Shown: in pieces, positions 1-64,000 of the stretch
Layout of the letters: each line of letters begins with the position of its first letter
Position numbering within the stretch: the first letter of the stretch is position 1
Source of the DNA: Candidatus Bathyarchaeota archaeon
Lineage (GTDB): Archaea; Thermoproteota; Bathyarchaeia; Bathyarchaeales; Bathycorpusculaceae
NCBI GenBank assembly: GCA_963826715.1
Contig: CAWGYA010000006.1
Location: 1 to 64,000 of the forward strand
DNA: 64,000 nucleotides
Direction: 5' to 3'
Program-made: the position numbers and the translations under genes
Notes under the pieces: model-generated
Told to the model about the DNA's origin: nothing
The model's input: only the letters and a program-made list of their open reading frames with translations
Database searches by the model: none

Positions 1-120
1 AGCCTTAATCTCCAGTGGGATCGGCAAAAAAGCAACAAACGTAGTAGCAGCGCCCGCAACTGTGCCAGCCAAAACGATCAGGGCTTCCTTATTCTCAGAT
101 ACCTCTATCTCATCAACCAA
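1..120 (-). CDS. Small hydrophobic membrane protein, copy 1 (3' end runs off the window)
   Basis: Manual translation from TTG(120): MVDEIEVSENKEALIVLAGTVAGAATTFVAFLPIPLEIKA..., with GGAGGTGA Shine-Dalgarno just upstream; paralog at 2914-3107. Confidence 0.6.
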   Translation of the reverse strand, partial: MVDEIEVSENKEALIVLAGTVAGAATTFVAFLPIPLEIKA

Positions 121-134
121 ACAAATCACCTCCA
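2..134. repeat. Diverged direct repeat, copy 1 (copy 2 at 2990-3121)
   Basis: Shared GCTTCCTTATTCTCAGATACCTCTATCTCATCAACCAAACAA core and alignable flanks. Confidence 0.9.
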
Positions 135-759
135 GCGAATATTAACAACAAAAAATCATTTGGGAATCATTCACGTTCATCTTTCAGTTCATTAGTGAGG
201 GCAGGTTTCCTGATAAAAGAGACCAGCAGCAAAGCTTGCCCATAAAAAAGATTCTACCGATAAACAAAACCTAAAAACAACAAGAAGAAGCATAATGAGA
301 CGAGGGAATTAGTCAAGAAACTTTTAACTTTTTTTATTTGCTTTTCTTGATAGTTAAAAAGGGAGGTAAGCAAAGTGAATAAGATGATTGGTAAATAGTT
401 TGAGAAGAGCGTGTGAAAATAGTCTTAGCGCTGCTTCGGCCATCTATGCCGCAGTAGATATAGCTTCAACATTAACTATCGTGGTCAAATCAAAATCCTC
501 ACAGCATACTATTTCTTATATGTACAATTATCCAACAATAAAATAGCAAAAATAAGCGCGAATAAAGAAATGGGTGCACGCCTAAGGTGAATTGTGATGA
601 CGAAAAGCGGCGAGATATCAGGGTTCGTTAAGCCGGGGTTTGCAGTCTCTGTTAGCGCTCCGTGTTCCGGCAGATTTTGGCGCCTCACAAAAAAGACAGC
701 GCCTGAATTTGGTAAAATTTATATAATATTTAACTCGTAAAGAGTATGAGTTACTGGCA

Positions 760-2718
760 TTGACGGCTTTTCCAAAATCCAGACAACTAATTAGTCCATA
801 TGAGGAAGCAGAACAGCAGCAAGAAGATAAAAAAACTCAACTTAACCCGAAAGACGACCTTTTTTATTCTTTGTTTGAAAACAGTTTTGACCCTATATTG
901 GTAACTAAGCCTGATGGCAGCATTCTTTCCGCAAATCCAGCAGCATGCAACATGTTTGGCATGACTGAGGCCGAGCTCAAAAAGGTTGGTCGAGAAGGTG
1001 TGGTTGTGCTGGACGAGAAAGCCAAAGCAGCACTTAGCAGACGAGAACGTGAAGGCAAAGCAAAAGCTGAACTAACCTTAAAACGCAAAGACGGCTCAAT
1101 TTTCAATGCAGAAGTGTCCTCCCGCCTCTTCACCGATGTCGAAGGCACAGTCAAAACAAGCATGATAATAAGGGATATAACCGAACACAAAAAAATGGAA
1201 GAGATACTTAGGCAAAGTGAAGAACGCTTTCGTGCAGTTTTTGAAAAAACAGCACTTGGCATCGCAATAGGCGACCCAACGGGGCACCTAATCAAATGCA
1301 ACGGCGCGTTCCAACGAATGCTAGGTTATAGTGAAAAAGAACTGTGCGACAAAGTTTTCTCGGAATTCACTCATCCGATAGATGCAAAAAAAGAATGGAG
1401 TCTAGTCGAAGAAATAGTTGCGGGAAAGAGAGACTATTACAAAATTGAAAAGCGATATATACGCAAAGATGGGCAGATATTTTGGGGGCAAACAATAAGT
1501 AACCCAATATATGGACCGGACAAAAAAACAGTTATGGCCATCGCCACTATCGAGGATATTTCGGAACGTAAGAAGGCTGAGGAAGGACTTCGTCAGGCTA
1601 AACAGCGATTGGAGGCTCATATGAAAAATGCACCTGAAGCGATTATTGAATTTGACCCACAATATCGCGTCATACGTTGGTCTGACGAAGCCCAGCGAAT
1701 TTTTGGTTGGTCAAAAGACGAAATTCTAGGAAAAGCTATTGCTGAGATGCCTTGGGTTTATGAAGATGATGTTGAATTAGTTCAGCAATTATCACTAGAC
1801 ATGATTAATGGAAAACGCCCCAGAAGCGTTAGTTCAAATCGCAATTACCGAAAAGATGGGGCTGTCATATATTGCGAATGGTATAACTCTGCGCTCTATG
1901 ACCCTGATGGAAAGTTGACTTCGGTTTTGTCGTTTGTTCTTGATGTAACCGAGCGTAGAAAAATGCAAGAAAAGCTTGAAGAATATGCTAAGAATCTGGA
2001 AGGACTTGTTGAAGAGCGAACGAATTCGTTGCGCGATGCAGAGCGTCTAGCTGCTATTGGTGCAACAGCTGGAATGGTTGGGCATGACATACGTAATCCG
2101 TTGCAAGCTATAATTAGTGAAGTCTACATAGCCGAGTCTGATTTGACTTCACTGCCTGATAGCGAAGCAAGGCAGAGTTTGATGAATAGCCTTCGCGAGA
2201 TTAATATGAGTGCTGATTATATCAATAAAATTGTTGCTGACCTTCAAGACTTTGTCAGACCGCTCAATCCTTCGATTAGTGAGGTGGATTTGAAATCGCT
2301 TATTGAAGAGTTGCTACTTAAGGCAACGTTTCCCGAGAATATTCACGCTTCATCTCAAGTGGAACAGGATGTCAAGGCAGTTCAGTCCGATGGGGTTTTC
2401 TTGAAGAGGATTCTGGGAAATTTGATTTCTAATGCTGTTCAGGCTATGCCGAACGGGGGAGAACTTTATATTCATGCTTATGCAGACGCTGACGATGTGG
2501 TTATCGCTGTTGAGGACACAGGTGTAGGCGTACCTAACTCGTTGAAAAGTAAGTTGTTTACACCCTTGTTTACGACAAAGAGCAAGGGTCAAGGTTTTGG
2601 GTTGGCGGTTGCTAAAAGGCTAGTTGAGTCGTTGGGTGGTTCGGTGAGTTTTGAAAGCAAAGAGGGCAAAGGCTCGACATTTAGCTTACATATTCCCAAA
2701 AATATACAGGTTGAATAA
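760..2718 (+). CDS. Triple-PAS sensor histidine kinase
   Basis: Three PAS/PAC repeats (RDITE, EDISE, LDVTE), H-box GMVGHDIRNPL, N box NLISNA, G1 DTGVG, G2 KGQGFGL. Confidence 0.93.
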   Translation: MTAFPKSRQLISPYEEAEQQQEDKKTQLNPKDDLFYSLFENSFDPILVTKPDGSILSANPAACNMFGMTEAELKKVGREGVVVLDEKAKAALSRREREGKAKAELTLKRKDGSIFNAEVSSRLFTDVEGTVKTSMIIRDITEHKKMEEILRQSEERFRAVFEKTALGIAIGDPTGHLIKCNGAFQRMLGYSEKELCDKVFSEFTHPIDAKKEWSLVEEIVAGKRDYYKIEKRYIRKDGQIFWGQTISNPIYGPDKKTVMAIATIEDISERKKAEEGLRQAKQRLEAHMKNAPEAIIEFDPQYRVIRWSDEAQRIFGWSKDEILGKAIAEMPWVYEDDVELVQQLSLDMINGKRPRSVSSNRNYRKDGAVIYCEWYNSALYDPDGKLTSVLSFVLDVTERRKMQEKLEEYAKNLEGLVEERTNSLRDAERLAAIGATAGMVGHDIRNPLQAIISEVYIAESDLTSLPDSEARQSLMNSLREINMSADYINKIVADLQDFVRPLNPSISEVDLKSLIEELLLKATFPENIHASSQVEQDVKAVQSDGVFLKRILGNLISNAVQAMPNGGELYIHAYADADDVVIAVEDTGVGVPNSLKSKLFTPLFTTKSKGQGFGLAVAKRLVESLGGSVSFESKEGKGSTFSLHIPKNIQVE

Positions 2719-2913
2719 TTAGTTCTTTTTAATAATCAAGCAATGCTCAGCTTTGTTGCTTAGAGTTTTCCGAATTGGGGTTGGCAGGTTATCCTTTTAG
2801 CATTTTCCATTATCCCTTCGCCCACTAAAAAAAGGGAGTGATTGCTTCTCAATTTAACACAATTTTAAACTAAAGACAACCCAAATTTTTCCCAAAAAGA
2901 AGAGGGTGGATGC

Positions 2914-3107
2914 TTACGGTTTGTTGACTTTGTTTTTCCAGTAGATCAGAATCGCGCCCGTTATAGTGGATGCTAACGCAGCAGAAGGGGCCTTAATCTC
3001 TAGCGGAATCGACAGAGAAGCAACAAATGTAGAAGCACGCCCGCAACCGTGCCAGCCAAAACGATCAAAGCTTCCTTATTCTCAGATACCTCTATCTCAT
3101 CAACCAA
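2914..3107 (-). pseudogene. Small two-TM membrane protein, copy 2, with a 1-nt deletion
   Basis: GGAGGTGA SD and TTG start; restoring one base near 3047 (by alignment to copy 1) gives 64 aa MVDEIEVSENKEALIVLAGTVAGAASTFVASLSIPLEIKAPSAALASTITGAILIYWKNKVNKP*. Confidence 0.6.
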
Positions 3108-3121
3108 ACAACTCACCTCCA
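2990..3121. repeat. Diverged direct repeat, copy 2
   Basis: Aligns to 2-134 with one indel. Confidence 0.9.
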
Positions 3122-3232
3122 AAAGTTAACCTAAAACAGAAATGCGAACTCAACCCAAGAAAGATTCAAACATTTCAGTTAGACAAGAAGATTTTAGTAA
3201 GCGCATTAACTAATCCTAAATTGTGATCTATT

Positions 3233-3448
3233 TTGAAGTTCGCAGTCATCGTTGAAAAAGACGAAGATGGCATTTATGTTGCCTCAGTTCCAGACCTTCC
3301 CGGCTGTAACACGCAAGCCAAAACTCTTGACCAATTGATTAAACGCATCAAAGAAGCCATTACTGCTTACCTTGAGGTTGAAGCTGTCAAACCTAAAGAA
3401 GGCATAGAGCTTGTCGGTTTACAGCTTGTTGAGGTCACCACAAATTGA
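3233..3448 (+). CDS. hicB: HicB-family antitoxin
   Basis: VIVEKDEDGIYVASVPDLPGCNTQAKTLDQLIKRIKEAI is the HicB signature. Confidence 0.9.
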   Translation: MKFAVIVEKDEDGIYVASVPDLPGCNTQAKTLDQLIKRIKEAITAYLEVEAVKPKEGIELVGLQLVEVTTN

Positions 3449-3639
3449 GCCTGCGACCACAGCCAGCCAGAAAAGTAATTAAAGTCTTATCTGCTCTGGG
3501 TTTTGAGGTTGCTAGAAAACACGGCAGCCATGTTGTCATGAAACATGCAGACGGTGCAAATTCTTCAAGTCTCATTCCTTCCGTAAAGAACTGCTTGGAT
3601 TCCAAAGATAGATTAATCGGTCTAGCAAATGCCCATTGA
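3445..3639 (+). pseudogene. hicA: HicA-family toxin, truncated after ~37 codons and fused to unrelated sequence
   Basis: IKVLSALGFEVARKHGSHVVMKHADG matches the HicA GSH motif; the expected C-terminal V/IPxH...GTL half is absent after ~3556. Confidence 0.75.
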
Positions 3640-3907
3640 ACAAGCCATTGAATTAAACTATCTTGTACTCTATCAGAAGTGGAGCTTTCTAAATCTCGAG
3701 TTTCCGATGCTTTAGTATCGACATTTGAACTGGTTTTTCCTTCAACACTTACCGCTTTCGTTTTTGTTCGGTTTCTGTTTTTGCTTTAATTTGCTTTTGA
3801 ATTTCTTGATGTTTTCTGCAAAGCGCCATATTGTAAAATTTTGTTGAGAAACTATGTTCTTTGGCAGTTATTTCTTCTTGACAAACGACACAGCGATAGG
3901 ATTGCAT
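3556..3907 (-). pseudogene. Fragment of a zinc-finger (CxxC...CxxH) protein gene, frameshifted and truncated
   Basis: ATG 3907: MQSYRCVVCQEEITAKEHSFSTKFYNMALCRKHQ...; after a slip in the A-run near 3763 the frame stays open (KAVSVEGK...GMRLEEFA) up to the hicA junction. Confidence 0.45.
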
Positions 3908-4051
3908 AAACAAAGTTTGTTCTCTTATGAAATATAAAGTGTACTAATTACAAATCTATAACCCTCCTGAGAGCAAAGTGGTGCAAGAAGAAAACTTGGA
4001 TCAAAGCGTTTACGAACCTAACAACCCCAAAGCTACCCCAGAAGATGACTC

Positions 4052-4109
4052 GCTGCGACAGACTAAAATTTGAGCAAGCTCTAAAAAGCAACCCGCCCGG
4101 CTACAAAGT
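4052..4109 (+). repeat. 58-bp relic of the nucleotidyltransferase gene (homologous to 8890-8947)
   Basis: TTTGAGCAAGCTCTAAAAAGCAACCCGCCCGGCTACAAAGT versus TTTGAACAAGCTCTAAAAAGCAATCCGCCCGGCTACAAAGT. Confidence 0.85.
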
Positions 4110-4118
4110 AACTTTTAA

Positions 4119-4167
4119 TGTTCCATAAAACTGAAAAACTTAAATAGAATTTCAATATAATGGAACA
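4119..4167 (+). promoter_or_regulatory. Inverted-repeat operator flanking the TATA box of module 1
   Basis: TGTTCCATaaaacTGAAA ... TTTCAatataATGGAACA around CTTAAATA, 3 nt before ATG 4171. Confidence 0.65.
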
Positions 4168-4170
4168 GCC

Positions 4171-5105
4171 ATGAAAACATCCGCTGGCGAATACGCATTC
4201 AGCAAAGCAGAATTGCAAATACTAAGAGAAATAGCCAGAGCAAACTATGAGCTATCATCAATCCAGGCAAAGCTCTCTGTTAAACCCTCACTGCTAACAT
4301 ACACCCTTAAAAAATTGCAAACTAAAGGCCTGATAAAGATCGCCCATAAGGGTGCCAAAAAACAAGTATCTTTTAGCGACACAAAACATGCAATTCTGCT
4401 AAGAGAATTTACTATCGATTTACGATTATGTTGACTGGGAAAACGTACTAAAGGGGACGGCCATCGAAATTCTCTTTCAAGTTTTAACTGACTCCGACAA
4501 ATTAACGGCTGTTCCAAGAAACACTCTTTGGCGCTACATGAAAGATTTCAAATCAAGGGGAATAATACAAGAATGCAAAGTTAACCCTCAATTCAGAGGT
4601 CTGTCAGAATTCCTGGAGGAGTACCAAAGCTTCTTTGCCAAGAAAATGGCTAACGAACTCTCCGATAATTCAGTAATCCTTTGGCAACGTGAAATGGAGT
4701 TTTTGATAAGAACACCTAAATCCGCTAAAGCTCCGACTAGAGCTTTCCACAAAACTGCAACCTCAATTTTCTCTGTATATGATCTGCCGCTTTTCTCAGA
4801 ATTTGATATTTACTTCTACTCAACCACAAAAAAATCGATCACACCTGAGGATGCTATTTTGCATACTCTTTTGTTGGAACCGGGTAATGTAAGATACTCA
4901 ACTTACGCTCTGCTGTTGCTTAAAAAAACGGAAAAACAAATAGACAAAACATACCTTCTCAGAGAAGCGGAGCATTTTGGGCTAGAGACCCAAGTAAAGG
5001 GTCATGCTTGAATTCTTACAAACTCATATTCGTCCTGAAGGGCAGCCTCTGCCTACTTGGGACGACTTTGCAGGTAAAGCCCGTGACTATGGAGTGATGG
5101 TTTAA
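4171..5105 (+). pseudogene. wHTH-containing regulator/antitoxin (AbiEi-like position), ~310 aa, split by two +1 frameshifts (possibly assembly errors)
   Basis: ORFs 4171-4434 and 4538-5011 join after removing one T (~4409) and one G (~5000); the corrected end LPTWDDFAGKARDYGVMV* overlaps the next ATG as TAATG. Confidence 0.7.
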
Positions 5106-5935
5106 TGGCTCAAAGACATTCCTTTGACAAGGACTATCTTAAGCAAGAATTCGACAAACTAAACACAATAGCAGAACGACCCCTTGCGCTTTACTTGATA
5201 GGAGGCGGCGCCATGGCATTCTATGGTCTGAAAGTTGCAACTAAAGACATAGACATTATACTTACAAACCAAGAAGACCTAAACAGTCTCCAATCCGCCT
5301 TAATCGCCACAGGTTACAAAGAACCAAATCCCATAGTTATCACCCGGCCATACAACGAAATGCAAACCAGCGCCATACTGGAAAACAAAGATGGCTTTCG
5401 ATGGGACTTATTTCTAAACAAAGTCTGCGGCAAACTATCATTCTCCGCGGACATGCAAAAACGATCAACCCCACTATACCAAGACAAGCGTCTAAAGGTT
5501 TTCATAGCCTCAAAAGAGGACCTTTTCTTATTCAAAGGAATCACATCTAGGGACGCGGATTTGGATGATACCCGAATACTTGCCCAATCAGGCCTCAACT
5601 GGAAAACTATAGCTCACGAATGCAACAGCCAATCCCAAGAATCAGGCAGATGCTGGGAAGACGCACTCTACCAAAACCTAAAAGACCTCAAAGCAAAATA
5701 TGGCATTGAAGCCCCAATCGAAAAAACCCTAAGAAAAACAGCAGAGCGAAAAATTATCGAGGCAACTCTACTTGGACAAATAGAAAAAGGAAACAATACC
5801 ATTAGCGGCATTGCCAAAGCAATCGGTGAACACCCCAACTTTGTTAGAGTCGAGCTCTATAAATTGGCCGACAAAGGGATAGCTAAAGTCGATAAATCCA
5901 GTAAACCGCATAAATTTCGATTAAGACAAAGCTAA
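5105..5935 (+). CDS. DUF6036/AbiEii-like nucleotidyltransferase with C-terminal wHTH
   Basis: LYLIGGGAM...ATKDIDII NTase motif; LFLFK...RDADLDD; C-terminal TISGIAKAIGEHPNFVRVELYKLADKG HTH. Confidence 0.8.
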   Translation: MAQRHSFDKDYLKQEFDKLNTIAERPLALYLIGGGAMAFYGLKVATKDIDIILTNQEDLNSLQSALIATGYKEPNPIVITRPYNEMQTSAILENKDGFRWDLFLNKVCGKLSFSADMQKRSTPLYQDKRLKVFIASKEDLFLFKGITSRDADLDDTRILAQSGLNWKTIAHECNSQSQESGRCWEDALYQNLKDLKAKYGIEAPIEKTLRKTAERKIIEATLLGQIEKGNNTISGIAKAIGEHPNFVRVELYKLADKGIAKVDKSSKPHKFRLRQS

Positions 5936-6019
5936 GCAAAATTATAGCACTGATTGCCATTGACTTGCAGTAGGCTTTAGCTCCTCTGAGGCAATGAATT
6001 CCCTTAATGCTGCCGGAAG

Positions 6020-6223
6020 TTTCTTAGCAAAAGTATGAAGTGTCAGCCAGGTTGTTGGGAATCCTAAACGTGTTGGAGCAAACAAACCCTAAACCCGAAA
6101 TTGACAAAACGATAAAAATCTTAAAAGCGATAAACCCAAACGAACTGTCTGCAGATGAAACTAGTATAAGGCAAAAGCTGAAACTCTACAATGCCCTGTA
6201 ACAAAAGCGTACAATTTGACTTT
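6020..6223 (+). repeat. ~200-bp duplicate of 8567-8771 (3' end of the 7697 gene plus the start of the 8739 gene)
   Basis: Near-identical GTCAGCCAGGTTGTTGGGAATCCTAAA...CTACAATGCCCTGTAACAAAAGCG. Confidence 0.92.
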
Positions 6224-6254
6224 TAGCATTCGTCTGGTAAGGGAAAAAAAATTC

Positions 6255-6605
6255 TTAAATATCTGTCGCAGAAAGAGACGGCAAACCTACAGCGAGACGA
6301 TACTCGTTAACTATTGGCAGAGCTTCCTTAATGATATCGGGAGACCTGCTTGCGCATACGTGTGTATCTTGTGTTGCTGAAACTAAACAAATATAGCCCA
6401 AACGTCTCAAGTCTTCGGCTACTTCCAAAATTTCACCTTTTTCGCCACGTGGTCTGCCTTTTGGTATATTATCAAGTGATGTGTGCCCTAGATGTTGTCG
6501 TTTGCCTTCGCCACACCAGTACCTATCAAGCCATAATTTATGCAGGATAAAGCCTGCGAAGAAACGCTCTCTTGGTTTCATTGCCGATAGGCTTTTTGGT
6601 GGCAT
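6255..6605 (-). CDS. Hypothetical small basic protein (probable winged-helix fold, HTSLDNIPKG motif)
   Basis: 116-aa ORF with ATG start, divergent from the HTH gene at 6738. Confidence 0.65.
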   Translation of the reverse strand: MPPKSLSAMKPRERFFAGFILHKLWLDRYWCGEGKRQHLGHTSLDNIPKGRPRGEKGEILEVAEDLRRLGYICLVSATQDTHVCASRSPDIIKEALPIVNEYRLAVGLPSLSATDI

Positions 6606-6662
6606 AAGTAAGGAATTACCCCTTGCTGTTTAAACATTTCGACTTTGGAATATTTTAAAATC

Positions 6663-6705
6663 TTATTGGTATTTAGTAAACTTTAAGTACCGTTAGTACC
6701 AATAA
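6663..6705. promoter_or_regulatory. Inverted-repeat operator in the divergent promoter
   Basis: TTATTGGTA (6663-6671) / TACCAATAA (6697-6705) flanking CTTTAAG. Confidence 0.6.
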
Positions 6706-6737
6706 TGCTTTAGAGCTTTTCCTAAGGAGATAAAAAA

Positions 6738-7076
6738 ATGCAGACATACCAAAACGAGAATGAAAAAAAAGTCGATTCCGAAGAATACGCAACACGCGGA
6801 CCCTTCTCGAGCATATTTGGTGGCCCTACAGCACGCTTGATCGACCAAGCCTTATTAGTTGGAAATTCAGAACAAACAATAACTTTACTGTCCGAATCCA
6901 CAAACCTCTCTTACAAGACTACAAAAGAAGCCTTAATGAAGCTTGTGAAAATGGGTTTTGTTATACCAACAAGGAAAATAGGCAATGCCCAAGCATACAA
7001 ATTCCACGTTGAAAACCACCTGAGTAGCTTACTAGCTTGCGGCGCGAAATTCCAACGCGAACGTCAAGACATCTAA
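6738..7076 (+). CDS. Winged-helix DNA-binding protein
   Basis: AGGAG SD; TITLLSESTNLSYKTTKEALMKLVKMGFVIPTRKIGNAQAYK is an HTH plus wing. Confidence 0.8.
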   Translation: MQTYQNENEKKVDSEEYATRGPFSSIFGGPTARLIDQALLVGNSEQTITLLSESTNLSYKTTKEALMKLVKMGFVIPTRKIGNAQAYKFHVENHLSSLLACGAKFQRERQDI

Positions 7077-7191
7077 TTTTCTTTATTGATTCAATTAAAT
7101 AATAGCGTTCCGATTCTCCAACTTCAAAAGAGCTTTCAAAGATTGCGTCAGAAAAACGTTAGTACGCGAATGACTAAAAACATCAAATCAT

Positions 7192-7458
7192 CTATTTTGG
7201 TTTGCGAGCATCAACTAATTCTTTTTGTATTTCTTCTTCGGTCATTTTCAATTCTTTCTTATCCATCATTTTGAAAATGTCATCCCATTCTTTCTTTAAG
7301 TCTGGGAGCTATAGTTTCTTCATTATGATAGTATCGCCTCTTCCGTAAACTAAGAATTTGTTTTTCGGATTTATTCCAAGCTCCCTGCGTATGGACTGTG
7401 GTATTACTACTTGCCCTTTTTCGCTGATTGTGGTGACTTCAGGCTCTTCAGTGGTCAT
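7192..7458 (-). pseudogene. AbrB/MazE/SpoVT-family antitoxin with in-frame TAG at codon 50
   Basis: MTTEEPEVTTISEKGQVVIPQSIRRELGINPKNKFLVYGRGDTIIMKKL*LPDLKKEWDDIFKMMDKKELKMTEEEIQKELVDARKPK*; TAG at 7309-7311; missed by the ORF track. Confidence 0.8.
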
Positions 7459-7634
7459 GTCTATCAGTGGGAAAAGTTTACTTTAATTCTATTAATTCTT
7501 TTGGAAGAGCGAAATGCGCCCAACTTGCAAAGCAAAGCTTAAGGTCAATGCTGCTGGGTTTAAAGATATAAAAACCTGTGGCTGAAGCGCAGTTAATTTC
7601 TAGAGGTCCCCCTGTTTCTTACTCGACACCCTTT

Positions 7635-7679
7635 TATTATAGTTTATTTACTATAACATTATAGTAAAATGCTATAATA
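7635..7679. promoter_or_regulatory. Nested palindromic operator upstream of module 2
   Basis: TATTATAG-ttta-TTTACTATAA-ca-TTATAGTAAA-atg-CTATAATA. Confidence 0.7.
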
Positions 7680-7696
7680 CTTAAGTGTGAAGAGCG

Positions 7697-8749
7697 ATGG
7701 ATAAAGTCACAAATCGAATCATAGAAGCAATTTCTTCTAGTATAGGTGATTCTTTATCAATTAACGAATTAACAAACCGAATAAAGAGTAGATACGGGTC
7801 TGCTTATTACGCAAACATTTACGAGAAACTACAGGACCTAAAAGGTCAGGGTTTGCTCAATCTGGAACCAATCGGGCGTTCCTCTAGCATCAGGCTAAAT
7901 TTTGAGAACTATCTTTTGATAGACACTTTATCAGATATGGAAATAGAAAAGAAAATTGAATTCCTGTCCAATAAAGCGAACCTATTTTCGTTCTTTGCAG
8001 AGATGGACAAATCCCTACGTGAGAAAAGCTGCATTAGATCGATCAGTGCAATCAACCCAGCAAAGAACATTAAATTAAACCGAATCGAACTGCTCTCGCT
8101 CCTCAATGAAACTCCTGATTATCTCGACCAGACGGTAGCGCTCCACAGAATCGCCCTGAACCTTCAAAGAAAATTCAACCTAAAAATAAACAACCTAATC
8201 TTAGATACAAACGATTTCTTTGACTTGTTAACCGTGGATGAAATTAACCCCGTTAGAGAAGCTCTAAGCCAACAAATTAACATCTACAATCCTCAAGCAT
8301 TCTGGAGCCAAATCAAAGAAATAGCTCAAAAAAACCAAATCAAAACACTACACACAGAAACTAAACCGTTAAACATCCCTGATTCAGATCTAAATTTCAA
8401 CCTTAACAGGTTTGGATACAGCGAATTTGGCACAAACATTGTCGAGGGAAAAAAATTCTGCATTGAATACATAACGATCGCTTTGCTTCTTAGGGAAGAG
8501 GCTCGAGGGATTGATGCAGCAGCGGTTATTCTCGCCAAGAACAGTTTTAACAGTAACGTGCTAGCATTTCTTAGTCAAAAGTATGAATTGTCAGCCAGGT
8601 TGTTGGGAATCCTAAATGTGTTGGAGCAAACAAACCCTAAACCCGAAATTGACAAAACGATAAAAATCTTAAAAGCGATAAACCCAAAAGAACTGTCTGC
8701 AGATGAAGATAGTATAAGGCAAAAGCTGAAACTCTACAATGCCCTGTAA
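7697..8749 (+). CDS. wHTH-containing protein with a possibly degenerate NTase-like middle domain (putative antitoxin/regulator)
   Basis: N-terminal LSINELTNRIK...YANIYEKLQDLKGQGLL wHTH; overlaps the downstream NTase gene. Confidence 0.7.
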   Translation: MDKVTNRIIEAISSSIGDSLSINELTNRIKSRYGSAYYANIYEKLQDLKGQGLLNLEPIGRSSSIRLNFENYLLIDTLSDMEIEKKIEFLSNKANLFSFFAEMDKSLREKSCIRSISAINPAKNIKLNRIELLSLLNETPDYLDQTVALHRIALNLQRKFNLKINNLILDTNDFFDLLTVDEINPVREALSQQINIYNPQAFWSQIKEIAQKNQIKTLHTETKPLNIPDSDLNFNLNRFGYSEFGTNIVEGKKFCIEYITIALLLREEARGIDAAAVILAKNSFNSNVLAFLSQKYELSARLLGILNVLEQTNPKPEIDKTIKILKAINPKELSADEDSIRQKLKLYNAL

Positions 8750-9257
8750 CAAAAGCGCTCTCTTTGATTTTCTAAGCGTTCTAAACGAGGACTTGATTAA
8801 GAAGATTACCCTGGTTGCTGCAGGTGGGACAGCTATGACTCTGCTTGACCTAAAGCCATCAACCATCGATATCGACTTTACAATTCCAGGCTGCGATAGA
8901 ATAGAATTTGAACAAGCTCTAAAAAGCAATCCGCCCGGCTACAAAGTTGACCGATGGACAGACGGATGCATATTCTGCCAGACACTGCCAAAGGACTACT
9001 TGGAGAAAAGCATCCAAATCAAGGAATTCAGCCATATTGTGCTGAGGGCTCTTCAACCAGTCGATATAATTGTAACCAAAATCGGGCGGCTAAACGCAAG
9101 GGACCTGCAAGACATAGAAGCCTGCATAAAAAAGACAAATGTCTTAGAAGTTGAAATCCAAGAAAGGGCTCTGTTGGTGGTTCAATCATATGTTGGACCC
9201 GAAGAATACTATCTATACCACCTAAATCTGGTGCTAAACAAGTTCTTCAAGAAATAA
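8739..9257 (+). CDS. DUF6036/AbiEii-like nucleotidyltransferase
   Basis: LVAAGGTAM...STIDIDF and DIIVTKIGRLNARDLQDI motifs. Confidence 0.82.
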   Translation: MPCNKSALFDFLSVLNEDLIKKITLVAAGGTAMTLLDLKPSTIDIDFTIPGCDRIEFEQALKSNPPGYKVDRWTDGCIFCQTLPKDYLEKSIQIKEFSHIVLRALQPVDIIVTKIGRLNARDLQDIEACIKKTNVLEVEIQERALLVVQSYVGPEEYYLYHLNLVLNKFFKK

Positions 9258-9461
9258 AAACCTCGCAAAAATAACAATCATGAAAAAACACGCTCACTTT
9301 AGATAACGAACAACGACAGCTTTTTTCACCAAGAATAATTATCCCCTTTATATCCTTCAGAAAAACAAATCCGTCGTAGACAAGAAACATTAGAAAAACC
9401 ATATAAAAAATCTGTACTCTAATATCACTTATCTAAAAGTTGTCTGCAAAGGGCAAACTAC

Positions 9462-10292
9462 ATGAAAAATAAAAAAATATTCGTTCTTATAATAATTAGT
9501 TTTATAGTAGCGTCTGGGCAAATTTGTGTTGTGTATTCCGCCCCTTCTTTTGAACAGAATAAGGCTCTAGAGTTTATTGAAAACGTTCTTCCTATAGATG
9601 GTTCTCAATGGCATATTGAACTCAAAGTTGAGGGTAATAAAACAAATACACAAGTTCGCCAGCGACTCGAAATCAACAAAATTTATGTCAGCAATAGTGA
9701 TAATGTGTTGATCTATTTTCTGGGTTCAATGGTGGGTACTGCGGATAGCCTTGAGGTTATTCTGGCAAACAGAGAAAACAATTTTTACCAAGGGATCGTG
9801 AATATCGACAACGCACCGTCTTACAACAGCTTTGGACACCCACTTGAGGTCGCTAATATAACGAATTTCTTGATTAACTACCAGAGTTGGTCAGGGCTCG
9901 ATTCAACAAAAATGATAGAAAAACTATCAAAGGTCGACATATCCCAAAATACCAGCATAAATTCAGTCAACCTGTCGATGTCAATAAAACACACAGACGC
10001 TTCAACAGCGATCAACTGGATCTTCCAAGATTCGCGTATCTTTAGTGTTTCTTTCAAAAACAATTTTCCAATCAGTTTCTACGATGAACGCCAGATTCCT
10101 TCCATTATACCAACACCTACCACCACAGCGCTTCCAACAATTAATACTGGAGCACAACCTCCCCAAACCGAGGTCCTCCCCATTACGATTGTTGGCGCCG
10201 TCGCCATATTAGCGGCGGTTGCAGTAGCTGTTGTTTCAACTCTACTTCTCCTAAAACATCGAAAACCTGCGCATCAACAAAGTGACTTCTGA
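9462..10292 (+). CDS. Secreted, C-terminally anchored surface protein
   Basis: Signal peptide, Pro/Thr-rich linker, terminal TM helix followed by basic KHRK. Confidence 0.75.
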   Translation: MKNKKIFVLIIISFIVASGQICVVYSAPSFEQNKALEFIENVLPIDGSQWHIELKVEGNKTNTQVRQRLEINKIYVSNSDNVLIYFLGSMVGTADSLEVILANRENNFYQGIVNIDNAPSYNSFGHPLEVANITNFLINYQSWSGLDSTKMIEKLSKVDISQNTSINSVNLSMSIKHTDASTAINWIFQDSRIFSVSFKNNFPISFYDERQIPSIIPTPTTTALPTINTGAQPPQTEVLPITIVGAVAILAAVAVAVVSTLLLLKHRKPAHQQSDF

Positions 10293-10451
10293 AATTAAAG
10301 CAAAAACAAACCAATATTAAAAAAGTAAATATAGGTTTTAAACAACCCGAAAATCTAAGTGAAAAAATTTCACAATCGCCTATAGGCTAAAAGTGGGTAA
10401 ACCAAACAAAAAGCCCGCGACGACTTATGCGATCCGTCTCTTTTTAGGATC

Positions 10452-11279
10452 TTACACCTTTTTTAATGCAGATACTTTTATACTCACAACAGAGTTGGCT
10501 GCCTTCTTTACCTCATCTTCTGTCATATTCTCCATTTTGATTGCATCTTTCAAGGTGGATTCACTTACGATGTATTCAAGAGGATATGTTTTTTCTTCAA
10601 GGACTTTTACGTCTTGGAATCCAGCTTTTCGCATTAGATCAAGGTACTTATCTTTGAGCTCTGCTCCAGAGATACATCCAGCATATGCTTCAACATTATT
10701 CTGAATAGATTCAGGCAACTTTTTCAAAAGAACAATATCTGAAACCATCAATCGACCATTTGGAGCAAGAACTCTGAAAGCCTCCTCAAAAACACGCCTC
10801 TTGTTAGGAGCGAGGTTTATAACACAATTTGAAATAACTATGTCAACTGAATTGTCTGCAACTGGCAGATTCTCGATTTCTCCGAGTCTAAATTCAACGT
10901 TTGTGTATTTGCCTTTTTTTGCATTTGTTCGTGCTTTGTCTAACATTTCAGGAGTCATGTCAACGCCCATTACTTTTCCCAGCTTTCCAACTTTCTTAGC
11001 AGCTAAAAAGCAGTCAAAGCCTGCACCCGAGCCCAAATCTAAAACTCTTTCACCCTCTTTCAAAGAGGCTAAAGCTGTTGGATTACCACAACCTAATCCG
11101 AGATTAGCCCCTTCTGGAACAGCACTCATTTCTTCTTCAGAATATCCAATCATTTTGCTTACTTGCTCGTTGGTTTTCGCTGAACAACAACTGACGCTTG
11201 AAGCACAGCACGAACCATTGGTTTTAGCAACTTTTGCATAACGATTTCTAACTATTTTCTTAACTTTTTCCTCTTTCAT
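10452..11279 (-). CDS. arsM: Arsenite S-adenosylmethionine methyltransferase
   Basis: N-terminal Cys pairs, LGLGCGNP, VLDLGSGAGFD, ISNCVINL, AGCISGA. Confidence 0.92.
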   Translation of the reverse strand: MKEEKVKKIVRNRYAKVAKTNGSCCASSVSCCSAKTNEQVSKMIGYSEEEMSAVPEGANLGLGCGNPTALASLKEGERVLDLGSGAGFDCFLAAKKVGKLGKVMGVDMTPEMLDKARTNAKKGKYTNVEFRLGEIENLPVADNSVDIVISNCVINLAPNKRRVFEEAFRVLAPNGRLMVSDIVLLKKLPESIQNNVEAYAGCISGAELKDKYLDLMRKAGFQDVKVLEEKTYPLEYIVSESTLKDAIKMENMTEDEVKKAANSVVSIKVSALKKV

Positions 11280-11281
11280 AT

Positions 11282-11533
11282 TTAACTCTCCTGTTTAGTT
11301 ACTCCTCTAAGCATAGGAACAAGGGTTTTTGTTATTGCACCACGAAGACTATCGGCTTTAACCATCATTATACAGCAAACTTCACCCTCTTTTTCACAAG
11401 CAACTACAGCAATTTTGTCGCCAGGGTTGAAATCTGCTTTTTCTCGCAAATCTTTTGGGAGAACAATCTGACCTTTAACATCGATTGAAACGATTGCATC
11501 GATTCTACAGGAATCACCATCGCAGGTAGCCAT
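11282..11533 (-). CDS. Cys-containing AbrB-fold regulator (HgcC-like family)
   Basis: SCRIDAIVSIDVKGQIVLPKDLREKA...GEVCCIMMVKA; lies 2 bp from arsM. Confidence 0.8.
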   Translation of the reverse strand: MATCDGDSCRIDAIVSIDVKGQIVLPKDLREKADFNPGDKIAVVACEKEGEVCCIMMVKADSLRGAITKTLVPMLRGVTKQES

Positions 11534-11578
11534 TTTCAGTCATCCATTGATTGATGTAGACTGGTAAACTCTTAAACC

Positions 11579-11603
11579 TTTCTGAAAAATCAGAAAAATC
11601 AGA
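11579..11603. promoter_or_regulatory. Palindromic/tandem operator upstream of the AbrB-arsM operon
   Basis: TTTCTGA-AAAA-TCAGAAA plus an extra AAATCAGA half-site, adjacent to the minus-strand TTTAAG TATA (11571-11576). Confidence 0.55.
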
Positions 11604-11896
11604 TTGAATTCCTAAATTACTTATAAGAAAAAAAGCCGAATCACCTTACCAATCAGAATATTCTATGAACAATACATCATGGAAAAGCTAAATCTTCGGA
11701 TTAACACCTCGGCTTTTTGAAGGGTTCGAATCTTAACCCAAAAACCAACTCAAAATAAATAACATGAAGAGACGAAGAGGCTGCAAAGTATCAATAGCAA
11801 ACACAGTCAACCCCAATTTTTCAGGGTGAACTCAACGTGTTCAAGATCTTCAATGGATTATGCGGTACCTAAAAACTGTGGCAAATGCTAGTTTAT

Positions 11897-12184
11897 TTAC
11901 CAGCCTGCCCAACAGGGACCATATCCATAGTTATAGCCGTAGCCGCCTTGGATTGGCGCTGGTGCATCAACTCCAGTTGGAGGAGCAACATATTGTCCTT
12001 CAGATCCTTGTGCATCTCTTAATCCAAAGCAACTACCAATCCAGCCCCAGAAACCATTGTTTGATGTTTGTGTGTTAGGTGCTGCATTTGTGTAGAATTG
12101 ATTTTGGGCTACTGCCACCCCAACTACAGTTAGTGCGAGTGCTGCTATTGCGAGTATTGCGATAACGATTTTTGTGTTAGTCAT
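11897..12184 (-). CDS. Small secreted Gly/Tyr-rich protein
   Basis: GGTGA SD, signal peptide, ends GYGYNYGYGPCWAGW. Confidence 0.7.
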   Translation of the reverse strand: MTNTKIVIAILAIAALALTVVGVAVAQNQFYTNAAPNTQTSNNGFWGWIGSCFGLRDAQGSEGQYVAPPTGVDAPAPIQGGYGYNYGYGPCWAGW

Positions 12185-12326
12185 TATTTATCACCATATT
12201 ATAATATTCTAATATAAACTTATAAATGTTACTTCAAAACAAACCTTAAAATGTCCAACAAACCCCAACAATTTACGATTTAGCTTCAAAAACAAAATGA
12301 CACCAACAAGATAATGAAAGAGAGGG

Positions 12327-13037
12327 TTATGGAAGCAGTTTTTCTCTGCGAATTAGACGCCCAATAGATAGTAACAATGCAATTGAAGCAATCAAAATAA
12401 TAGCAGCAATTAATAAATCGAAAACAATGGCGTAAGCTGGGAACACAAGGGGCAAAAATAAAGCGGGAAACATTGGAACAACTCCAACGATGACACCTAA
12501 AGGCTGGTTCGCCCCCATAGGCGTTCTCTGGAAAGAACTAAAAGCAATCATGCAGACACTCACAAGAAATACTTCTGAAATACCAATTGCAAACGTAAGA
12601 ATCCCAATAGTAGCCAACACAGAAAGACTTGTTCCCACCATAACACCCACAACAGTGTTTAAAACGATTGCAAAAATGAGCAAGTATGTTGCTAAAACTA
12701 TTGAGGCTTTTACATAGCCTTTGAATATGTCTAGTTGGTCAAGACCCGTCGCTAGGAGATATTCCAAGACACCATTATTTTTATCGTACACAAAGAGCAT
12801 GATTACAGGTAAGCCAAAAAGCACAGCTGAAAAGGATAGCAACGCTATTGACAAGAGCGGGAAACTACCCACTAAATCGATGGGTACGGGAGTATTAATG
12901 TCAGTGGGAATTATTGATGGAATTATTGTCATAAGATTCGAGAGAACTACGCCATAAATAGTTGTAATGGCCCCTATGATAAAGTAACTTCTACTCAGTC
13001 TAGTGCTTCGTTTCATTGTGGCGTTCCAAAAACTCAC
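12327..13037 (-). CDS. ABC-2-type permease-like membrane protein
   Basis: About 6 TM segments, DKNNGVLEYLLATG loop, next to an ABC ATPase. Confidence 0.75.
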   Translation of the reverse strand: MSFWNATMKRSTRLSRSYFIIGAITTIYGVVLSNLMTIIPSIIPTDINTPVPIDLVGSFPLLSIALLSFSAVLFGLPVIMLFVYDKNNGVLEYLLATGLDQLDIFKGYVKASIVLATYLLIFAIVLNTVVGVMVGTSLSVLATIGILTFAIGISEVFLVSVCMIAFSSFQRTPMGANQPLGVIVGVVPMFPALFLPLVFPAYAIVFDLLIAAIILIASIALLLSIGRLIRREKLLP

Positions 13038-13039
13038 AG

Positions 13040-13888
13040 TTAGCTCTCCTCAAAAAAATCCTGCAACGGATTGTCAAGCTCTCGAAGCTCGATTATTTTA
13101 GCGCCCCCCGCTACAATTTTATTAACGATCTCCGCCACTTCCTCTGGGCTTTGAACAGTGACTACAAAATATCCGTTCTCAAGCTTGGATTTTGGAAGCA
13201 ACTTTGATATATCATTCAGAGTCTTGAAACCTACACGGTATTGTCGGGTCTTAACATTTTCTATTTTGTCAAAGTATGTCAAGGCGCCATTTTTTATCAC
13301 AATTAGATAGGTGCCGATTTCTCTTGCTTCATAGAGATTATGAGAAGAGTAAAGCACAAACTTGTTCTTGCTTAATCCGACAAGTAATTGTCGTATTTCT
13401 TTGGAGATTCTCGGATCCACGTTTGATGTTGGCTCATCAAGAAGGTACAGATCTCGTTCCCTGAGAAAGATCTTGCCGACTGAAACCCTTTTTTTCTGTC
13501 CTTGTGAGAGAGAAACAAATTTCTTGTTGCGAAGATCCTCAAGGTCTAAAATGTCAATGACATGCTCAACATCACCGCCTTCAATATCCGCATAATACTT
13601 TAAGGCATTGTAGACAGTCATTTCCTCTGGCAGTGCATTTAAATGAGAAAGGTAAGCTACCTTCAGTCTGGCTTCTTTAGAATTAAACAGATCTAACTTA
13701 TCTAGCATGACTTGACCAGAAAAAGGCCTTAAAATACCACAAATAGCTCTAAAAAGTGTGGTTTTCCCAGCGCCATTTGGTCCTAAAACAACGTAGATTG
13801 ATGGTTCAGTTAGCTTTAGATTAATCTTGTGAATTATTTCTTCTAGACCATACCCCGCGCTAAGATCCTGTAACTCAAGCTGCTGCAT
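13040..13888 (-). CDS. ABC transporter ATP-binding protein
   Basis: GPNGAGKT, LSQGQ, LLDEPT, SSH. Confidence 0.92.
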   Translation of the reverse strand: MQQLELQDLSAGYGLEEIIHKINLKLTEPSIYVVLGPNGAGKTTLFRAICGILRPFSGQVMLDKLDLFNSKEARLKVAYLSHLNALPEEMTVYNALKYYADIEGGDVEHVIDILDLEDLRNKKFVSLSQGQKKRVSVGKIFLRERDLYLLDEPTSNVDPRISKEIRQLLVGLSKNKFVLYSSHNLYEAREIGTYLIVIKNGALTYFDKIENVKTRQYRVGFKTLNDISKLLPKSKLENGYFVVTVQSPEEVAEIVNKIVAGGAKIIELRELDNPLQDFFEES

Positions 13889-14049
13889 CCCAAACCTGAC
13901 CTTCTCGCTATTTTATTGCAATCTATTTTTAAATTTTGCTTAGAGAAAAACAAAAAATCATTTAACGATCACATAAAAACACGATAAAAGACTTATGAAA
14001 CAGGCACATCACCCTAAAGTATCCACTCGATATAGAACGAGGGCGCTAA

Positions 14050-15033
14050 ATGAGGGAATTTCCCAAACCCATTGTTGTAGTCTCTAAATGTATCACTTTC
14101 GAACCCGTTAGATGGAATGGACAAATAATAGCTAGCGAATTCGTTGAAAAAATTAAACCATATGTAAATTTTATGCCTGTTTGTCCAGAAGTTGAAATAG
14201 GACTTGGTGTGCCGCGCAATCCAATCCGTATAGTATTAGTAAAGGGAGAAAAAAAACTTCTTCAGCCAACAACGGGGTTTGATTTCACTGATAAAATGGA
14301 AAAATTCTCGGAGTCTTTTTTGAATTCTTTGGATGGAGTTGACGGGTTTATTCTTAAAAGTGCCTCTCCGAGTAGTGGTTTTAAAAATGTAAAAGTTTAT
14401 CCAAGTATTGAAAGTGTCTCGTCAATAGAGAAGGCCGCCGGATTTTTTGGGGGAGCAGTTGGTCAGAAATTTTCAAATTTGGCAATTGAAGATGAGCGCC
14501 GTCTGCTTAACCCAAGGATTGGAGAACATTTTCTTACGAAACTTTTCACTTTAGCTAGTTTTAGAGAAGTAAAAAAATCTGGGAAAATCAGAGATCTGGT
14601 TAAATTTCAATCAGATAACAAATACTTGTTCACAGCTTACAATCAAACTGAGCTAAGAATCTTGGGAAAATTAGTGGCAAACCAAGAACACACTCCTTTT
14701 GATGAAACAATATTGAGTTATGAGACTCACTTGTATTCTGCTTTGGCACGTACTCCCAGCGCTGGCTCAAACATAAATGTCATGTTAAAAATAATGGGGT
14801 ATTTCTCACATCAACTTTCAAAGGACGAGAAAACATTCTTCCTTAATTCTGTTGAAAATTACAGGGAGGGAAGGTTGCCGTTGAGTGCATGCATGAATGT
14901 ATTGAAGGCTTGGATTGTCAGGTTCAAACACGAATACTTAATGAGTCAAACTGTACTTGAACCATACCCGGAACAACTTGTAGAACTGACCACTGTTTTC
15001 TCAGCGGATAACGTAAAAAACTACTGGAAATAA
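14050..15033 (+). CDS. DUF523 + DUF1722 protein (YbgA / 2-thiouracil desulfurase-like)
   Basis: SKC...VRWNG, PVCPEVEIGLGVPR, LKSASPSSG; C-terminal YLMSQTVLEPYP. Confidence 0.88.
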   Translation: MREFPKPIVVVSKCITFEPVRWNGQIIASEFVEKIKPYVNFMPVCPEVEIGLGVPRNPIRIVLVKGEKKLLQPTTGFDFTDKMEKFSESFLNSLDGVDGFILKSASPSSGFKNVKVYPSIESVSSIEKAAGFFGGAVGQKFSNLAIEDERRLLNPRIGEHFLTKLFTLASFREVKKSGKIRDLVKFQSDNKYLFTAYNQTELRILGKLVANQEHTPFDETILSYETHLYSALARTPSAGSNINVMLKIMGYFSHQLSKDEKTFFLNSVENYREGRLPLSACMNVLKAWIVRFKHEYLMSQTVLEPYPEQLVELTTVFSADNVKNYWK

Positions 15034-15183
15034 AAAATAAATAACTATCTAACTTAATCACTCATCCCTATTCTTTAGACTTAATTGATAATCTGCCTGT
15101 TAAAGCTCTTTATTTTCGTAGACAAAGCAGAGTAGTTTTGCTTTGATGAGTACTCTAAAAAAGGAGAACAGATAATTTAGTAA

Positions 15184-15672
15184 TTGCCGGTGTTAGAAAT
15201 CAAAGAAGTAAAGATGCCAAAAATGAAAGAAAACGAGATCGAAGAATTAATTAGAGGACAGTTCCTTTGTCGAATAGCCTTCAAAGATGATTTGCACCCT
15301 TACATCGCCCCTTTTCAGTATGCTTATGTTAATGGTAATATTTACTTTCATTTCACAGATTACGGGAAGAAGAAAAGTTTTTTCAAGCAAGAAGCCCCTG
15401 TTTGCGTAGAAATTGAACAATATACTTCAAATCTTAGCGAATATGGGTTCGTGGCACTTACTGGCAAACTAAGATTGGTGGAAAATCTAGAAGAAAGAAA
15501 AATGGCTATTGAAAAGATGGCTGAAGTGGGCAAACAGAAAATTTCAAAAAACTTTCTGTTGGCCCATGGCTTTTCCATGGGTTCCGATTGGAGCGATTTT
15601 ACTCTTGATAAACCGATTTTAATAATTAAGCTTGATGAAGTGATTGAGAGGATAGGTCTCAAGTCGCCTTAG
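15184..15672 (+). CDS. Pyridoxamine 5'-phosphate oxidase-like (NimA-type) flavin-binding protein
   Basis: LCRIAF...PYIAPFQY...IYFH...GKK...VCVEIE. Confidence 0.8.
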   Translation: MPVLEIKEVKMPKMKENEIEELIRGQFLCRIAFKDDLHPYIAPFQYAYVNGNIYFHFTDYGKKKSFFKQEAPVCVEIEQYTSNLSEYGFVALTGKLRLVENLEERKMAIEKMAEVGKQKISKNFLLAHGFSMGSDWSDFTLDKPILIIKLDEVIERIGLKSP

Positions 15673-15969
15673 TTTAATAGTAAAATTATTAAAACGGCAC
15701 TATTGAAGATCTCCTAAAAAACATACCAAAAATTACAGAGTTTTAACATAGTGAAAGGAAAAGTTCCGGCAAGCGACGTGCTGCGAAACCCAAAACGAAC
15801 AATAATTCAAGATCAAGGTGTAAAGATTGACGCAGTAGAATGGCACATAACACAAATCAGTCAAAATCAATGGCGCAATTAATGTAATCGACAAATTATT
15901 ATTGCCAAAGTAGAGGAAAACAAAAATACCTTATTTTTTTATTATTATTTTGCTCAACGGTGGATATTA

Positions 15970-16983
15970 GTGGAAGACATAGTAGTTGTTGATAGCCTGC
16001 ATAAAACATACGGAAAAAATGTAATTGCTGTAGATGGCATAACATTTAAGGTTAAGAAAGGAGAGATTTTCGGCTTCTTGGGCCCGAACGGTGCAGGTAA
16101 AAGCACAACCATAAAAATCCTCACGACATTACTTGAAAAAACATCTGGAATAGCCAGAATCGATGGACTAGACATCGATGCCGACCAAGTAAAAGTAAGA
16201 CGGATAATCGGCTACTCTTCACAGGAAGTAGGCGTAGATGACGATCTTACAGCCCGAGAAAACCTTATGCTTCAATGCAGCTTTCATCACATCCCAAAGG
16301 AAAAAGCGAAAACTAAAGTAAACGAGCTTCTGCAAACTATCCGTCTTGCTGAGGCTGCAGATCGACGATTAAAAACATTTTCTGGGGGGATGAGAAAACG
16401 TTTGGACTTAGCCTCATCCCTTGTCTCAGATCCAAAAATTCTATTCTTAGATGAACCAACAACAGGGCTAGATCCTCAGAGTAGACAAGACATTTGGGAA
16501 TACATCGTGAAACTAAATCGCCAAGGAATGACAATTTTCCTAACGACACAATATATGGAAGAAGCAGATCGGTTAGCCAACCGGCTATGCATAATCGACC
16601 AAGGCAAGATTGTAGCAGAAGGAACACCCAACGAACTTAAGGCTCAAGTCGGAGCAGACAAGATCACGATACGTTTCAAAATAGATGATCTTGATAGTTG
16701 CGAGAAAGCCAAGAATTTACTGTCTAAGCTTCAAGGAATTGAAGCAGTGGGTAACTGTGGGGATGGAGTGGCTGCTCAAAACGGCTTAACAATAATGACT
16801 AAAAATGGTTCAGCTTTAGTCACACAGGTAGTAAGAGCTTTGGATGGAGCTGGAATCAATGTGGAACAGCTCAACTTGTCGGCTCCTACTCTTGATGAAG
16901 TCTTTCTAAAGCTTACCGGAAAAACGTTGAATGTAGTGGAACGCAAGCAAACAACGGGTGGATGGGGCAGAAGGAGAAGATAA
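15970..16983 (+). CDS. DrrA-like ABC exporter ATPase
   Basis: GPNGAGKST, FSGGMRKRL, LDEPTTGLDP, TLDEVFLKLTG. Confidence 0.92.
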   Translation: MEDIVVVDSLHKTYGKNVIAVDGITFKVKKGEIFGFLGPNGAGKSTTIKILTTLLEKTSGIARIDGLDIDADQVKVRRIIGYSSQEVGVDDDLTARENLMLQCSFHHIPKEKAKTKVNELLQTIRLAEAADRRLKTFSGGMRKRLDLASSLVSDPKILFLDEPTTGLDPQSRQDIWEYIVKLNRQGMTIFLTTQYMEEADRLANRLCIIDQGKIVAEGTPNELKAQVGADKITIRFKIDDLDSCEKAKNLLSKLQGIEAVGNCGDGVAAQNGLTIMTKNGSALVTQVVRALDGAGINVEQLNLSAPTLDEVFLKLTGKTLNVVERKQTTGGWGRRRR

Positions 16984-16985
16984 AA

Positions 16986-17768
16986 ATGATGGAAATGCTA
17001 TCCGAAATCGTAGCGATTTTCTCTCGTTGGAACAAGAAATTACTTCGTCAGCCTATCTTGATCTTCTTTAATCTTATTCAACCATTAGTTTGGTTTCTTC
17101 TTTTTACCCAAGCCTTCTCAGCAATTGGAAATATCCCTTCATTTCAGTTGCTTACGGGCACTAGCAGTTACATTACATTCTTCACTGCAGCTGTAATAAT
17201 TCAAACAATTGCTTCTTCCGCTCTTAACACCGGTATCGGTTTAGTTAATGATTTTGATAGCGGTTTTATGGATAAAATGAAAGTAGCACCGATCAACAAA
17301 TCCTCAATATTGTTCGGCAGACTCTTCAGCAGCGCACTTACCACAGTTATTCAAGTGGCAATAATACTAGTCATCGGTTTAGCCTTGGGAGTAAACATCG
17401 CTTCAGGCATAGCAGGGGCGATAATAATTTTCATTTTAGCTGCATTATTTGGAATTGCCTGGTCAGGCATATCCTTGTTTGTAGCTCTAAATACAAAGAA
17501 CGCAGAAACCACACTTTCAGTGGGACTGTTAACGACCTTTCCACTGTTATTCCTATCAGCATCAGTAATGCCCATCGGACTACTACCCAGTTGGGTTCAA
17601 CAAGTAGCAACCGTCAACCCCTTCACCTACATAGCTGAGGCGTTTCAATCATTAATCATAAACGGCTTGGTCTGGCAAAAAATAGAATACGCTCTAATTG
17701 CAATACTCATTGTTGGAATACTAAGCTTAGGCGCGAGCATCTTACTTTTCAGAAGAAAAGTAGCATAA
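16986..17768 (+). CDS. DrrB-like ABC-2 permease
   Basis: LIQPLVWFLLF, DFDSGFMDKMKVAP, NPFTY; start placed at the ATG just after the ATPase stop. Confidence 0.88.
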   Translation: MMEMLSEIVAIFSRWNKKLLRQPILIFFNLIQPLVWFLLFTQAFSAIGNIPSFQLLTGTSSYITFFTAAVIIQTIASSALNTGIGLVNDFDSGFMDKMKVAPINKSSILFGRLFSSALTTVIQVAIILVIGLALGVNIASGIAGAIIIFILAALFGIAWSGISLFVALNTKNAETTLSVGLLTTFPLLFLSASVMPIGLLPSWVQQVATVNPFTYIAEAFQSLIINGLVWQKIEYALIAILIVGILSLGASILLFRRKVA

Positions 17769-17930
17769 CACACACAAAACCATGAAATTTCACTTAATGT
17801 TTAAATTGATACAAAAAATATAGTTCTCAGAAAAAAATACACATTAAAAGCTATTTCAAGGCTAAAACGCAACCATTAAGCTAATTAATCTAAAAGTATT
17901 AAATAGAATAAGGCGAAAGGAGGAATAGTA

Positions 17931-18761
17931 ATTAACTATAAAGAAAGACAGGAAATAATTGCAAAATCACCTATCTCGCTCAGATACCTAAAGAAGTTCA
18001 ACATTGGCGCAGGAACATTACAACTGATTAATGGTATTGTAATTTTGGCCTTAACTTTTCTTCTAACTTGGCCTAAAGGCACAGACATCTACACCTTCTA
18101 CTTAACATTCGCCCATGTAAGTCCAACAAACCTTGCAATTCTTGCATCACCAAACCCCCAAGTTCTCTTCACTGTAACTCATTTGGGACTCTTGCTTGCC
18201 GCTTTTCCTCTGATCTCGGCATTTGCACATTTCATGATTGCTTTTCCAAAAAACAAAACCTACAACGAAAACTTGAAAAAAGGAATGAATCCCTACCGAT
18301 GGTTCGAGTACGCTTTTTCAAGTTCCATAATGATCTGGATAATCGCAACTTTTGTTGGAATCTGGGACTTTTGGTCGCTATCAATGATATTTGTTTTGAA
18401 CGCTATGATGATAATGTTTGGATATCTAATGGAGTTGGTAAATCAGAAAACAGAGAAAACAAATTGGGCATCGTTTATTTTAGGATGTATATCCGGCGGT
18501 TTTCCCTGGGTTGTTCTTTTTGCTTACTTCGGAGGTGCTGTAGCATCAAGTGCAGGCAGCGTTCCAAACTTCGTTTATGTGATATTCATTGTATATCTGG
18601 CGCTGTTCATGAGCTTTGCAGTCAATCAAGTTCTGCAATACAAGGGCGTTAGTAAATGGAGAGATTATCTTTATGGCGAAAGAACATACATTGTACTTAG
18701 TTTCGTAGCGAAAACATTTCTAGTCTGGTTAGTGTTTGCAGGTTTATTCAAACCCTTCTAA
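17931..18761 (+). CDS. heR: Heliorhodopsin (HeR)
   Basis: NPYRWFEYAFSSSIM (counterion Glu), SAFAHF, GERTYIVLSFVAK (retinal Lys); the frame extends upstream of TTG 18045 to ATT 17931, 7 nt after GGAGG, adding TM1. Confidence 0.93.
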   Translation: MNYKERQEIIAKSPISLRYLKKFNIGAGTLQLINGIVILALTFLLTWPKGTDIYTFYLTFAHVSPTNLAILASPNPQVLFTVTHLGLLLAAFPLISAFAHFMIAFPKNKTYNENLKKGMNPYRWFEYAFSSSIMIWIIATFVGIWDFWSLSMIFVLNAMMIMFGYLMELVNQKTEKTNWASFILGCISGGFPWVVLFAYFGGAVASSAGSVPNFVYVIFIVYLALFMSFAVNQVLQYKGVSKWRDYLYGERTYIVLSFVAKTFLVWLVFAGLFKPF

Positions 18762-18878
18762 CCACCCCATCATCTTTTTCGTAATAAAAATCTAGCTCAA
18801 TTATCAAAGATAGAAAGTAGTAATTTACGTCAGACAAGGAAATGTTGATTAGTATGTTTCAAACGAAAAGTTGAAAAT

Positions 18879-19613
18879 CTATAACTTCTCCAGCAATTGC
18901 ACTGCAGCCGATACAGTTTGATTTTGTTGGAGCTCTCTGGATATGGTAGCTACATTATCTCCTGCTTGGTCTCCATACCAACCAAAGAAAGCATGATTGC
19001 CTCCAGATATTTCCACCCGAATAGTTGAAGAAGGAAGAAGTTTCATGGAATCAAAAATTTGTGCTTCACTAACAAGTCCGTCGTTGGTACCATGAATGGT
19101 CGTCACAAACAGATCGCTACTTGAAAGGTTTACTCCAGAAGGCGGATATGCTGCCATTAACAATAACCCATTGACCTTGGAAGGGTTGTCATAAACAAAC
19201 TGGGCAGCCATACTGCCGCCAAGAGAGTGCCCGCCGATTGCCCAAGTGTTGATCTGCGGGTAGGATTTGATTACGTCGTTTGCTATATTCGCTCCAAAAA
19301 CAGCCAAGTTGAGTGGCATCTGAGGGATTACAACAAAGAATCCTTCGGAAGCAATTGCGTGCGCCAAGGGCGCATAGGATCTTAAATCTACCCTACCGCC
19401 TGGATAAATTATTAATCCGGTGGTTGCGTTCGAAGATACTGGGCTAAAAACCAGCCAGTTACCCGTAGAAACACTAACTGCTGAATCAGACTTCAAAGCA
19501 GAGAGAGCTTCAGCCATAGGTACAGGTGGGGTCTCAGCCCAGACAAAAAAGCCAACTAGAGCAACAGCAACAACTAACAAAATTGCAAATATTAACTTGT
19601 TTCTTCGACGCAT
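18879..19613 (-). CDS. Membrane-anchored alpha/beta hydrolase
   Basis: YPGG oxyanion motif, GHSLGG, GTNDG, GGNHAFFG. Confidence 0.88.
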   Translation of the reverse strand: MRRRNKLIFAILLVVAVALVGFFVWAETPPVPMAEALSALKSDSAVSVSTGNWLVFSPVSSNATTGLIIYPGGRVDLRSYAPLAHAIASEGFFVVIPQMPLNLAVFGANIANDVIKSYPQINTWAIGGHSLGGSMAAQFVYDNPSKVNGLLLMAAYPPSGVNLSSSDLFVTTIHGTNDGLVSEAQIFDSMKLLPSSTIRVEISGGNHAFFGWYGDQAGDNVATISRELQQNQTVSAAVQLLEKL

Positions 19614-19745
19614 ATTTATTCCCTCTTTCTATCTTGGTTAACCATGAGATATTGCTTTTTATAGTAAACTTCCGCCTTTTTGGCGGTTCTCTTGCTGTAA
19701 CCATACTTAGAAAAATTAATAAATTTAGGTGAATAACCTATCACA

Positions 19746-20336
19746 ATGGACAAGCCATTTATTAATACTGCATCCAAAAAAGCTTTGTCACCAGAACAAT
19801 TTAAAGAAATAGTTAGATTATTGAGTGCTCGTTTTGAGAAAAACATGAATCGCCATGAAAGTCTTGAATGGGCTAAAATACAGACAAACCTGGAAGCTAA
19901 CTCAGAAAAATTCTGGGCTCTCAATGAAATGGAAAGAACTGGCGGTGAACCAGATGTCGTTGGAATTGATAACAAGACGGGCGAATACATTTTTTATGAT
20001 TGTTCAGCGGAAAGCCCAAAAGGTCGCAGAAATGTTTGCTATGACCAAGAAGGACAGAAGGAGCGGGAAAAGCATGGAGTGCATCCAGAAGGTAACGCTG
20101 TGGGGATGGCAGCCGCCATGGACATTGAGCTTTTGACGGAAGAACAGTATCGAGAACTGCAGAAACTCGGAAATTTCGATACAAAAACCCAAAGCTGGCT
20201 AAAAACACCTTCCGATATTAGAAAACTCGGCGGCGCAATCTTTGGGGACAACCGCTATGGTCATGTCTTTGTATACCATAACAGCGCGCCCTCTTTCTAC
20301 AGCGTTAGAGCGTTCCGAGGATCACTAAAACTCTAA
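19746..20336 (+). CDS. DUF4256 family protein
   Basis: EMERTGGEPDVV, DCSAESPKGRRNVCYD, RAFRGSLKL. Confidence 0.88.
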   Translation: MDKPFINTASKKALSPEQFKEIVRLLSARFEKNMNRHESLEWAKIQTNLEANSEKFWALNEMERTGGEPDVVGIDNKTGEYIFYDCSAESPKGRRNVCYDQEGQKEREKHGVHPEGNAVGMAAAMDIELLTEEQYRELQKLGNFDTKTQSWLKTPSDIRKLGGAIFGDNRYGHVFVYHNSAPSFYSVRAFRGSLKL

Positions 20337-20490
20337 AAGACACCACCTAATTAAGATTCGAGGCGTTGCCTAATATGAACAACCATGCCACGAATTGTTA
20401 TAGCTAATCCACCTTCAGCAATAGCTATTTTTTAGGCATCTCCAACTTTTGGTTGCTCCTTACTTCAATATCAACCATAGCGCATTATCA

Positions 20491-22683
<2,193 letters not shown>

Positions 22684-22763
22684 TTATGATAAAACGTTTT
22701 TCTCTCATCGGCAGAAAAGTCCTTTTTCTTCTCTATTGAAAAGATAGACAAGATTTATTTAAG

Positions 22764-22784
22764 AATTATTATTATCTAATAATT
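22764..22784. promoter_or_regulatory. Fur/Per-box-like palindrome in the katG-fur divergent promoter
   Basis: AATTATTA-TTATC-TAATAATT immediately before the fur ATG. Confidence 0.55.
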
Positions 22785-22786
22785 AA

Positions 22787-23227
22787 ATGACAAACTCTCC
22801 GCAATCTGACATATCTGCAATTAAAGCCCTTCGGAGCAAGGGGTATAAGGCAACTCCACAGAGAATAGCAATCTGCGGAATTGCGCTAAACAGTAGAACC
22901 CACCCATCAGCTCAGCAAATATACGATGAAGTTAGAAAAATTCATCCGACTGTGAGTCTTGCGACTGTTTACAAGACTTTGGATGTACTAAGAGAGCTAT
23001 ATTTAGTTCAAGAGATTAATTTTCCAAAGGGACAAGCCCGGTTTGATTCCTATTTGAGGCCGCATATAAACTTGGTTTGCTTGAAATGTGGTGGCATCAC
23101 AGACTTAGATGAAAAACTAATAAGAGAAATTACAAGTAAGGTTATTTCATCTACAAAATTTAAGCCTACTGGACAACGCATGGATGTATATGGAATTTGC
23201 CAAAAATGCAGTATTAGTCCTACCTAA
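22787..23227 (+). CDS. Fur/PerR-family repressor
   Basis: TPQR, HPSA, SLATVYKTL, HINLVCLKCG, GICQKC; divergent from katG. Confidence 0.92.
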   Translation: MTNSPQSDISAIKALRSKGYKATPQRIAICGIALNSRTHPSAQQIYDEVRKIHPTVSLATVYKTLDVLRELYLVQEINFPKGQARFDSYLRPHINLVCLKCGGITDLDEKLIREITSKVISSTKFKPTGQRMDVYGICQKCSISPT

Positions 23228-23429
23228 TAGAAAACGCCAGTGCCGAATCTGGTAACGCAGAAATTATTGTTGCTCCCAAGGCTGGTTTACTCTGATTTTT
23301 AAACAATCCAGACTCTCAAAGACTACATTTTTTTTATTTTAATTTGCCAATCAAGATCTAGACTTAACACTATTCTTAAAAGCAAATACGTCTAACTTGA
23401 TTAGCGCTTAACTGAATGTGAGACATTGT

Positions 23430-26396
23430 ATGAGTAACTTTCTTGAATGCCTAAATAGCCAGCAGAGAGAAGCTGTGGAACAGAATGAACGCCCACTCCT
23501 AATCATAGCGGGTGCAGGTTCAGGAAAAACTTTGACAGTGGCAAACAAAATTGCCTATCTAATATCGAAGGGTGTTGGGCCCGAAAATATTTTGGCGTTA
23601 GCATATAACCAGAAAGCTGCTGAAGAATTGAAGGAAAGAGTTCTGGGTTTGGTTAAGGATTCTGAGGAATTGAGTATTTCGACTTTTCATTCTTTTTGTA
23701 ATCAGGTATTGCAGGATAATCTCCTTAATACTAAACTTAATGCTAACTATAGAATTATTACAGACACTGCTCAGCTGGTTTATTTTACTAAAAACATTAA
23801 CAGTTTTGGTATTGAGTTTTTGCAGTTTAATCATGAACCCTTCACGTTGGCAGATGAGGTCAAAAAGTTCATCGCTAGGTGCAAAGACGAGTCCATATCT
23901 GTTAGAGATTTGGAACAATGGATTGAAAATCAAAATAGAAAGCAACTTGATGAAGAAGAGCAAATTTCCTTTAACAACGTAAAAGACATTATAAAAATTT
24001 ACGAATCATACGAGAATTATAAGGCCAAGCATAACATGCTTGATTTCGGGGATATGCTCTGCACGGTATACAGCCTACTAAACAATAATCCATTGATTTT
24101 AAGATACTACCAAGAACGCTTCCAATATGTTATCGTTGATGAATTTCAAGACACCAATTACATACAGCTCCAAATTGTACATTTGATAGCTAAACACCAT
24201 GGCCACATCACAGTCGTGGGGGATGATGATCAGAGTATCTACCGCTTCAGAGGCGCCTATCTCACCAACATTGCCGAATTCAAACAAATGTTCCCAAACT
24301 TCACAGAGAAAACCCTGGAGCACAACTACAGAAGCACCAAAAACATTGTCGCTACAGCCAACACTCTAATCGAGACCAGCCCCGAGCGAACAAAAAAGAC
24401 CCTTTTCACAAACAACCCCGAAGGTGAAAAAGTCACGGTTGTAGAAACACCAACCGATAATTCTCAAGCCAGCTATATCCTTGAAACAATCAAAGAACAA
24501 CTTAAAACCCATCCCCCAAAAGACATAGCAGTCTTATGCAGGAGAAGAGCAAGCGCCGAACCCATAATCAAAGCCCTAAGAAAACAAAATATACCCTTCA
24601 ACTTTGTAGGAGAGACAGGTTTCTTCCAAGAACCCATAATCAAAGATATCACCGCCTACCTAAAAGTAGCAAGCAACCCACTGGAGAGCAATGCTGAACT
24701 CGTTCGAATTCTACACCGTTTCAACACCAGCCCTGTTGACATCTCCAGATTTACCGCCTATGCAAAGCGCAAAGACCTTTCGCTCTACGAAACCCTCGAT
24801 CACCTCAATGAGTTAAAGGTAGATAAGCTCAATTTCCACTCAGTTAAGCAGCTTTTAGTAAAGGTCTTAGATAACAGCAAGCGCATGCGTACTCTCGACA
24901 TGATCCATAACTTGCTCTTTGAGCTTGAATTCTATAAATACGAGTTATCCTTGCAGAACAATAGAAACATACAATTGCTAAATCAATTTTACCGGTTTGC
25001 AGAGGAATTTGACAGCCTATACCCAGGCAGCGATATTGATGACTTCACGGAATATCTCTCTTACGCATCAAATTTTGAAGTCGAACATGCAGATAGCGAC
25101 GAGCAAGCTATCGTGATCTCAACAATTCATGGCGTTAAAGGCATGCAGTATCCCATCGTGATTGTTCCGGACCTTGTAGACCGCAAACTACCAACTAACC
25201 ACCAAAAAGACAAATTCCCTCTACCCCAAGAATTACTCAAAGGCATAAAATCAGAATTCGACGATAAGGAACTCCATCTTCAAGAAGAACGCAGACTATT
25301 CTATGTATCTATAACCCGTGCCAAAGAACGACTCATTATAACCTATGCTAAGCGTTTTGGTGAAAACAAAACGGACTCCAAAGCCTCCAAATTTCTAAAA
25401 GAATTACAATATCTAAACAACCCAAATATAGACTACAAACAGGAAAACCCAGCCGAAGCTGAAGTTGAATGTGTGTCAAATGAAAACCAAACAGAAACAA
25501 TCCTGCTAAAACAAATTGTAAGTTCGATAAAAACACAAAACTACTACCAAGCAATCCAAAACGTTCTTCTGATGGCTAAATGCAAAAATAAAAACCTCAA
25601 CGTTCAATCTGACATAATAGATAAAATAACAGAGCCAGACACGACCTTAGAGCAGACCTGTCAACAAACCCCTTTACGTCCGCCCGAGAACCACTTCTTT
25701 AGTGTATCACAATTCATCTCTTATAAAAAATGCCCAAGACTCTACCAGTACCGCTATTTGTTAAAGATTCCTGAGAAGCCTCGATACTATTTTGACTTTG
25801 GCTCCTCCATCCACAACATCGTCGAGCAACTAACTAAACTGATCAAGGACGGAAAACCGATAAACCAAGATATTGCTTTTGAGTTGCTCCAAAAGTATTG
25901 GGATCCAAAGGGCTATAAAACAAAAATAGACGAAGAACGTGACTACACAGAAGCAAAAGCTGTCCTGAAAGTATTTTTGGAAGAACAAGCCAAGAGCACA
26001 AGTAAAATTTTGGATATTGAACGTTGGTTTGAAACAACTATAGGGAATGTCAAAATCACCGGCAGAATCGACCGCATAGACAAAGACCCAACCGGCATCA
26101 CCGTCATTGACTATAAAACAAGCAAAAAAGCTCAATCACTAAACGAACTCAAAAATGACATGCAACTACTAGTTTACTCAACAGCTGTTAGCCAAATTTA
26201 TGGTGGCAAGCCAGTAGTTGGCGATTGGTTTTTGAGAACAAACGAGAAAGTATTCTTCGAACCTGAAGAACAAGCGCTGAATGAGTTAAAAACTGAACTG
26301 GTAGATATAGCTACTAAAATCAAAGCGGGCATATATGAGCCTAAGGAAAGCTGGGAATGTAACTACTGCGACTACACCTGCCTCTGCGACCTCTAA
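23430..26396 (+). CDS. UvrD/Rep helicase fused to a C-terminal PD-(D/E)XK nuclease with Fe-S cysteines
   Basis: AGAGSGKT, VDEFQD, GDDDQSIYRFRGA, EERRLFYVSITRA; then CPR...GRIDRID...IDYKT...CNYCDYTCLC. Confidence 0.92.
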   Translation: MSNFLECLNSQQREAVEQNERPLLIIAGAGSGKTLTVANKIAYLISKGVGPENILALAYNQKAAEELKERVLGLVKDSEELSISTFHSFCNQVLQDNLLNTKLNANYRIITDTAQLVYFTKNINSFGIEFLQFNHEPFTLADEVKKFIARCKDESISVRDLEQWIENQNRKQLDEEEQISFNNVKDIIKIYESYENYKAKHNMLDFGDMLCTVYSLLNNNPLILRYYQERFQYVIVDEFQDTNYIQLQIVHLIAKHHGHITVVGDDDQSIYRFRGAYLTNIAEFKQMFPNFTEKTLEHNYRSTKNIVATANTLIETSPERTKKTLFTNNPEGEKVTVVETPTDNSQASYILETIKEQLKTHPPKDIAVLCRRRASAEPIIKALRKQNIPFNFVGETGFFQEPIIKDITAYLKVASNPLESNAELVRILHRFNTSPVDISRFTAYAKRKDLSLYETLDHLNELKVDKLNFHSVKQLLVKVLDNSKRMRTLDMIHNLLFELEFYKYELSLQNNRNIQLLNQFYRFAEEFDSLYPGSDIDDFTEYLSYASNFEVEHADSDEQAIVISTIHGVKGMQYPIVIVPDLVDRKLPTNHQKDKFPLPQELLKGIKSEFDDKELHLQEERRLFYVSITRAKERLIITYAKRFGENKTDSKASKFLKELQYLNNPNIDYKQENPAEAEVECVSNENQTETILLKQIVSSIKTQNYYQAIQNVLLMAKCKNKNLNVQSDIIDKITEPDTTLEQTCQQTPLRPPENHFFSVSQFISYKKCPRLYQYRYLLKIPEKPRYYFDFGSSIHNIVEQLTKLIKDGKPINQDIAFELLQKYWDPKGYKTKIDEERDYTEAKAVLKVFLEEQAKSTSKILDIERWFETTIGNVKITGRIDRIDKDPTGITVIDYKTSKKAQSLNELKNDMQLLVYSTAVSQIYGGKPVVGDWFLRTNEKVFFEPEEQALNELKTELVDIATKIKAGIYEPKESWECNYCDYTCLCDL

Positions 26397-26570
26397 TTCA
26401 ACGGCTGATTCTTTTCTAAATCAGTATTGAACACCATATCGATACTAGCAGACAAAGGCATGATACTTTGCATACTAAAAAACCATTAAGCGAGTTAATA
26501 GAGAAACGAGTCAGGATAAAACAATATATATTACGAGTCGCTGATTTTTTTTAAGAATGGAGATGTTTTT

Positions 26571-27317
26571 ATGCGTATTTTTAAGAATAAAAAAGCCCTA
26601 AGTGCACTTATCATTGTTTTGTTGGTCGTTGGACTTGTTGTAATAGCAGTTGGAGCCGTTTTTGTTTTTCTTTGGGTTTCACCTGGCAACCTAAGAACAG
26701 AAAACATGGAGTTTAGCAGTTTTTCAAATGTAGAAGCTGGCTCAGCTTTCCAAGTAAACATAACACAATCCGATACCTTCAGTGTAAAGATTTCAGCTGG
26801 AGAAAACATTTTTGACAGAATACAAGTCACACAAGAGGGTCAAACCCTAAAAATCCACATAAACCCAGGAATATTTTTCGGCACCTTAAACGCGAAAGCT
26901 GAAATAACAATGCCCACCTTGAACAGTCTCGATATAGCTGGTGCAACCCATGGAACAGTCGATGGTTTTAACAGTTCTGAACAATTTGCAGCCAAAGTAT
27001 CAGGAGCAAGTTTCTTAGAACTAACAAATCTCATGGTTGGAAACGTAGACTTTGAACTGTCTGGATTCTCGCATCTTACAGGCGCCGGTACAGGAAGCAA
27101 TCTAACATCAACAGTTTCGGGAGCAAGCAACTTAGATCTCACAAACTTCCAAGTTGACAATGCCAACGTTGACCTGAGCGGAGGAAGTCACGCAACCGTT
27201 ATGCTCAATGGACGATTAGATGTTCAAGCAAGCGGAGCATCGTCTCTTGAGTACATTGGCGAACCAACTCTTGGGACAATTAACACATCAGGCGCATCAT
27301 CCATCAACAAAAGATAA
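26571..27317 (+). CDS. GIN/DUF2807 beta-helix surface protein
   Basis: Repeated SGAS motifs; N-terminus KNKKA|LSALIIVLLVV resembles a class III (prepilin) signal. Confidence 0.8.
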   Translation: MRIFKNKKALSALIIVLLVVGLVVIAVGAVFVFLWVSPGNLRTENMEFSSFSNVEAGSAFQVNITQSDTFSVKISAGENIFDRIQVTQEGQTLKIHINPGIFFGTLNAKAEITMPTLNSLDIAGATHGTVDGFNSSEQFAAKVSGASFLELTNLMVGNVDFELSGFSHLTGAGTGSNLTSTVSGASNLDLTNFQVDNANVDLSGGSHATVMLNGRLDVQASGASSLEYIGEPTLGTINTSGASSINKR

Positions 27318-27332
27318 CCTGACTTCCGAATA

Positions 27333-27356
27333 AAGGACCTATATCATAGGGTCCTT
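27333..27356. terminator. Hairpin between convergent genes
   Basis: AAGGACC-TATATCATAG-GGTCCTT. Confidence 0.45.
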
Positions 27357-27362
27357 CCCTCA

Positions 27363-27971
27363 TTATTTTTTGGATTTTTTATAAATCGAAACAAAGTTGT
27401 TTTCTTTAATATAGAACCGCCAAGGTCTTTTCTGCCATTCGCCAGCATAATCTATGCCCACCCGGGAGGTTTCAATTATTTCTCCTAAATTGATGGTGGG
27501 AGCATCGTTAATATAAAGTGGAGATTTTGTCACATCAAGTTTATTCTGCTCTATCGTTATACCCATCGCCATACAAAGCCGGCCAGGTCCATTGGACAAG
27601 TTAGACCTATTTCCACCTCTGCGTTTAACCATAAGCTCCTCACCAACAACCGGCTCAAGTGCTCTAAGCAAAACAGCCTCAGGTTTATCAGCAACACATC
27701 CAGCAGTGATGTTGACACAAAAGTACATTCCATAAATTAAATACACATACACATGACCTTTTTCTCCATACATAACTTCATTTCTAGCAGTTCGGCGTCC
27801 ACCAAAGCTATGCGAAGCTCGATCTTCAGGTCCACAGTATGCTTCGGTCTCCACAATCTTACCAGCAGTTATACCGTCGGGTGACTCGTGCACAATTATC
27901 TTTCCCAACAAATCTTTTGCAACAGTGAGTATGTCTCTTTCATAAAATGCCCGAGGCAATATCGCATTCAT
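27363..27971 (-). CDS. mpg: 3-methyladenine DNA glycosylase (MPG/AAG family)
   Basis: IVETEAY, YVYLIYGMY, AVLLRALEP, NGPGRLC, RVGI, PWRF. Confidence 0.93.
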   Translation of the reverse strand: MNAILPRAFYERDILTVAKDLLGKIIVHESPDGITAGKIVETEAYCGPEDRASHSFGGRRTARNEVMYGEKGHVYVYLIYGMYFCVNITAGCVADKPEAVLLRALEPVVGEELMVKRRGGNRSNLSNGPGRLCMAMGITIEQNKLDVTKSPLYINDAPTINLGEIIETSRVGIDYAGEWQKRPWRFYIKENNFVSIYKKSKK

Positions 27972-28196
27972 AGTTTTCCTCTCTTAAATAAAGGAGTTAG
28001 GCGTCATCTTATTTTTTCTTTAGCTCTCGAAAATCGATCCAAAGCTGTCTTCATTCAAATCTCTCTAAATACTTTAAGGTAGCACCGACAATTTTCGATT
28101 CGCCAAAAACAGCACATAGTCATTTACAACACCTTTTTGCTCAAATAACAATAGGGCTTTTATAACCATAAAAGACTGATAAAGTTTGACTGATAA

Positions 28197-29450
28197 GTGC
28201 CAATCATTTACGTTTGCAGAAAATGCAAAAAGGATCATTCTAAAGAAGAATACTTACTGAGCAGATTCTGCATAGATTGTGGTTCTTTTCTATTGTCAAC
28301 ATTCAGAATCGAAAATCAGGCTTTGACAACGCATAAGAAGGTTACTCAAAACACTAACTCTTCCAGAGAGAAAATTTCTTTATTTATGGCAGCTGAAAAT
28401 CTTCGCCGGAGAGTCACTCATTCAAAAGAATATGAAATAGTCTCTGAAACAGAAAAAGAAGAGGAACAAAAAGCTCCATCTTTTGAAAGCTGGATATGGA
28501 GCTCTGAGTTCGATGAAGCCCTAAAACTTGAAAAAAATCTCATAAAACAGTACAAAAACCAGAATCTTGAAAATGCCATACCTGGAAAAGTAATTTCTAA
28601 CCAACAAGGCGAATGCTATGAAATATCAGCTTCGTGTGCGTCTACATTTAAAAAGATAACCTACGAAGAAAGCAGACAAATCATAATCTCTGACCTCAAA
28701 GTAATCTCAGGTATAGGACCTGTAAGCGAAAAGATATTAAAAAAACAAGGTTACCCGACAATAGAAGACTTAGAACGTCATCCACGCTGGAAAAAACAAG
28801 CCTCTGACTACATGAAAATAGTAAATAACAAAGAAATAAACTCCGCGCAGAACTGGTTGTGGCAACGTCTACCAAAATCTCATCCATTTCTCCACTACTT
28901 ATCGGGCTTTTGCCAAGACCAAGACTTTGCAATTATAGACATTGAAACCTTGGGGTTATCAGAACGACCAATCATATTGATAGGGATTGCTAAACCTACA
29001 AGAGACCAAATATGCACAAAACAATTTTTGCTAAGAGACATACAAGATGAACCTAGCGCAATCTGGGCTTTAGTCTCCCAACTTGAACCCAACGCATCAC
29101 TTATAACCTTCAACGGCAGAAGCTTTGACATTCCCTACATTAAACAAAGGTTAGCATACTATGGATTAGATGCCCCCTTGGAGAATATCCACTTTGACCT
29201 TCTGCATTTTACTAGACGAGCCTTGAAACATAAGTTAGCGGATTGCAAGCTAGATACCGTTGAGAAATATATTGGCGTCGAAAGAGGCATCAACATCCCC
29301 GGGGCACTAGTTCCCCACTTCTATGACACTTATCTGAGAACAAAAAACGTAGGTCCTCTTGTACCCATAGTTGAACACAACCGACAAGACCTATTAACAC
29401 TGGGAAGCCTGTTTTCCAAGCTTTATGAGGAATGGAATCTTGATAGATGA
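28197..29450 (+). CDS. YprB/MrfB-like RNase H-fold exonuclease with N-terminal zinc ribbon and HhH
   Basis: CRKC...CIDC; ISGIGP; IDIETLGL, TFNGRSFDIP, HFDLLH, HNRQDL. Confidence 0.85.
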   Translation: MPIIYVCRKCKKDHSKEEYLLSRFCIDCGSFLLSTFRIENQALTTHKKVTQNTNSSREKISLFMAAENLRRRVTHSKEYEIVSETEKEEEQKAPSFESWIWSSEFDEALKLEKNLIKQYKNQNLENAIPGKVISNQQGECYEISASCASTFKKITYEESRQIIISDLKVISGIGPVSEKILKKQGYPTIEDLERHPRWKKQASDYMKIVNNKEINSAQNWLWQRLPKSHPFLHYLSGFCQDQDFAIIDIETLGLSERPIILIGIAKPTRDQICTKQFLLRDIQDEPSAIWALVSQLEPNASLITFNGRSFDIPYIKQRLAYYGLDAPLENIHFDLLHFTRRALKHKLADCKLDTVEKYIGVERGINIPGALVPHFYDTYLRTKNVGPLVPIVEHNRQDLLTLGSLFSKLYEEWNLDR

Positions 29451-31737
29451 CTACATAAAATCAATAAAACACATGTCATCTTACAAAAAACAAATCGTAC
29501 ACAAAGAAGAAATCCCCGCCCAGGATGCAACCTTTGGAAAACTCGAGAAACCGCTTCCAGAAAATATCCAAACTTGCCTATTAAAAAGAAATATCAAACT
29601 TTATTCCCATCAATCCGAAGCCATAAACTATGCACGGCAAGGCAAAAACGTTGTAATTTCAACCCCCACAGCCTCAGGCAAAACTTTAGCATTCAATATT
29701 CCAGTTTTTGAGGCATTAACCAAAGACAAGAAGGCTACCGCATTATACCTCTACCCAACAAAAGCGCTAACAAACGATCAATTAAAAGTCCTAAAAGAAC
29801 TCGAAAAAGATACGTGCATTAAAGCAAATTCAAATGTCTATGATGGAGATACACCTCAACATCAAAGAGCTGGAATTCGAGAAAAATCCAGAATTATATT
29901 GACTAACCCATATGGCCTTCATCAATATCTGCCCTGGCACTACAAATGGCGGACCTTCCTTCAAAACCTCAAATTCATCATAATAGATGAAGCACACGTC
30001 TACCGCGGAGTTTTCGGCTCCAACGTGGCCATGGTTATCAGAAGGTTACTAAGAATCTGCAATTATTATCACTCAAATCCTCAAATAATTCTCTCGTCAG
30101 CAACAATCGCAAACCCTATAGAACATGCCAACAAACTCACCGGAAAAGAGTTTGAAATCGTATCAAACGATGGTTCTCCAAGAGGAAAAAAGTCATTTCT
30201 ATTCTGGAACCCACCATTCATCGATACAACAAACACAGTTCGACGATCCACCCATCAAGAAACAAAAGATATCCTAACAGTTAACATCCTCAAAAACTTA
30301 CAGACACTTTGCTTCACAACATCAAGACAAATGGCTGAACTTATAACACGATGGACCAAAGAAGAACTCACAAAACGATCAAAACCAACCAATATAATAA
30401 CGGCTTACCGAGCGGGTTACTTGCCCCAAGAACGCCGTGACATAGAAAACCGACTAAAAAACAAAAAACTAATCGGTGTTGTCTCAACCAATGCCTTGGA
30501 ACTAGGAATCGATATTGGATCACTTGACGCAGTAATAATTTCGGGCTATCCCGGAACCGTAATCTCTACATGGCAACAAGCTGGACGCGCGGGCAGAAGC
30601 AACGCTGATTCAATTGTAACACTAGTTGCTTTCCAAAATCCATTAGACCAATATTTCATGAAACATCCAGAAGACTTTTTCGGAAGACCCCACGAACAAG
30701 CTATTATCGATCTTCATAATCAGTACATCTCTTTGGGACACATAATGTGCGCCTCAAGTGAACTACCACTTACAGAAGCAGCCGATAAACAGTTTTTCCC
30801 AGAAATACTATCTGAAAGTATTCAAGCACTCGAACGGGAAAACCTAATCAGAAAAACACCTCGAGGATGGGTCTACTCAGGCACCGCGAGAACCACAGAA
30901 GTTGTGAATCTTGAAAGTATTTCTCATCAAACCGTTACCGTGATCTGCAAAGGAAACCTACTAGAAACTCTCACCGTAAACAAAGCATACGAAGAAGTTC
31001 ACGCTGGCGCAGTTTTGCTGCATCAAGGTGAAACCTACATCTCAGAAGAGCTCGACCTAAACCAATTAGTAGCTAAAGTTAGGCAGGAAAACGTCAACTA
31101 CTATACTGAGACACTAAAAGACGTCGACGTCGCAATCAAAAAAACTCATGAAGAAACAAACAATGGAGTTAAAGTTGGACTAGGAGAACTATCAATAACT
31201 GAACATTACCATACCTTTCTAACCAAAACTTATGATGAAGTCATTAAAAGAACCCCGCTCAGTTTGCCACCGCTCTATTTTTCAACTGTGGGTTTGTGGT
31301 TCATAATCCCAGAAGAAATCAAAGAAGACATTGAAAACAAAGGACACGACTTCAACGGTGGACTACATGCAGTTGAACATGCAATGATAGCAATCTCGCC
31401 GATATTCGCAATGTGCGACCGATGGGACATCGGAGGACTATCAACACCTCTGCATCCTGATACTGGAGAGCCAACCATTTTCATCTACGACGGCTTCGAG
31501 GGCGGAATAGGAATCTCAGAAACCCTATACTCAAAAATAATACCACTCTGGGAAAAAACACTACAATTAATAGACAACTGTGAATGCAAAGACGGCTGCC
31601 CCTCATGCATTTACTCACCAAAATGTGGAAACGAAAATAGCCCATTGGATAAGAAGGCAGCAAGTATCATCTTAAAGCATCTTTTGAAATTGTCTGCAAA
31701 CAAAAACCGCCGGGGTACCAATAAAACAAACCGTTAA
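29440..31737 (+). CDS. Hrq1/YprA/MrfA-like DEAH helicase with DUF1998
   Basis: TPTASGKT, DEAH, SAT, QQAGRAGR, GGLHAVEH, CECKDGCPSC. Confidence 0.93.
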   Translation: MIDDYIKSIKHMSSYKKQIVHKEEIPAQDATFGKLEKPLPENIQTCLLKRNIKLYSHQSEAINYARQGKNVVISTPTASGKTLAFNIPVFEALTKDKKATALYLYPTKALTNDQLKVLKELEKDTCIKANSNVYDGDTPQHQRAGIREKSRIILTNPYGLHQYLPWHYKWRTFLQNLKFIIIDEAHVYRGVFGSNVAMVIRRLLRICNYYHSNPQIILSSATIANPIEHANKLTGKEFEIVSNDGSPRGKKSFLFWNPPFIDTTNTVRRSTHQETKDILTVNILKNLQTLCFTTSRQMAELITRWTKEELTKRSKPTNIITAYRAGYLPQERRDIENRLKNKKLIGVVSTNALELGIDIGSLDAVIISGYPGTVISTWQQAGRAGRSNADSIVTLVAFQNPLDQYFMKHPEDFFGRPHEQAIIDLHNQYISLGHIMCASSELPLTEAADKQFFPEILSESIQALERENLIRKTPRGWVYSGTARTTEVVNLESISHQTVTVICKGNLLETLTVNKAYEEVHAGAVLLHQGETYISEELDLNQLVAKVRQENVNYYTETLKDVDVAIKKTHEETNNGVKVGLGELSITEHYHTFLTKTYDEVIKRTPLSLPPLYFSTVGLWFIIPEEIKEDIENKGHDFNGGLHAVEHAMIAISPIFAMCDRWDIGGLSTPLHPDTGEPTIFIYDGFEGGIGISETLYSKIIPLWEKTLQLIDNCECKDGCPSCIYSPKCGNENSPLDKKAASIILKHLLKLSANKNRRGTNKTNR

Positions 31738-31901
31738 AAATCAAACATAATCTAAATCTATCTCCAGAAAAATCTAAAGAATTACAGGTAAGATTAAAAG
31801 AGGATTCTAATTATCAATGAAATAACAGGTAATCGTGATGATAATTGACTTTTCTCAAAAATATTTGAATTTCTATGCTCCAAAGAGCCAAATCGCTATA
31901 A

Positions 31902-32222
31902 ATGGCGAAGATATCGTTCAGAAATACAGCGCAACTATATCAGTGGCAACTGTTGGAACAAGCGATTCCAAAAAGCATCCCAAGCATTCATATCAAGAAC
32001 AAAAATTTCGATTACGTTCTATTTGCTTTGGGGGCATTGTTGATTGTTGTTGGAGTCTACTTAAGCACGTATACCACAATGGAAATGGTCAATTCATCTG
32101 TTTCATTCTACAGCAGCCCAACGCCCCAAGAGGTTCATCCATATCAGGCGGCAGGCATCTTTTGCATAATCTCAGCACTTTCTTCCGTTGCAATGGCATT
32201 CTATGATATCTACCAAAAATAA
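31902..32222 (+). CDS. Small two-TM membrane protein (start uncertain)
   Basis: Two hydrophobic segments: VLFALGALLIVVGVYL and AAGIFCIISALSSVAMAF. Confidence 0.45.
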   Translation: MAKISFRNTAQLYQWQLLEQAIPKSIPSIHIKNKNFDYVLFALGALLIVVGVYLSTYTTMEMVNSSVSFYSSPTPQEVHPYQAAGIFCIISALSSVAMAFYDIYQK

Positions 32223-32736
32223 GGGCGTTGTTGCAAAAGAAATTGGAACCAACAACACGTTACCCTATTAAAAATTAGTGAAGAACCACCATTAGACCTT
32301 TTTACTGAATCCTTACCTGTATTGAACAGGATGGGCGTGAAACATGGCTGTCCTTGGGCAGGGATAATGGGCAACCATGCTTCCGCTCACCAACCATAAC
32401 AATGTTATATCAACATATTAGCTTTGCCCCTTACAATTACGGGTTAAACTCCAAAAATTGAATAAAAAATGTAAAAAAATCATTCTGTATTACTTAAAAC
32501 TTGCATTCCTAGTTGGCATCGCATTGATAATATAACCATAATTAAAAGTAAATTCAATTAAAAAAAGAAAAAGAAGAAGCAACCCCCCACCAAGTCATTT
32601 CTTCTATTGAAGAAAAATAAATCTCTTACAAATACAGCTACGCCACCATCAATTTATAAGATCATATTTTCTAGAAAAGTTTTCCTGAGTATTAATTACT
32701 GACATATCTGTAAGGTATCAAGGAGAAAAACCAAAA

Positions 32737-32934
32737 TTGACAGGCGAATTTGAGAAACAAGTTAAAAAGTTAAATCTTGACCCTAAATTCGAAAAAACAC
32801 TAATAGACATGTTCAACAAAGCCTCCGGCGAAGACCCCTGCACTAAATGCGAATCAAAAGGCGGCTGCGAGAATTTTAAATGGCACAAAAAATATCTTAA
32901 CACCGACAGCTGCAACTGCAATTGCTCTCCCTAA
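32737..32934 (+). CDS. Small Cys-rich putative metal-binding protein
   Basis: AGGAG SD; PCTKCESKGGC and a CNCNC tail; T-rich terminator after the stop. Confidence 0.65.
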   Translation: MTGEFEKQVKKLNLDPKFEKTLIDMFNKASGEDPCTKCESKGGCENFKWHKKYLNTDSCNCNCSP

Positions 32935-33213
32935 ACCCTTTTTAATTTTAGGCTACAAAAACTCTTGAATAGTTCTAAGGAGCATCCCTTTCAAGTCTTC
33001 AAAAATACAAATATCAAAATAACAAGATGGCACAGCAAGAATCTTCAAAATTATTGAAGAAAACTCATTAAAAAGACAGTTTCACATGCTTTAACAAACA
33101 CTTCTTTTATATTCCACAAATTTACTGGTATTATAATGGAAAACAAGAACCCAAGATAAGAGCACACTTAAATGGGTTAAACAATAAGCAACAGAGCATT
33201 TTGCGGTGAGGAG

Positions 33214-34224
33214 CTGAAAAATACGCCTAAAATAATTGAAGTTAAAGACCTTGTTTTAGTTTACTCCGATGGAACAAAAGCAGTTAACGACATTTCATTT
33301 GATGTACAAGAAGGCGAATTCTTCGGTTTCCTCGGTCCAAACGGCGCTGGAAAAAGCACCACCATCAAAATATTAACAACCCTACTCAAAAAAACCTCAG
33401 GAACCGTAACAATTGCAGGGTATGACCTCGATAAAAATCCATCAGATATCCGCAAAATAATAGGCGTTCAAAGCCAAGAAACCACCTTAGATGGAGATCT
33501 TACAGGCAGAGAAAATATTGAGTTACAAGGGCACTTCCAGCAAATGAAAACAAGCGAAATCAAACAACGAGCAAACGAACTAATGAACCTAGTCGGACTG
33601 GAATCCGCAGCTAATAGACGCGCCAGAAACTATTCTGGAGGCATGAAAAAAAGGCTCGATTTAGCTACTGCCCTAGTTCACAAACCTAAACTACTCTTCT
33701 TGGATGAACCAACAACAGGTTTAGATCCCCAATCACGCGCAACCATTTGGACTTACTTAGACAAACTAAACAAGGAAGAGGGAATAACAATTTTTTTGAC
33801 TACCCAATACCTTGAAGAAGCAGACAAACTATGCAAACGACTTTCCATAATCGACTATGGCAAAATAGTAGCCAGCGGCTCTCCTGCCGAGCTTAAAAAC
33901 CAAATTGGAGCAGATTCCATTCGCCTTTCCCTAGAAAACTGCAAAAAAGACAATGCTAAAACAAAAGAAATCATCAAGAGTATGAACGGCGTAACTGACG
34001 TCTTAGACTCAGAGGAATGTTTAACTATTTACGCAAAGAACGCAGGCCAATTAGTCGCAGATATTGTACGAGCACTGGACAGCAGCGATATCCGACTCAA
34101 ATCAGTCACATTCTCTTCGCCGTCCCTTGATGACGTTTTCATGAAACATACTGGCAGGCGCATAAGAGCAGAAGAACACGTTAAAGCTCCAAGCGCTACA
34201 TCTGGAGGATTTGGGAGGAGATAA
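33214..34224 (+). CDS. DrrA-like ABC exporter ATPase (non-canonical CTG or ACG start)
   Basis: Frame is open from 33214 and includes Walker A GPNGAGKST upstream of the track's ATG 33544; GGTGAGGAG SD. Confidence 0.88.
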   Translation: MKNTPKIIEVKDLVLVYSDGTKAVNDISFDVQEGEFFGFLGPNGAGKSTTIKILTTLLKKTSGTVTIAGYDLDKNPSDIRKIIGVQSQETTLDGDLTGRENIELQGHFQQMKTSEIKQRANELMNLVGLESAANRRARNYSGGMKKRLDLATALVHKPKLLFLDEPTTGLDPQSRATIWTYLDKLNKEEGITIFLTTQYLEEADKLCKRLSIIDYGKIVASGSPAELKNQIGADSIRLSLENCKKDNAKTKEIIKSMNGVTDVLDSEECLTIYAKNAGQLVADIVRALDSSDIRLKSVTFSSPSLDDVFMKHTGRRIRAEEHVKAPSATSGGFGRR

Positions 34225-34226
34225 AA

Positions 34227-35000
34227 ATGACCTTACTTTCTGACACAAGATACATTTTCATAAGGTACATGAAAAAACTCATCCGAACCCCTATCCTGCT
34301 TTTCTTTTCACTCTTTCAACCTATCCTATTTCTAGTGCTTTTCACACAACTACTCACAAGACTTAGTAATTTCCCAGGCATATTGCCCCCCGGAGTTAGC
34401 TATTTAGAGTTTGCAACAGCAGGAATTTTGATGCAAAACGCATTTGGAAGCGCATTACAATCAGGAAACTCCATAGTCGCCGATATTGATACGGGCTATC
34501 TACAAAAAATGCTCGTGACACCATTGAGCCGCCCAGCAATTCTTTTAGGACGACTAAGCAGCGATGCCTTCAGAGTAGTCGTACAATCAGCCATAATCTT
34601 GGGACTATCATACGCGTTAGGTGCCTATGTCACAACCGGCATTCTCGGAATTCTGGGAATATTCTTCACTCTTGCATTCTTTGGACTTGCTTGGTCAGGA
34701 ATTTCCCTATTTTTGGGTATGAAAACAAGAAGTTCTGAAACAGTTTTCGCAATAGGCGGAATCTTAACCTTTCCATTGCTTTTCTTGAGCCCTGCATTAT
34801 TTCCAATTGACTTCCTACCTGAATGGGTTAGAACCGTCTCCATGTTTAACCCTGTAAGCTACGCGGTGAACGCTAGCAGGGCATTCATGATTACCGGCTA
34901 CGATTGGGGGACGATACTTCCAGCTTGGGGAGTAATCGGGCTTGTCGCCTTGATAACGCTGAGCGCCACATTATACCAATTCAGAAAAGTAGTCAGCTAA
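34227..35000 (+). CDS. DrrB-like ABC-2 permease
   Basis: LFQPILFLVLF, DIDTGYLQKMLVTP, NPVSYAV. Confidence 0.9.
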   Translation: MTLLSDTRYIFIRYMKKLIRTPILLFFSLFQPILFLVLFTQLLTRLSNFPGILPPGVSYLEFATAGILMQNAFGSALQSGNSIVADIDTGYLQKMLVTPLSRPAILLGRLSSDAFRVVVQSAIILGLSYALGAYVTTGILGILGIFFTLAFFGLAWSGISLFLGMKTRSSETVFAIGGILTFPLLFLSPALFPIDFLPEWVRTVSMFNPVSYAVNASRAFMITGYDWGTILPAWGVIGLVALITLSATLYQFRKVVS

Positions 35001-35373
35001 AAGAAACAAGAAACGCTGATTGAATGCATGCGAAGACAATAACTCGAGTAGCCAATTGATACCCTAAGAAAAACTCTAATAATCCAGTCGGTTCCTTAAA
35101 ATGCCACCAACAAAGCTGAAAAAATCCTAAAAAACAAAACGCACATACACAAACGAAAACGCTTTTCTAAAAAACTATGAAAAATTGCGTTGTTCATAGC
35201 AAATTAACACATTTATGTCAAAAACCAAAATCGAACAACTGAACTCTTGGACAAAATTGACCACACACACCACACAAATGTCTCAAAAATTTAAATCAAA
35301 GCCCATATATGTAAGGCAATTGACCATTTTTTGCACAAAACCACCTATATTTCGCCACTGTACATTATATATT

Positions 35374-35592
35374 GTAGGCCGGGAAGTACGCTTTAAATGC
35401 GATGCACCAAGGCAAAGAGTGAATCGATCAAAACAGCGAAAAATCGATTCGCGACTAAAAATCTGCTTTGATGGGCTGAAACAGCACGTTGCAGTAAGGC
35501 TTGAGCGACAGGGTCAAAACGGTGAAAGACCCCGAAGCGGCAAAGAAAAGTCTTAATGGACCGCACAACACTAAGGCTTAGACCCGGCCTGC
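35374..35592 (+). ncRNA. Putative ~220-nt structured non-coding RNA of unknown class
   Basis: Closing stem GTAGGCCGGG/CCCGGCCTGC, seven internal helices (several with plus-strand G-U pairs), potential pseudoknot, TATA-like TATATT at 35346-35351, T-rich 3' flank. Confidence 0.7.
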
Positions 35593-35612
35593 TCTTCTAA
35601 TTATTTTACCTA

Positions 35613-36146
35613 TCAACCAAATTTTTTAACGATCTCTTTAATAACATTAAAGTTCCGTGTAGTTGCCTTCAATCCCAGCGTCTTCTCCAAAAAAGGGTTA
35701 GGTAAGGCACCTTCACCTCCACCATGAGTAACACTGAACACCTCTGAGGTTTCATACGAGATTATTTCAGCTGTAGATCTTGGAATAATTCGGGGAAGCG
35801 AAAGCGGAAAAATATTTGGCATAGAGTCAGTGAAGGTTACCAGAAAACTTGAACCCTCACTCTGTTGACCTTGAAATGGGTTTAATTCAATGATAAATTT
35901 TAACCGAGATATGGTTCTAAGAAAAATAGGAACATCATAACCCAAGATTTTTTTAAGGCAGCACTCAATTTCAGCTTTAATCACCCAGCTGTTTTCTACT
36001 TGAGTTTTAAAAATTACATTCCCGCTTTGCTTATAGGTTGAAACTTCAAGGTACCCCAAACTTTGGAAAGCTTTTTTCAGTATATCTTTAGTTACGATGT
36101 GTCCGCCGACATTGATTCCACGCAAAAAAGCTATGTAACAGGTCAT
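35613..36146 (-). CDS. DUF1697 family protein
   Basis: YIAFLRGINVGG, TYKQSGNV, ATTRNFN. Confidence 0.9.
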   Translation of the reverse strand: MTCYIAFLRGINVGGHIVTKDILKKAFQSLGYLEVSTYKQSGNVIFKTQVENSWVIKAEIECCLKKILGYDVPIFLRTISRLKFIIELNPFQGQQSEGSSFLVTFTDSMPNIFPLSLPRIIPRSTAEIISYETSEVFSVTHGGGEGALPNPFLEKTLGLKATTRNFNVIKEIVKKFG

Positions 36147-36373
36147 AAAGAAAGCTTTAGCATTATATAGTAATAAAACTGCCTCAAAACTTCAAAAAAA
36201 AGTTGCCGCAAACATAATCAATGAACTATAACCCCAGAAACCCTTCAATGAACAATACATAATTCTTCGAAGAAAAAAGAAAAACAGAAAGCTAAAATTC
36301 AGACGAATTTATTGTAAGTTTTTTGGCTGCTTCTTTGGCAATGACTAAAATCATTTTACAAATCCTTAATCGT

Positions 36374-36469
36374 TTAAGGAGTTATTTCCTCAGAGTCTTT
36401 TTTGGCTTCCTTAGCAGTTTTTTCCTTACCACCATAGTAATAGTTCATTTTCTTTTTATCCTCAGTCAA
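36374..36469 (-). CDS. Putative 31-aa charged small protein
   Basis: GGTGA SD then TTG: MTEDKKKMNYYYGGKEKTAKEAKKDSEEITP*. Confidence 0.4.
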   Translation of the reverse strand: MTEDKKKMNYYYGGKEKTAKEAKKDSEEITP

Positions 36470-36547
36470 ACAACTTCACCTTTAATTTAATGCAGAATAC
36501 TTCCGCTAATTAAGATATGTGACTACATCAAGCTACCAATAACTTCC

Positions 36548-37291
36548 CTACATAATCGTATAACCGCCATCAGACACAATAGTTTGCCCAGTGATGAAAC
36601 TCGCTTGAGCACTAACCAAAAACAGAACCAACGAAGCAATATCCGATGGATTACCCATCCGCCCAAGCGGAATCCCCCTAACTATTTGACTATACATTGC
36701 TTGATTTGCTTCAACTCCACTAACGTCAATAGGACCAGGAGCAACTGCATTAACGTTGATACTATGCGGCGCCATCTCAAGGGCCAATGCACGAGTGAAA
36801 CCTGATATGGCTGCTTTGCTTGAGGAGTAGTGAACTAAACTGGGGAAGGCAACGAAGGGGCCTGAGATAGAGGATAAATTCACGATTTTGCCGTATTTGC
36901 GCTCAACCATTCCAGGTAGGAAAGCTTTAGTGCAGTTAAATACTCCATAGAGGTTGATTTGGATAACCCGGTCCCAGTCATCTGTGGTCATTTCAAGAAA
37001 AGGCTTCTGGGGGTAAATTCCTGCATTATTTACCAAAACATCGATTTTCCCGAATTTCAGGTAGGCTTGGTTTTTTGCGTCCTCTACTTCGGCAACCTTT
37101 GTTACATCACATTTTATGGCGGAAACTTTTACGTTTAATGCTTCAACCGTTTTTGCTGTTTCAAAAATTGAGTCAGCAACATCGGTAACAACAATGTCCG
37201 CACCTGCCTTGGCAAGTGTGAGAGCAATTTCTTTTCCTATGCCATGCCCGGCGCCAGTAACAAGGGCGACTTTATCTGTTAAATCCAACAT
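36548..37291 (-). CDS. SDR-family (FabG-like) oxidoreductase
   Basis: TGAGHGIG, NNAG, YSSSK, VNAVAPG. Confidence 0.92.
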   Translation of the reverse strand: MLDLTDKVALVTGAGHGIGKEIALTLAKAGADIVVTDVADSIFETAKTVEALNVKVSAIKCDVTKVAEVEDAKNQAYLKFGKIDVLVNNAGIYPQKPFLEMTTDDWDRVIQINLYGVFNCTKAFLPGMVERKYGKIVNLSSISGPFVAFPSLVHYSSSKAAISGFTRALALEMAPHSINVNAVAPGPIDVSGVEANQAMYSQIVRGIPLGRMGNPSDIASLVLFLVSAQASFITGQTIVSDGGYTIM

Positions 37292-37354
37292 AAAAATACC
37301 TCAAAAGAAAATAAAAAGAACTAACTATTTTAGCTTTGCCACAAACAGCTTACG

Positions 37355-37606
37355 CTAAATTAAATTACCCACAACTTTCATGCGTTCCAGGACTTCTTCG
37401 CTATGCGGCGCGATCTCTATTATCTCAGTTAGATCTTCGCCCGCCATATGTCCAAGGTGCTCACCATCGCCCCATTGCAAAGAATCAGTTACATCGTATA
37501 CCTTACCTTTGAAGCCCACATAGGCCGGTTTACCGTTTTTTCCATTGAACTGAGCTAACTCAGCCTCTGAAAAAGTCTTATTTTCAACCATTTTATAATC
37601 TCCCAA
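37355..37606 (-). CDS. Cytochrome b5-like heme/steroid-binding protein
   Basis: ELAQFNGKNGKPAYVGFKGKVYDVT...H..H.AGEDLT...APH. Confidence 0.88.
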   Translation of the reverse strand: MGDYKMVENKTFSEAELAQFNGKNGKPAYVGFKGKVYDVTDSLQWGDGEHLGHMAGEDLTEIIEIAPHSEEVLERMKVVGNLI

Positions 37607-37747
37607 TTAATTGTATGAGAACTTTTGGGTGTAATAAAACCTTCTGTAATTGAACAGGGCGTCAAAAATATCTTGATTCAAGTCCATCTTGTAAAAGAAA
37701 AATCTTTTTACATCCGAAAGCCTACTGGAATTTGGAGAATACCACTT

Positions 37748-38458
37748 TTGTCAAGCGCCCCATCTGAATCAACGCATGATACTTCAATCAATGTCATCAA
37801 GAATGGACCATACCTCGTAAAAGGAAATGTACCCCTCTATGAAATGATCATCAAATGCGGTGAAGGAAATATCCCCTCAGAATGGAAAATTGGCAAAAGG
37901 TTCAACACCTCCAAAACCTATACTCTATGCAGATGCGGCCACAGCAAAAACAAACCTTTCTGCGACGGTACTCACGCCAAAATCAATTTTGATGGAACAG
38001 AAACCAACCCAAACACCCCCTTTGACCAGATAGCAAAACAAATCGATGGCCCAAAACTGTTGCTAAAAGACGCAGAGGTTCTCTGTGCCTCCGCCCGCTT
38101 CTGCCACAGAGGGGGCGACATCTGGGATCAAATCCCCAAGTCAGATAACCCCCTTTTAAAGGAAAATAGCATTCGTAACGCTTCCGACTGCCCCTCAGGT
38201 CGTCTGGTTCTCATGGATAAAGAAACAGAAAAAATACTGGAACCGGTGCTTGAGAAATCAATCGGAGCCATATTGGATCCAAATGTTGGCACTGAAGGAC
38301 CGCTATGGGTTAGAGGCGGAATTCCAGTTTTCTCCGCTGATGGGAAACCCTATCAGGTTCGCAACCGCATAACACTATGTCGTTGCGGAAAATCAACTAA
38401 CAAACCATTTTGTGACAGTAGCCATTACCCAGAAGAGTACCAAGAGGTGAAACGATGA
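37748..38458 (+). CDS. Dual CDGSH iron-sulfur protein with a central ferredoxin-like domain
   Basis: LCRCGHSKNKPFCDGTH, CASARFC...CPSG, LCRCGKSTNKPFCDSSH; TTG 37748 follows GGAGA. Confidence 0.88.
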   Translation: MSSAPSESTHDTSINVIKNGPYLVKGNVPLYEMIIKCGEGNIPSEWKIGKRFNTSKTYTLCRCGHSKNKPFCDGTHAKINFDGTETNPNTPFDQIAKQIDGPKLLLKDAEVLCASARFCHRGGDIWDQIPKSDNPLLKENSIRNASDCPSGRLVLMDKETEKILEPVLEKSIGAILDPNVGTEGPLWVRGGIPVFSADGKPYQVRNRITLCRCGKSTNKPFCDSSHYPEEYQEVKR

Positions 38459-38775
38459 AACAAAACGAAAAAAACGAAGTTGAAATTGAAGAAAAATTGA
38501 AAAACAAAGACAAAGCCTACGTGCTATTCTATGCATCTTGGTGTCCTCATTCTCAGCGGTTTCTACCCATTTTTGAGGAGTATTCTAAAACAAATCCTGA
38601 TGAATGCATGAGCATTATGATTGATTCCAAACCTGATGTGTGCGACAGATATGATATAGAGTATTACCCCACCGTGCTGCTTTTTAGAAAAGGGAAAGTA
38701 CAAAAAAGGCTCGACGCAAAACCAGGAGTTGGATTAACTAAACAGCAACTCTATGAACTTACAGCTAACCCATAA
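38455..38775 (+). CDS. Thioredoxin-family protein (WCPHS, monothiol)
   Basis: FYASWCPHS, YPT cis-Pro motif. Confidence 0.85.
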   Translation: MKQNEKNEVEIEEKLKNKDKAYVLFYASWCPHSQRFLPIFEEYSKTNPDECMSIMIDSKPDVCDRYDIEYYPTVLLFRKGKVQKRLDAKPGVGLTKQQLYELTANP

Positions 38776-38920
38776 ATGAGGTTTGCTTGAGTTCTTTTTC
38801 CAATTTTCTTTGGAATTAATTTTTACGCTATTTAAGTTAGGGCTTTGAAGATCCTCTTTTGGCGTTTCCTACAAGCTTTTTGTTTATTACATGGAGAAAT
38901 AAAAAAAGACCAAAGAAAAA

Positions 38921-39313
38921 TTAATGCATTAGCTCTGCTTCTGCGGGCAACGGAACTTTACTGTAGATTATATTGCTGATATGGTTAGTTTCTTCTTTTT
39001 GAGCATAACAGTTACAAAGCACTTTTTTTTCTGGTTCATCCACTTTCAATTTACATTCATGCAACATCTTAAAGGTCGTTAATTTAATAGCGTCAGCCAA
39101 GCGGAACCAAACGGTATATTGACCTTGCTCGTCCTTAACAATAGCAACTATATCCGATTGCATCTTGCCAGATTGATGAACATACTCTCTTATTGTTTGA
39201 TTATGCGGCACTAAAACCTTCAACTTCAAGGTGTTATACTTGCAGTTCCAACAGGTGTTTTCCGTGAATAGTTCCCCTCTCAGGTGCCCTTTAGGCTTCC
39301 AGTATAATAACAT
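38921..39313 (-). CDS. Hypothetical protein with Cys motifs
   Basis: 130-aa ATG ORF with CWNC and CNC. Confidence 0.5.
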   Translation of the reverse strand: MLLYWKPKGHLRGELFTENTCWNCKYNTLKLKVLVPHNQTIREYVHQSGKMQSDIVAIVKDEQGQYTVWFRLADAIKLTTFKMLHECKLKVDEPEKKVLCNCYAQKEETNHISNIIYSKVPLPAEAELMH

Positions 39314-39462
39314 TTTTTGAGAACGCTAATTTGCTTGATTGTGAACCACATTTGACAAAACTTTAAACACCAAAAACCTTCTTCAAGCAAAACGTCTTAA
39401 CCTCGTCAAGCATGTAACTAATTTTCAACTTCAACCTAACAAACAATAAACGCCGAATACCC

Positions 39463-42400
39463 CTACTGCCGCGGTAGCAGATCCACATACTCAGGATTTA
39501 CTTCACCGTGCTTGCTAAGAAGTATCTGGTTTATTTTTCGCCATTCACCGCTAATGCTTGGCCAGATAGGTCCGGCGATTATACTTTTCTTAACATACTC
39601 ATCTAAGGCCCCCTCCCGCTTGAGCATTCTTGTCTTCCAATCCACACTAATTAAATTCGAGCGACGCAAATACTGGATATTGCGGGCCATCTGATTTTGG
39701 TTAATCGGGTAAGCAAGAGCGCTGTTTAAGTCATCAGCTAAGGATTCAATAGAAAACTCTTCTTCCGCACGCAAACTAATAGCAGCTATCATATCCTGCA
39801 TTAGCTTCGCGGTTCGGGTCACATAGAAAGCGCGTTTCGGCATCAGCACTTGCTCAAGGCGATAAGCGTGACGCTTGTAAAACCAACCTTTGACCAATTC
39901 AGCCACCAATAAGTAAGCACCTAAAAGCAATGCCAAAACAGCATAGAACAACAGGGGAGGCGCCACGAATCCAAAGATTTCACCAAGCGGAGTAAAGGGC
40001 ACAAGCATTGCAAAGGAAATGATAGCTATACTACTGATTACAAGATATTTACTTGGCTTACTCTTCCAAAAAGGCCGACGTCTAGTCCGTATGACAAAGA
40101 CAACTAGAATTTGTGAAACAAGAGATTCGATGAACCACGCCGTCTGAAACAGATGTTCCGGATATCTTGGGTCAGCTAGCAACGCTACAGGAATTATGGG
40201 TAAGAAAACAAAAAGCATGCTAAAGAAAGTTAAAAAGTCAAAGAGTGAACTGACAGGACCAAGAGAAATCATAAATCGCCTAATGAAAGTGATGTCCCAA
40301 CGTTTAGGGCGCTCAACATATTCGTCGTCAACCTTGTCGGTTGTAATCGTTGATTGAGAGAAATCATAGAGCAGATTGTTCAACAAAATTTGTACGGGAA
40401 GCATGGGCAGAAAAGGCAGAAAAATGGCCGCGGCTGCGACGCTAAACATGTTACCAAAGTTTGAACTGACACCTATCATGATGTATTTCATTGTGTTACC
40501 GAAAGTCTTTCGACCCTCTAAGACACCTTCTGCGAGCACAGTTAGGTCATTTCGGGAGAGAATGATATCCGCAGATTCTCGCGCCACATCAACCGCATTA
40601 TCAACCGAGATTCCTACATCGCTTGATTTGAGTGAAGGCGCATCATTGATGCCATCGCCCATATAACCGACAACATGCCCATTCTTTTTGAGAAGCGTGA
40701 TGATGCGATCTTTCTGAACAGGATTAACGCGACAAAAAACATTAGCTTCCTCCACAATCGCCATCAAAGCCTCATCAGTAATATTTGCTATTTCACTACC
40801 TAAAGCGACACCTTTAATTTCAAAACCTAACTCATCGCAAACTTTGCGTGTAACAAGTTCGTTATCGCCCGTTACAATCTTAAGTTCTATTCCTGCTTTA
40901 CTAAGTAACCCAAGGGATTGCTTTGCGGTTTCTTTGGGCGGATCCAAAAAAGCCACAAAACCCAAGAAAACCATTTCTTTTTCATCATTAATGGAGTAAA
41001 CAGCTTTGTCTTCTTTTAACCGCTTATACGCAACCCCGAGAACACGTAGACCCTCAACGCTATAATCATGATATTTCTGCTCGATTTTTTTGCGGGTTTC
41101 TTCATTTAGATCAGAAATTACTCTATCAAGTTCATAGTAAGAGCAAACCTTTAGAATTTCTTCTGGCGCACCTTTGGCAATAAAGAATCTTTCCTCTTCA
41201 CATTCAACCACGACAGAAACACGGCGGCGAATAAAGTCAAAGGGCACCTCATCAATTTTCTGATATTTTGAAACGTCAACTTCTTTGTGCTTTAAAATAG
41301 CCTCATCAAGGGGACTGCGTAATCCAGTTTGAAAGTTACTGTTTAAAAAGGAGTACATGAAGACTTTTTCATCTTCCTCACCCTCCAAATTTACGTTTAA
41401 GATGAGTTTTATACGGTTTTCAGTAAGCGTCCCTGTTTTGTCGGTGCAGAGCACGTTCATGCTCCCGAAGTTCTCAATGGCAGTAAGGCGCTTGACAATA
41501 ACCCCCTTCTTGGACATTGCCATGGCACCACGAGAAAGGTTAATTGTGATAATCATCGGCAACAATTCAGGAGTTAAACCTACAGCAAGCGCCACCGCAA
41601 AAAGCAGCGCACTCACAACACCGGTATCAGTAGGGTTACGGAGCGAAATTGTTAGAAACACAAAAATAACTAACAGGAACGTAACTTGCATAATTAGAAA
41701 ACCAAAACCCTTGATTCCCCGCTCAAACTCAGTTTCGGGTGATTTCTCTGTCAGTTTCTTGGCTATTTTACCATATTCAGTGGCACTCCCTGTTTTAACC
41801 ACAACAGCTGATGCTGTGCCGCTGACCGCTGACGTCCCCATGAAGCAGTAGTTGCTCCAGTCAACTGTTGACCCTGTTTTAGCTTTCACGGAGTTAGAAG
41901 TTTTTTCAACAGGGAATGATTCACCTGTCAAAGCGGATTGGTTGATGAAAAGGTCTTTGGCGCTAATTACGCGACAATCAGCAGGTGCAATGTCACCGGC
42001 GGATAGAAAAATCACATCGCCGGGAACAAGCTCAGGCAGCTTTATCTCCTGCCTTATCCCATCGCGGAATACAGTGGCGGTTGAGGTAACTTTCTGTTTT
42101 AAAAGTTGAGCAGCCTTCTCCGCCTTATTTTCCTGGTAATAATCTAAAATTACACTAACAAAAATAATCGTGAAGATAATTGAGGTATTAGCGATTTCGC
42201 CAAGGTAACCTGAAACTAACCCCGCAATTAAAAGTATGATTACTAAGGGGCTTTTGAAATGCAGCAGAAATTCTTTAACTGCAGAGTGTTTGTGTTGGCG
42301 CGCAAGCTCATTTGGGCCATAGTATTCAAGGCGCTCAATCGCTTGCTCTGAGCTGAGTCCTTGCGGAAAAGTTTCTAGACGACTTAAAAGTTCCTCAATC

Positions 42401-42495
42401 GGCAACGTCACGAGTTCTTCGCTGGTGAAAGCTGACTTCATGTTGGCAGCTGCATCTCCATTTTTATTGTTGCCGTTCTGGATTGGTTTTGCCAT
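39463..42495 (-). CDS. mgtA: Mg2+-translocating P-type ATPase with C-terminal extension
   Basis: TGES, AVGLTPELLP, DKTGT, GDGIND, SSNFGN, NNLLYDFSQ, FQTAWFIES. Confidence 0.92.
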   Translation of the reverse strand: MAKPIQNGNNKNGDAAANMKSAFTSEELVTLPIEELLSRLETFPQGLSSEQAIERLEYYGPNELARQHKHSAVKEFLLHFKSPLVIILLIAGLVSGYLGEIANTSIIFTIIFVSVILDYYQENKAEKAAQLLKQKVTSTATVFRDGIRQEIKLPELVPGDVIFLSAGDIAPADCRVISAKDLFINQSALTGESFPVEKTSNSVKAKTGSTVDWSNYCFMGTSAVSGTASAVVVKTGSATEYGKIAKKLTEKSPETEFERGIKGFGFLIMQVTFLLVIFVFLTISLRNPTDTGVVSALLFAVALAVGLTPELLPMIITINLSRGAMAMSKKGVIVKRLTAIENFGSMNVLCTDKTGTLTENRIKLILNVNLEGEEDEKVFMYSFLNSNFQTGLRSPLDEAILKHKEVDVSKYQKIDEVPFDFIRRRVSVVVECEEERFFIAKGAPEEILKVCSYYELDRVISDLNEETRKKIEQKYHDYSVEGLRVLGVAYKRLKEDKAVYSINDEKEMVFLGFVAFLDPPKETAKQSLGLLSKAGIELKIVTGDNELVTRKVCDELGFEIKGVALGSEIANITDEALMAIVEEANVFCRVNPVQKDRIITLLKKNGHVVGYMGDGINDAPSLKSSDVGISVDNAVDVARESADIILSRNDLTVLAEGVLEGRKTFGNTMKYIMIGVSSNFGNMFSVAAAAIFLPFLPMLPVQILLNNLLYDFSQSTITTDKVDDEYVERPKRWDITFIRRFMISLGPVSSLFDFLTFFSMLFVFLPIIPVALLADPRYPEHLFQTAWFIESLVSQILVVFVIRTRRRPFWKSKPSKYLVISSIAIISFAMLVPFTPLGEIFGFVAPPLLFYAVLALLLGAYLLVAELVKGWFYKRHAYRLEQVLMPKRAFYVTRTAKLMQDMIAAISLRAEEEFSIESLADDLNSALAYPINQNQMARNIQYLRRSNLISVDWKTRMLKREGALDEYVKKSIIAGPIWPSISGEWRKINQILLSKHGEVNPEYVDLLPRQ

Positions 42496-42657
42496 GAAGC
42501 CCACTCCTTTGAAGCCTAAAGTAGAACACACTACTTTTAAAGGGGTTTCTCAATCCCCAACTGGTGTTCCCTGAAACTAAAAAGAACAGCAACCTCTGCA
42601 CGGTTTATTGTTTTCGGTAAAAATTCATGTAGGTAGCCGAAATCAGGGCATTTTCAG

Positions 42658-43404
42658 CTACTTCCATTTGGTTAGGATTTCTTCTCTTTGGAAAGTTGCC
42701 TTACTCAAATAGAATAACCCTAAATCCGCAGCGGCTAAAGCGACTGTAACAATTAACGCCAACCAAATGGTTGCAGAGAATATTGAACCAAGCAGCACCA
42801 CTAAAACCAAGGGCATAACCACTATCCCCCCTAACTGCTGAGCAGCTCTGATGTCGTTTACTCTGGAAGAGACAATAACATTCGTTAAAACGCTCAAAAT
42901 GCACCCTAACGGTGCTATAGCAAAAGTTGTTAGCGCCCAGTTCCAATTAGGTATCAAAGGTATGCCGATGGTGTTATACGACCAAATGTCAATTATAGGG
43001 GCAAGTATGGCTGCAGCTATGAATGTAACTGCCATGCAAGGTAGAAATGAGGCCAAGCATTTACCAAGTAACAATTCACCGTCAGTTGTCGGGGTTGCAA
43101 GCAAGGGCTCTAAGCTTTTCTCTATTTTTTCTCCAACTATGCTATAGGAGGCAATGATAGATGGTAATACAACTGGTACAAGAACAAGGTACATAGAAGC
43201 CAAACCTCCAACTTGGATAACTGTCTGATAGAGCTCTTCACTTGTCATTTGACTGGCACTAGCTGCTATGGTCTGTGTAAGAAACAGAGGCAAAACAACG
43301 CCCAGTATAATAGGCATAGCAATTAGAGAGTAGAAAACGTACTTGTTTCGTCGGATTACACTAAGGTCTTTTTTAGTAACTATCCATGCTTTATAGAATC
43401 TCAT
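42658..43404 (-). CDS. ABC-2 permease
   Basis: SIVGEKIEKSLEPLLATP motif, about 6 TM segments. Confidence 0.88.
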   Translation of the reverse strand: MRFYKAWIVTKKDLSVIRRNKYVFYSLIAMPIILGVVLPLFLTQTIAASASQMTSEELYQTVIQVGGLASMYLVLVPVVLPSIIASYSIVGEKIEKSLEPLLATPTTDGELLLGKCLASFLPCMAVTFIAAAILAPIIDIWSYNTIGIPLIPNWNWALTTFAIAPLGCILSVLTNVIVSSRVNDIRAAQQLGGIVVMPLVLVVLLGSIFSATIWLALIVTVALAAADLGLFYLSKATFQREEILTKWK

Positions 43405-44330
43405 TGCGCTGGAACCTCCCGAATTAATTTCAAATAAACATCCTCAAGCGTAGAACGTAACTCAGTCACATACTGAACGTTGCCGCCTGCCAACACAATC
43501 GCCCGCACAACCTCAGGATTATCACGTTCAGGATTATCCATGTCCAATATCAGCTTGTTATCGCTTGGACGCACTTCTTTAACAACCCCAAGTTTTTTCA
43601 CCGCAGAAACAATCCCATCGGAAACACTGGAAAGGTGAACAATGGTTTTTCTGTGGTAAAGACTGCGCTCAAGATTCTTTGGAGAATCCACAGCAACGAG
43701 TTTGCCTTTAAGGATAGCGATGCGATCACAAAGACGTTCGGCCTCATCGAGATTATGAGTATTTAGGAATATGGTACGTTTCTCTTTTTTCAGGTCCAAA
43801 ATGAAGTCACGAACGGTTTTAGAAGCTTCAGGATCCAAGTTTGCGGTGGGTTCATCAAGAAATAGCAGTCGAGGGTCATGGATTAACGCACGAGCAATAG
43901 CAATTTTCTGTTTGGTGCCTTTGCTAAAAGTTCCTACTGCGTCTTCTCGGCGATCCCAGATATCCAGAAGCTTAAGGAGACGTTCGATGTTTTCTTTGCG
44001 TCTTGCCTCAGGAACCTCATAAAGTTGCCCATAGAAATCTAGATTGTGGTAAGCACTTAGGCTATCATATAGGCCTACGTTTTCAGGCAGAAAACCCACC
44101 ATTTTGCGGATTTTAAGGCAATCATCTTGGTTGCTAATGTTGTAGCCACCGATTGTAGCTTCGCCGCTGGTTTTGCTAATTAGGCAACAGAGCATGCGTA
44201 CAGTTGTCGTTTTGCCTGCACCATTGGGACCTAGAAAACCGAAGACTTCACCTTTTTCGACATGTAGGGTGACGTTGTCTACGGCAGTAAGATTGCCGAA
44301 TGTTCGCGTGAGGTTAGTGGTGTCTATCAT
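43401..44330 (-). CDS. ABC transporter ATP-binding protein
   Basis: GPNGAGKT, FSKG, LDEPT, NTH; start placed at MIDT. Confidence 0.92.
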   Translation of the reverse strand: MIDTTNLTRTFGNLTAVDNVTLHVEKGEVFGFLGPNGAGKTTTVRMLCCLISKTSGEATIGGYNISNQDDCLKIRKMVGFLPENVGLYDSLSAYHNLDFYGQLYEVPEARRKENIERLLKLLDIWDRREDAVGTFSKGTKQKIAIARALIHDPRLLFLDEPTANLDPEASKTVRDFILDLKKEKRTIFLNTHNLDEAERLCDRIAILKGKLVAVDSPKNLERSLYHRKTIVHLSSVSDGIVSAVKKLGVVKEVRPSDNKLILDMDNPERDNPEVVRAIVLAGGNVQYVTELRSTLEDVYLKLIREVPAQ

Positions 44331-44407
44331 TTTTATCCTATCCGCTGGAGAGGTGGTAGAGATTAATACGAATAAGTATTTAAATTCGGCGAAACCGTTT
44401 TCACTAT

Positions 44408-44929
44408 ATGAAACTAGTAAAAGTTCTCGACCCCCAAACCTCAAATCTTGTCAACGATTCCTTAAATCAAACTATTCTCCGAGAACTCGTAACTAAACCC
44501 TTCTCAACATCTGACCTCGCCTCAAAACTCAAAGTACCCAAACTTAGCATATGGCGCCGTATACAAAAACTCCAAAAAGCAGACCTCATTGAGCTCGCAG
44601 ACACCCAAAAAGTCGGCAACCTAGAAAAGAAACTATACCGGGCAGTCGCCGCCTGGTATACGCCACAGCAACTCTTTAACTTTAAACCCAAAGACGTTAA
44701 CCTAAAAGAAGCGTTTGAAATCTATCAAGGCATTCAAAACCGAATGATAGCGCAGGTAGCTACCTACAATGAAATCCCCAAAAATGCCGAACCAGTCGAT
44801 TTTTCGCTGTTCGTTAACATGTTAGTATTTGCGGAAGTCTGTGGAAGACCCGAAGTGCAAGCAAAAATTGTGGAATTAAAAGAAAGACTTGCTCAATTTA
44901 AGTTGCAACAAACAAAGCAGTTTTTCTAA
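44408..44929 (+). CDS. ArsR-like wHTH regulator divergent from the ABC operon
   Basis: STSDLASKLKVPKLSIWRRIQKLQKADLIE...GNLEKKLYRA; TTTCA-CTATA-TGAAA inverted repeat overlaps the start. Confidence 0.82.
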   Translation: MKLVKVLDPQTSNLVNDSLNQTILRELVTKPFSTSDLASKLKVPKLSIWRRIQKLQKADLIELADTQKVGNLEKKLYRAVAAWYTPQQLFNFKPKDVNLKEAFEIYQGIQNRMIAQVATYNEIPKNAEPVDFSLFVNMLVFAEVCGRPEVQAKIVELKERLAQFKLQQTKQFF

Positions 44930-45288
44930 GGTTTCTCGTATTTAGAGTCTTCAATTCGTTTATTTTCCAACTCTTCATCGGTTAAGCTTGATGTTCCCTG
45001 TTGTCTTGGTTCATTGGGAGGATAATTAATGGGGTTTTTAACGTAAGTATTCATGAAGCTGGATTTACTGCAGGAGGGACATCGTAACTGCTTAATTGGT
45101 CCTATATGAATTCCCGAGAAGCTATGGGAGGCATCAAATACCGCCCCGCATTTTTGGCACTTCGCCCTCATCATACCCGGATGCTTGATCATATATAGAC
45201 GAAGAAAAATAGTCGCAGCCAAAACTACTCCAACTACAGCTATACCCACATAGGGATTGTTAGTTAAGTCGGATAGTATTTGAACCAT
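44926..45288 (-). CDS. Membrane-anchored zinc-ribbon protein
   Basis: TM helix, CQKC...HIGP...CPSC, tail ELENKRIEDSKYEK. Confidence 0.75.
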   Translation of the reverse strand: MVQILSDLTNNPYVGIAVVGVVLAATIFLRLYMIKHPGMMRAKCQKCGAVFDASHSFSGIHIGPIKQLRCPSCSKSSFMNTYVKNPINYPPNEPRQQGTSSLTDEELENKRIEDSKYEKP

Positions 45289-45301
45289 CGATCATCGCAG
45301 C

Positions 45302-45568
45302 TTAGGTTGCCTTTTCATATTTTGAGTCCTCGATGCGTTTGCGCTCAAGTTCATCTTCAGATAACTGCGGCGACTCTACCTGTTTCGCTTGAGCTTCAGG
45401 GGGCCACGTTACGGGATCCTTAACTGAGCTATAGATATTCATCCAACTTCTTTTTCCGCATGCGGGACATTTAATGTAATTAAGCGGACCAATATGTGGC
45501 GCCATCGCTGCACCAGCATATCCCTGTTCGAATACATTGCCGCATTTTTTACATTTCACTCTGGTCAT
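45302..45568 (-). CDS. Soluble zinc-ribbon protein, paralog of the previous gene
   Basis: CKKC...HIGP...CPAC, tail ELERKRIEDSKYEK. Confidence 0.75.
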   Translation of the reverse strand: MTRVKCKKCGNVFEQGYAGAAMAPHIGPLNYIKCPACGKRSWMNIYSSVKDPVTWPPEAQAKQVESPQLSEDELERKRIEDSKYEKAT

Positions 45569-45677
45569 GACTAATCACGATTTAGTTTGTACGGAGAGTA
45601 TTAAGGATTTTACAATAAATAATTGAAAATCCCCAAGAGCAACATTAACCTATGTAAGCTTTTTTAGAAGCTTCCGA

Positions 45678-46931
45678 TTGACTTGTCCTATGTCAGCCCA
45701 TCTAGTTTGGCGCAGAAGAACCCTACCCAACGGCTTAACAACCATAGTTTATCCAAGACAAAACGCAAACACCACCCAGCTTTCCCTTGCCGTAAAATAC
45801 GGTTCCATCCAAGAACCAAAAAAAGTCGCAGGAATCGCTCATTTCCTAGAACATATGTTAGCCGGTGGCTCAGCACAAAAAATCAAACGGTCTCGAAGCA
45901 TCGAAGAAGCCGGAGGTATCTTGGACCTCTACACGGACCGCGAACACGTTTTAGGTGTGGCCGACGTTTTGCCCCAAAAAATCACGGAAGCCGCGCGGAT
46001 TCTCTCTGACTTATTCTTCACCGGCGGATTTGAAAAGGAAAAATTCGAGCTTGAACGCAAAATAATACTTAATGAATTAGCCGAAGTAGCTGACGACCCA
46101 ACTGTAAAAATCGAGGAATTACTCATGGAAAGCCTCTACAAGCGCCACCCCATCAGCCGCCCCGTCGGCGGCTACCCCAGAACTATTAAAAAGCTCACAA
46201 TTAACCAACTCGAGACAGAACATAAACACAATTACATACCAAAAAATATGATTCTGGTTTTAACAGGCAAAGTCGATGAAGTTGAAGAAAAAGAGGTTTT
46301 GGATACCTTCAAAGACCACTACGCCCCAGATAATCCTCCCGAACCGACACATCCCCCTGAATCGAAAAAACCTAAAGCGGTGGTAGTTGATGAAAAAGCT
46401 GGAATTACACAAACCTACCTCTCTATCGGCGCCCGTACCGTTTGCGCCACCGACAAAAAAGCACCTGTCTTGGATTTAACCGCCACCATCTTAGGTGGTG
46501 GTACTAGTTCGCGACTCTTCATTGAGCTTCGGGAAAAACACGCGGTAACCTATGATGTAAGTTCAGCACATTGCAAAGGTAAAGATTTCGGCTATTTCAG
46601 CATAAATTGCGCAGTTAATAACCGAAAAGTGGAGAAAACTAGAAAACTCATTTTTAAGGAACTGACGGATTTGAGCAAGCTTAAAGTTTCAGAGGTGGAA
46701 TTGGAACGTTCCAAAGCGATTATGCTCGGCAGCGTATTACGGGGCTTGGATGACCCTCGGGGCACATCTGAAATCATCACTTATATGGAAATGCAGTTTG
46801 GCAGCGCCTTGGGCCTGAAGGATTATGTAGATAAAGTAAAGGCGGTTACAAGTGAGGACATTAGGGAAGCAGTATTAGATACCCTCAATGAAAACAGCCT
46901 CTGCAGTGTTATCCTAAAACCCATAAAATAA
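45678..46931 (+). CDS. M16 family zinc peptidase
   Basis: GIAHFLEHM (HxxEH), SSRLFIELREK. Confidence 0.9.
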   Translation: MTCPMSAHLVWRRRTLPNGLTTIVYPRQNANTTQLSLAVKYGSIQEPKKVAGIAHFLEHMLAGGSAQKIKRSRSIEEAGGILDLYTDREHVLGVADVLPQKITEAARILSDLFFTGGFEKEKFELERKIILNELAEVADDPTVKIEELLMESLYKRHPISRPVGGYPRTIKKLTINQLETEHKHNYIPKNMILVLTGKVDEVEEKEVLDTFKDHYAPDNPPEPTHPPESKKPKAVVVDEKAGITQTYLSIGARTVCATDKKAPVLDLTATILGGGTSSRLFIELREKHAVTYDVSSAHCKGKDFGYFSINCAVNNRKVEKTRKLIFKELTDLSKLKVSEVELERSKAIMLGSVLRGLDDPRGTSEIITYMEMQFGSALGLKDYVDKVKAVTSEDIREAVLDTLNENSLCSVILKPIK

Positions 46932-47246
46932 AAAAAGTTAAAATTAATAATATGCCGTTTGGCAAATACCAATGCTTTCGTTAGTGATCACCCAAAGATT
47001 CAAACTTATGAGCCTAAGCCCATAGGGGTAAGGGGAAAATAAAACCTCTACACGTCAGCATAATTATCTGCCAAACGTCGTCGCTTTCTCCTCGACAAGA
47101 GGATATAACCAAACAAAACGGTATAAGAATATGTGGTAGTATTCAACCAACCACAAAAAAGATTTTGTCTTAAAAATTCTGATTTTTCGCAAAATTCGTC
47201 AAGTGCAAAAAAAATAAAGGGTTGGGACAAAGTCCCTTGGTTTGTT

Positions 47247-49886
47247 TTATGGTCGTTTTCTGAGCAACAGAATGGTCACAACGAACATAATGGCCACGAA
47301 TATGAAAAGCCCAGCGATTGCTGGAACAAAGTACATATCAGCCATTGATGGGGGTTGAGTTGCCGGTGGAGCTGCTGTTGGCGCTGGCTCTGCTACGGTG
47401 AAAACGGTTTCCTGATATGACGGCCAGTAACCGTTTGTGCCTCCGAATGCTGCGATCACGTAGTATGTTCCTGATATGTCTGGTGTCCAGACAAGGTTAT
47501 AGTTGCCTTTTGAATCAGTCATTGCAGTGCCAATGTCTCTGTAGTTACCGTTTGCATCTACTACACTGATGCCAACTTCAACTCCTTGGAAGGTGCTGGG
47601 CAATGGTTGCTGCTGGTAGATATAACTCATCCAATCGCCCATGTTTGCATCAGAGGAGACTGGTACGCCGTCTGGGAAGCGGGCTGCTTGTTCAATTTGA
47701 GCTGTTCCGGCTGAGAGATCAGTGACAGATCCTTCGATGATTACTGCGCTGCCAAGAACTGAAGCTTTGGGTCCAGCTTGTACTGTGGTGTAACTTGGTC
47801 CTCTGCCTAGAGTGTAGATTTGGTGGTCGTAGCTGTTGAAGAAGTTAGTGTAGCCGTCTGCAATAGCAAAGCTTTCGCCAGCGAATTCACCGGTGGCTGC
47901 GGGTAGAGTAAAGATTTCTGTTCCGTCTGTTGCATTGACTGCTCGCAATAATGCTCCTTTGTAGATTGGAGTTTGGAAAGTGTGTTCTGAAGTTACCAGA
48001 TATACCACCCCATTACCTATTGCGTTGATGAAGGTTGGATATGGTCCGGGAACTTGGAATCCGCTGTTTGTGGTGTTGCCGGGGGTGTTACCGTTTCCGT
48101 AGGTCCAAAGTACATTGCCAGTTGACATGTCATAGCAATAGAGTATGCCTGAGTAGGCACTGCTGTAGCATCGACCGTAAGCTACAACGTTAGACAATGA
48201 GCCAGGTCCGTTGCTACCATAATAGTCAAGTGCCGCTTGTGGTTCTGCAACTTTAATGAGTGCACCTGTGCGCAGATTGAAGAATGCAAATTGTTGAGTC
48301 TGTCTGTATGATTCGCAGAAGTATCCTGAGGGGTCAAGTCCAGCAAATGAGACTGTTGTGATATTGCCAGGGGGGTTGTTTACGTTTTGTCTCCAAAGAA
48401 CCGAGCCGATCATGCCTTTAGATGCATTGAGGTTGACTGCAAAGTATGTGTAGTATGTAGAGGATCCGCCTAGTGATGGGTATGAACCGTTTCTGCAAAG
48501 CAGAATATCACCGTAGATCGCGCCGAGAATGCTCGGGTTATTCGGCATTGTATTGCGCCAAGATATTGATTGGTTTTGGGTTGTTGGGTTAATCCAGTCG
48601 TACATAAAGCCGCTATTTGCTTGGATGTAAGTGCCCGTTTCATCCGTAGTTGTCATGTAATTGAGTGCGCCCATAATTGCTTGGCTCCAGAATCTGCTAG
48701 AATTCCATTGATACAGAATCCAGTCTGGGTTAGTGTTGTTGCCTTGGTTATAGAAGTTGTATTTTATCATCTCACCGCTAGGTCCAATCACACTTGTTCC
48801 AGAGGGAACATTGGTTACGTTGAATATCCAGTTGCCTGTGGCAGCATCGAAGACTTGCCCAAAGTTACTTGTGCAAAGGAATGCGGGTCTGGTTCCGTGG
48901 TAGTCGGGAGTATCCATGTCCTGTATGTAAGCAAACGAGAATGTTGGTAGGTCGCTTCGTCTCCAAATTTCTTGGCCTGTAACGAGGTCAACGCAGACGG
49001 TTGGTAAGATAAGACCAGCAGGAGCGCGGAATCCCATTGAGCCTGTAACCGAGAAGGGTTCTTGGTAGTAGATTCTTCCGTTTACGATTATTGGGTTTAC
49101 ATATCTTTGAGAGTAAGCAGTTCCTTCAAACCATGTATCACCTGGCACTTCTGAGAGGCTTCCGCCTACGACTCCGCCGATTTGACCATCCGGCTTAGTC
49201 CACATAATGTGAGAAGTCTGTGAACCAATGGCGTCTGGTGCAAACTGTCTTTGGTTTGGTCCGTTAGAGCCTCCATATCCTGGCATCCCACTACCTAACC
49301 AGTTCGAACTAATCGACCACCACATACTGTTTTGCCCAAAGATTGGTCTAGTCCAGAATTCAGATGGAAGTGGTGATAGCGGTATGTACGAGATTTGTTC
49401 GTCTTGAACTGTCAGAGTTGTTGTGGCATTGCTTGGTAGGAAGTAGTCGTTGAGGTACGCAGAGGTTGGAGAGTGTGAATAATCATTGACTTTTTGTCCG
49501 TCGAAAATAAATTGTAATGTATAGTCGCCTACTTGGTCAGGGGTAAAGGTTGCAATTTGGTTTGAGGTTGTGTCCCAAACGGTCTCAAATGTTTGGGTAG
49601 TTTTAGTGCCGTCGGGGGCTGTGATGACAAGTTTGTAATTGTGGAATCTGTAATCATTTTCGATGTTTGTATCAGGGTAGGTTGGTGTTAGAAACAGGTA
49701 TATAGGCTCTTGCTGTCCTATGCCGATTGGGTTTATTGTGGCGTATATATGCGCAAACGTTGGAACCTCCCATGAAGGTGTATGTGCTGCGGCGTCTGGC
49801 ATCATAATTGCTGAAGCTGATATCGATACAATAAGCAATATTGCAATACTAATAGTAGATAATTTTCTAAAATATTTTGTTTGCAT
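47247..49886 (-). CDS. Large secreted PQQ-like beta-propeller surface protein with C-terminal anchor
   Basis: Signal peptide; repeated D..TG..(I/L)W blades; YWPS motif; PT linker, TM helix, LRKRP. Confidence 0.8.
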   Translation of the reverse strand: MQTKYFRKLSTISIAILLIVSISASAIMMPDAAAHTPSWEVPTFAHIYATINPIGIGQQEPIYLFLTPTYPDTNIENDYRFHNYKLVITAPDGTKTTQTFETVWDTTSNQIATFTPDQVGDYTLQFIFDGQKVNDYSHSPTSAYLNDYFLPSNATTTLTVQDEQISYIPLSPLPSEFWTRPIFGQNSMWWSISSNWLGSGMPGYGGSNGPNQRQFAPDAIGSQTSHIMWTKPDGQIGGVVGGSLSEVPGDTWFEGTAYSQRYVNPIIVNGRIYYQEPFSVTGSMGFRAPAGLILPTVCVDLVTGQEIWRRSDLPTFSFAYIQDMDTPDYHGTRPAFLCTSNFGQVFDAATGNWIFNVTNVPSGTSVIGPSGEMIKYNFYNQGNNTNPDWILYQWNSSRFWSQAIMGALNYMTTTDETGTYIQANSGFMYDWINPTTQNQSISWRNTMPNNPSILGAIYGDILLCRNGSYPSLGGSSTYYTYFAVNLNASKGMIGSVLWRQNVNNPPGNITTVSFAGLDPSGYFCESYRQTQQFAFFNLRTGALIKVAEPQAALDYYGSNGPGSLSNVVAYGRCYSSAYSGILYCYDMSTGNVLWTYGNGNTPGNTTNSGFQVPGPYPTFINAIGNGVVYLVTSEHTFQTPIYKGALLRAVNATDGTEIFTLPAATGEFAGESFAIADGYTNFFNSYDHQIYTLGRGPSYTTVQAGPKASVLGSAVIIEGSVTDLSAGTAQIEQAARFPDGVPVSSDANMGDWMSYIYQQQPLPSTFQGVEVGISVVDANGNYRDIGTAMTDSKGNYNLVWTPDISGTYYVIAAFGGTNGYWPSYQETVFTVAEPAPTAAPPATQPPSMADMYFVPAIAGLFIFVAIMFVVTILLLRKRP

Positions 49887-50112
49887 TTTTTCGTTTCCTG
49901 AATTTTTGTAATTGCCTATATCGTTCCATTTTGTTTATAAATTTATGGTAAAAGCGTTTTAAGATTAGCAATTTTACTCTTAGTATTGTAATATATTGGA
50001 CGGTTAATTATGTAAAGAACAGTTTTTTTGGGAAATCAAATTGTATTTCGTCAGCTTTTTTCTTTAAATATTAGAGTTATTTGCTTTCTAAGCAAAAGAG
50101 GACACGATACAA

Positions 50113-50421
50113 ATGCAACTAGAAGAGATGAAAAAGGAAATCGAAAAACTCGTCTTATCCAAAGGTTTTTACAACCGCCCCGAAGACATTCCCAAAAAAC
50201 TGCTCTTCGCATTCATAGAGCTAGGCGAAGCCAGCGACGCATGGAAAAAAGGGATGTCACAAGAGAAAATCGCCGAGGAATTAATCGATGTGCTCTTCTA
50301 CATCCTAGACACCAGCCGATTAGCCTGCCCAGACCTGAATATGGACGAAGTATTCCAGAAAAAACTTGAGAAGAATCTAAACCGGCCCTTCCAATATGGG
50401 GAGGGACACCGCCAAAAATAG
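50113..50421 (+). CDS. MazG-like NTP pyrophosphohydrolase
   Basis: ELGEASDAWKK...AEELIDVLFY. Confidence 0.85.
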   Translation: MQLEEMKKEIEKLVLSKGFYNRPEDIPKKLLFAFIELGEASDAWKKGMSQEKIAEELIDVLFYILDTSRLACPDLNMDEVFQKKLEKNLNRPFQYGEGHRQK

Positions 50422-50487
50422 TGATAAACATCAAGAAGCAGCGACATACATTTTTATCGTAAAATTACCATTTGGCAGTGACACAAA

Positions 50488-50913
50488 GTGGACTACACTT
50501 ATCCAACAAACGTCGCCTTCAGCTGCAATTGCTGTGGGTTATGCTGTGGCAACACTCCCAACAAGACACGTCATATTCTACTTTTGGAGCGTGAAGCAGA
50601 TGAGATTTCCGAGCAGACAGGTTTACCTATTGAAGAGTTCGCAGCTGAATCCTCAAACAGCACACCATATATGTATGAGATGAGAAAACCCTATGATGGT
50701 AAATGCTTTTTTCTCAAGGACAACCGGTGTAGCATCTATGATGCGAGACCATTAATCTGCCGATTCTACCCATTCGAGCTCCGGTACAATAAAGACAAAA
50801 ACACTCATGTTTTCAATTACACACTCGAATGCCCAGTTATCAACAAAGGCAAAACAGTGACAAAGAAGGATTTTGACGAGCTATTTTTTTTGGCTGAGCA
50901 ACGATTACGTTAG
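50488..50913 (+). CDS. YkgJ-family (CxxCxxCC) Fe-S/Zn protein
   Basis: CNCCGLCC, CFFL...CSIY.ARPLICRFYPF, ECP. Confidence 0.88.
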   Translation: MDYTYPTNVAFSCNCCGLCCGNTPNKTRHILLLEREADEISEQTGLPIEEFAAESSNSTPYMYEMRKPYDGKCFFLKDNRCSIYDARPLICRFYPFELRYNKDKNTHVFNYTLECPVINKGKTVTKKDFDELFFLAEQRLR

Positions 50914-51386
50914 ATTTGCCCCAAAACATCATTTTGTTCTATTGTGACTCCGCAATAGTAGCATTTGAGTAGCAACGGATCTTCGGTTTTAACTTGGAAT
51001 TTGGATACAATAGGTTCGTTGCTATTGCTTACACAACTGGGGTTAGTACATTTTACTATACCCTCAATGTTTTGAGGAAGTTTAACCTCCAACTTTTTTT
51101 CCACCAAGTAATTGTGAATAATGTTTATGGAGGCATGAGGTGCTACCAAGGCTATGCGGTTAACTTCCTGAGCGTTGAGTTCTTTACGCTCGATTTTTAT
51201 GATGTCTTTTACACCGAAGCTCTTGCTAGGTACATTAATTGCGATGGTCATCACCCGCCGTTCTTTTCCGGTTATCCCCAAAATTTTTACCACATCCAAA
51301 GCAAAACCGCCGCGTATGTGGTCAATAACTGTACCATCCTTGATTTTTGAAACCCGCAATTCCCGCTCGCTCAAGTTAACTCCCAA
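50910..51386 (-). CDS. pyrI: Aspartate carbamoyltransferase regulatory chain
   Basis: IKDGTVIDHI, KDIIKIE, CTNPSCVSN, CYYCG. Confidence 0.95.
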   Translation of the reverse strand: MGVNLSERELRVSKIKDGTVIDHIRGGFALDVVKILGITGKERRVMTIAINVPSKSFGVKDIIKIERKELNAQEVNRIALVAPHASINIIHNYLVEKKLEVKLPQNIEGIVKCTNPSCVSNSNEPIVSKFQVKTEDPLLLKCYYCGVTIEQNDVLGQI

Positions 51387-51441
51387 TTAGGCTATGCAGA
51401 GCTACCAAATAAGAATTTACTTACACAAGAAGAGAGAAAAG

Positions 51442-52155
51442 TTAAGAACGCAGATTAATAACAGTTGTACCTGCGAACTTGTCAAAGTACCGCATAAATG
51501 CGGGACTTCTTATGCGCCAACCCAGCAACAAATCAAAAGGCAAAAGAGGTAAAACCTTGCCAAAGTTGCGCACTGCAGCGTGGTCATAAGACATTTTTTT
51601 CCCATCAGTTCGAACCACCTTTAATCCTAGAAGACGTTTTCCAATACTTTGACCGTTAAAACCTTCTAATAGAGTTGAATAGAACCAAAGCACACCCACA
51701 GTAATGAAAAGAACTGTACTGATTTCTCCGCCTAAAAAGTCAGCCGACGAAAACGAGAAAATCTGTGGAATAATTGTGATTGCCACAGTTATGGCGAAGA
51801 TAAACGCGAAGTCAAAAACAAAAGCGAAAGCACGCTTTTCGATAGAAGCAAGCGGAAGCGAAAAGGCTTTACCCTGTACATCAGCGACTTCTGCCCAGCT
51901 ACCAACATCGTGGATAACACGGACAGCACTTTCTCCTGCTCTGCTAAGCCTATATTTGCCATTTGATGTCTGCTCTATGAAGGGCGCAAGAGAACGGAGA
52001 TGAAAGCTAAGTTTACCTGTATCAACCTTGAGCAAATTCAGCAGATCTGTGAAGGAGGATTCGCCATTGTCGCTAAGGTCAAGTAGAATTTCCCTTCGAA
52101 GAGGATGTGAAAGGACAGAAAGAACCTTTGAAACGTTTTCTTCATTCACTGCCAT
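51442..52155 (-). CDS. ArsR-type HTH fused to an RDD membrane domain
   Basis: LSHPLRREIL...GKLSFHL; ASIEKRAFAFVFD, GQSIGKRLLGLKVV, DKFAGTTV. Confidence 0.85.
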   Translation of the reverse strand: MAVNEENVSKVLSVLSHPLRREILLDLSDNGESSFTDLLNLLKVDTGKLSFHLRSLAPFIEQTSNGKYRLSRAGESAVRVIHDVGSWAEVADVQGKAFSLPLASIEKRAFAFVFDFAFIFAITVAITIIPQIFSFSSADFLGGEISTVLFITVGVLWFYSTLLEGFNGQSIGKRLLGLKVVRTDGKKMSYDHAAVRNFGKVLPLLPFDLLLGWRIRSPAFMRYFDKFAGTTVINLRS

Positions 52156-52315
52156 GCTTTAAAACCATGCACTAACCTACTAATGATACCTTTTTGAGGT
52201 AGCTCTAGCCTATAACATCTAAAGTTATAGACTCTCCCATATAAGGAACACTCAAAAAACTCTATTAAACATGAACTTAATGTGAATAATCAAAAACCCC
52301 CTAATAAACGGTTAG

Positions 52316-53221
52316 TTGATTATGTCAAGCGCCGAAAACGCAGTTCAAGTATACAGAGAGCTAGAAAGCGAAGACCTCAGAGTACTCCATATCATTGAAG
52401 CTGCCATGGCAAAACGGGAATTCGTTCCAACTGAGCAAATCCTCAAATACGCCAAAGTGCCCCTCGACCGCATCACCTTCACCTTAAGCAAACTACACAA
52501 ACTCGGCATAATATACCAAAGCAAAGGCGCCTATGTTGGCCATACTCTTAACTATGCAGGATACGATTGCCTCGCCATAAATACACTAGTTAAAGCTAAC
52601 ATCATCTCTTCATTTGGACATATCCTCGGTGTAGGCAAAGAGGCGGACGTGTACGATGCATTAAGCCAAGATGAGAAACGTATTGCCGTCAAATTCCACC
52701 GGTTAGGCAGAATCAGTTTTCGACAAACCCGCCGTAAGCGTGGTTACATCCGTGAACATTCCACCTGGCTTTTTCAGTCACATCTTGCGGCAGAGAAAGA
52801 ATTCCAAGCCATGAAGATAGTTTATGAATGTGGAGTTTCCGTGCCAGAGCCCATCAGCCAAAACCGCCATGTAATAGCAATGGGTATGATTGAAGGCGCC
52901 CAGCTGATCAAGTACAAAGATATCGGGAACCCCCAAACTGTTCTTAGGGAAATATTGAGAAACGTCAAAAAAACATACACAAAAGCGCACATTATTCATG
53001 CTGACCTTAGCGAATACAACATCATACTCGAGCCTGAAGGACACATACTGATTATCGACTGGCCACAGGCGGTTAAGACCGACCATGCCAACGCTAAGGA
53101 ACTAATGGAACGCGATCTAAAAAATGTACTTACTTATTTCAGCCGCAAATTTAGCATAGATCTAACTGTGAAAGAAGCATATGAATATGTAACAGGGGAA
53201 GCTAAAAAGCTACCCGTTTAG
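52316..53221 (+). CDS. rio2: RIO2-type serine/threonine kinase
   Basis: N-terminal wHTH, GVGKEADVY, KFHRLGRISF, HADLSEYN, IDWPQ. Confidence 0.92.
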   Translation: MIMSSAENAVQVYRELESEDLRVLHIIEAAMAKREFVPTEQILKYAKVPLDRITFTLSKLHKLGIIYQSKGAYVGHTLNYAGYDCLAINTLVKANIISSFGHILGVGKEADVYDALSQDEKRIAVKFHRLGRISFRQTRRKRGYIREHSTWLFQSHLAAEKEFQAMKIVYECGVSVPEPISQNRHVIAMGMIEGAQLIKYKDIGNPQTVLREILRNVKKTYTKAHIIHADLSEYNIILEPEGHILIIDWPQAVKTDHANAKELMERDLKNVLTYFSRKFSIDLTVKEAYEYVTGEAKKLPV

Positions 53222-53463
53222 TGTATATTCGCGTTTAAAACTATGTAAAGGATGTTGTTTCCGCGGAGCAACACGTTACCATAGTTAGTCATGAGCTGGT
53301 CTTCTTTGAATTCAGTGGCGCCTTCCAAGAGAAGGTTCATGTGCCCGTCGCACTTAATCATTTTACCTTTGTATTCATAGCCGTTTTTGAGAACAACTTC
53401 AATGTTACCATGCAATTGTTTAATGAGCACGTTTAATGGTTTTTTACTTGGTTCCATCATCAT
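53218..53463 (-). CDS. Sm-like archaeal protein (SmAP/LSm)
   Basis: VVLKNG...GKM..CDGHMNLLL...LRGNNI. Confidence 0.9.
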   Translation of the reverse strand: MMMEPSKKPLNVLIKQLHGNIEVVLKNGYEYKGKMIKCDGHMNLLLEGATEFKEDQLMTNYGNVLLRGNNILYIVLNANIH

Positions 53464-53643
53464 GTCGATGACCTTGTCCATTCCTTGTATTACCCATGAT
53501 CCTCTTACCAAATATAAAAGGCTTATGAAAAACATTCCAAAACGGTATAAACAAAAGAGTGCTTCATAAGCATAAAATGCTTAATTTGAAAAAATACGCA
53601 ACTAAATTTTTTCTGAGGTCCTTTAAAATAAAAAATGGTGGTT

Positions 53644-53898
53644 CTAAAGTTTTGAAAGTATCGATAGGGCAGCAACCACAAGGAATGCTATACCAGTCCA
53701 AAACAAATCTCCACCTGTTAAAAAATAAACAACTATTGCAACAAGAATCGCTGGTATAAGCACTATGAAGAGCTTGATGAGGACAATTATCACTAAACCT
53801 ATGATTACAAGGATAATTAGAAATGTTAAGTCCAATCCTCCGAGCCCCAGACTACTAAGTATGGAGTAGACCATTGCCATCAGAATAGGAAGTGTCAT
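53644..53898 (-). CDS. Small hydrophobic membrane protein
   Basis: AGGAG SD; 84 aa, almost entirely hydrophobic. Confidence 0.7.
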   Translation of the reverse strand: MTLPILMAMVYSILSSLGLGGLDLTFLIILVIIGLVIIVLIKLFIVLIPAILVAIVVYFLTGGDLFWTGIAFLVVAALSILSKL

Positions 53899-53961
53899 AT
53901 TTTTTCTCCTTAAAGAAAAATCAATAATATGAAAGTAATATAGTTTTCCAAACTGGCTACG

Positions 53962-54432
53962 CTAACTCATTTTTCCGTGCAGTTTAGTAAGAACCTCTTG
54001 CTCAACCCATTTTTCTCCCTGCAGTGTCAATTTAAAGTCAGGTTTGCTGGGATCAGGCTTAAAAACTTGACCACGCTTTGTCATCTCGTTAACCCGCGCT
54101 GGAACCATAACTTTTAAACCGCTTGACTCAAGGAGCTTTTGCACCTGCGCCGCCGTGTTCTTCCTATCATCTGAAGCATACAAAATGAGTCCAACAGATT
54201 CGTAATGCGTAAGATTTTCTCGAGTAACTATAACGGGACCTTCAGTTGTTGCTTCAACTATGCCCTTAAGCTGGGCACCTGAGGGTGTTAAGCGGTTCGC
54301 AACGAAGTCGGAGAGTTTCTCAACGAAGTCTTCAGGCATGTCAGCAAGCACATCGAGAATTTCCCTTGGAGTATCAGCTTGTATAACGACTTCGCCAAAA
54401 GCAGTTTTTACACGAGCTTCAATATACTTCAA
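53962..54432 (-). CDS. Hypothetical protein with C-terminal wHTH-like region
   Basis: GAGGT SD and TTG start; downstream of gatE. Confidence 0.7.
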   Translation of the reverse strand: MKYIEARVKTAFGEVVIQADTPREILDVLADMPEDFVEKLSDFVANRLTPSGAQLKGIVEATTEGPVIVTRENLTHYESVGLILYASDDRKNTAAQVQKLLESSGLKVMVPARVNEMTKRGQVFKPDPSKPDFKLTLQGEKWVEQEVLTKLHGKMS

Positions 54433-54500
54433 ATAGACGACCTCGATTAAAGTTATACGTCTAGATTACTTTTAGGATTTGCGGCTAAAACAAAAAGATA

Positions 54501-56399
54501 TCATTTGAGCCTCTCCCGAAGCAACTTCCCAACGAGTTCGGGGTTAGCTTTGCCTCGAACTTCTTTCATAGCGGCACCCATCAGCATACCAAAAACATTC
54601 TTTCCAAGGTTTGCAATTTGAATTTGGTTGGCCAAGATTATACGATCAATCACCGGCACTAAATCTTCTTCAGTGAACATTTTCAATCCCAAAGCAGCAG
54701 TTGCTTCGACTACGGTTTTACCTTCATTTTTAGCAATCCAGCTAAACACATCTGAGAGAGCTTCTTTAGCAAGTTCACCGGAGTCTACTGCTGCAAAGAT
54801 GCCACGAATTTGGTCGTCGGAAACATTTTCCACTAGAACACCATCGCGTTTAAGTGCCTTCAAGGTTTCTGTTAGAAACGCAGCCACTGAAGATGTTGCA
54901 ACCCTGCTAGTTCGAGCAGTTTCCTCAAAGATCCCTATGTATTCAGAGTCGACAAGCTGCTTGGCAAGTTTCTCGTTTAACCCATATTGCTCGACTAGCC
55001 GCGCAAGTTTTTTGTCGGCGGGGTCAGGCAAATTATCCTTAATGGCTTCAACAAGCTCAGTAGTTATCTCTTGTGGCGGTATATCAGTTTCAGGATACAT
55101 GCGAGCGGCACCAGGGCGCGGACGCATATACCGGGTCGTACCATCATCCTTAGCGGTACGCGTCTCCTGAGGTATTCCCAAGCAGGCTTCCTGCGCCCGG
55201 TCCACGACAGCTTTGAGAGCGCCACTAGTATTTTCTACGGTGTCAGCCACGAAAATCACAGCGTCACGCTCTCCTGCAAAGGCTGCCTTTCGAAGTGCAG
55301 CTATCTCTTCGGAGGTAATGCCGTAGTTCGCGAGGTTTTCGTCAGTATGAAAAATGCCGCCAACTCTACCCCAGAATTTAGCGCGATCTGAGAGTTCGCT
55401 CCCAAATCTGAAGTTAGGCATCAACTCTTTTCCGGTTAAACCTGCAAACCCCGGGAGCTTTACAGCAAGAACCTTTTGTTTTTTATCTACTGCCTTGCGG
55501 ATAACCTTACTCTTAGTTTCCTTAAAAATAGCAGTTACGTCTACAAAGTCCGCCTTAAGCGATTCTGCGGTGATACCGCGCTTGGCGAGTTCCCCTATGA
55601 TGGCGATTAAGCCTAGCTGCCGTTGAACCTCATAATCAACCACCGTAGAAATAAGCTCAAGCTCCTGCACACCTTTGATTTCGATAAGGGCACCATTTGG
55701 CAAAGAAACGTTTAGGTCCTGACGAATAGTTCCCAATCCCCGCATAACCTTACCTGTGTCACGCAATATTCTACCTATAGCAAACGCGACTTCTTGGGCT
55801 TCCTGTGGAGAGTAAATCACAGGTGCTGTAGCGACTTCAATTAGAGGGATCCCGAGACGGTCAATGCGGTAGCGAATAGTTTTCCCTTCATCCTGCGTTC
55901 CAGTTTTGCGAGCAGCGTCCTCTTCAAGACTAGCGGCTTGCATAGGGATGGTTTTATCGCCAACTTTTATCCAGCCATCAAGAGCAATAATAGCAGTACG
56001 TTGAAACCCCGTTGTATTGGAACCATCTATAACGGTTTTACGCATTACATGTACTTCGTCAACAGGCTGCATATTCATCATCAAAGAAGCCGTTAAAACA
56101 ACTTTCACCGCTTCAAAATCAATTGGATGCGGCGGTTCCTCGTCCATCTCAACAAGACAGCTGCTTTGACTATTGGCTTCGTAGAGGATTCTAACGCCTT
56201 TCTGGAACTCAAAGTAAGCGGCAGGGTCCACTTGCCCAAGTTCGCTCTGGGTGGGTCTTAGGCGGCGCAGAAAAGTTATTTCGGGTTCTTCCTTGAACAA
56301 AATAGGGGGACAACTACAGAATAGTTTGCTGTTAACTGCAAGTTGCTGATGTATCTCTAAACCGACTTTTAAGCCAACTTTGGCATAATCAATGGTCAT
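54501..56399 (-). CDS. gatE: Glu-tRNA(Gln) amidotransferase subunit E
   Basis: GLEIHQQL, DGSNTTGFQRT, GTIRQDLNVS, RMYPETD. Confidence 0.96.
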   Translation of the reverse strand: MTIDYAKVGLKVGLEIHQQLAVNSKLFCSCPPILFKEEPEITFLRRLRPTQSELGQVDPAAYFEFQKGVRILYEANSQSSCLVEMDEEPPHPIDFEAVKVVLTASLMMNMQPVDEVHVMRKTVIDGSNTTGFQRTAIIALDGWIKVGDKTIPMQAASLEEDAARKTGTQDEGKTIRYRIDRLGIPLIEVATAPVIYSPQEAQEVAFAIGRILRDTGKVMRGLGTIRQDLNVSLPNGALIEIKGVQELELISTVVDYEVQRQLGLIAIIGELAKRGITAESLKADFVDVTAIFKETKSKVIRKAVDKKQKVLAVKLPGFAGLTGKELMPNFRFGSELSDRAKFWGRVGGIFHTDENLANYGITSEEIAALRKAAFAGERDAVIFVADTVENTSGALKAVVDRAQEACLGIPQETRTAKDDGTTRYMRPRPGAARMYPETDIPPQEITTELVEAIKDNLPDPADKKLARLVEQYGLNEKLAKQLVDSEYIGIFEETARTSRVATSSVAAFLTETLKALKRDGVLVENVSDDQIRGIFAAVDSGELAKEALSDVFSWIAKNEGKTVVEATAALGLKMFTEEDLVPVIDRIILANQIQIANLGKNVFGMLMGAAMKEVRGKANPELVGKLLRERLK

Positions 56400-57752
56400 T
56401 TATCGGTCTCCTTCAAACGTAAGCGACCCCTCTTGGGGTAGCGTGCGAGATGAGTATTCTCCTGCGATATTGGTTTTCAGTAATTTGATTGCTTCTTGAG
56501 GGTCTTCGGTTTGTCCCAATGACCACATAAGTTTTACTAACGCTGTTTCAGGAAACATGTTCTCAAGTGGCACCACGCCAAACGATTGCAGATCTCGACC
56601 TGTGTCATAGACGTTCATATTCACCCTACCCCAAATGCACTGAGAAGCCAAAGCAATCACCAAACCTTCTGCTGAGGCGCGTTTGATGGCGTCAAAGCAG
56701 TATTTGTTCACATGCCCCAACCCCGAACCTTCCAAAAGGATACCTTTCATGCCTCGTTTAACGTAGAAGTCGATGACTGCTGGATCAAGTCCCGGATGGA
56801 ATTTAACTAATGCTACTTTGTCGCTGAATTTTGGTTTTAGGGTTAGTTTGCGGTTCGGGTCTCTTTTCTGGTAGTTACCGTTTATCATGGTTACTTGGAG
56901 GTTTTGGACTTTTGCTATGGGGAAACCGTTGATGGATTTGAAGGTGTCTCTGCGGCTAGTATGACATTTGCGCACCTTGACTCCACGATGTACTACGATT
57001 GCGGTGTCAGAAACCGTCTGGTGCATGGCTAAGCCGACTTCGGCAAACGGTGCTTGGCCTGCAGCTTTTACTGCGGCTATGAGGTTGGTTGCTGCGTCGC
57101 TACTTGGGCGATCAGAAGAGCGTTGAGCACCAACCAGGATAACAGGAACAGGTAAGTTCTGAATTGCAAAACTCAATGCCGCTGAAGTATATGCCATTGT
57201 GTCGGTACCATGTGCAATCACAACACCGTCCACGCCCTCGTCTATGCGCTGTGACACTTTTTTTGCGAGTTCTGTCCAGTCTTGCGGACGGAGGTTTTCG
57301 CTGTAGATGCTGAAAACAATTTCTGTGTCCACACGTGCGACATCGGCTAGCTCAGGCACTACACCGTAGAGGTCACTTGCAGACATGGCGGAACGGACGG
57401 CTCCCGTGCGGTAATCCACGCGGCTGGCTATGGTTCCACCGGTACTCATTATAACTACATGTGGCAGGTTAGGGTTCTGCTTTGGCAATGGAGGCGCGAC
57501 AAAAGTGGGTTTTGGTCCAATACCAATTTTCTCAACCTTAACTTCGGATGTGGCTTCTATACCGATGTTGTAACCGCTCTTCATTTTGATTATTATAGCT
57601 GAGCCTTCCCCGAAGCGGGGGATAAGGATACCCTCCAAGGTTTTACCTTTACTATTGACTTTTAAAATGTCGCCGACACTACAATCTGCCATCTTTAACA
57701 TCTCTAGTGCCTTGCCTCGGTAACCTGAAGCTTCAAGATCACTCATATTCAA
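56400..57752 (-). CDS. gatD: Glu-tRNA(Gln) amidotransferase subunit D
   Basis: KSGYNIG, STGGTIASRVDYRTG, HGTDT, QRSSDRPSSD. Confidence 0.96.
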   Translation of the reverse strand: MNMSDLEASGYRGKALEMLKMADCSVGDILKVNSKGKTLEGILIPRFGEGSAIIIKMKSGYNIGIEATSEVKVEKIGIGPKPTFVAPPLPKQNPNLPHVVIMSTGGTIASRVDYRTGAVRSAMSASDLYGVVPELADVARVDTEIVFSIYSENLRPQDWTELAKKVSQRIDEGVDGVVIAHGTDTMAYTSAALSFAIQNLPVPVILVGAQRSSDRPSSDAATNLIAAVKAAGQAPFAEVGLAMHQTVSDTAIVVHRGVKVRKCHTSRRDTFKSINGFPIAKVQNLQVTMINGNYQKRDPNRKLTLKPKFSDKVALVKFHPGLDPAVIDFYVKRGMKGILLEGSGLGHVNKYCFDAIKRASAEGLVIALASQCIWGRVNMNVYDTGRDLQSFGVVPLENMFPETALVKLMWSLGQTEDPQEAIKLLKTNIAGEYSSRTLPQEGSLTFEGDR

Positions 57753-59341
57753 TTAAGCCTCTTTGAAACGTAAACTCCATCACGCCTGTAACCCAAACGC
57801 ATGTAGTATCGTCTTGTTCCTAACGCACTAATAACTAAAAGCTTTTCCAATCCAAAATCCACTCGTGCAATCCGCTCAGCCTCAGCCAAAAGTTCCTTGC
57901 CAAAACCCCGATGCTGCCATGCGCTGGCTGAATGTTTGCCAACAGGAACAAGAGGACCATAAACATGCAATTCCCTCACGATAGCACATGAGACTTCGGT
58001 AATTTCAGGTCTATGTGCCTTCTCGGAGGGTATACGCATACGCACATAACCTAAAAGCACATTATTTTCGGGGTCTTCAGCCGAAATGAAAACTTCGGTG
58101 CCCCCTGAAGCGCTATACCGTTGAGTTAAGATTTTAACTTTTTCAATATCAGGCCTCACATGATCAACTGCTAAGCGGTGCCCCACTTCACGACAACGGA
58201 TACACTGGCACTGCCCACCTTGCTCTTTTAGTCGTTTCTGCGCAAGCTCCCGCACATCACTTCGTTTTACCCCAGCTAAAATCAATCTTGCAGGGATATC
58301 ACGTTGCACACGCATCACCCTCACCCACGGGGGGATTGTTTTTTTGATTTCTGCAATCAAAGAAGTAGCTTCCTCGGTTGTATAAGGCGTGTAGGTGCCC
58401 TGATGGTACCATTCATAAGCTTTGGTGCCTGCGATGGCTAGACATGGATAGATTTTAATCATGTCTGGCTTAAACATAGAATCAGTAAAAATTCGATGAA
58501 ATGCCAATTCATCTTTTGGTTTATTGGAACCTGGCATTCCAGGCATCATGTGGTAAACAATCTTTAATCCTGAATCTTTAGCGATTTGAGTTGCCTCAAT
58601 CACGTCTGCGACGGAGTGGGTTCTGCCTACTAAGTTGTAGATTTGGTCATCTGGGTTTTGAACACCAAGTTCAATGCGAGTTACGCCCATTTCAAGCATA
58701 GCATCAATGTGAAGTTGCTTTGCCCAGTCAGGGCGAGTTTCAACTGTAATGCCGACAATACGGATTTTACTGACCTCTGCGTTTGCTTTGGCTTCCTCCA
58801 AACTATCTGAGTTTTTGCCGGTGATAGCATCAAGGCAACGCTGAATAAACCATGTTTGATAATCTAAGGGTGTCGCAGGGAAGGTTCCGCCCATAATAAT
58901 GAGTTCAATTTTGTCGACTTTGTGCCCAATCGCCGTAAGTTGATGTTTGCGATTCTGTACTTGCATGTAGGGATCAAAAGAATTTTGGCTACCACGCAGC
59001 GCTGCTGGTTCATATCCTGTGTAACTTTGGGGCGAACCAATTGTCGGTCCACCGGGACAGTAAGCGCATGGTTCAGGCTGAGGGCAGGGATAGGGTTTGG
59101 TCATGGTGGCGATAACGGTTACTCCACTGATGGCTCGAGTGTTTTTTCGCCTAATGATTGGGAGTAGCTTCTTGGCTTCTGATGCTGACAAAGCCTTAAT
59201 CAAATCAGCGTTAGAAGGCACTGCTTCAAGTCGATATTTGGCTGCGACCTTGATCTTTAGGCGATTAACATCATCACTTGTAGGTGAGGACGCAGAAAGT
59301 AGAGTAGTTATGATTTCTCGGAGCGCAATTTGATTAGTCAA
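57749..59341 (-). CDS. elp3: Elp3 tRNA U34 acetyltransferase (radical SAM + GNAT)
   Basis: CPQPEPCAYCPGG, QSYTG, ETRPD, ELGVQ, RELHVYG, QHRGFG. Confidence 0.95.
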   Translation of the reverse strand: MTNQIALREIITTLLSASSPTSDDVNRLKIKVAAKYRLEAVPSNADLIKALSASEAKKLLPIIRRKNTRAISGVTVIATMTKPYPCPQPEPCAYCPGGPTIGSPQSYTGYEPAALRGSQNSFDPYMQVQNRKHQLTAIGHKVDKIELIIMGGTFPATPLDYQTWFIQRCLDAITGKNSDSLEEAKANAEVSKIRIVGITVETRPDWAKQLHIDAMLEMGVTRIELGVQNPDDQIYNLVGRTHSVADVIEATQIAKDSGLKIVYHMMPGMPGSNKPKDELAFHRIFTDSMFKPDMIKIYPCLAIAGTKAYEWYHQGTYTPYTTEEATSLIAEIKKTIPPWVRVMRVQRDIPARLILAGVKRSDVRELAQKRLKEQGGQCQCIRCREVGHRLAVDHVRPDIEKVKILTQRYSASGGTEVFISAEDPENNVLLGYVRMRIPSEKAHRPEITEVSCAIVRELHVYGPLVPVGKHSASAWQHRGFGKELLAEAERIARVDFGLEKLLVISALGTRRYYMRLGYRRDGVYVSKRLN

Positions 59342-59422
59342 GACGGCTATACCAAAATCAAGTTCTATTTACAAATAAATAAACCGTTACATATACAAAA
59401 ACTGAAAATAAAAGAAAAGAGG

Positions 59423-59584
59423 TTACATCCAGTTTTGGCCTGCTTTGCGCTGCAGAATCACACGCTTCTCATAGTTGCGTCTGGTTCTGTTTTTTGGGCT
59501 TGGAGCAGTCCTTTCTTGAGCTTGAATTTTAGGTGTTTGAGACCTAACTTTTCCAGCTTTTGAGAGTGAACCGTGAGTTGGCAA
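59423..59584 (-). CDS. rps30e: 30S ribosomal protein S30e
   Basis: Manual translation [53 protein letters not shown]; below the ORF-track cutoff. Confidence 0.95.
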
Positions 59585-59980
59585 TACATTACACCTTTGA
59601 CGGATAAATCCTAAACGTTGCCTTTAAACCTTTAGCTACCCAGACGTACTTTAAAGAAACAATGTAGCCTCAAACGCCTAAAAAATAGCCCCATCCTTCC
59701 TCAGGTTTGCTACATCAATATTTAGCCCTTAAACTTGAACGTTTTAAAATTTCAAGGCATCAAATAAGTCGAAGATTTAAGAGGGTGAATAAAAGATTGG
59801 AAAAAGAATTCGGTGGCAGGAAAGCGTGGATAATAATGGACACTGACTATCTTTGAGTTTGAAGTTTGGTCGAAGAAGAAAAGAAATACCGTTAGTAACA
59901 CCTCTACCTTAGAGTATGCATAACCTTTATGCAATCCTCTTGTAGCAACAATATTAAGCCAATGGATCGTTGAGGTAATC

Positions 59981-62900
59981 TTGAGTGCCCCTTTCAATTC
60001 TGTAATGGATGGGAAAAAAATTTCCGAAGGAAAGATAGAAGCGGTCAAGCAATCTGAGAAAAATAGTCCAACTCAAAATAGAGAAAGTTTTCCAATTGTT
60101 GGAATTGGCGCTTCAGCAGGCGGCTTAGAAGCCATCACATTAATACTCCAACATCTTGATTTAGATACGGGCTTAGTTTTTGTTTTCATACAGCACTTAG
60201 CTACAGGACAAGAAAGCATGCTCCCAAACATTCTTGCCCGAGCAACCAAAATGCCTGTGCTCGCAGTTACAAATGAAATGCAGGTAAAACCCAATACCGT
60301 TTACGTTATCCCATCAGGAAAAATAATGACTCTTGATGGAGAATACCTCAAGCTAATTCCAAAAGGAGCATCACTAAGACCCATAGATGCCTTTTTTGAC
60401 TCTATAGCCCGTCAACGAAAAACTCAAGCTGTAGGTATAGTGCTTTCGGGAACCGGTACTGATGGAACCGAGGGGCTGAAAGAAATCAAAAACGAGGGCG
60501 GAATAACTATCGCCCAAGACCCAAAAACCGCCCAATCACCGGAATGCCTCAAAGCGCCATATCAGCTGAGGCAACGGATTTAGTGCTTTCACCAAGCCAA
60601 ATAGCTCAGGAACTTTCAAAAATAGCCAGCAATCCCAGTTAATTCGAGCCGAAATCGAAGCTGCCGAAAACAAAAATCAACCAGTTTCGGGGGCGCTATT
60701 TTCTTTGTTGAAGTCTAATTTCAAAGTTGACTTCTCTCACTACAAAGAAGCCTTTCTGAATCGTCGTATCAAACGACGTATGGTACTAAACCACATGGAA
60801 AACATCAAGGAATATTCTGATTATGTTCGTACGCATCCTGAGGAGCTTCAGAAACTCTTCGACGACCTGCTTGTGGGAGTCACAAACTTCTTTAGAGAAC
60901 CAAACACCTTCACTCTTCTAAAAGAAAAAGTCTTTCAAGAACTTATCAAAGGCAAAACAGCCCAACAATCTATCCGAGTTTGGATAATAGGGTGCTCATC
61001 AGGCGAAGAAGCATATTCGTTCACAATAGCTTTACTGGAATTCTTGGAGGAGAAAGCGTTGACTAGTATCCCAATCCAAGTTTTTGGTACAGACGTCAAC
61101 CAAAAAAATATCGACAAAGCGCGCCAAGGAATATACCCAAAGACCATCGAGACATCGGTCTCAGAAGCACGCCTTAGAAAATACTTCAACAACTTCAATG
61201 GTGGCTATCGAATATCAAAAGGAATTCGTGAACTTTGCGTATTCTCAAAGCAAGATGTAACCGCTGATCCCCCCTTCTCGAACTTAGATTTGTTAGTTGC
61301 CGAAACATCCTCATCTATTTTGATTCCGAGCTTCAAGAAAGAGTAATTCCCATATTGCATTATGCCTTAAAACCCAATGGTTTCCTTGTTTTGGGCGAAT
61401 CTGAAAGCATAGGCAAACTAACGACATTATTTGAACCACAACGGCAAGGGGAATAGTTTACGTTAAAAAGAAGGGGCATCCTCAGGTAATATTTGGCTTT
61501 GAAACTTATGATAATCAACAAAAAAGAGTGAATACTTTGCCTGAGCGAAAAGAGTCTGTTTCGCTTATCCGTGAACAAATTGACAAATTACTTTTAACTG
61601 AATACGTTCCTGCTTCCCTTCTGGTTAACAATAACTTGGATGTAATCATTACCCGCGGAAATGTTGCACCCTACATAAAACTTGAATCAGGAGAAACATC
61701 TCTTAACTTGGCTAAGGTTCTTCATAGAGAAGTCAGGGCAACGGTTCAAACTTTAATTTATAAGGCCAAAAAAGATAACAAAGCAACTAGAGAAGAAGCA
61801 ATCAGCTTTGAATATCAATCCCATCCATTAACAGCCAATATTCGAGTCACTCCAATTAACATAGTCCAGTTTGAAGAGCCTTTCTTTTTGGTTCTTTTTG
61901 AGGATGTAAGTTCAGCAGCTGCTCATTTGAGGCAGGTAATTGAGCTTACATCGACTCCTGATGGTCGAGAAAGTGCTAAAGACCGCCAAATTATTGAACT
62001 CAGAGATGAAGCAGACTCAGCCAAAATAGCTTTTCAGTCAATTATTGAGGCGCAGGAAGCAACTAATGAAGAACTAAAAGCATCAATGGAAGAAGTTCAA
62101 TCAACCAGTGAAGAATTGCAGAGTACTAATGAAGAGCTTGAAACGGCTAAAGAAGAACTCCAGTCAAGTAATGAGGAGTTGACAACGCTCAATGATGAAC
62201 TTAAAGACCGAAATCAAACAATCTCTCGTCTTAATGCCGACTTAACTAACATTAATGAGAATGTTGATTCAGCGGTTGTTTTGGTTAATTGTGATTTGAA
62301 TATTAGGCTTTTTAATCCTGCGGCTGTAAGAATTCTAAAGCTCTTGCCTCAGCAGATTGGGCTTCCAATAGCTAGTGTAAGCTTGGGCTTACTTTTTGAG
62401 GATTTAGAGAAAATAATTTCAGATGTTATTGCAGCAAAAGAAAGGATTGCGCGTGCTGTTAGATATAGGGAGGGGCATGTGTATGAAATGCGTGTTAGGC
62501 CTTATCTTGATGAAAAGGGCAAAGTTGATGGTGCTGTTTTGGCGTTTAATGATGTAAGTGAGTTGGATCAGGCTCGGCGGTTGGCGGCTGTTGGCGAGAC
62601 AGCTGGCATGGTTGGGCATGATATTCGCAATCCTCTACAAGCTATAACCAGCGATGTATACTTGCTGAAATCTGAGCTATCTTCTTGCCTTGAGGGAGAG
62701 AAGAAAAAGAATGCCCTTGAGAGTTTGCAAGAAATAGAGCAGAATGTTGAGTACATTAACAAGATCGTCGCTGATTTACAGGATTATGCTAGACCGCTTA
62801 AACCTGATGTCAGAGAAACCGATTTAGAAAAAGTAATCGAGAACCTACTACTCAAGTACACGTTTCCGACAAACATCAAATCAGCATGTATTGTAGATAA

Positions 62901-63243
62901 AGATGCAAAAAAAATTATGACTGATCCTGACTTATTAAAGCGTATCTTGGGTAACTTGGTGACTAACGCAATTCAAGCGATGCCAAATGGCGGCGATTTG
63001 TCGATTAGGGTTTTTAGAGAGATAGATGAGGTGGTTTTAGTTGTTGAGGATACAGGCGTTGGAATTCCTGATGAAGTTAAGCCTAAGTTGTTTACGCCTT
63101 TGTTCACTACAAAATCTAAAGGTCAAGGCTTTGGGTTGGCTGTTGTTAAACGAGCTACTGAAGCATTGGGCGGAACAATAAATTTTGAGAGCCAAAAGGG
63201 CAAAGGGACTAAATTCGTTTTACGTTTCCCCCCCAGTTGCTAA
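59981..63243 (+). pseudogene. CheB-CheR-PAS-histidine kinase fusion split by about four frameshifts (possibly assembly errors)
   Basis: CheB GASAGG/QHL/SGTGTDG; CheR VTNFFRE/GCSSGEE; SCRNILIYF and LGESE lie in other frames; EELQSTNEELET coil; H-box kinase; shifts near 60538, 60636, 61293 and 61445. Confidence 0.85.
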
Positions 63244-64000
63244 ACAGTAAATGGACCTATAAATAAGATCTAGTTTTCTAATTCTTGTTTGGCGAAAAAC
63301 ATAGCTTTAAAATTCAGTTCGACAAATTCGTTTCTCGATCTCTCCTGTTTAAGCTTCTTTGTCTATTTCCTCAGGCATTAAATTAGAAGGGGTATACTGA
63401 CTGGTTGTTTTTCTCGTCGTCAAATCCAGAGGCTCATGATAGTTAACAATTAATTTTAAACCTTAACAGAGCTTAAGAACAGCCTTTTCATCAGAATAAG
63501 CCCATTTATGGCTTAATGGTTTCACCACGAGTGAAAAAGATTCTGCCAAGTAGAGAAACTGAAGACAGAGATGTCAGCGGTTAAGACCAAACTCAACGAA
63601 GCAGAAAACCTCGCTGGATCGTCTTATTATAAAATAGCGCCAAACTGAAAGGACTGAGCTATACTACTTCCTAAAATACAGAAAATGGACAAAGATAACA
63701 TATATCTGCATCCCGGAGTTGTCAAGGCGATTAAGGCAACAGTTTTGCTCATTATTGACGATTCAAACAAGAGCATCCTGTACATACTTCGTCTGTTTGG
63801 TGGAGGTAGCTGGTGATATAGCTGGACTTCCACATTCACAACTTGTTATTCTTCAAGGTACAACCCATTATACACTCTTCGAATGAGTCGATTGGCTAAG
63901 CTCCATGGTTGAGATCCCTTGTTTATCTCTTCCTTAAAGAGGTATATTTATTTTGACGATTAAATAGCGGCTTCTTTTACAAAAAACAATAAGAAACATT

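Follow-up and report, generated by a model that had tools for sequence, protein, structure and literature searches.

A family of structured RNA genes in Bathyarchaeia whose product is probably a circle made at a bulge-helix-bulge motif

Introduction

The window, i.e. the whole stretch of 64,000 nucleotides analyzed here, contains at positions 35374-35592 of the plus strand a GC-richer, structured island located between convergent gene ends (neighbours in the window: ABC transporter, DUF1697 and SDR genes). Is this island an RNA gene, and which molecule does it produce? A sequence-only reading had described it as a stand-alone, highly structured plus-strand non-coding RNA with an RNase P-like pseudoknot. 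The first part of this description is supported by the present analysis; the RNA matches no Rfam family and has its own promoter. The main feature had been missed: the closing stem and its conserved loop are a bulge-helix-bulge (BHB) splice motif, and the RNA is circular. A BHB consists of two 3-nt bulges on opposite strands with a 4-bp helix between them, in agreement with PMC12558985. The cut falls after the second nucleotide of each bulge. We regard the gene, its structure and the BHB-made circle as probable; this estimate does not include the partner protein discussed further on.

Results

A structured island without match to known RNA families

The plus strand of the island folds at -73.5 kcal/mol with a z-score of -5.18, and none of 200 shuffled sequences was as good; in the same comparison, the minus strand reached a z-score of -3.18. 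Searching the whole window against Rfam gave no family at gathering score, and the lenient mode applied to 35200-35750 returned a single chance-level row (E 7), in agreement with the earlier view of a possibly undescribed RNA. For RNase P RNA, no Rfam model match was obtained and a canonical RNaseP_arch RNA is present elsewhere in the genome (contig 2, 170 bits). For SRP RNA, neither a full nor a partial Archaea_SRP match was found at 35200-35750, a permuted form being assessed through partial matches of the unpermuted query, and the canonical copy is carried by contig 8 (152 bits). The canonical 5S gene is also located elsewhere in the genome. Since canonical copies of these three RNAs lie elsewhere, the island is not RNase P, SRP or 5S RNA. 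A tRNA intron was rejected as well, ARAGORN finding no tRNA at 34900-36000 and the sequence outside the closing stem being unconserved, and inspection of the sequence for H/ACA or C/D guide RNAs revealed no pocket or box arrangement. No description of the family was found in a survey of the literature on Bathyarchaeota/Bathyarchaeia, BHB motifs and circular RNA, although such circles might be listed in supplementary tables.

Homologues are common in Bathyarchaeia and do not behave as coding sequences

The homologue search in Bathyarchaeia suggested with the earlier reading was successful. Homologues were found in 96 of 120 genomes of the genus (64 of the 73 high-quality ones), in 75 of 151 genomes of the order and, in a patchy manner, in 29 of 151 genomes of the class. 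In a sample of the phylum, all 9 matches fell inside Bathyarchaeia and none was detected in the 131 genomes outside the class. The island belongs to a new RNA family common to many Bathyarchaeia.

These homologues also bear on the idea that the region codes for a protein, through ORF 35215-35556 on the plus strand or 35393-35566 on the minus strand. Both ORFs exist. The Pfam search with the plus-strand ORF, whose conservation at the protein level had been named as a possible objection to the RNA, gave no family. Among 49 homologous loci, no more than 7 have an ORF of at least 70 aa overlapping the RNA on the plus strand and 13 on the minus strand, with varying lengths. Moreover, homologue lengths differ by single bases, circle lengths (see below) occur in all three classes modulo 3 and substitutions track base pairing. 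A coding function is thus considered to have a negligible probability.

Consensus structure: a junction hairpin and two fold-back domains

Covariation among the homologues, another check called for by the earlier reading, is strong. In a set of 65 sequences, 95.1% of the cells pair, compared with 27-40% when the partners are slid; double changes occur at 55 of 67 pairs and none of 500 shuffles reached any of these measures. RNAalifold scored 29 of 54 pairs as compensatory, and in a set of one-domain homologues this was the case for 25 of 33.

Inside the closing stem (P1), the strand GCUUUA (35390-35395) pairs with UAAGGC (35572-35577) to form P2, which is invariant in the genus and shows U-A to C-G changes in distant members (8 and 2 of the 65 sequences); in one-domain forms it continues into P3. 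This latter helix (35399-35404 with 35487-35492) is the weakest, with little double covariation (2 of 4 pairs in the 65 sequences). Domain A (35405-35478) contains P4 (35405-17/35461-73) and P5 (35419-28/35443-52), with double changes at 10 of 12 and 9 of 10 pairs, respectively, a loop at 35429-42 and an A-rich bulge at 35453-60. In its pseudoknot, PK_A, the loop sequence CAGC (35434-37) pairs with GCUG (35475-78); it is 98.1% paired and varies little, with double changes at 2 of 4 pairs (e.g. UGGC/GCCA). Domain B (35493-35563) is homologous to domain A and comprises P6 (35493-502/35548-57) and P7 (35505-15/35528-38), double changes being found at 7 of 7 and 6 of 6 pairs. Its pseudoknot PK_B, between CGGU (35520-23) and ACCG (35560-63), is 99.6% paired and covaries at all four pairs, as CGGU/ACCG (28 sequences), CGGU/GCCG (9), CGGC/GCCG (9) and CAGC/GCUG (8). 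A kink-turn at the P4/P5 border was not retained: columns 53/103 and 54/102 of alignment A2 are Watson-Crick pairs, which leaves an asymmetric bulge of 1 nt against 8 nt, a register unlike that of a kink-turn.

Within P1, the RNA has a junction hairpin followed by two fold-back domains that are homologous to each other and contain one covarying pseudoknot apiece. A single domain (circles of 106-112 nt) or three domains are found in relatives, ring sizes in the family range from 106 to 207 nt, and homologues with one domain can be aligned to either of the two domains of the model.

Five of the eight helices of the sequence-only reading are conserved in the homologues. These are the closing stem 35374-83/35583-92, with covariation at all its 10 pairs, 35408-14/35464-70 in P4, 35419-28/35443-52 (P5), 35511-15/35528-32 in P7 and 35398-404/35487-93 (P3), the last one being compatible with 22-26 of 26 sequences, mostly by way of G-U changes. 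The other three found no support. The strand GCUUUA, placed in a CGCTT/GAGCG helix, has the 3' UAAGGC as its partner; the local hairpin GCTG-AAA-CAGC is peculiar to the window's genome, and the GCUG within it pairs with the P5 loop in a pseudoknot; finally, instead of a GCGG/CCGC helix, ACCG 35560-63 pairs with the P7 loop.

The same reading had proposed that AAGTCTTA (35548-55) pairs alternately with two copies of TAAGGCTT in mutually exclusive pseudoknots. The pairing with the first copy is real, but it is an ordinary nested and covarying helix, P6, and in the consensus the second copy pairs with GCTTTA, not with AAGTCTTA; the two supposed pseudoknots are therefore the nested helices P6 and P2. 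In the real pseudoknots, as deduced from the homologue alignment, each hairpin loop pairs with the tail 3' of its domain. An alternative use of the duplicated word is possible in the window's genome alone, where the lowest-energy single-sequence fold (-73.5 kcal/mol) relies on the alternative pairing of the duplicated UAAGGCUU; in this genome, the nested consensus without pseudoknots has an energy of -58.1 and its BHB register -53.6. It is this fold that could speak for an RNase P/MRP-like ribozyme or a switch, in which AAGUCUUA would form mutually exclusive pseudoknots with one or the other copy of UAAGGCUU, both pairings being allowed in the window's genome. In the relatives, however, the first copy does not retain the word UAAGGCUU; it forms an ordinary covarying helix with the AAGUCUUA region, with double changes at all seven pairs. 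No long-range pseudoknot of the RNase P P4 type was found, as AAGUCUUA pairs with 35495-35502 in a nested helix and UAAGGC with GCUUUA. Together with the missing RNase P model match and the canonical RNase P RNA on another contig, these data led us to reject the RNase P/MRP-like pseudoknot, and a ribozyme of this type or such a switch is judged highly improbable.

The closing stem and its loop form a canonical BHB

The 10-bp closing stem P1 is formed by 35374-35383, part of the 5' exon, and 35583-35592 in the 3' exon, and double compensatory changes were observed at all its pairs in the 65 sequences. It constitutes the outer helix (h) of the BHB. The central helix H pairs AAGU (35384-35387) with GCUU (35576-35579); its four positions are all paired in 64 of 65 and in 34 of 34 homologues, the first pair being G-C, G-U or A-U and never A-C. 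The two bulges are B1 (A-C-G, 35388-35390), with a cut site between 35389 and 35390, and B2 (A-G-A, 35580-35582), with a cut site between 35581 and 35582. B1 reads A-N-G in 97 of 99 aligned homologues, B2 reads AGA in 92 of the 98 homologues with letters there, and the inner helix has at least 3 bp. As a whole, 98 of 99 homologues have a loop compatible with a 3-4-3 BHB. Outside P1, the sequence is not conserved. The conservation of the BHB and junction hairpin as a sequence appears to be far in excess of what a splicing endonuclease would require.

The P1/P2 loop can also be drawn as a kink-turn, the L7Ae-binding motif, with a 3-nt bulge and tandem sheared G-A pairs. The same nucleotides fit the BHB exactly, and the BHB was preferred to the kink-turn in view of the cut sites observed in RNA libraries.

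RNA libraries contain the joined ends of a 192-nt RNA

The fate of the transcript was followed in contigs from four metatranscriptome-labelled runs belonging to four studies, one of which (X5) is flagged 'RNA? (probably DNA)'. These are assembled contigs, not raw reads, and are silent on the ratio of circular to linear forms, on the strand and on the ends of the precursor. Their depth is confined to 35390-35581. In runs X5 (depth 17.4, the joint having 68 letters on its shorter side) and X9 (depth 5.5, 35 letters), position 35581 is joined back to 35390, at the predicted cleavage sites, and X6 and X14 contain related variants joined at the equivalent ...UAAGGCUUAG|GCUUUA... site; the absence of the joint from DNA was judged on assembled genomes. 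The ends of the excised RNA thus lie inside both bulges and are joined together. Loose contig ends at 35390 and 35581 read into the opposite end, and one contig of 222 nt corresponds to 192 nt plus a 30-nt overlap. No RNA contig of the four runs covers positions outside 35390-35581, so both P1 strands are left out of the cover; alone, this was not counted as a finding. From the contig cover and the joint taken together, the mature product is therefore a circle of 192 nt (35390-35581, plus strand). In this circle, the tetraloop UUAG (35578-35581) closes P2 and contains the ligation junction, and all three reading frames are interrupted by stops.

Could the functional species be instead a linear RNA of ~220 nt closed by P1, perhaps with a kink-turn-like protein site in the P1/P2 internal loop, the circular joints being a minor side product or an assembly artefact? 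P1 covaries, the G-A steps on both strands of the internal loop can be drawn as a kink-turn and the contigs carry no proportions, all of which would agree with this explanation. On the other hand, no contig enters P1 or its flanks in any of the four runs, four sequence variants share one joint site, as predicted by the BHB geometry that nearly all homologues fit, and the longest internal repeat, 8 nt, is too short to mislead a 31-mer assembler; the contig made of one circle length and its 30-nt overlap also points to a ring. The linear RNA is accordingly regarded as very unlikely.

A probable gene for the circle, with its promoter and candidate enzymes for its maturation

A TATA-like box is located at 35345-35352, ~28 nt before the first P1 base. 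Its presence had been noted earlier and is borne out by the homologues, in which its position is conserved in most of the 65 loci (34 motif hits over these loci, the motif starting 31-29 nt ahead of P1). Transcription would start near 35372-35376. Further upstream, a conserved element at 35331-35341 reads TTGCACAAAAC here and TGT-N-CAA-R-A in its general form; among 33 of the 65 homologous loci, another family included, most keep it at a constant distance from the TATA-like box, suggesting a putative BRE or factor site. Behind P1, the T-rich tract mentioned previously is present at 35593-35610, T-rich runs also follow P1' in many homologous loci, and this trailer is a possible terminator.

The window's genome encodes both an EndA-type endonuclease, as two genes with a tRNA_int_endo domain (96 and 76 bits; 184 and 185 aa) located on contig 2 near 176.5 kb and 207 kb, and an RtcB-type ligase (591 bits) on contig 8 near 384 kb. 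With the BHB motif, the presence of these genes suggests the following pathway. The segment 35345-35610 would be a dedicated gene for a circular non-coding RNA, from which a short precursor is probably transcribed by means of its own TATA-type promoter. The precursor ends would form the canonical BHB described above, with its 10-bp outer helix, 4-bp central helix, two 3-nt bulges and inner helix; the tRNA-splicing endonuclease would cut both bulges, at 35389|35390 and 35581|35582, and RtcB would join the ends of the excised piece into the 192-nt ring. This ring is predicted to fold as a rod starting with the sequence-invariant junction hairpin (P2 and its UUAG tetraloop) that contains the ligation site, followed by the two homologous domains, in each of which a ~10-bp hairpin would fold back and its loop pair with the strand just 3' of the outer helix.

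The gene is present in 1 to 5 copies per genome and its neighbourhood varies inside the genus, no conserved protein neighbour being found among 49 loci. These properties could also be those of an intron-like selfish or relic element, for which the ring would be a functionless by-product or the function would reside in the ligated exons, i.e. the small P1 hairpin; a BHB retained around an interior that is very different from one distant lineage to another would be compatible with such an element. Nevertheless, compensatory changes maintain the interior helices and both pseudoknots over whole families, and the exons are short and conserved solely as a helix. In addition, no transposase or integrase recurs as a neighbour in the 49 loci, and the 7 loci examined in family f11 share the same two flanking genes, which argues for vertical descent. 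The selfish or relic element is thus improbable, and the dedicated circular RNA gene is preferred. The DNA ligase adjacent to the RNA in family f11 is regarded as local synteny only.

A candidate partner protein encoded head-to-head with the RNA

A conserved protein of ~215 aa is encoded head-to-head with the RNA gene in at least 8 families. Of 19 loci, 10 have its gene upstream of the RNA in divergent orientation, and among 74 genomes with the protein the arrangement was clear in 23 and weak in 2 others, always head-to-head at distances of 79-519 nt and spanning 8 to 10 families. In the class sample, the protein was found in 27 of the 29 genomes with the RNA; the two exceptions are 85% and 68% complete.

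The predicted model of this protein (pLDDT 91) was compared with known structures. Foldseek gave a best E-value of 1.8e-3 and many of its best-ranked rows were nucleases of the PD-(D/E)xK fold; VIA-align aligned residues ~50-205 with 3dnx, 2okf and 1y88 with Z-scores of 9.3 (rmsd 2.9, 105 aligned residues), 9.1 and 8.5, respectively. Residues E57, D83, E96, E98 and K121 are invariant. No Pfam or NCBIfam family was matched by the protein; in a lenient Pfam search, one of 30 members matched UPF0102 (E 0.0067). A sequence search of the PDB gave nothing below E 0.49. The family counts 1729 homologues, with no Pfam family among the 120 matches listed.

The ring may be the stable RNA subunit or a regulator of this candidate partner, encoded head-to-head with the RNA in many lineages, and each domain would act as a binding module. 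The proposal is weakened by several observations. In the window's genome, the RNA copies are on contig 6 and the protein gene is on contig 8 (317537-318163, minus strand), unlinked, and eleven genomes have both RNA and protein at separate places. In family f24, all 27 genomes have the protein but one of the 27 has the RNA; searches around the protein gene in 8 loci and over 5 whole genomes detected none, and a crude BHB scan revealed only G-U-rich, probably chance matches. RNA matches were also absent from nine of 13 additional regions upstream of the protein gene, one of which offered only 134 nt. The partnership is therefore put forward tentatively, at somewhat less than even chances. A more specific version, which we find rather unlikely as it stands, is that the ring and the putative PD-(D/E)xK-fold protein make up a novel ribonucleoprotein specific to Bathyarchaeia, in which the protein would recognize the BHB or junction hairpin and either process the RNA or employ the one to three pseudoknot domains of a ring as a nuclease cofactor, guide or regulator.

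Discussion

Known circular RNAs made at BHB motifs in archaea are by-products or intermediates, such as those of tRNA introns and pre-rRNA, with one case of a repaired, permuted SRP RNA. Here, an entire gene family seems dedicated to making a ring, whose tertiary structure is conserved and whose domains vary in number in a modular way. This family is widespread in a class of archaea from soils, peat and sediments that is abundant and has hardly been cultured, and is suitable for a database entry as a new RNA family. Its gene can be seen as a natural counterpart of the engineered circular-RNA systems using tRNA-splicing enzymes, and it offers a concrete candidate RNA-protein pair with an uncharacterized family of putative nuclease-fold proteins.

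Compared with archaeal RNase P RNA, the ring has in common a short ...GGCUUA... resemblance before the 3' strand of the closing stem. In the ring, however, the pairing taken as P4-like corresponds to a nested helix, and GGCUUAG is part of the BHB and junction hairpin.

Circular isoforms have been reported for IS200/IS605 omega-RNAs (PMC12558985) and for C/D-box sRNAs and other archaeal non-coding RNAs (PMC3326292) which, in the portions of these articles consulted, are likewise circular structured RNAs of partly obscure function. For the omega-RNA circles, the authors report finding no BHB motif and suggest a route that requires neither BHB nor EndA (PMC12558985), and the C/D-box and other circles are presented, in the available part of PMC3326292, as circular forms of linear RNAs. 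In contrast, the joint of the ring lies at a canonical BHB, and the contigs contain no linear form; neither TnpB nor IscB was seen as a neighbour of its gene in the loci examined.

In the circular pre-16S/23S rRNA intermediates and circular 23S rRNA, which include rRNA of Bathyarchaeia (PMC12918454, accessible sections), a BHB in a long processing stem is followed by circularization, as proposed for the ring. The latter differs in that it is not an rRNA, lies outside the rRNA operon and has a BHB conserved in sequence and not just in shape. The circular, permuted SRP RNA of Thermoproteus (Plagens et al. 2015, PMC4731332) is, from the part of that article available, another example of the processing machinery serving an RNA other than tRNA and rRNA. 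It is there a rearranged copy of a universal RNA with a known function, whereas the ring has no full or partial match to a known family and shows no recognized permutation, in a genome where the SRP RNA is normal.

Finally, the ring can be compared with circular tRNA introns, including the C/D-box sRNA of the tRNA-Trp intron (PMC12558985), and with metazoan tricRNAs (PMC4536317). As described in the accessible parts of these sources, excision of a BHB-flanked piece and its ligation yield a circle, and the excised piece can be a functional RNA. The ring element differs from these introns in that it has no surrounding tRNA and in that the ring itself is highly structured, with a size of 106-207 nt across the family. 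As its 'exons' are merely a 10-bp hairpin with a short leader and trailer, the gene seems to exist for the ring.

A structured RNA gene outside the known families

The structured stretch (35374-35592, plus strand) is located within a 612-nt spacer into which two genes end, that of an ABC-2 permease on its upstream side (34227-35000, plus strand) and that of a DUF1697 protein on its downstream side (35613-36146, minus strand). Its plus strand folds at -73.5 kcal/mol (z-score -5.18), a stability matched by 0 of 200 dinucleotide shuffles. The structured island proposed by the sequence-only reading was placed largely correctly. The z-score of the minus strand is -3.18. The overlapping ORF 35215-35556 matched no Pfam family, and comparable ORFs were present in only 7 of 49 loci. 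In the neighbouring 33544-35000 region, the match of ORF 33544-34224 to ABC_tran is restricted to the C-terminal portion of the domain (profile positions 80-137), so that this ABC ATPase gene probably begins further upstream than the first listed ATG.

In most of 65 homologous loci, a TATA-like motif begins 31-29 nt upstream of the closing helix P1. In the window this box (35345-35352, plus strand) is preceded by a conserved element, TTGCACAAAAC (35331-41, plus strand), found also in loci of another family, and T-rich runs occur 3' of P1'. We infer from these elements the transcription start and the terminator of the RNA gene.

The Rfam 15 search of the full window, a control called for by the sequence-only reading, revealed no known family at gathering score, and the lenient mode on 35200-35750 gave a single row, to a nematode snoRNA model and at chance level (E 7). 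The window's genome (2.64 Mb, 8 contigs, 96% complete) carries elsewhere a canonical archaeal RNase P RNA (170 bits), an SRP RNA (152 bits) and a 5S rRNA (69 bits), and no tRNA was detected by ARAGORN in 34900-36000; these four identities were therefore rejected. With a canonical copy elsewhere and no Rfam match, the RNase P-like interpretation initially given to the RNA was wrong.

Distribution of the RNA among Bathyarchaeia

Of 36 other genomes of the genus, 22 gave BLASTN matches over the full length, at 66-82% identity. Alignment A1 was assembled from 26 copies, after removal of identical duplicates, of hits below 190 nt and of the unusual three-domain copy of genome G013, and was used to build the covariance model R1. 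Within the genus, this model detected the RNA in 96 of 120 genomes (64 of the 73 that are at least 90% complete), with one to four copies per genome. The window's genome contains a second two-domain copy on contig 6 (68427-68662, minus strand; L102:1501-1736), about 4.4 kb past the window end, where it neighbours genes for an ArsR-type regulator and a 3-demethylubiquinone methyltransferase-like protein; this diverged copy was missed by BLASTN, scores 157 bits with R1 and has an intact bulge-helix-bulge (BHB) splice motif. Two gene copies lie no more than about 0.9-1.5 kb apart in G015 (contig 18, L017/L031; same orientation) and G070 (contig 14, L069; opposite strands), and some genomes have up to five matches (G204).

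At the level of the order, 75 of 151 genomes matched R1 (33/34 in family f11, 19/19 in genus g16 and 4/4 in family f5), many matches being only 143-148 nt long and devoid of one of the two internal domains. A second model, R2, built from 34 one-domain copies (A4), matched 29 of 151 genomes in the class sample and 9 of 151 in the phylum sample, all nine within the class (0/131 outside it). A degenerate pattern scan over 185,579 species genomes gave 116 stretches, of which 80 were listed. R2 confirmed 59 of these 80, 58 of them titled Bathyarchaeia, Bathyarchaeota or uncultured archaeon and one titled Limnocylindrales bin; the remaining 21, all bacterial, had no R2 match. From the model searches and the pattern scan, the RNA family therefore appears confined to Bathyarchaeia and patchy inside the class, diverged forms escaping both models. 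The Limnocylindrales-titled match (L139, 63.7 bits) is on a bacterial-labelled contig, and a copy of family f6 (L065, genome G184, 230 bits) resembles those of the window's genus; mis-binning or transfer is a possible explanation of both.

Two homologous domains, each with a pseudoknot

RNAalifold predicted 54 pairs on A1, 29 of which show compensatory changes. The full structure, including two proposed pseudoknots, was then assayed on A2, 65 model-aligned two-domain copies from 63 loci. In this alignment, whose fitting to the model makes its pairing figures lean towards the proposed structure, 95.1% of cells are standard pairs versus 27-40% after shifting the 3' partners by 1-3 columns, both sides have changed in 55 of 67 pairs, and none of 500 column shuffles reached any of five measures. 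MAFFT-based counts, which are independent of model fitting, are in agreement (compensatory changes in the 29 of 54 pairs on A1 given above and in 25 of 33 for the one-domain copies). The helices of the sequence-only reading were right in part. The RNA is made up of P1 (35374-83/35583-92), P2, in which GCUUUA (35390-95) pairs with UAAGGC (35572-77), P3 (35399-404/35487-92) and two internal domains.

The two internal domains, A and B, are homologous to each other, and one-domain relatives align to either of them. Each consists, in order, of an outer helix (P4 or P6), a single A facing an 8-nt A-rich bulge, and a hairpin of about 10 bp (P5 or P7) whose 12-14-nt loop uses the four bases at its centre to pair with the sequence immediately 3' of the outer helix. 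The domain B pseudoknot is 99.6% paired and covaries in 4 of 4 pairs (CGGU/ACCG 28, CGGU/GCCG 9, CGGC/GCCG 9, CAGC/GCUG 8, plus others); that of domain A is 98.1% paired, with CAGC/GCUG in 53 copies and UGGC/GCCA, CGGC/GUCG and others more rarely. A locus of G013 (contig 12, 34741-35065; L010, L028, L075) has three domains, domain A being duplicated, so that the domain number varies from one to three across the family.

The word UAAGGCUU is present twice in the window RNA (35495-35502 and 35572-35579), which allows GCUUUA and AAGUCUUA to exchange partners; the minimum-energy fold of the single sequence is the exchanged pairing. The first UAAGGCUU is not kept in relatives, and the duplication is either a coincidence or an alternative fold specific to the species.

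The BHB motif and the circular RNA

The P1-P2 junction (5' strand AAGUAC, 3' strand UUAGA) fits a BHB motif exactly on the plus strand, with P1 as outer helix, AAGU (35384-87)/GCUU (35576-79) as central helix, A-C-G (35388-90) and A-G-A (35580-82) as bulges and CUU/AAG as inner helix. The central helix is completely paired in 64 of 65 two-domain and 34 of 34 one-domain copies, its first pair being G-C (30), G-U (21 and 26) or A-U (13 and 8) and never A-C. Nearly every copy has A-N-G and A-G-A as its bulges. In the window's genome, the BHB register (-53.6 kcal/mol) lies 4.5 kcal/mol above the P2 register (-58.1), close enough for both to be reachable. P1, BHB and P2 are nearly letter-perfect in diverged members of families f14 (L277:1894-2054, L281, L276) and f20 (L275:872-1014), the interiors of which are quite different (nested hairpins in f14, a GC-rich rod in f20).

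In the public-run index, 15 runs hold part of 35200-35800, four of them being on record as RNA. Four metatranscriptome-labelled runs, from four studies, were compared as assembled contigs, which carry no proportions, strand or precursor ends. The contig cover is limited to 35390-35581 in all four. The 222-nt contig of X5, a soil run flagged 'RNA? probably DNA', runs at 99+% identity from 35514-35581 into 35390-35543, i.e. one 192-nt turn plus a 30-nt overlap. In X9 (RNA-Seq), 35455-35581 is joined to 35390-35424, and X6 and X14 (RNA-Seq) contain related variants (11-14 differences) with the same joint, in which UAAGGCUUAG is followed directly by GCUUUA. Loose ends at 35390 continue into the RNA 3' end and those at 35581 into the 5' end. 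Cover limits and back-joints together make the mature RNA a 192-nt ring (35390-35581).

The back-joint follows the second nucleotide of both bulges, which is where the splicing endonuclease cleaves a BHB. The window's genome codes for two endonuclease catalytic-domain proteins (184 and 185 aa) and for the ligase RtcB; EndA and RtcB would be the enzymes making the ring. The two subunit genes suggest a heterotetrameric endonuclease, described in one study as one of only two types able to cleave non-canonical introns (PMC5829648). In the ligated ring, a UUAG tetraloop containing the junction closes P2. Predicted rings measure 192-207 nt for two domains (one of 240) and 106-112 nt for one domain; all three remainders modulo 3 are represented among these lengths, and the window ring has stops in three of three frames. 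It is well supported that the stretch holds a dedicated gene whose BHB-flanked precursor is excised and circularised.

A nuclease-fold protein as candidate partner

No recurring neighbour gene was found in the genus. In other lineages, 10 of 19 loci have an oppositely oriented ORF of about 215 aa upstream of the RNA. The profile A5 detected this protein, single-copy, in 74 of 151 class-sample genomes (E 1e-75 to 1e-120, except three partial or fragmentary matches), and 27 of 29 R2-positive genomes carry it, the other two being 85% and 68% complete. Coordinates place both genes head-to-head, 79-519 nt apart, in 16 genomes, and a filters-off search upstream of further protein genes adds G259, G266, G286, G361, G270, G350 and G045, as well as the weak cases G332 (17.6 bits) and G265 (14.6 bits; intact BHB around a different, GC-rich interior). 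This makes 23 clear and 2 weak cases, spread over 8 to 10 families; diverged copies retain the BHB and P2 words around a different interior. In all seven f11 loci inspected (L070, L079, L103, L104, L106, L109, L110), the RNA lies between the divergent ~215-aa gene and a convergent ATP-dependent DNA ligase gene; since this order is the same for one- and two-domain RNAs, a domain was gained or lost in place.

The protein has 1729 homologues. Among the 120 listed, none had a Pfam family and the named ones are hypothetical proteins, nearly all from Bathyarchaeia or Bathyarchaeota; the protein matched neither NCBIfam nor PDB sequences. The AlphaFold model obtained from 30 sequences (pLDDT 91, pTM 0.88) gave weak best Foldseek rows (E 1.8e-3 and above), many of the best-ranked being PD-(D/E)xK nucleases. 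VIA-align superposed residues ~50-205 on 3dnx (Z 9.3), a XisH-like protein (9.1), AF1548 (8.5) and NucS (7.2), and the only Atlas family was PDDEXK, at a lead-level score of 0.86. The invariant E57, D83, E96, E98 and K121 are compatible with this fold.

We propose that the ring works together with this nuclease-fold protein, because the head-to-head arrangement is conserved, RNA and protein co-occur, the sequence of the BHB and junction hairpin is unusually invariant, beyond the need of a structure-reading endonuclease, and the one to three modular domains resemble binding units. Against a strict partnership, however, both genes are unlinked in 11 genomes, the window's included, and of the 27 genomes of family f24, all have the protein but only one has an R2 match; no RNA was found near the f24 protein gene in 8 loci or anywhere in 5 whole genomes.

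Comparison with known circular RNAs

No such RNA was encountered in the top-ranked literature on structured or circular RNAs of Bathyarchaeia and on BHB circles, the supplementary tables of which may list unannotated circles. BHB-made circles are known from tRNA introns and rRNA intermediates (PMC12558985, PMC3326292), from Bathyarchaeia rRNAs (PMC12918454) and from the permuted SRP RNA of Thermoproteus (PMC4731332). Beside these, the RNA described here represents a new family of circular ncRNAs that stand alone, are processed at a BHB and have a candidate protein partner.
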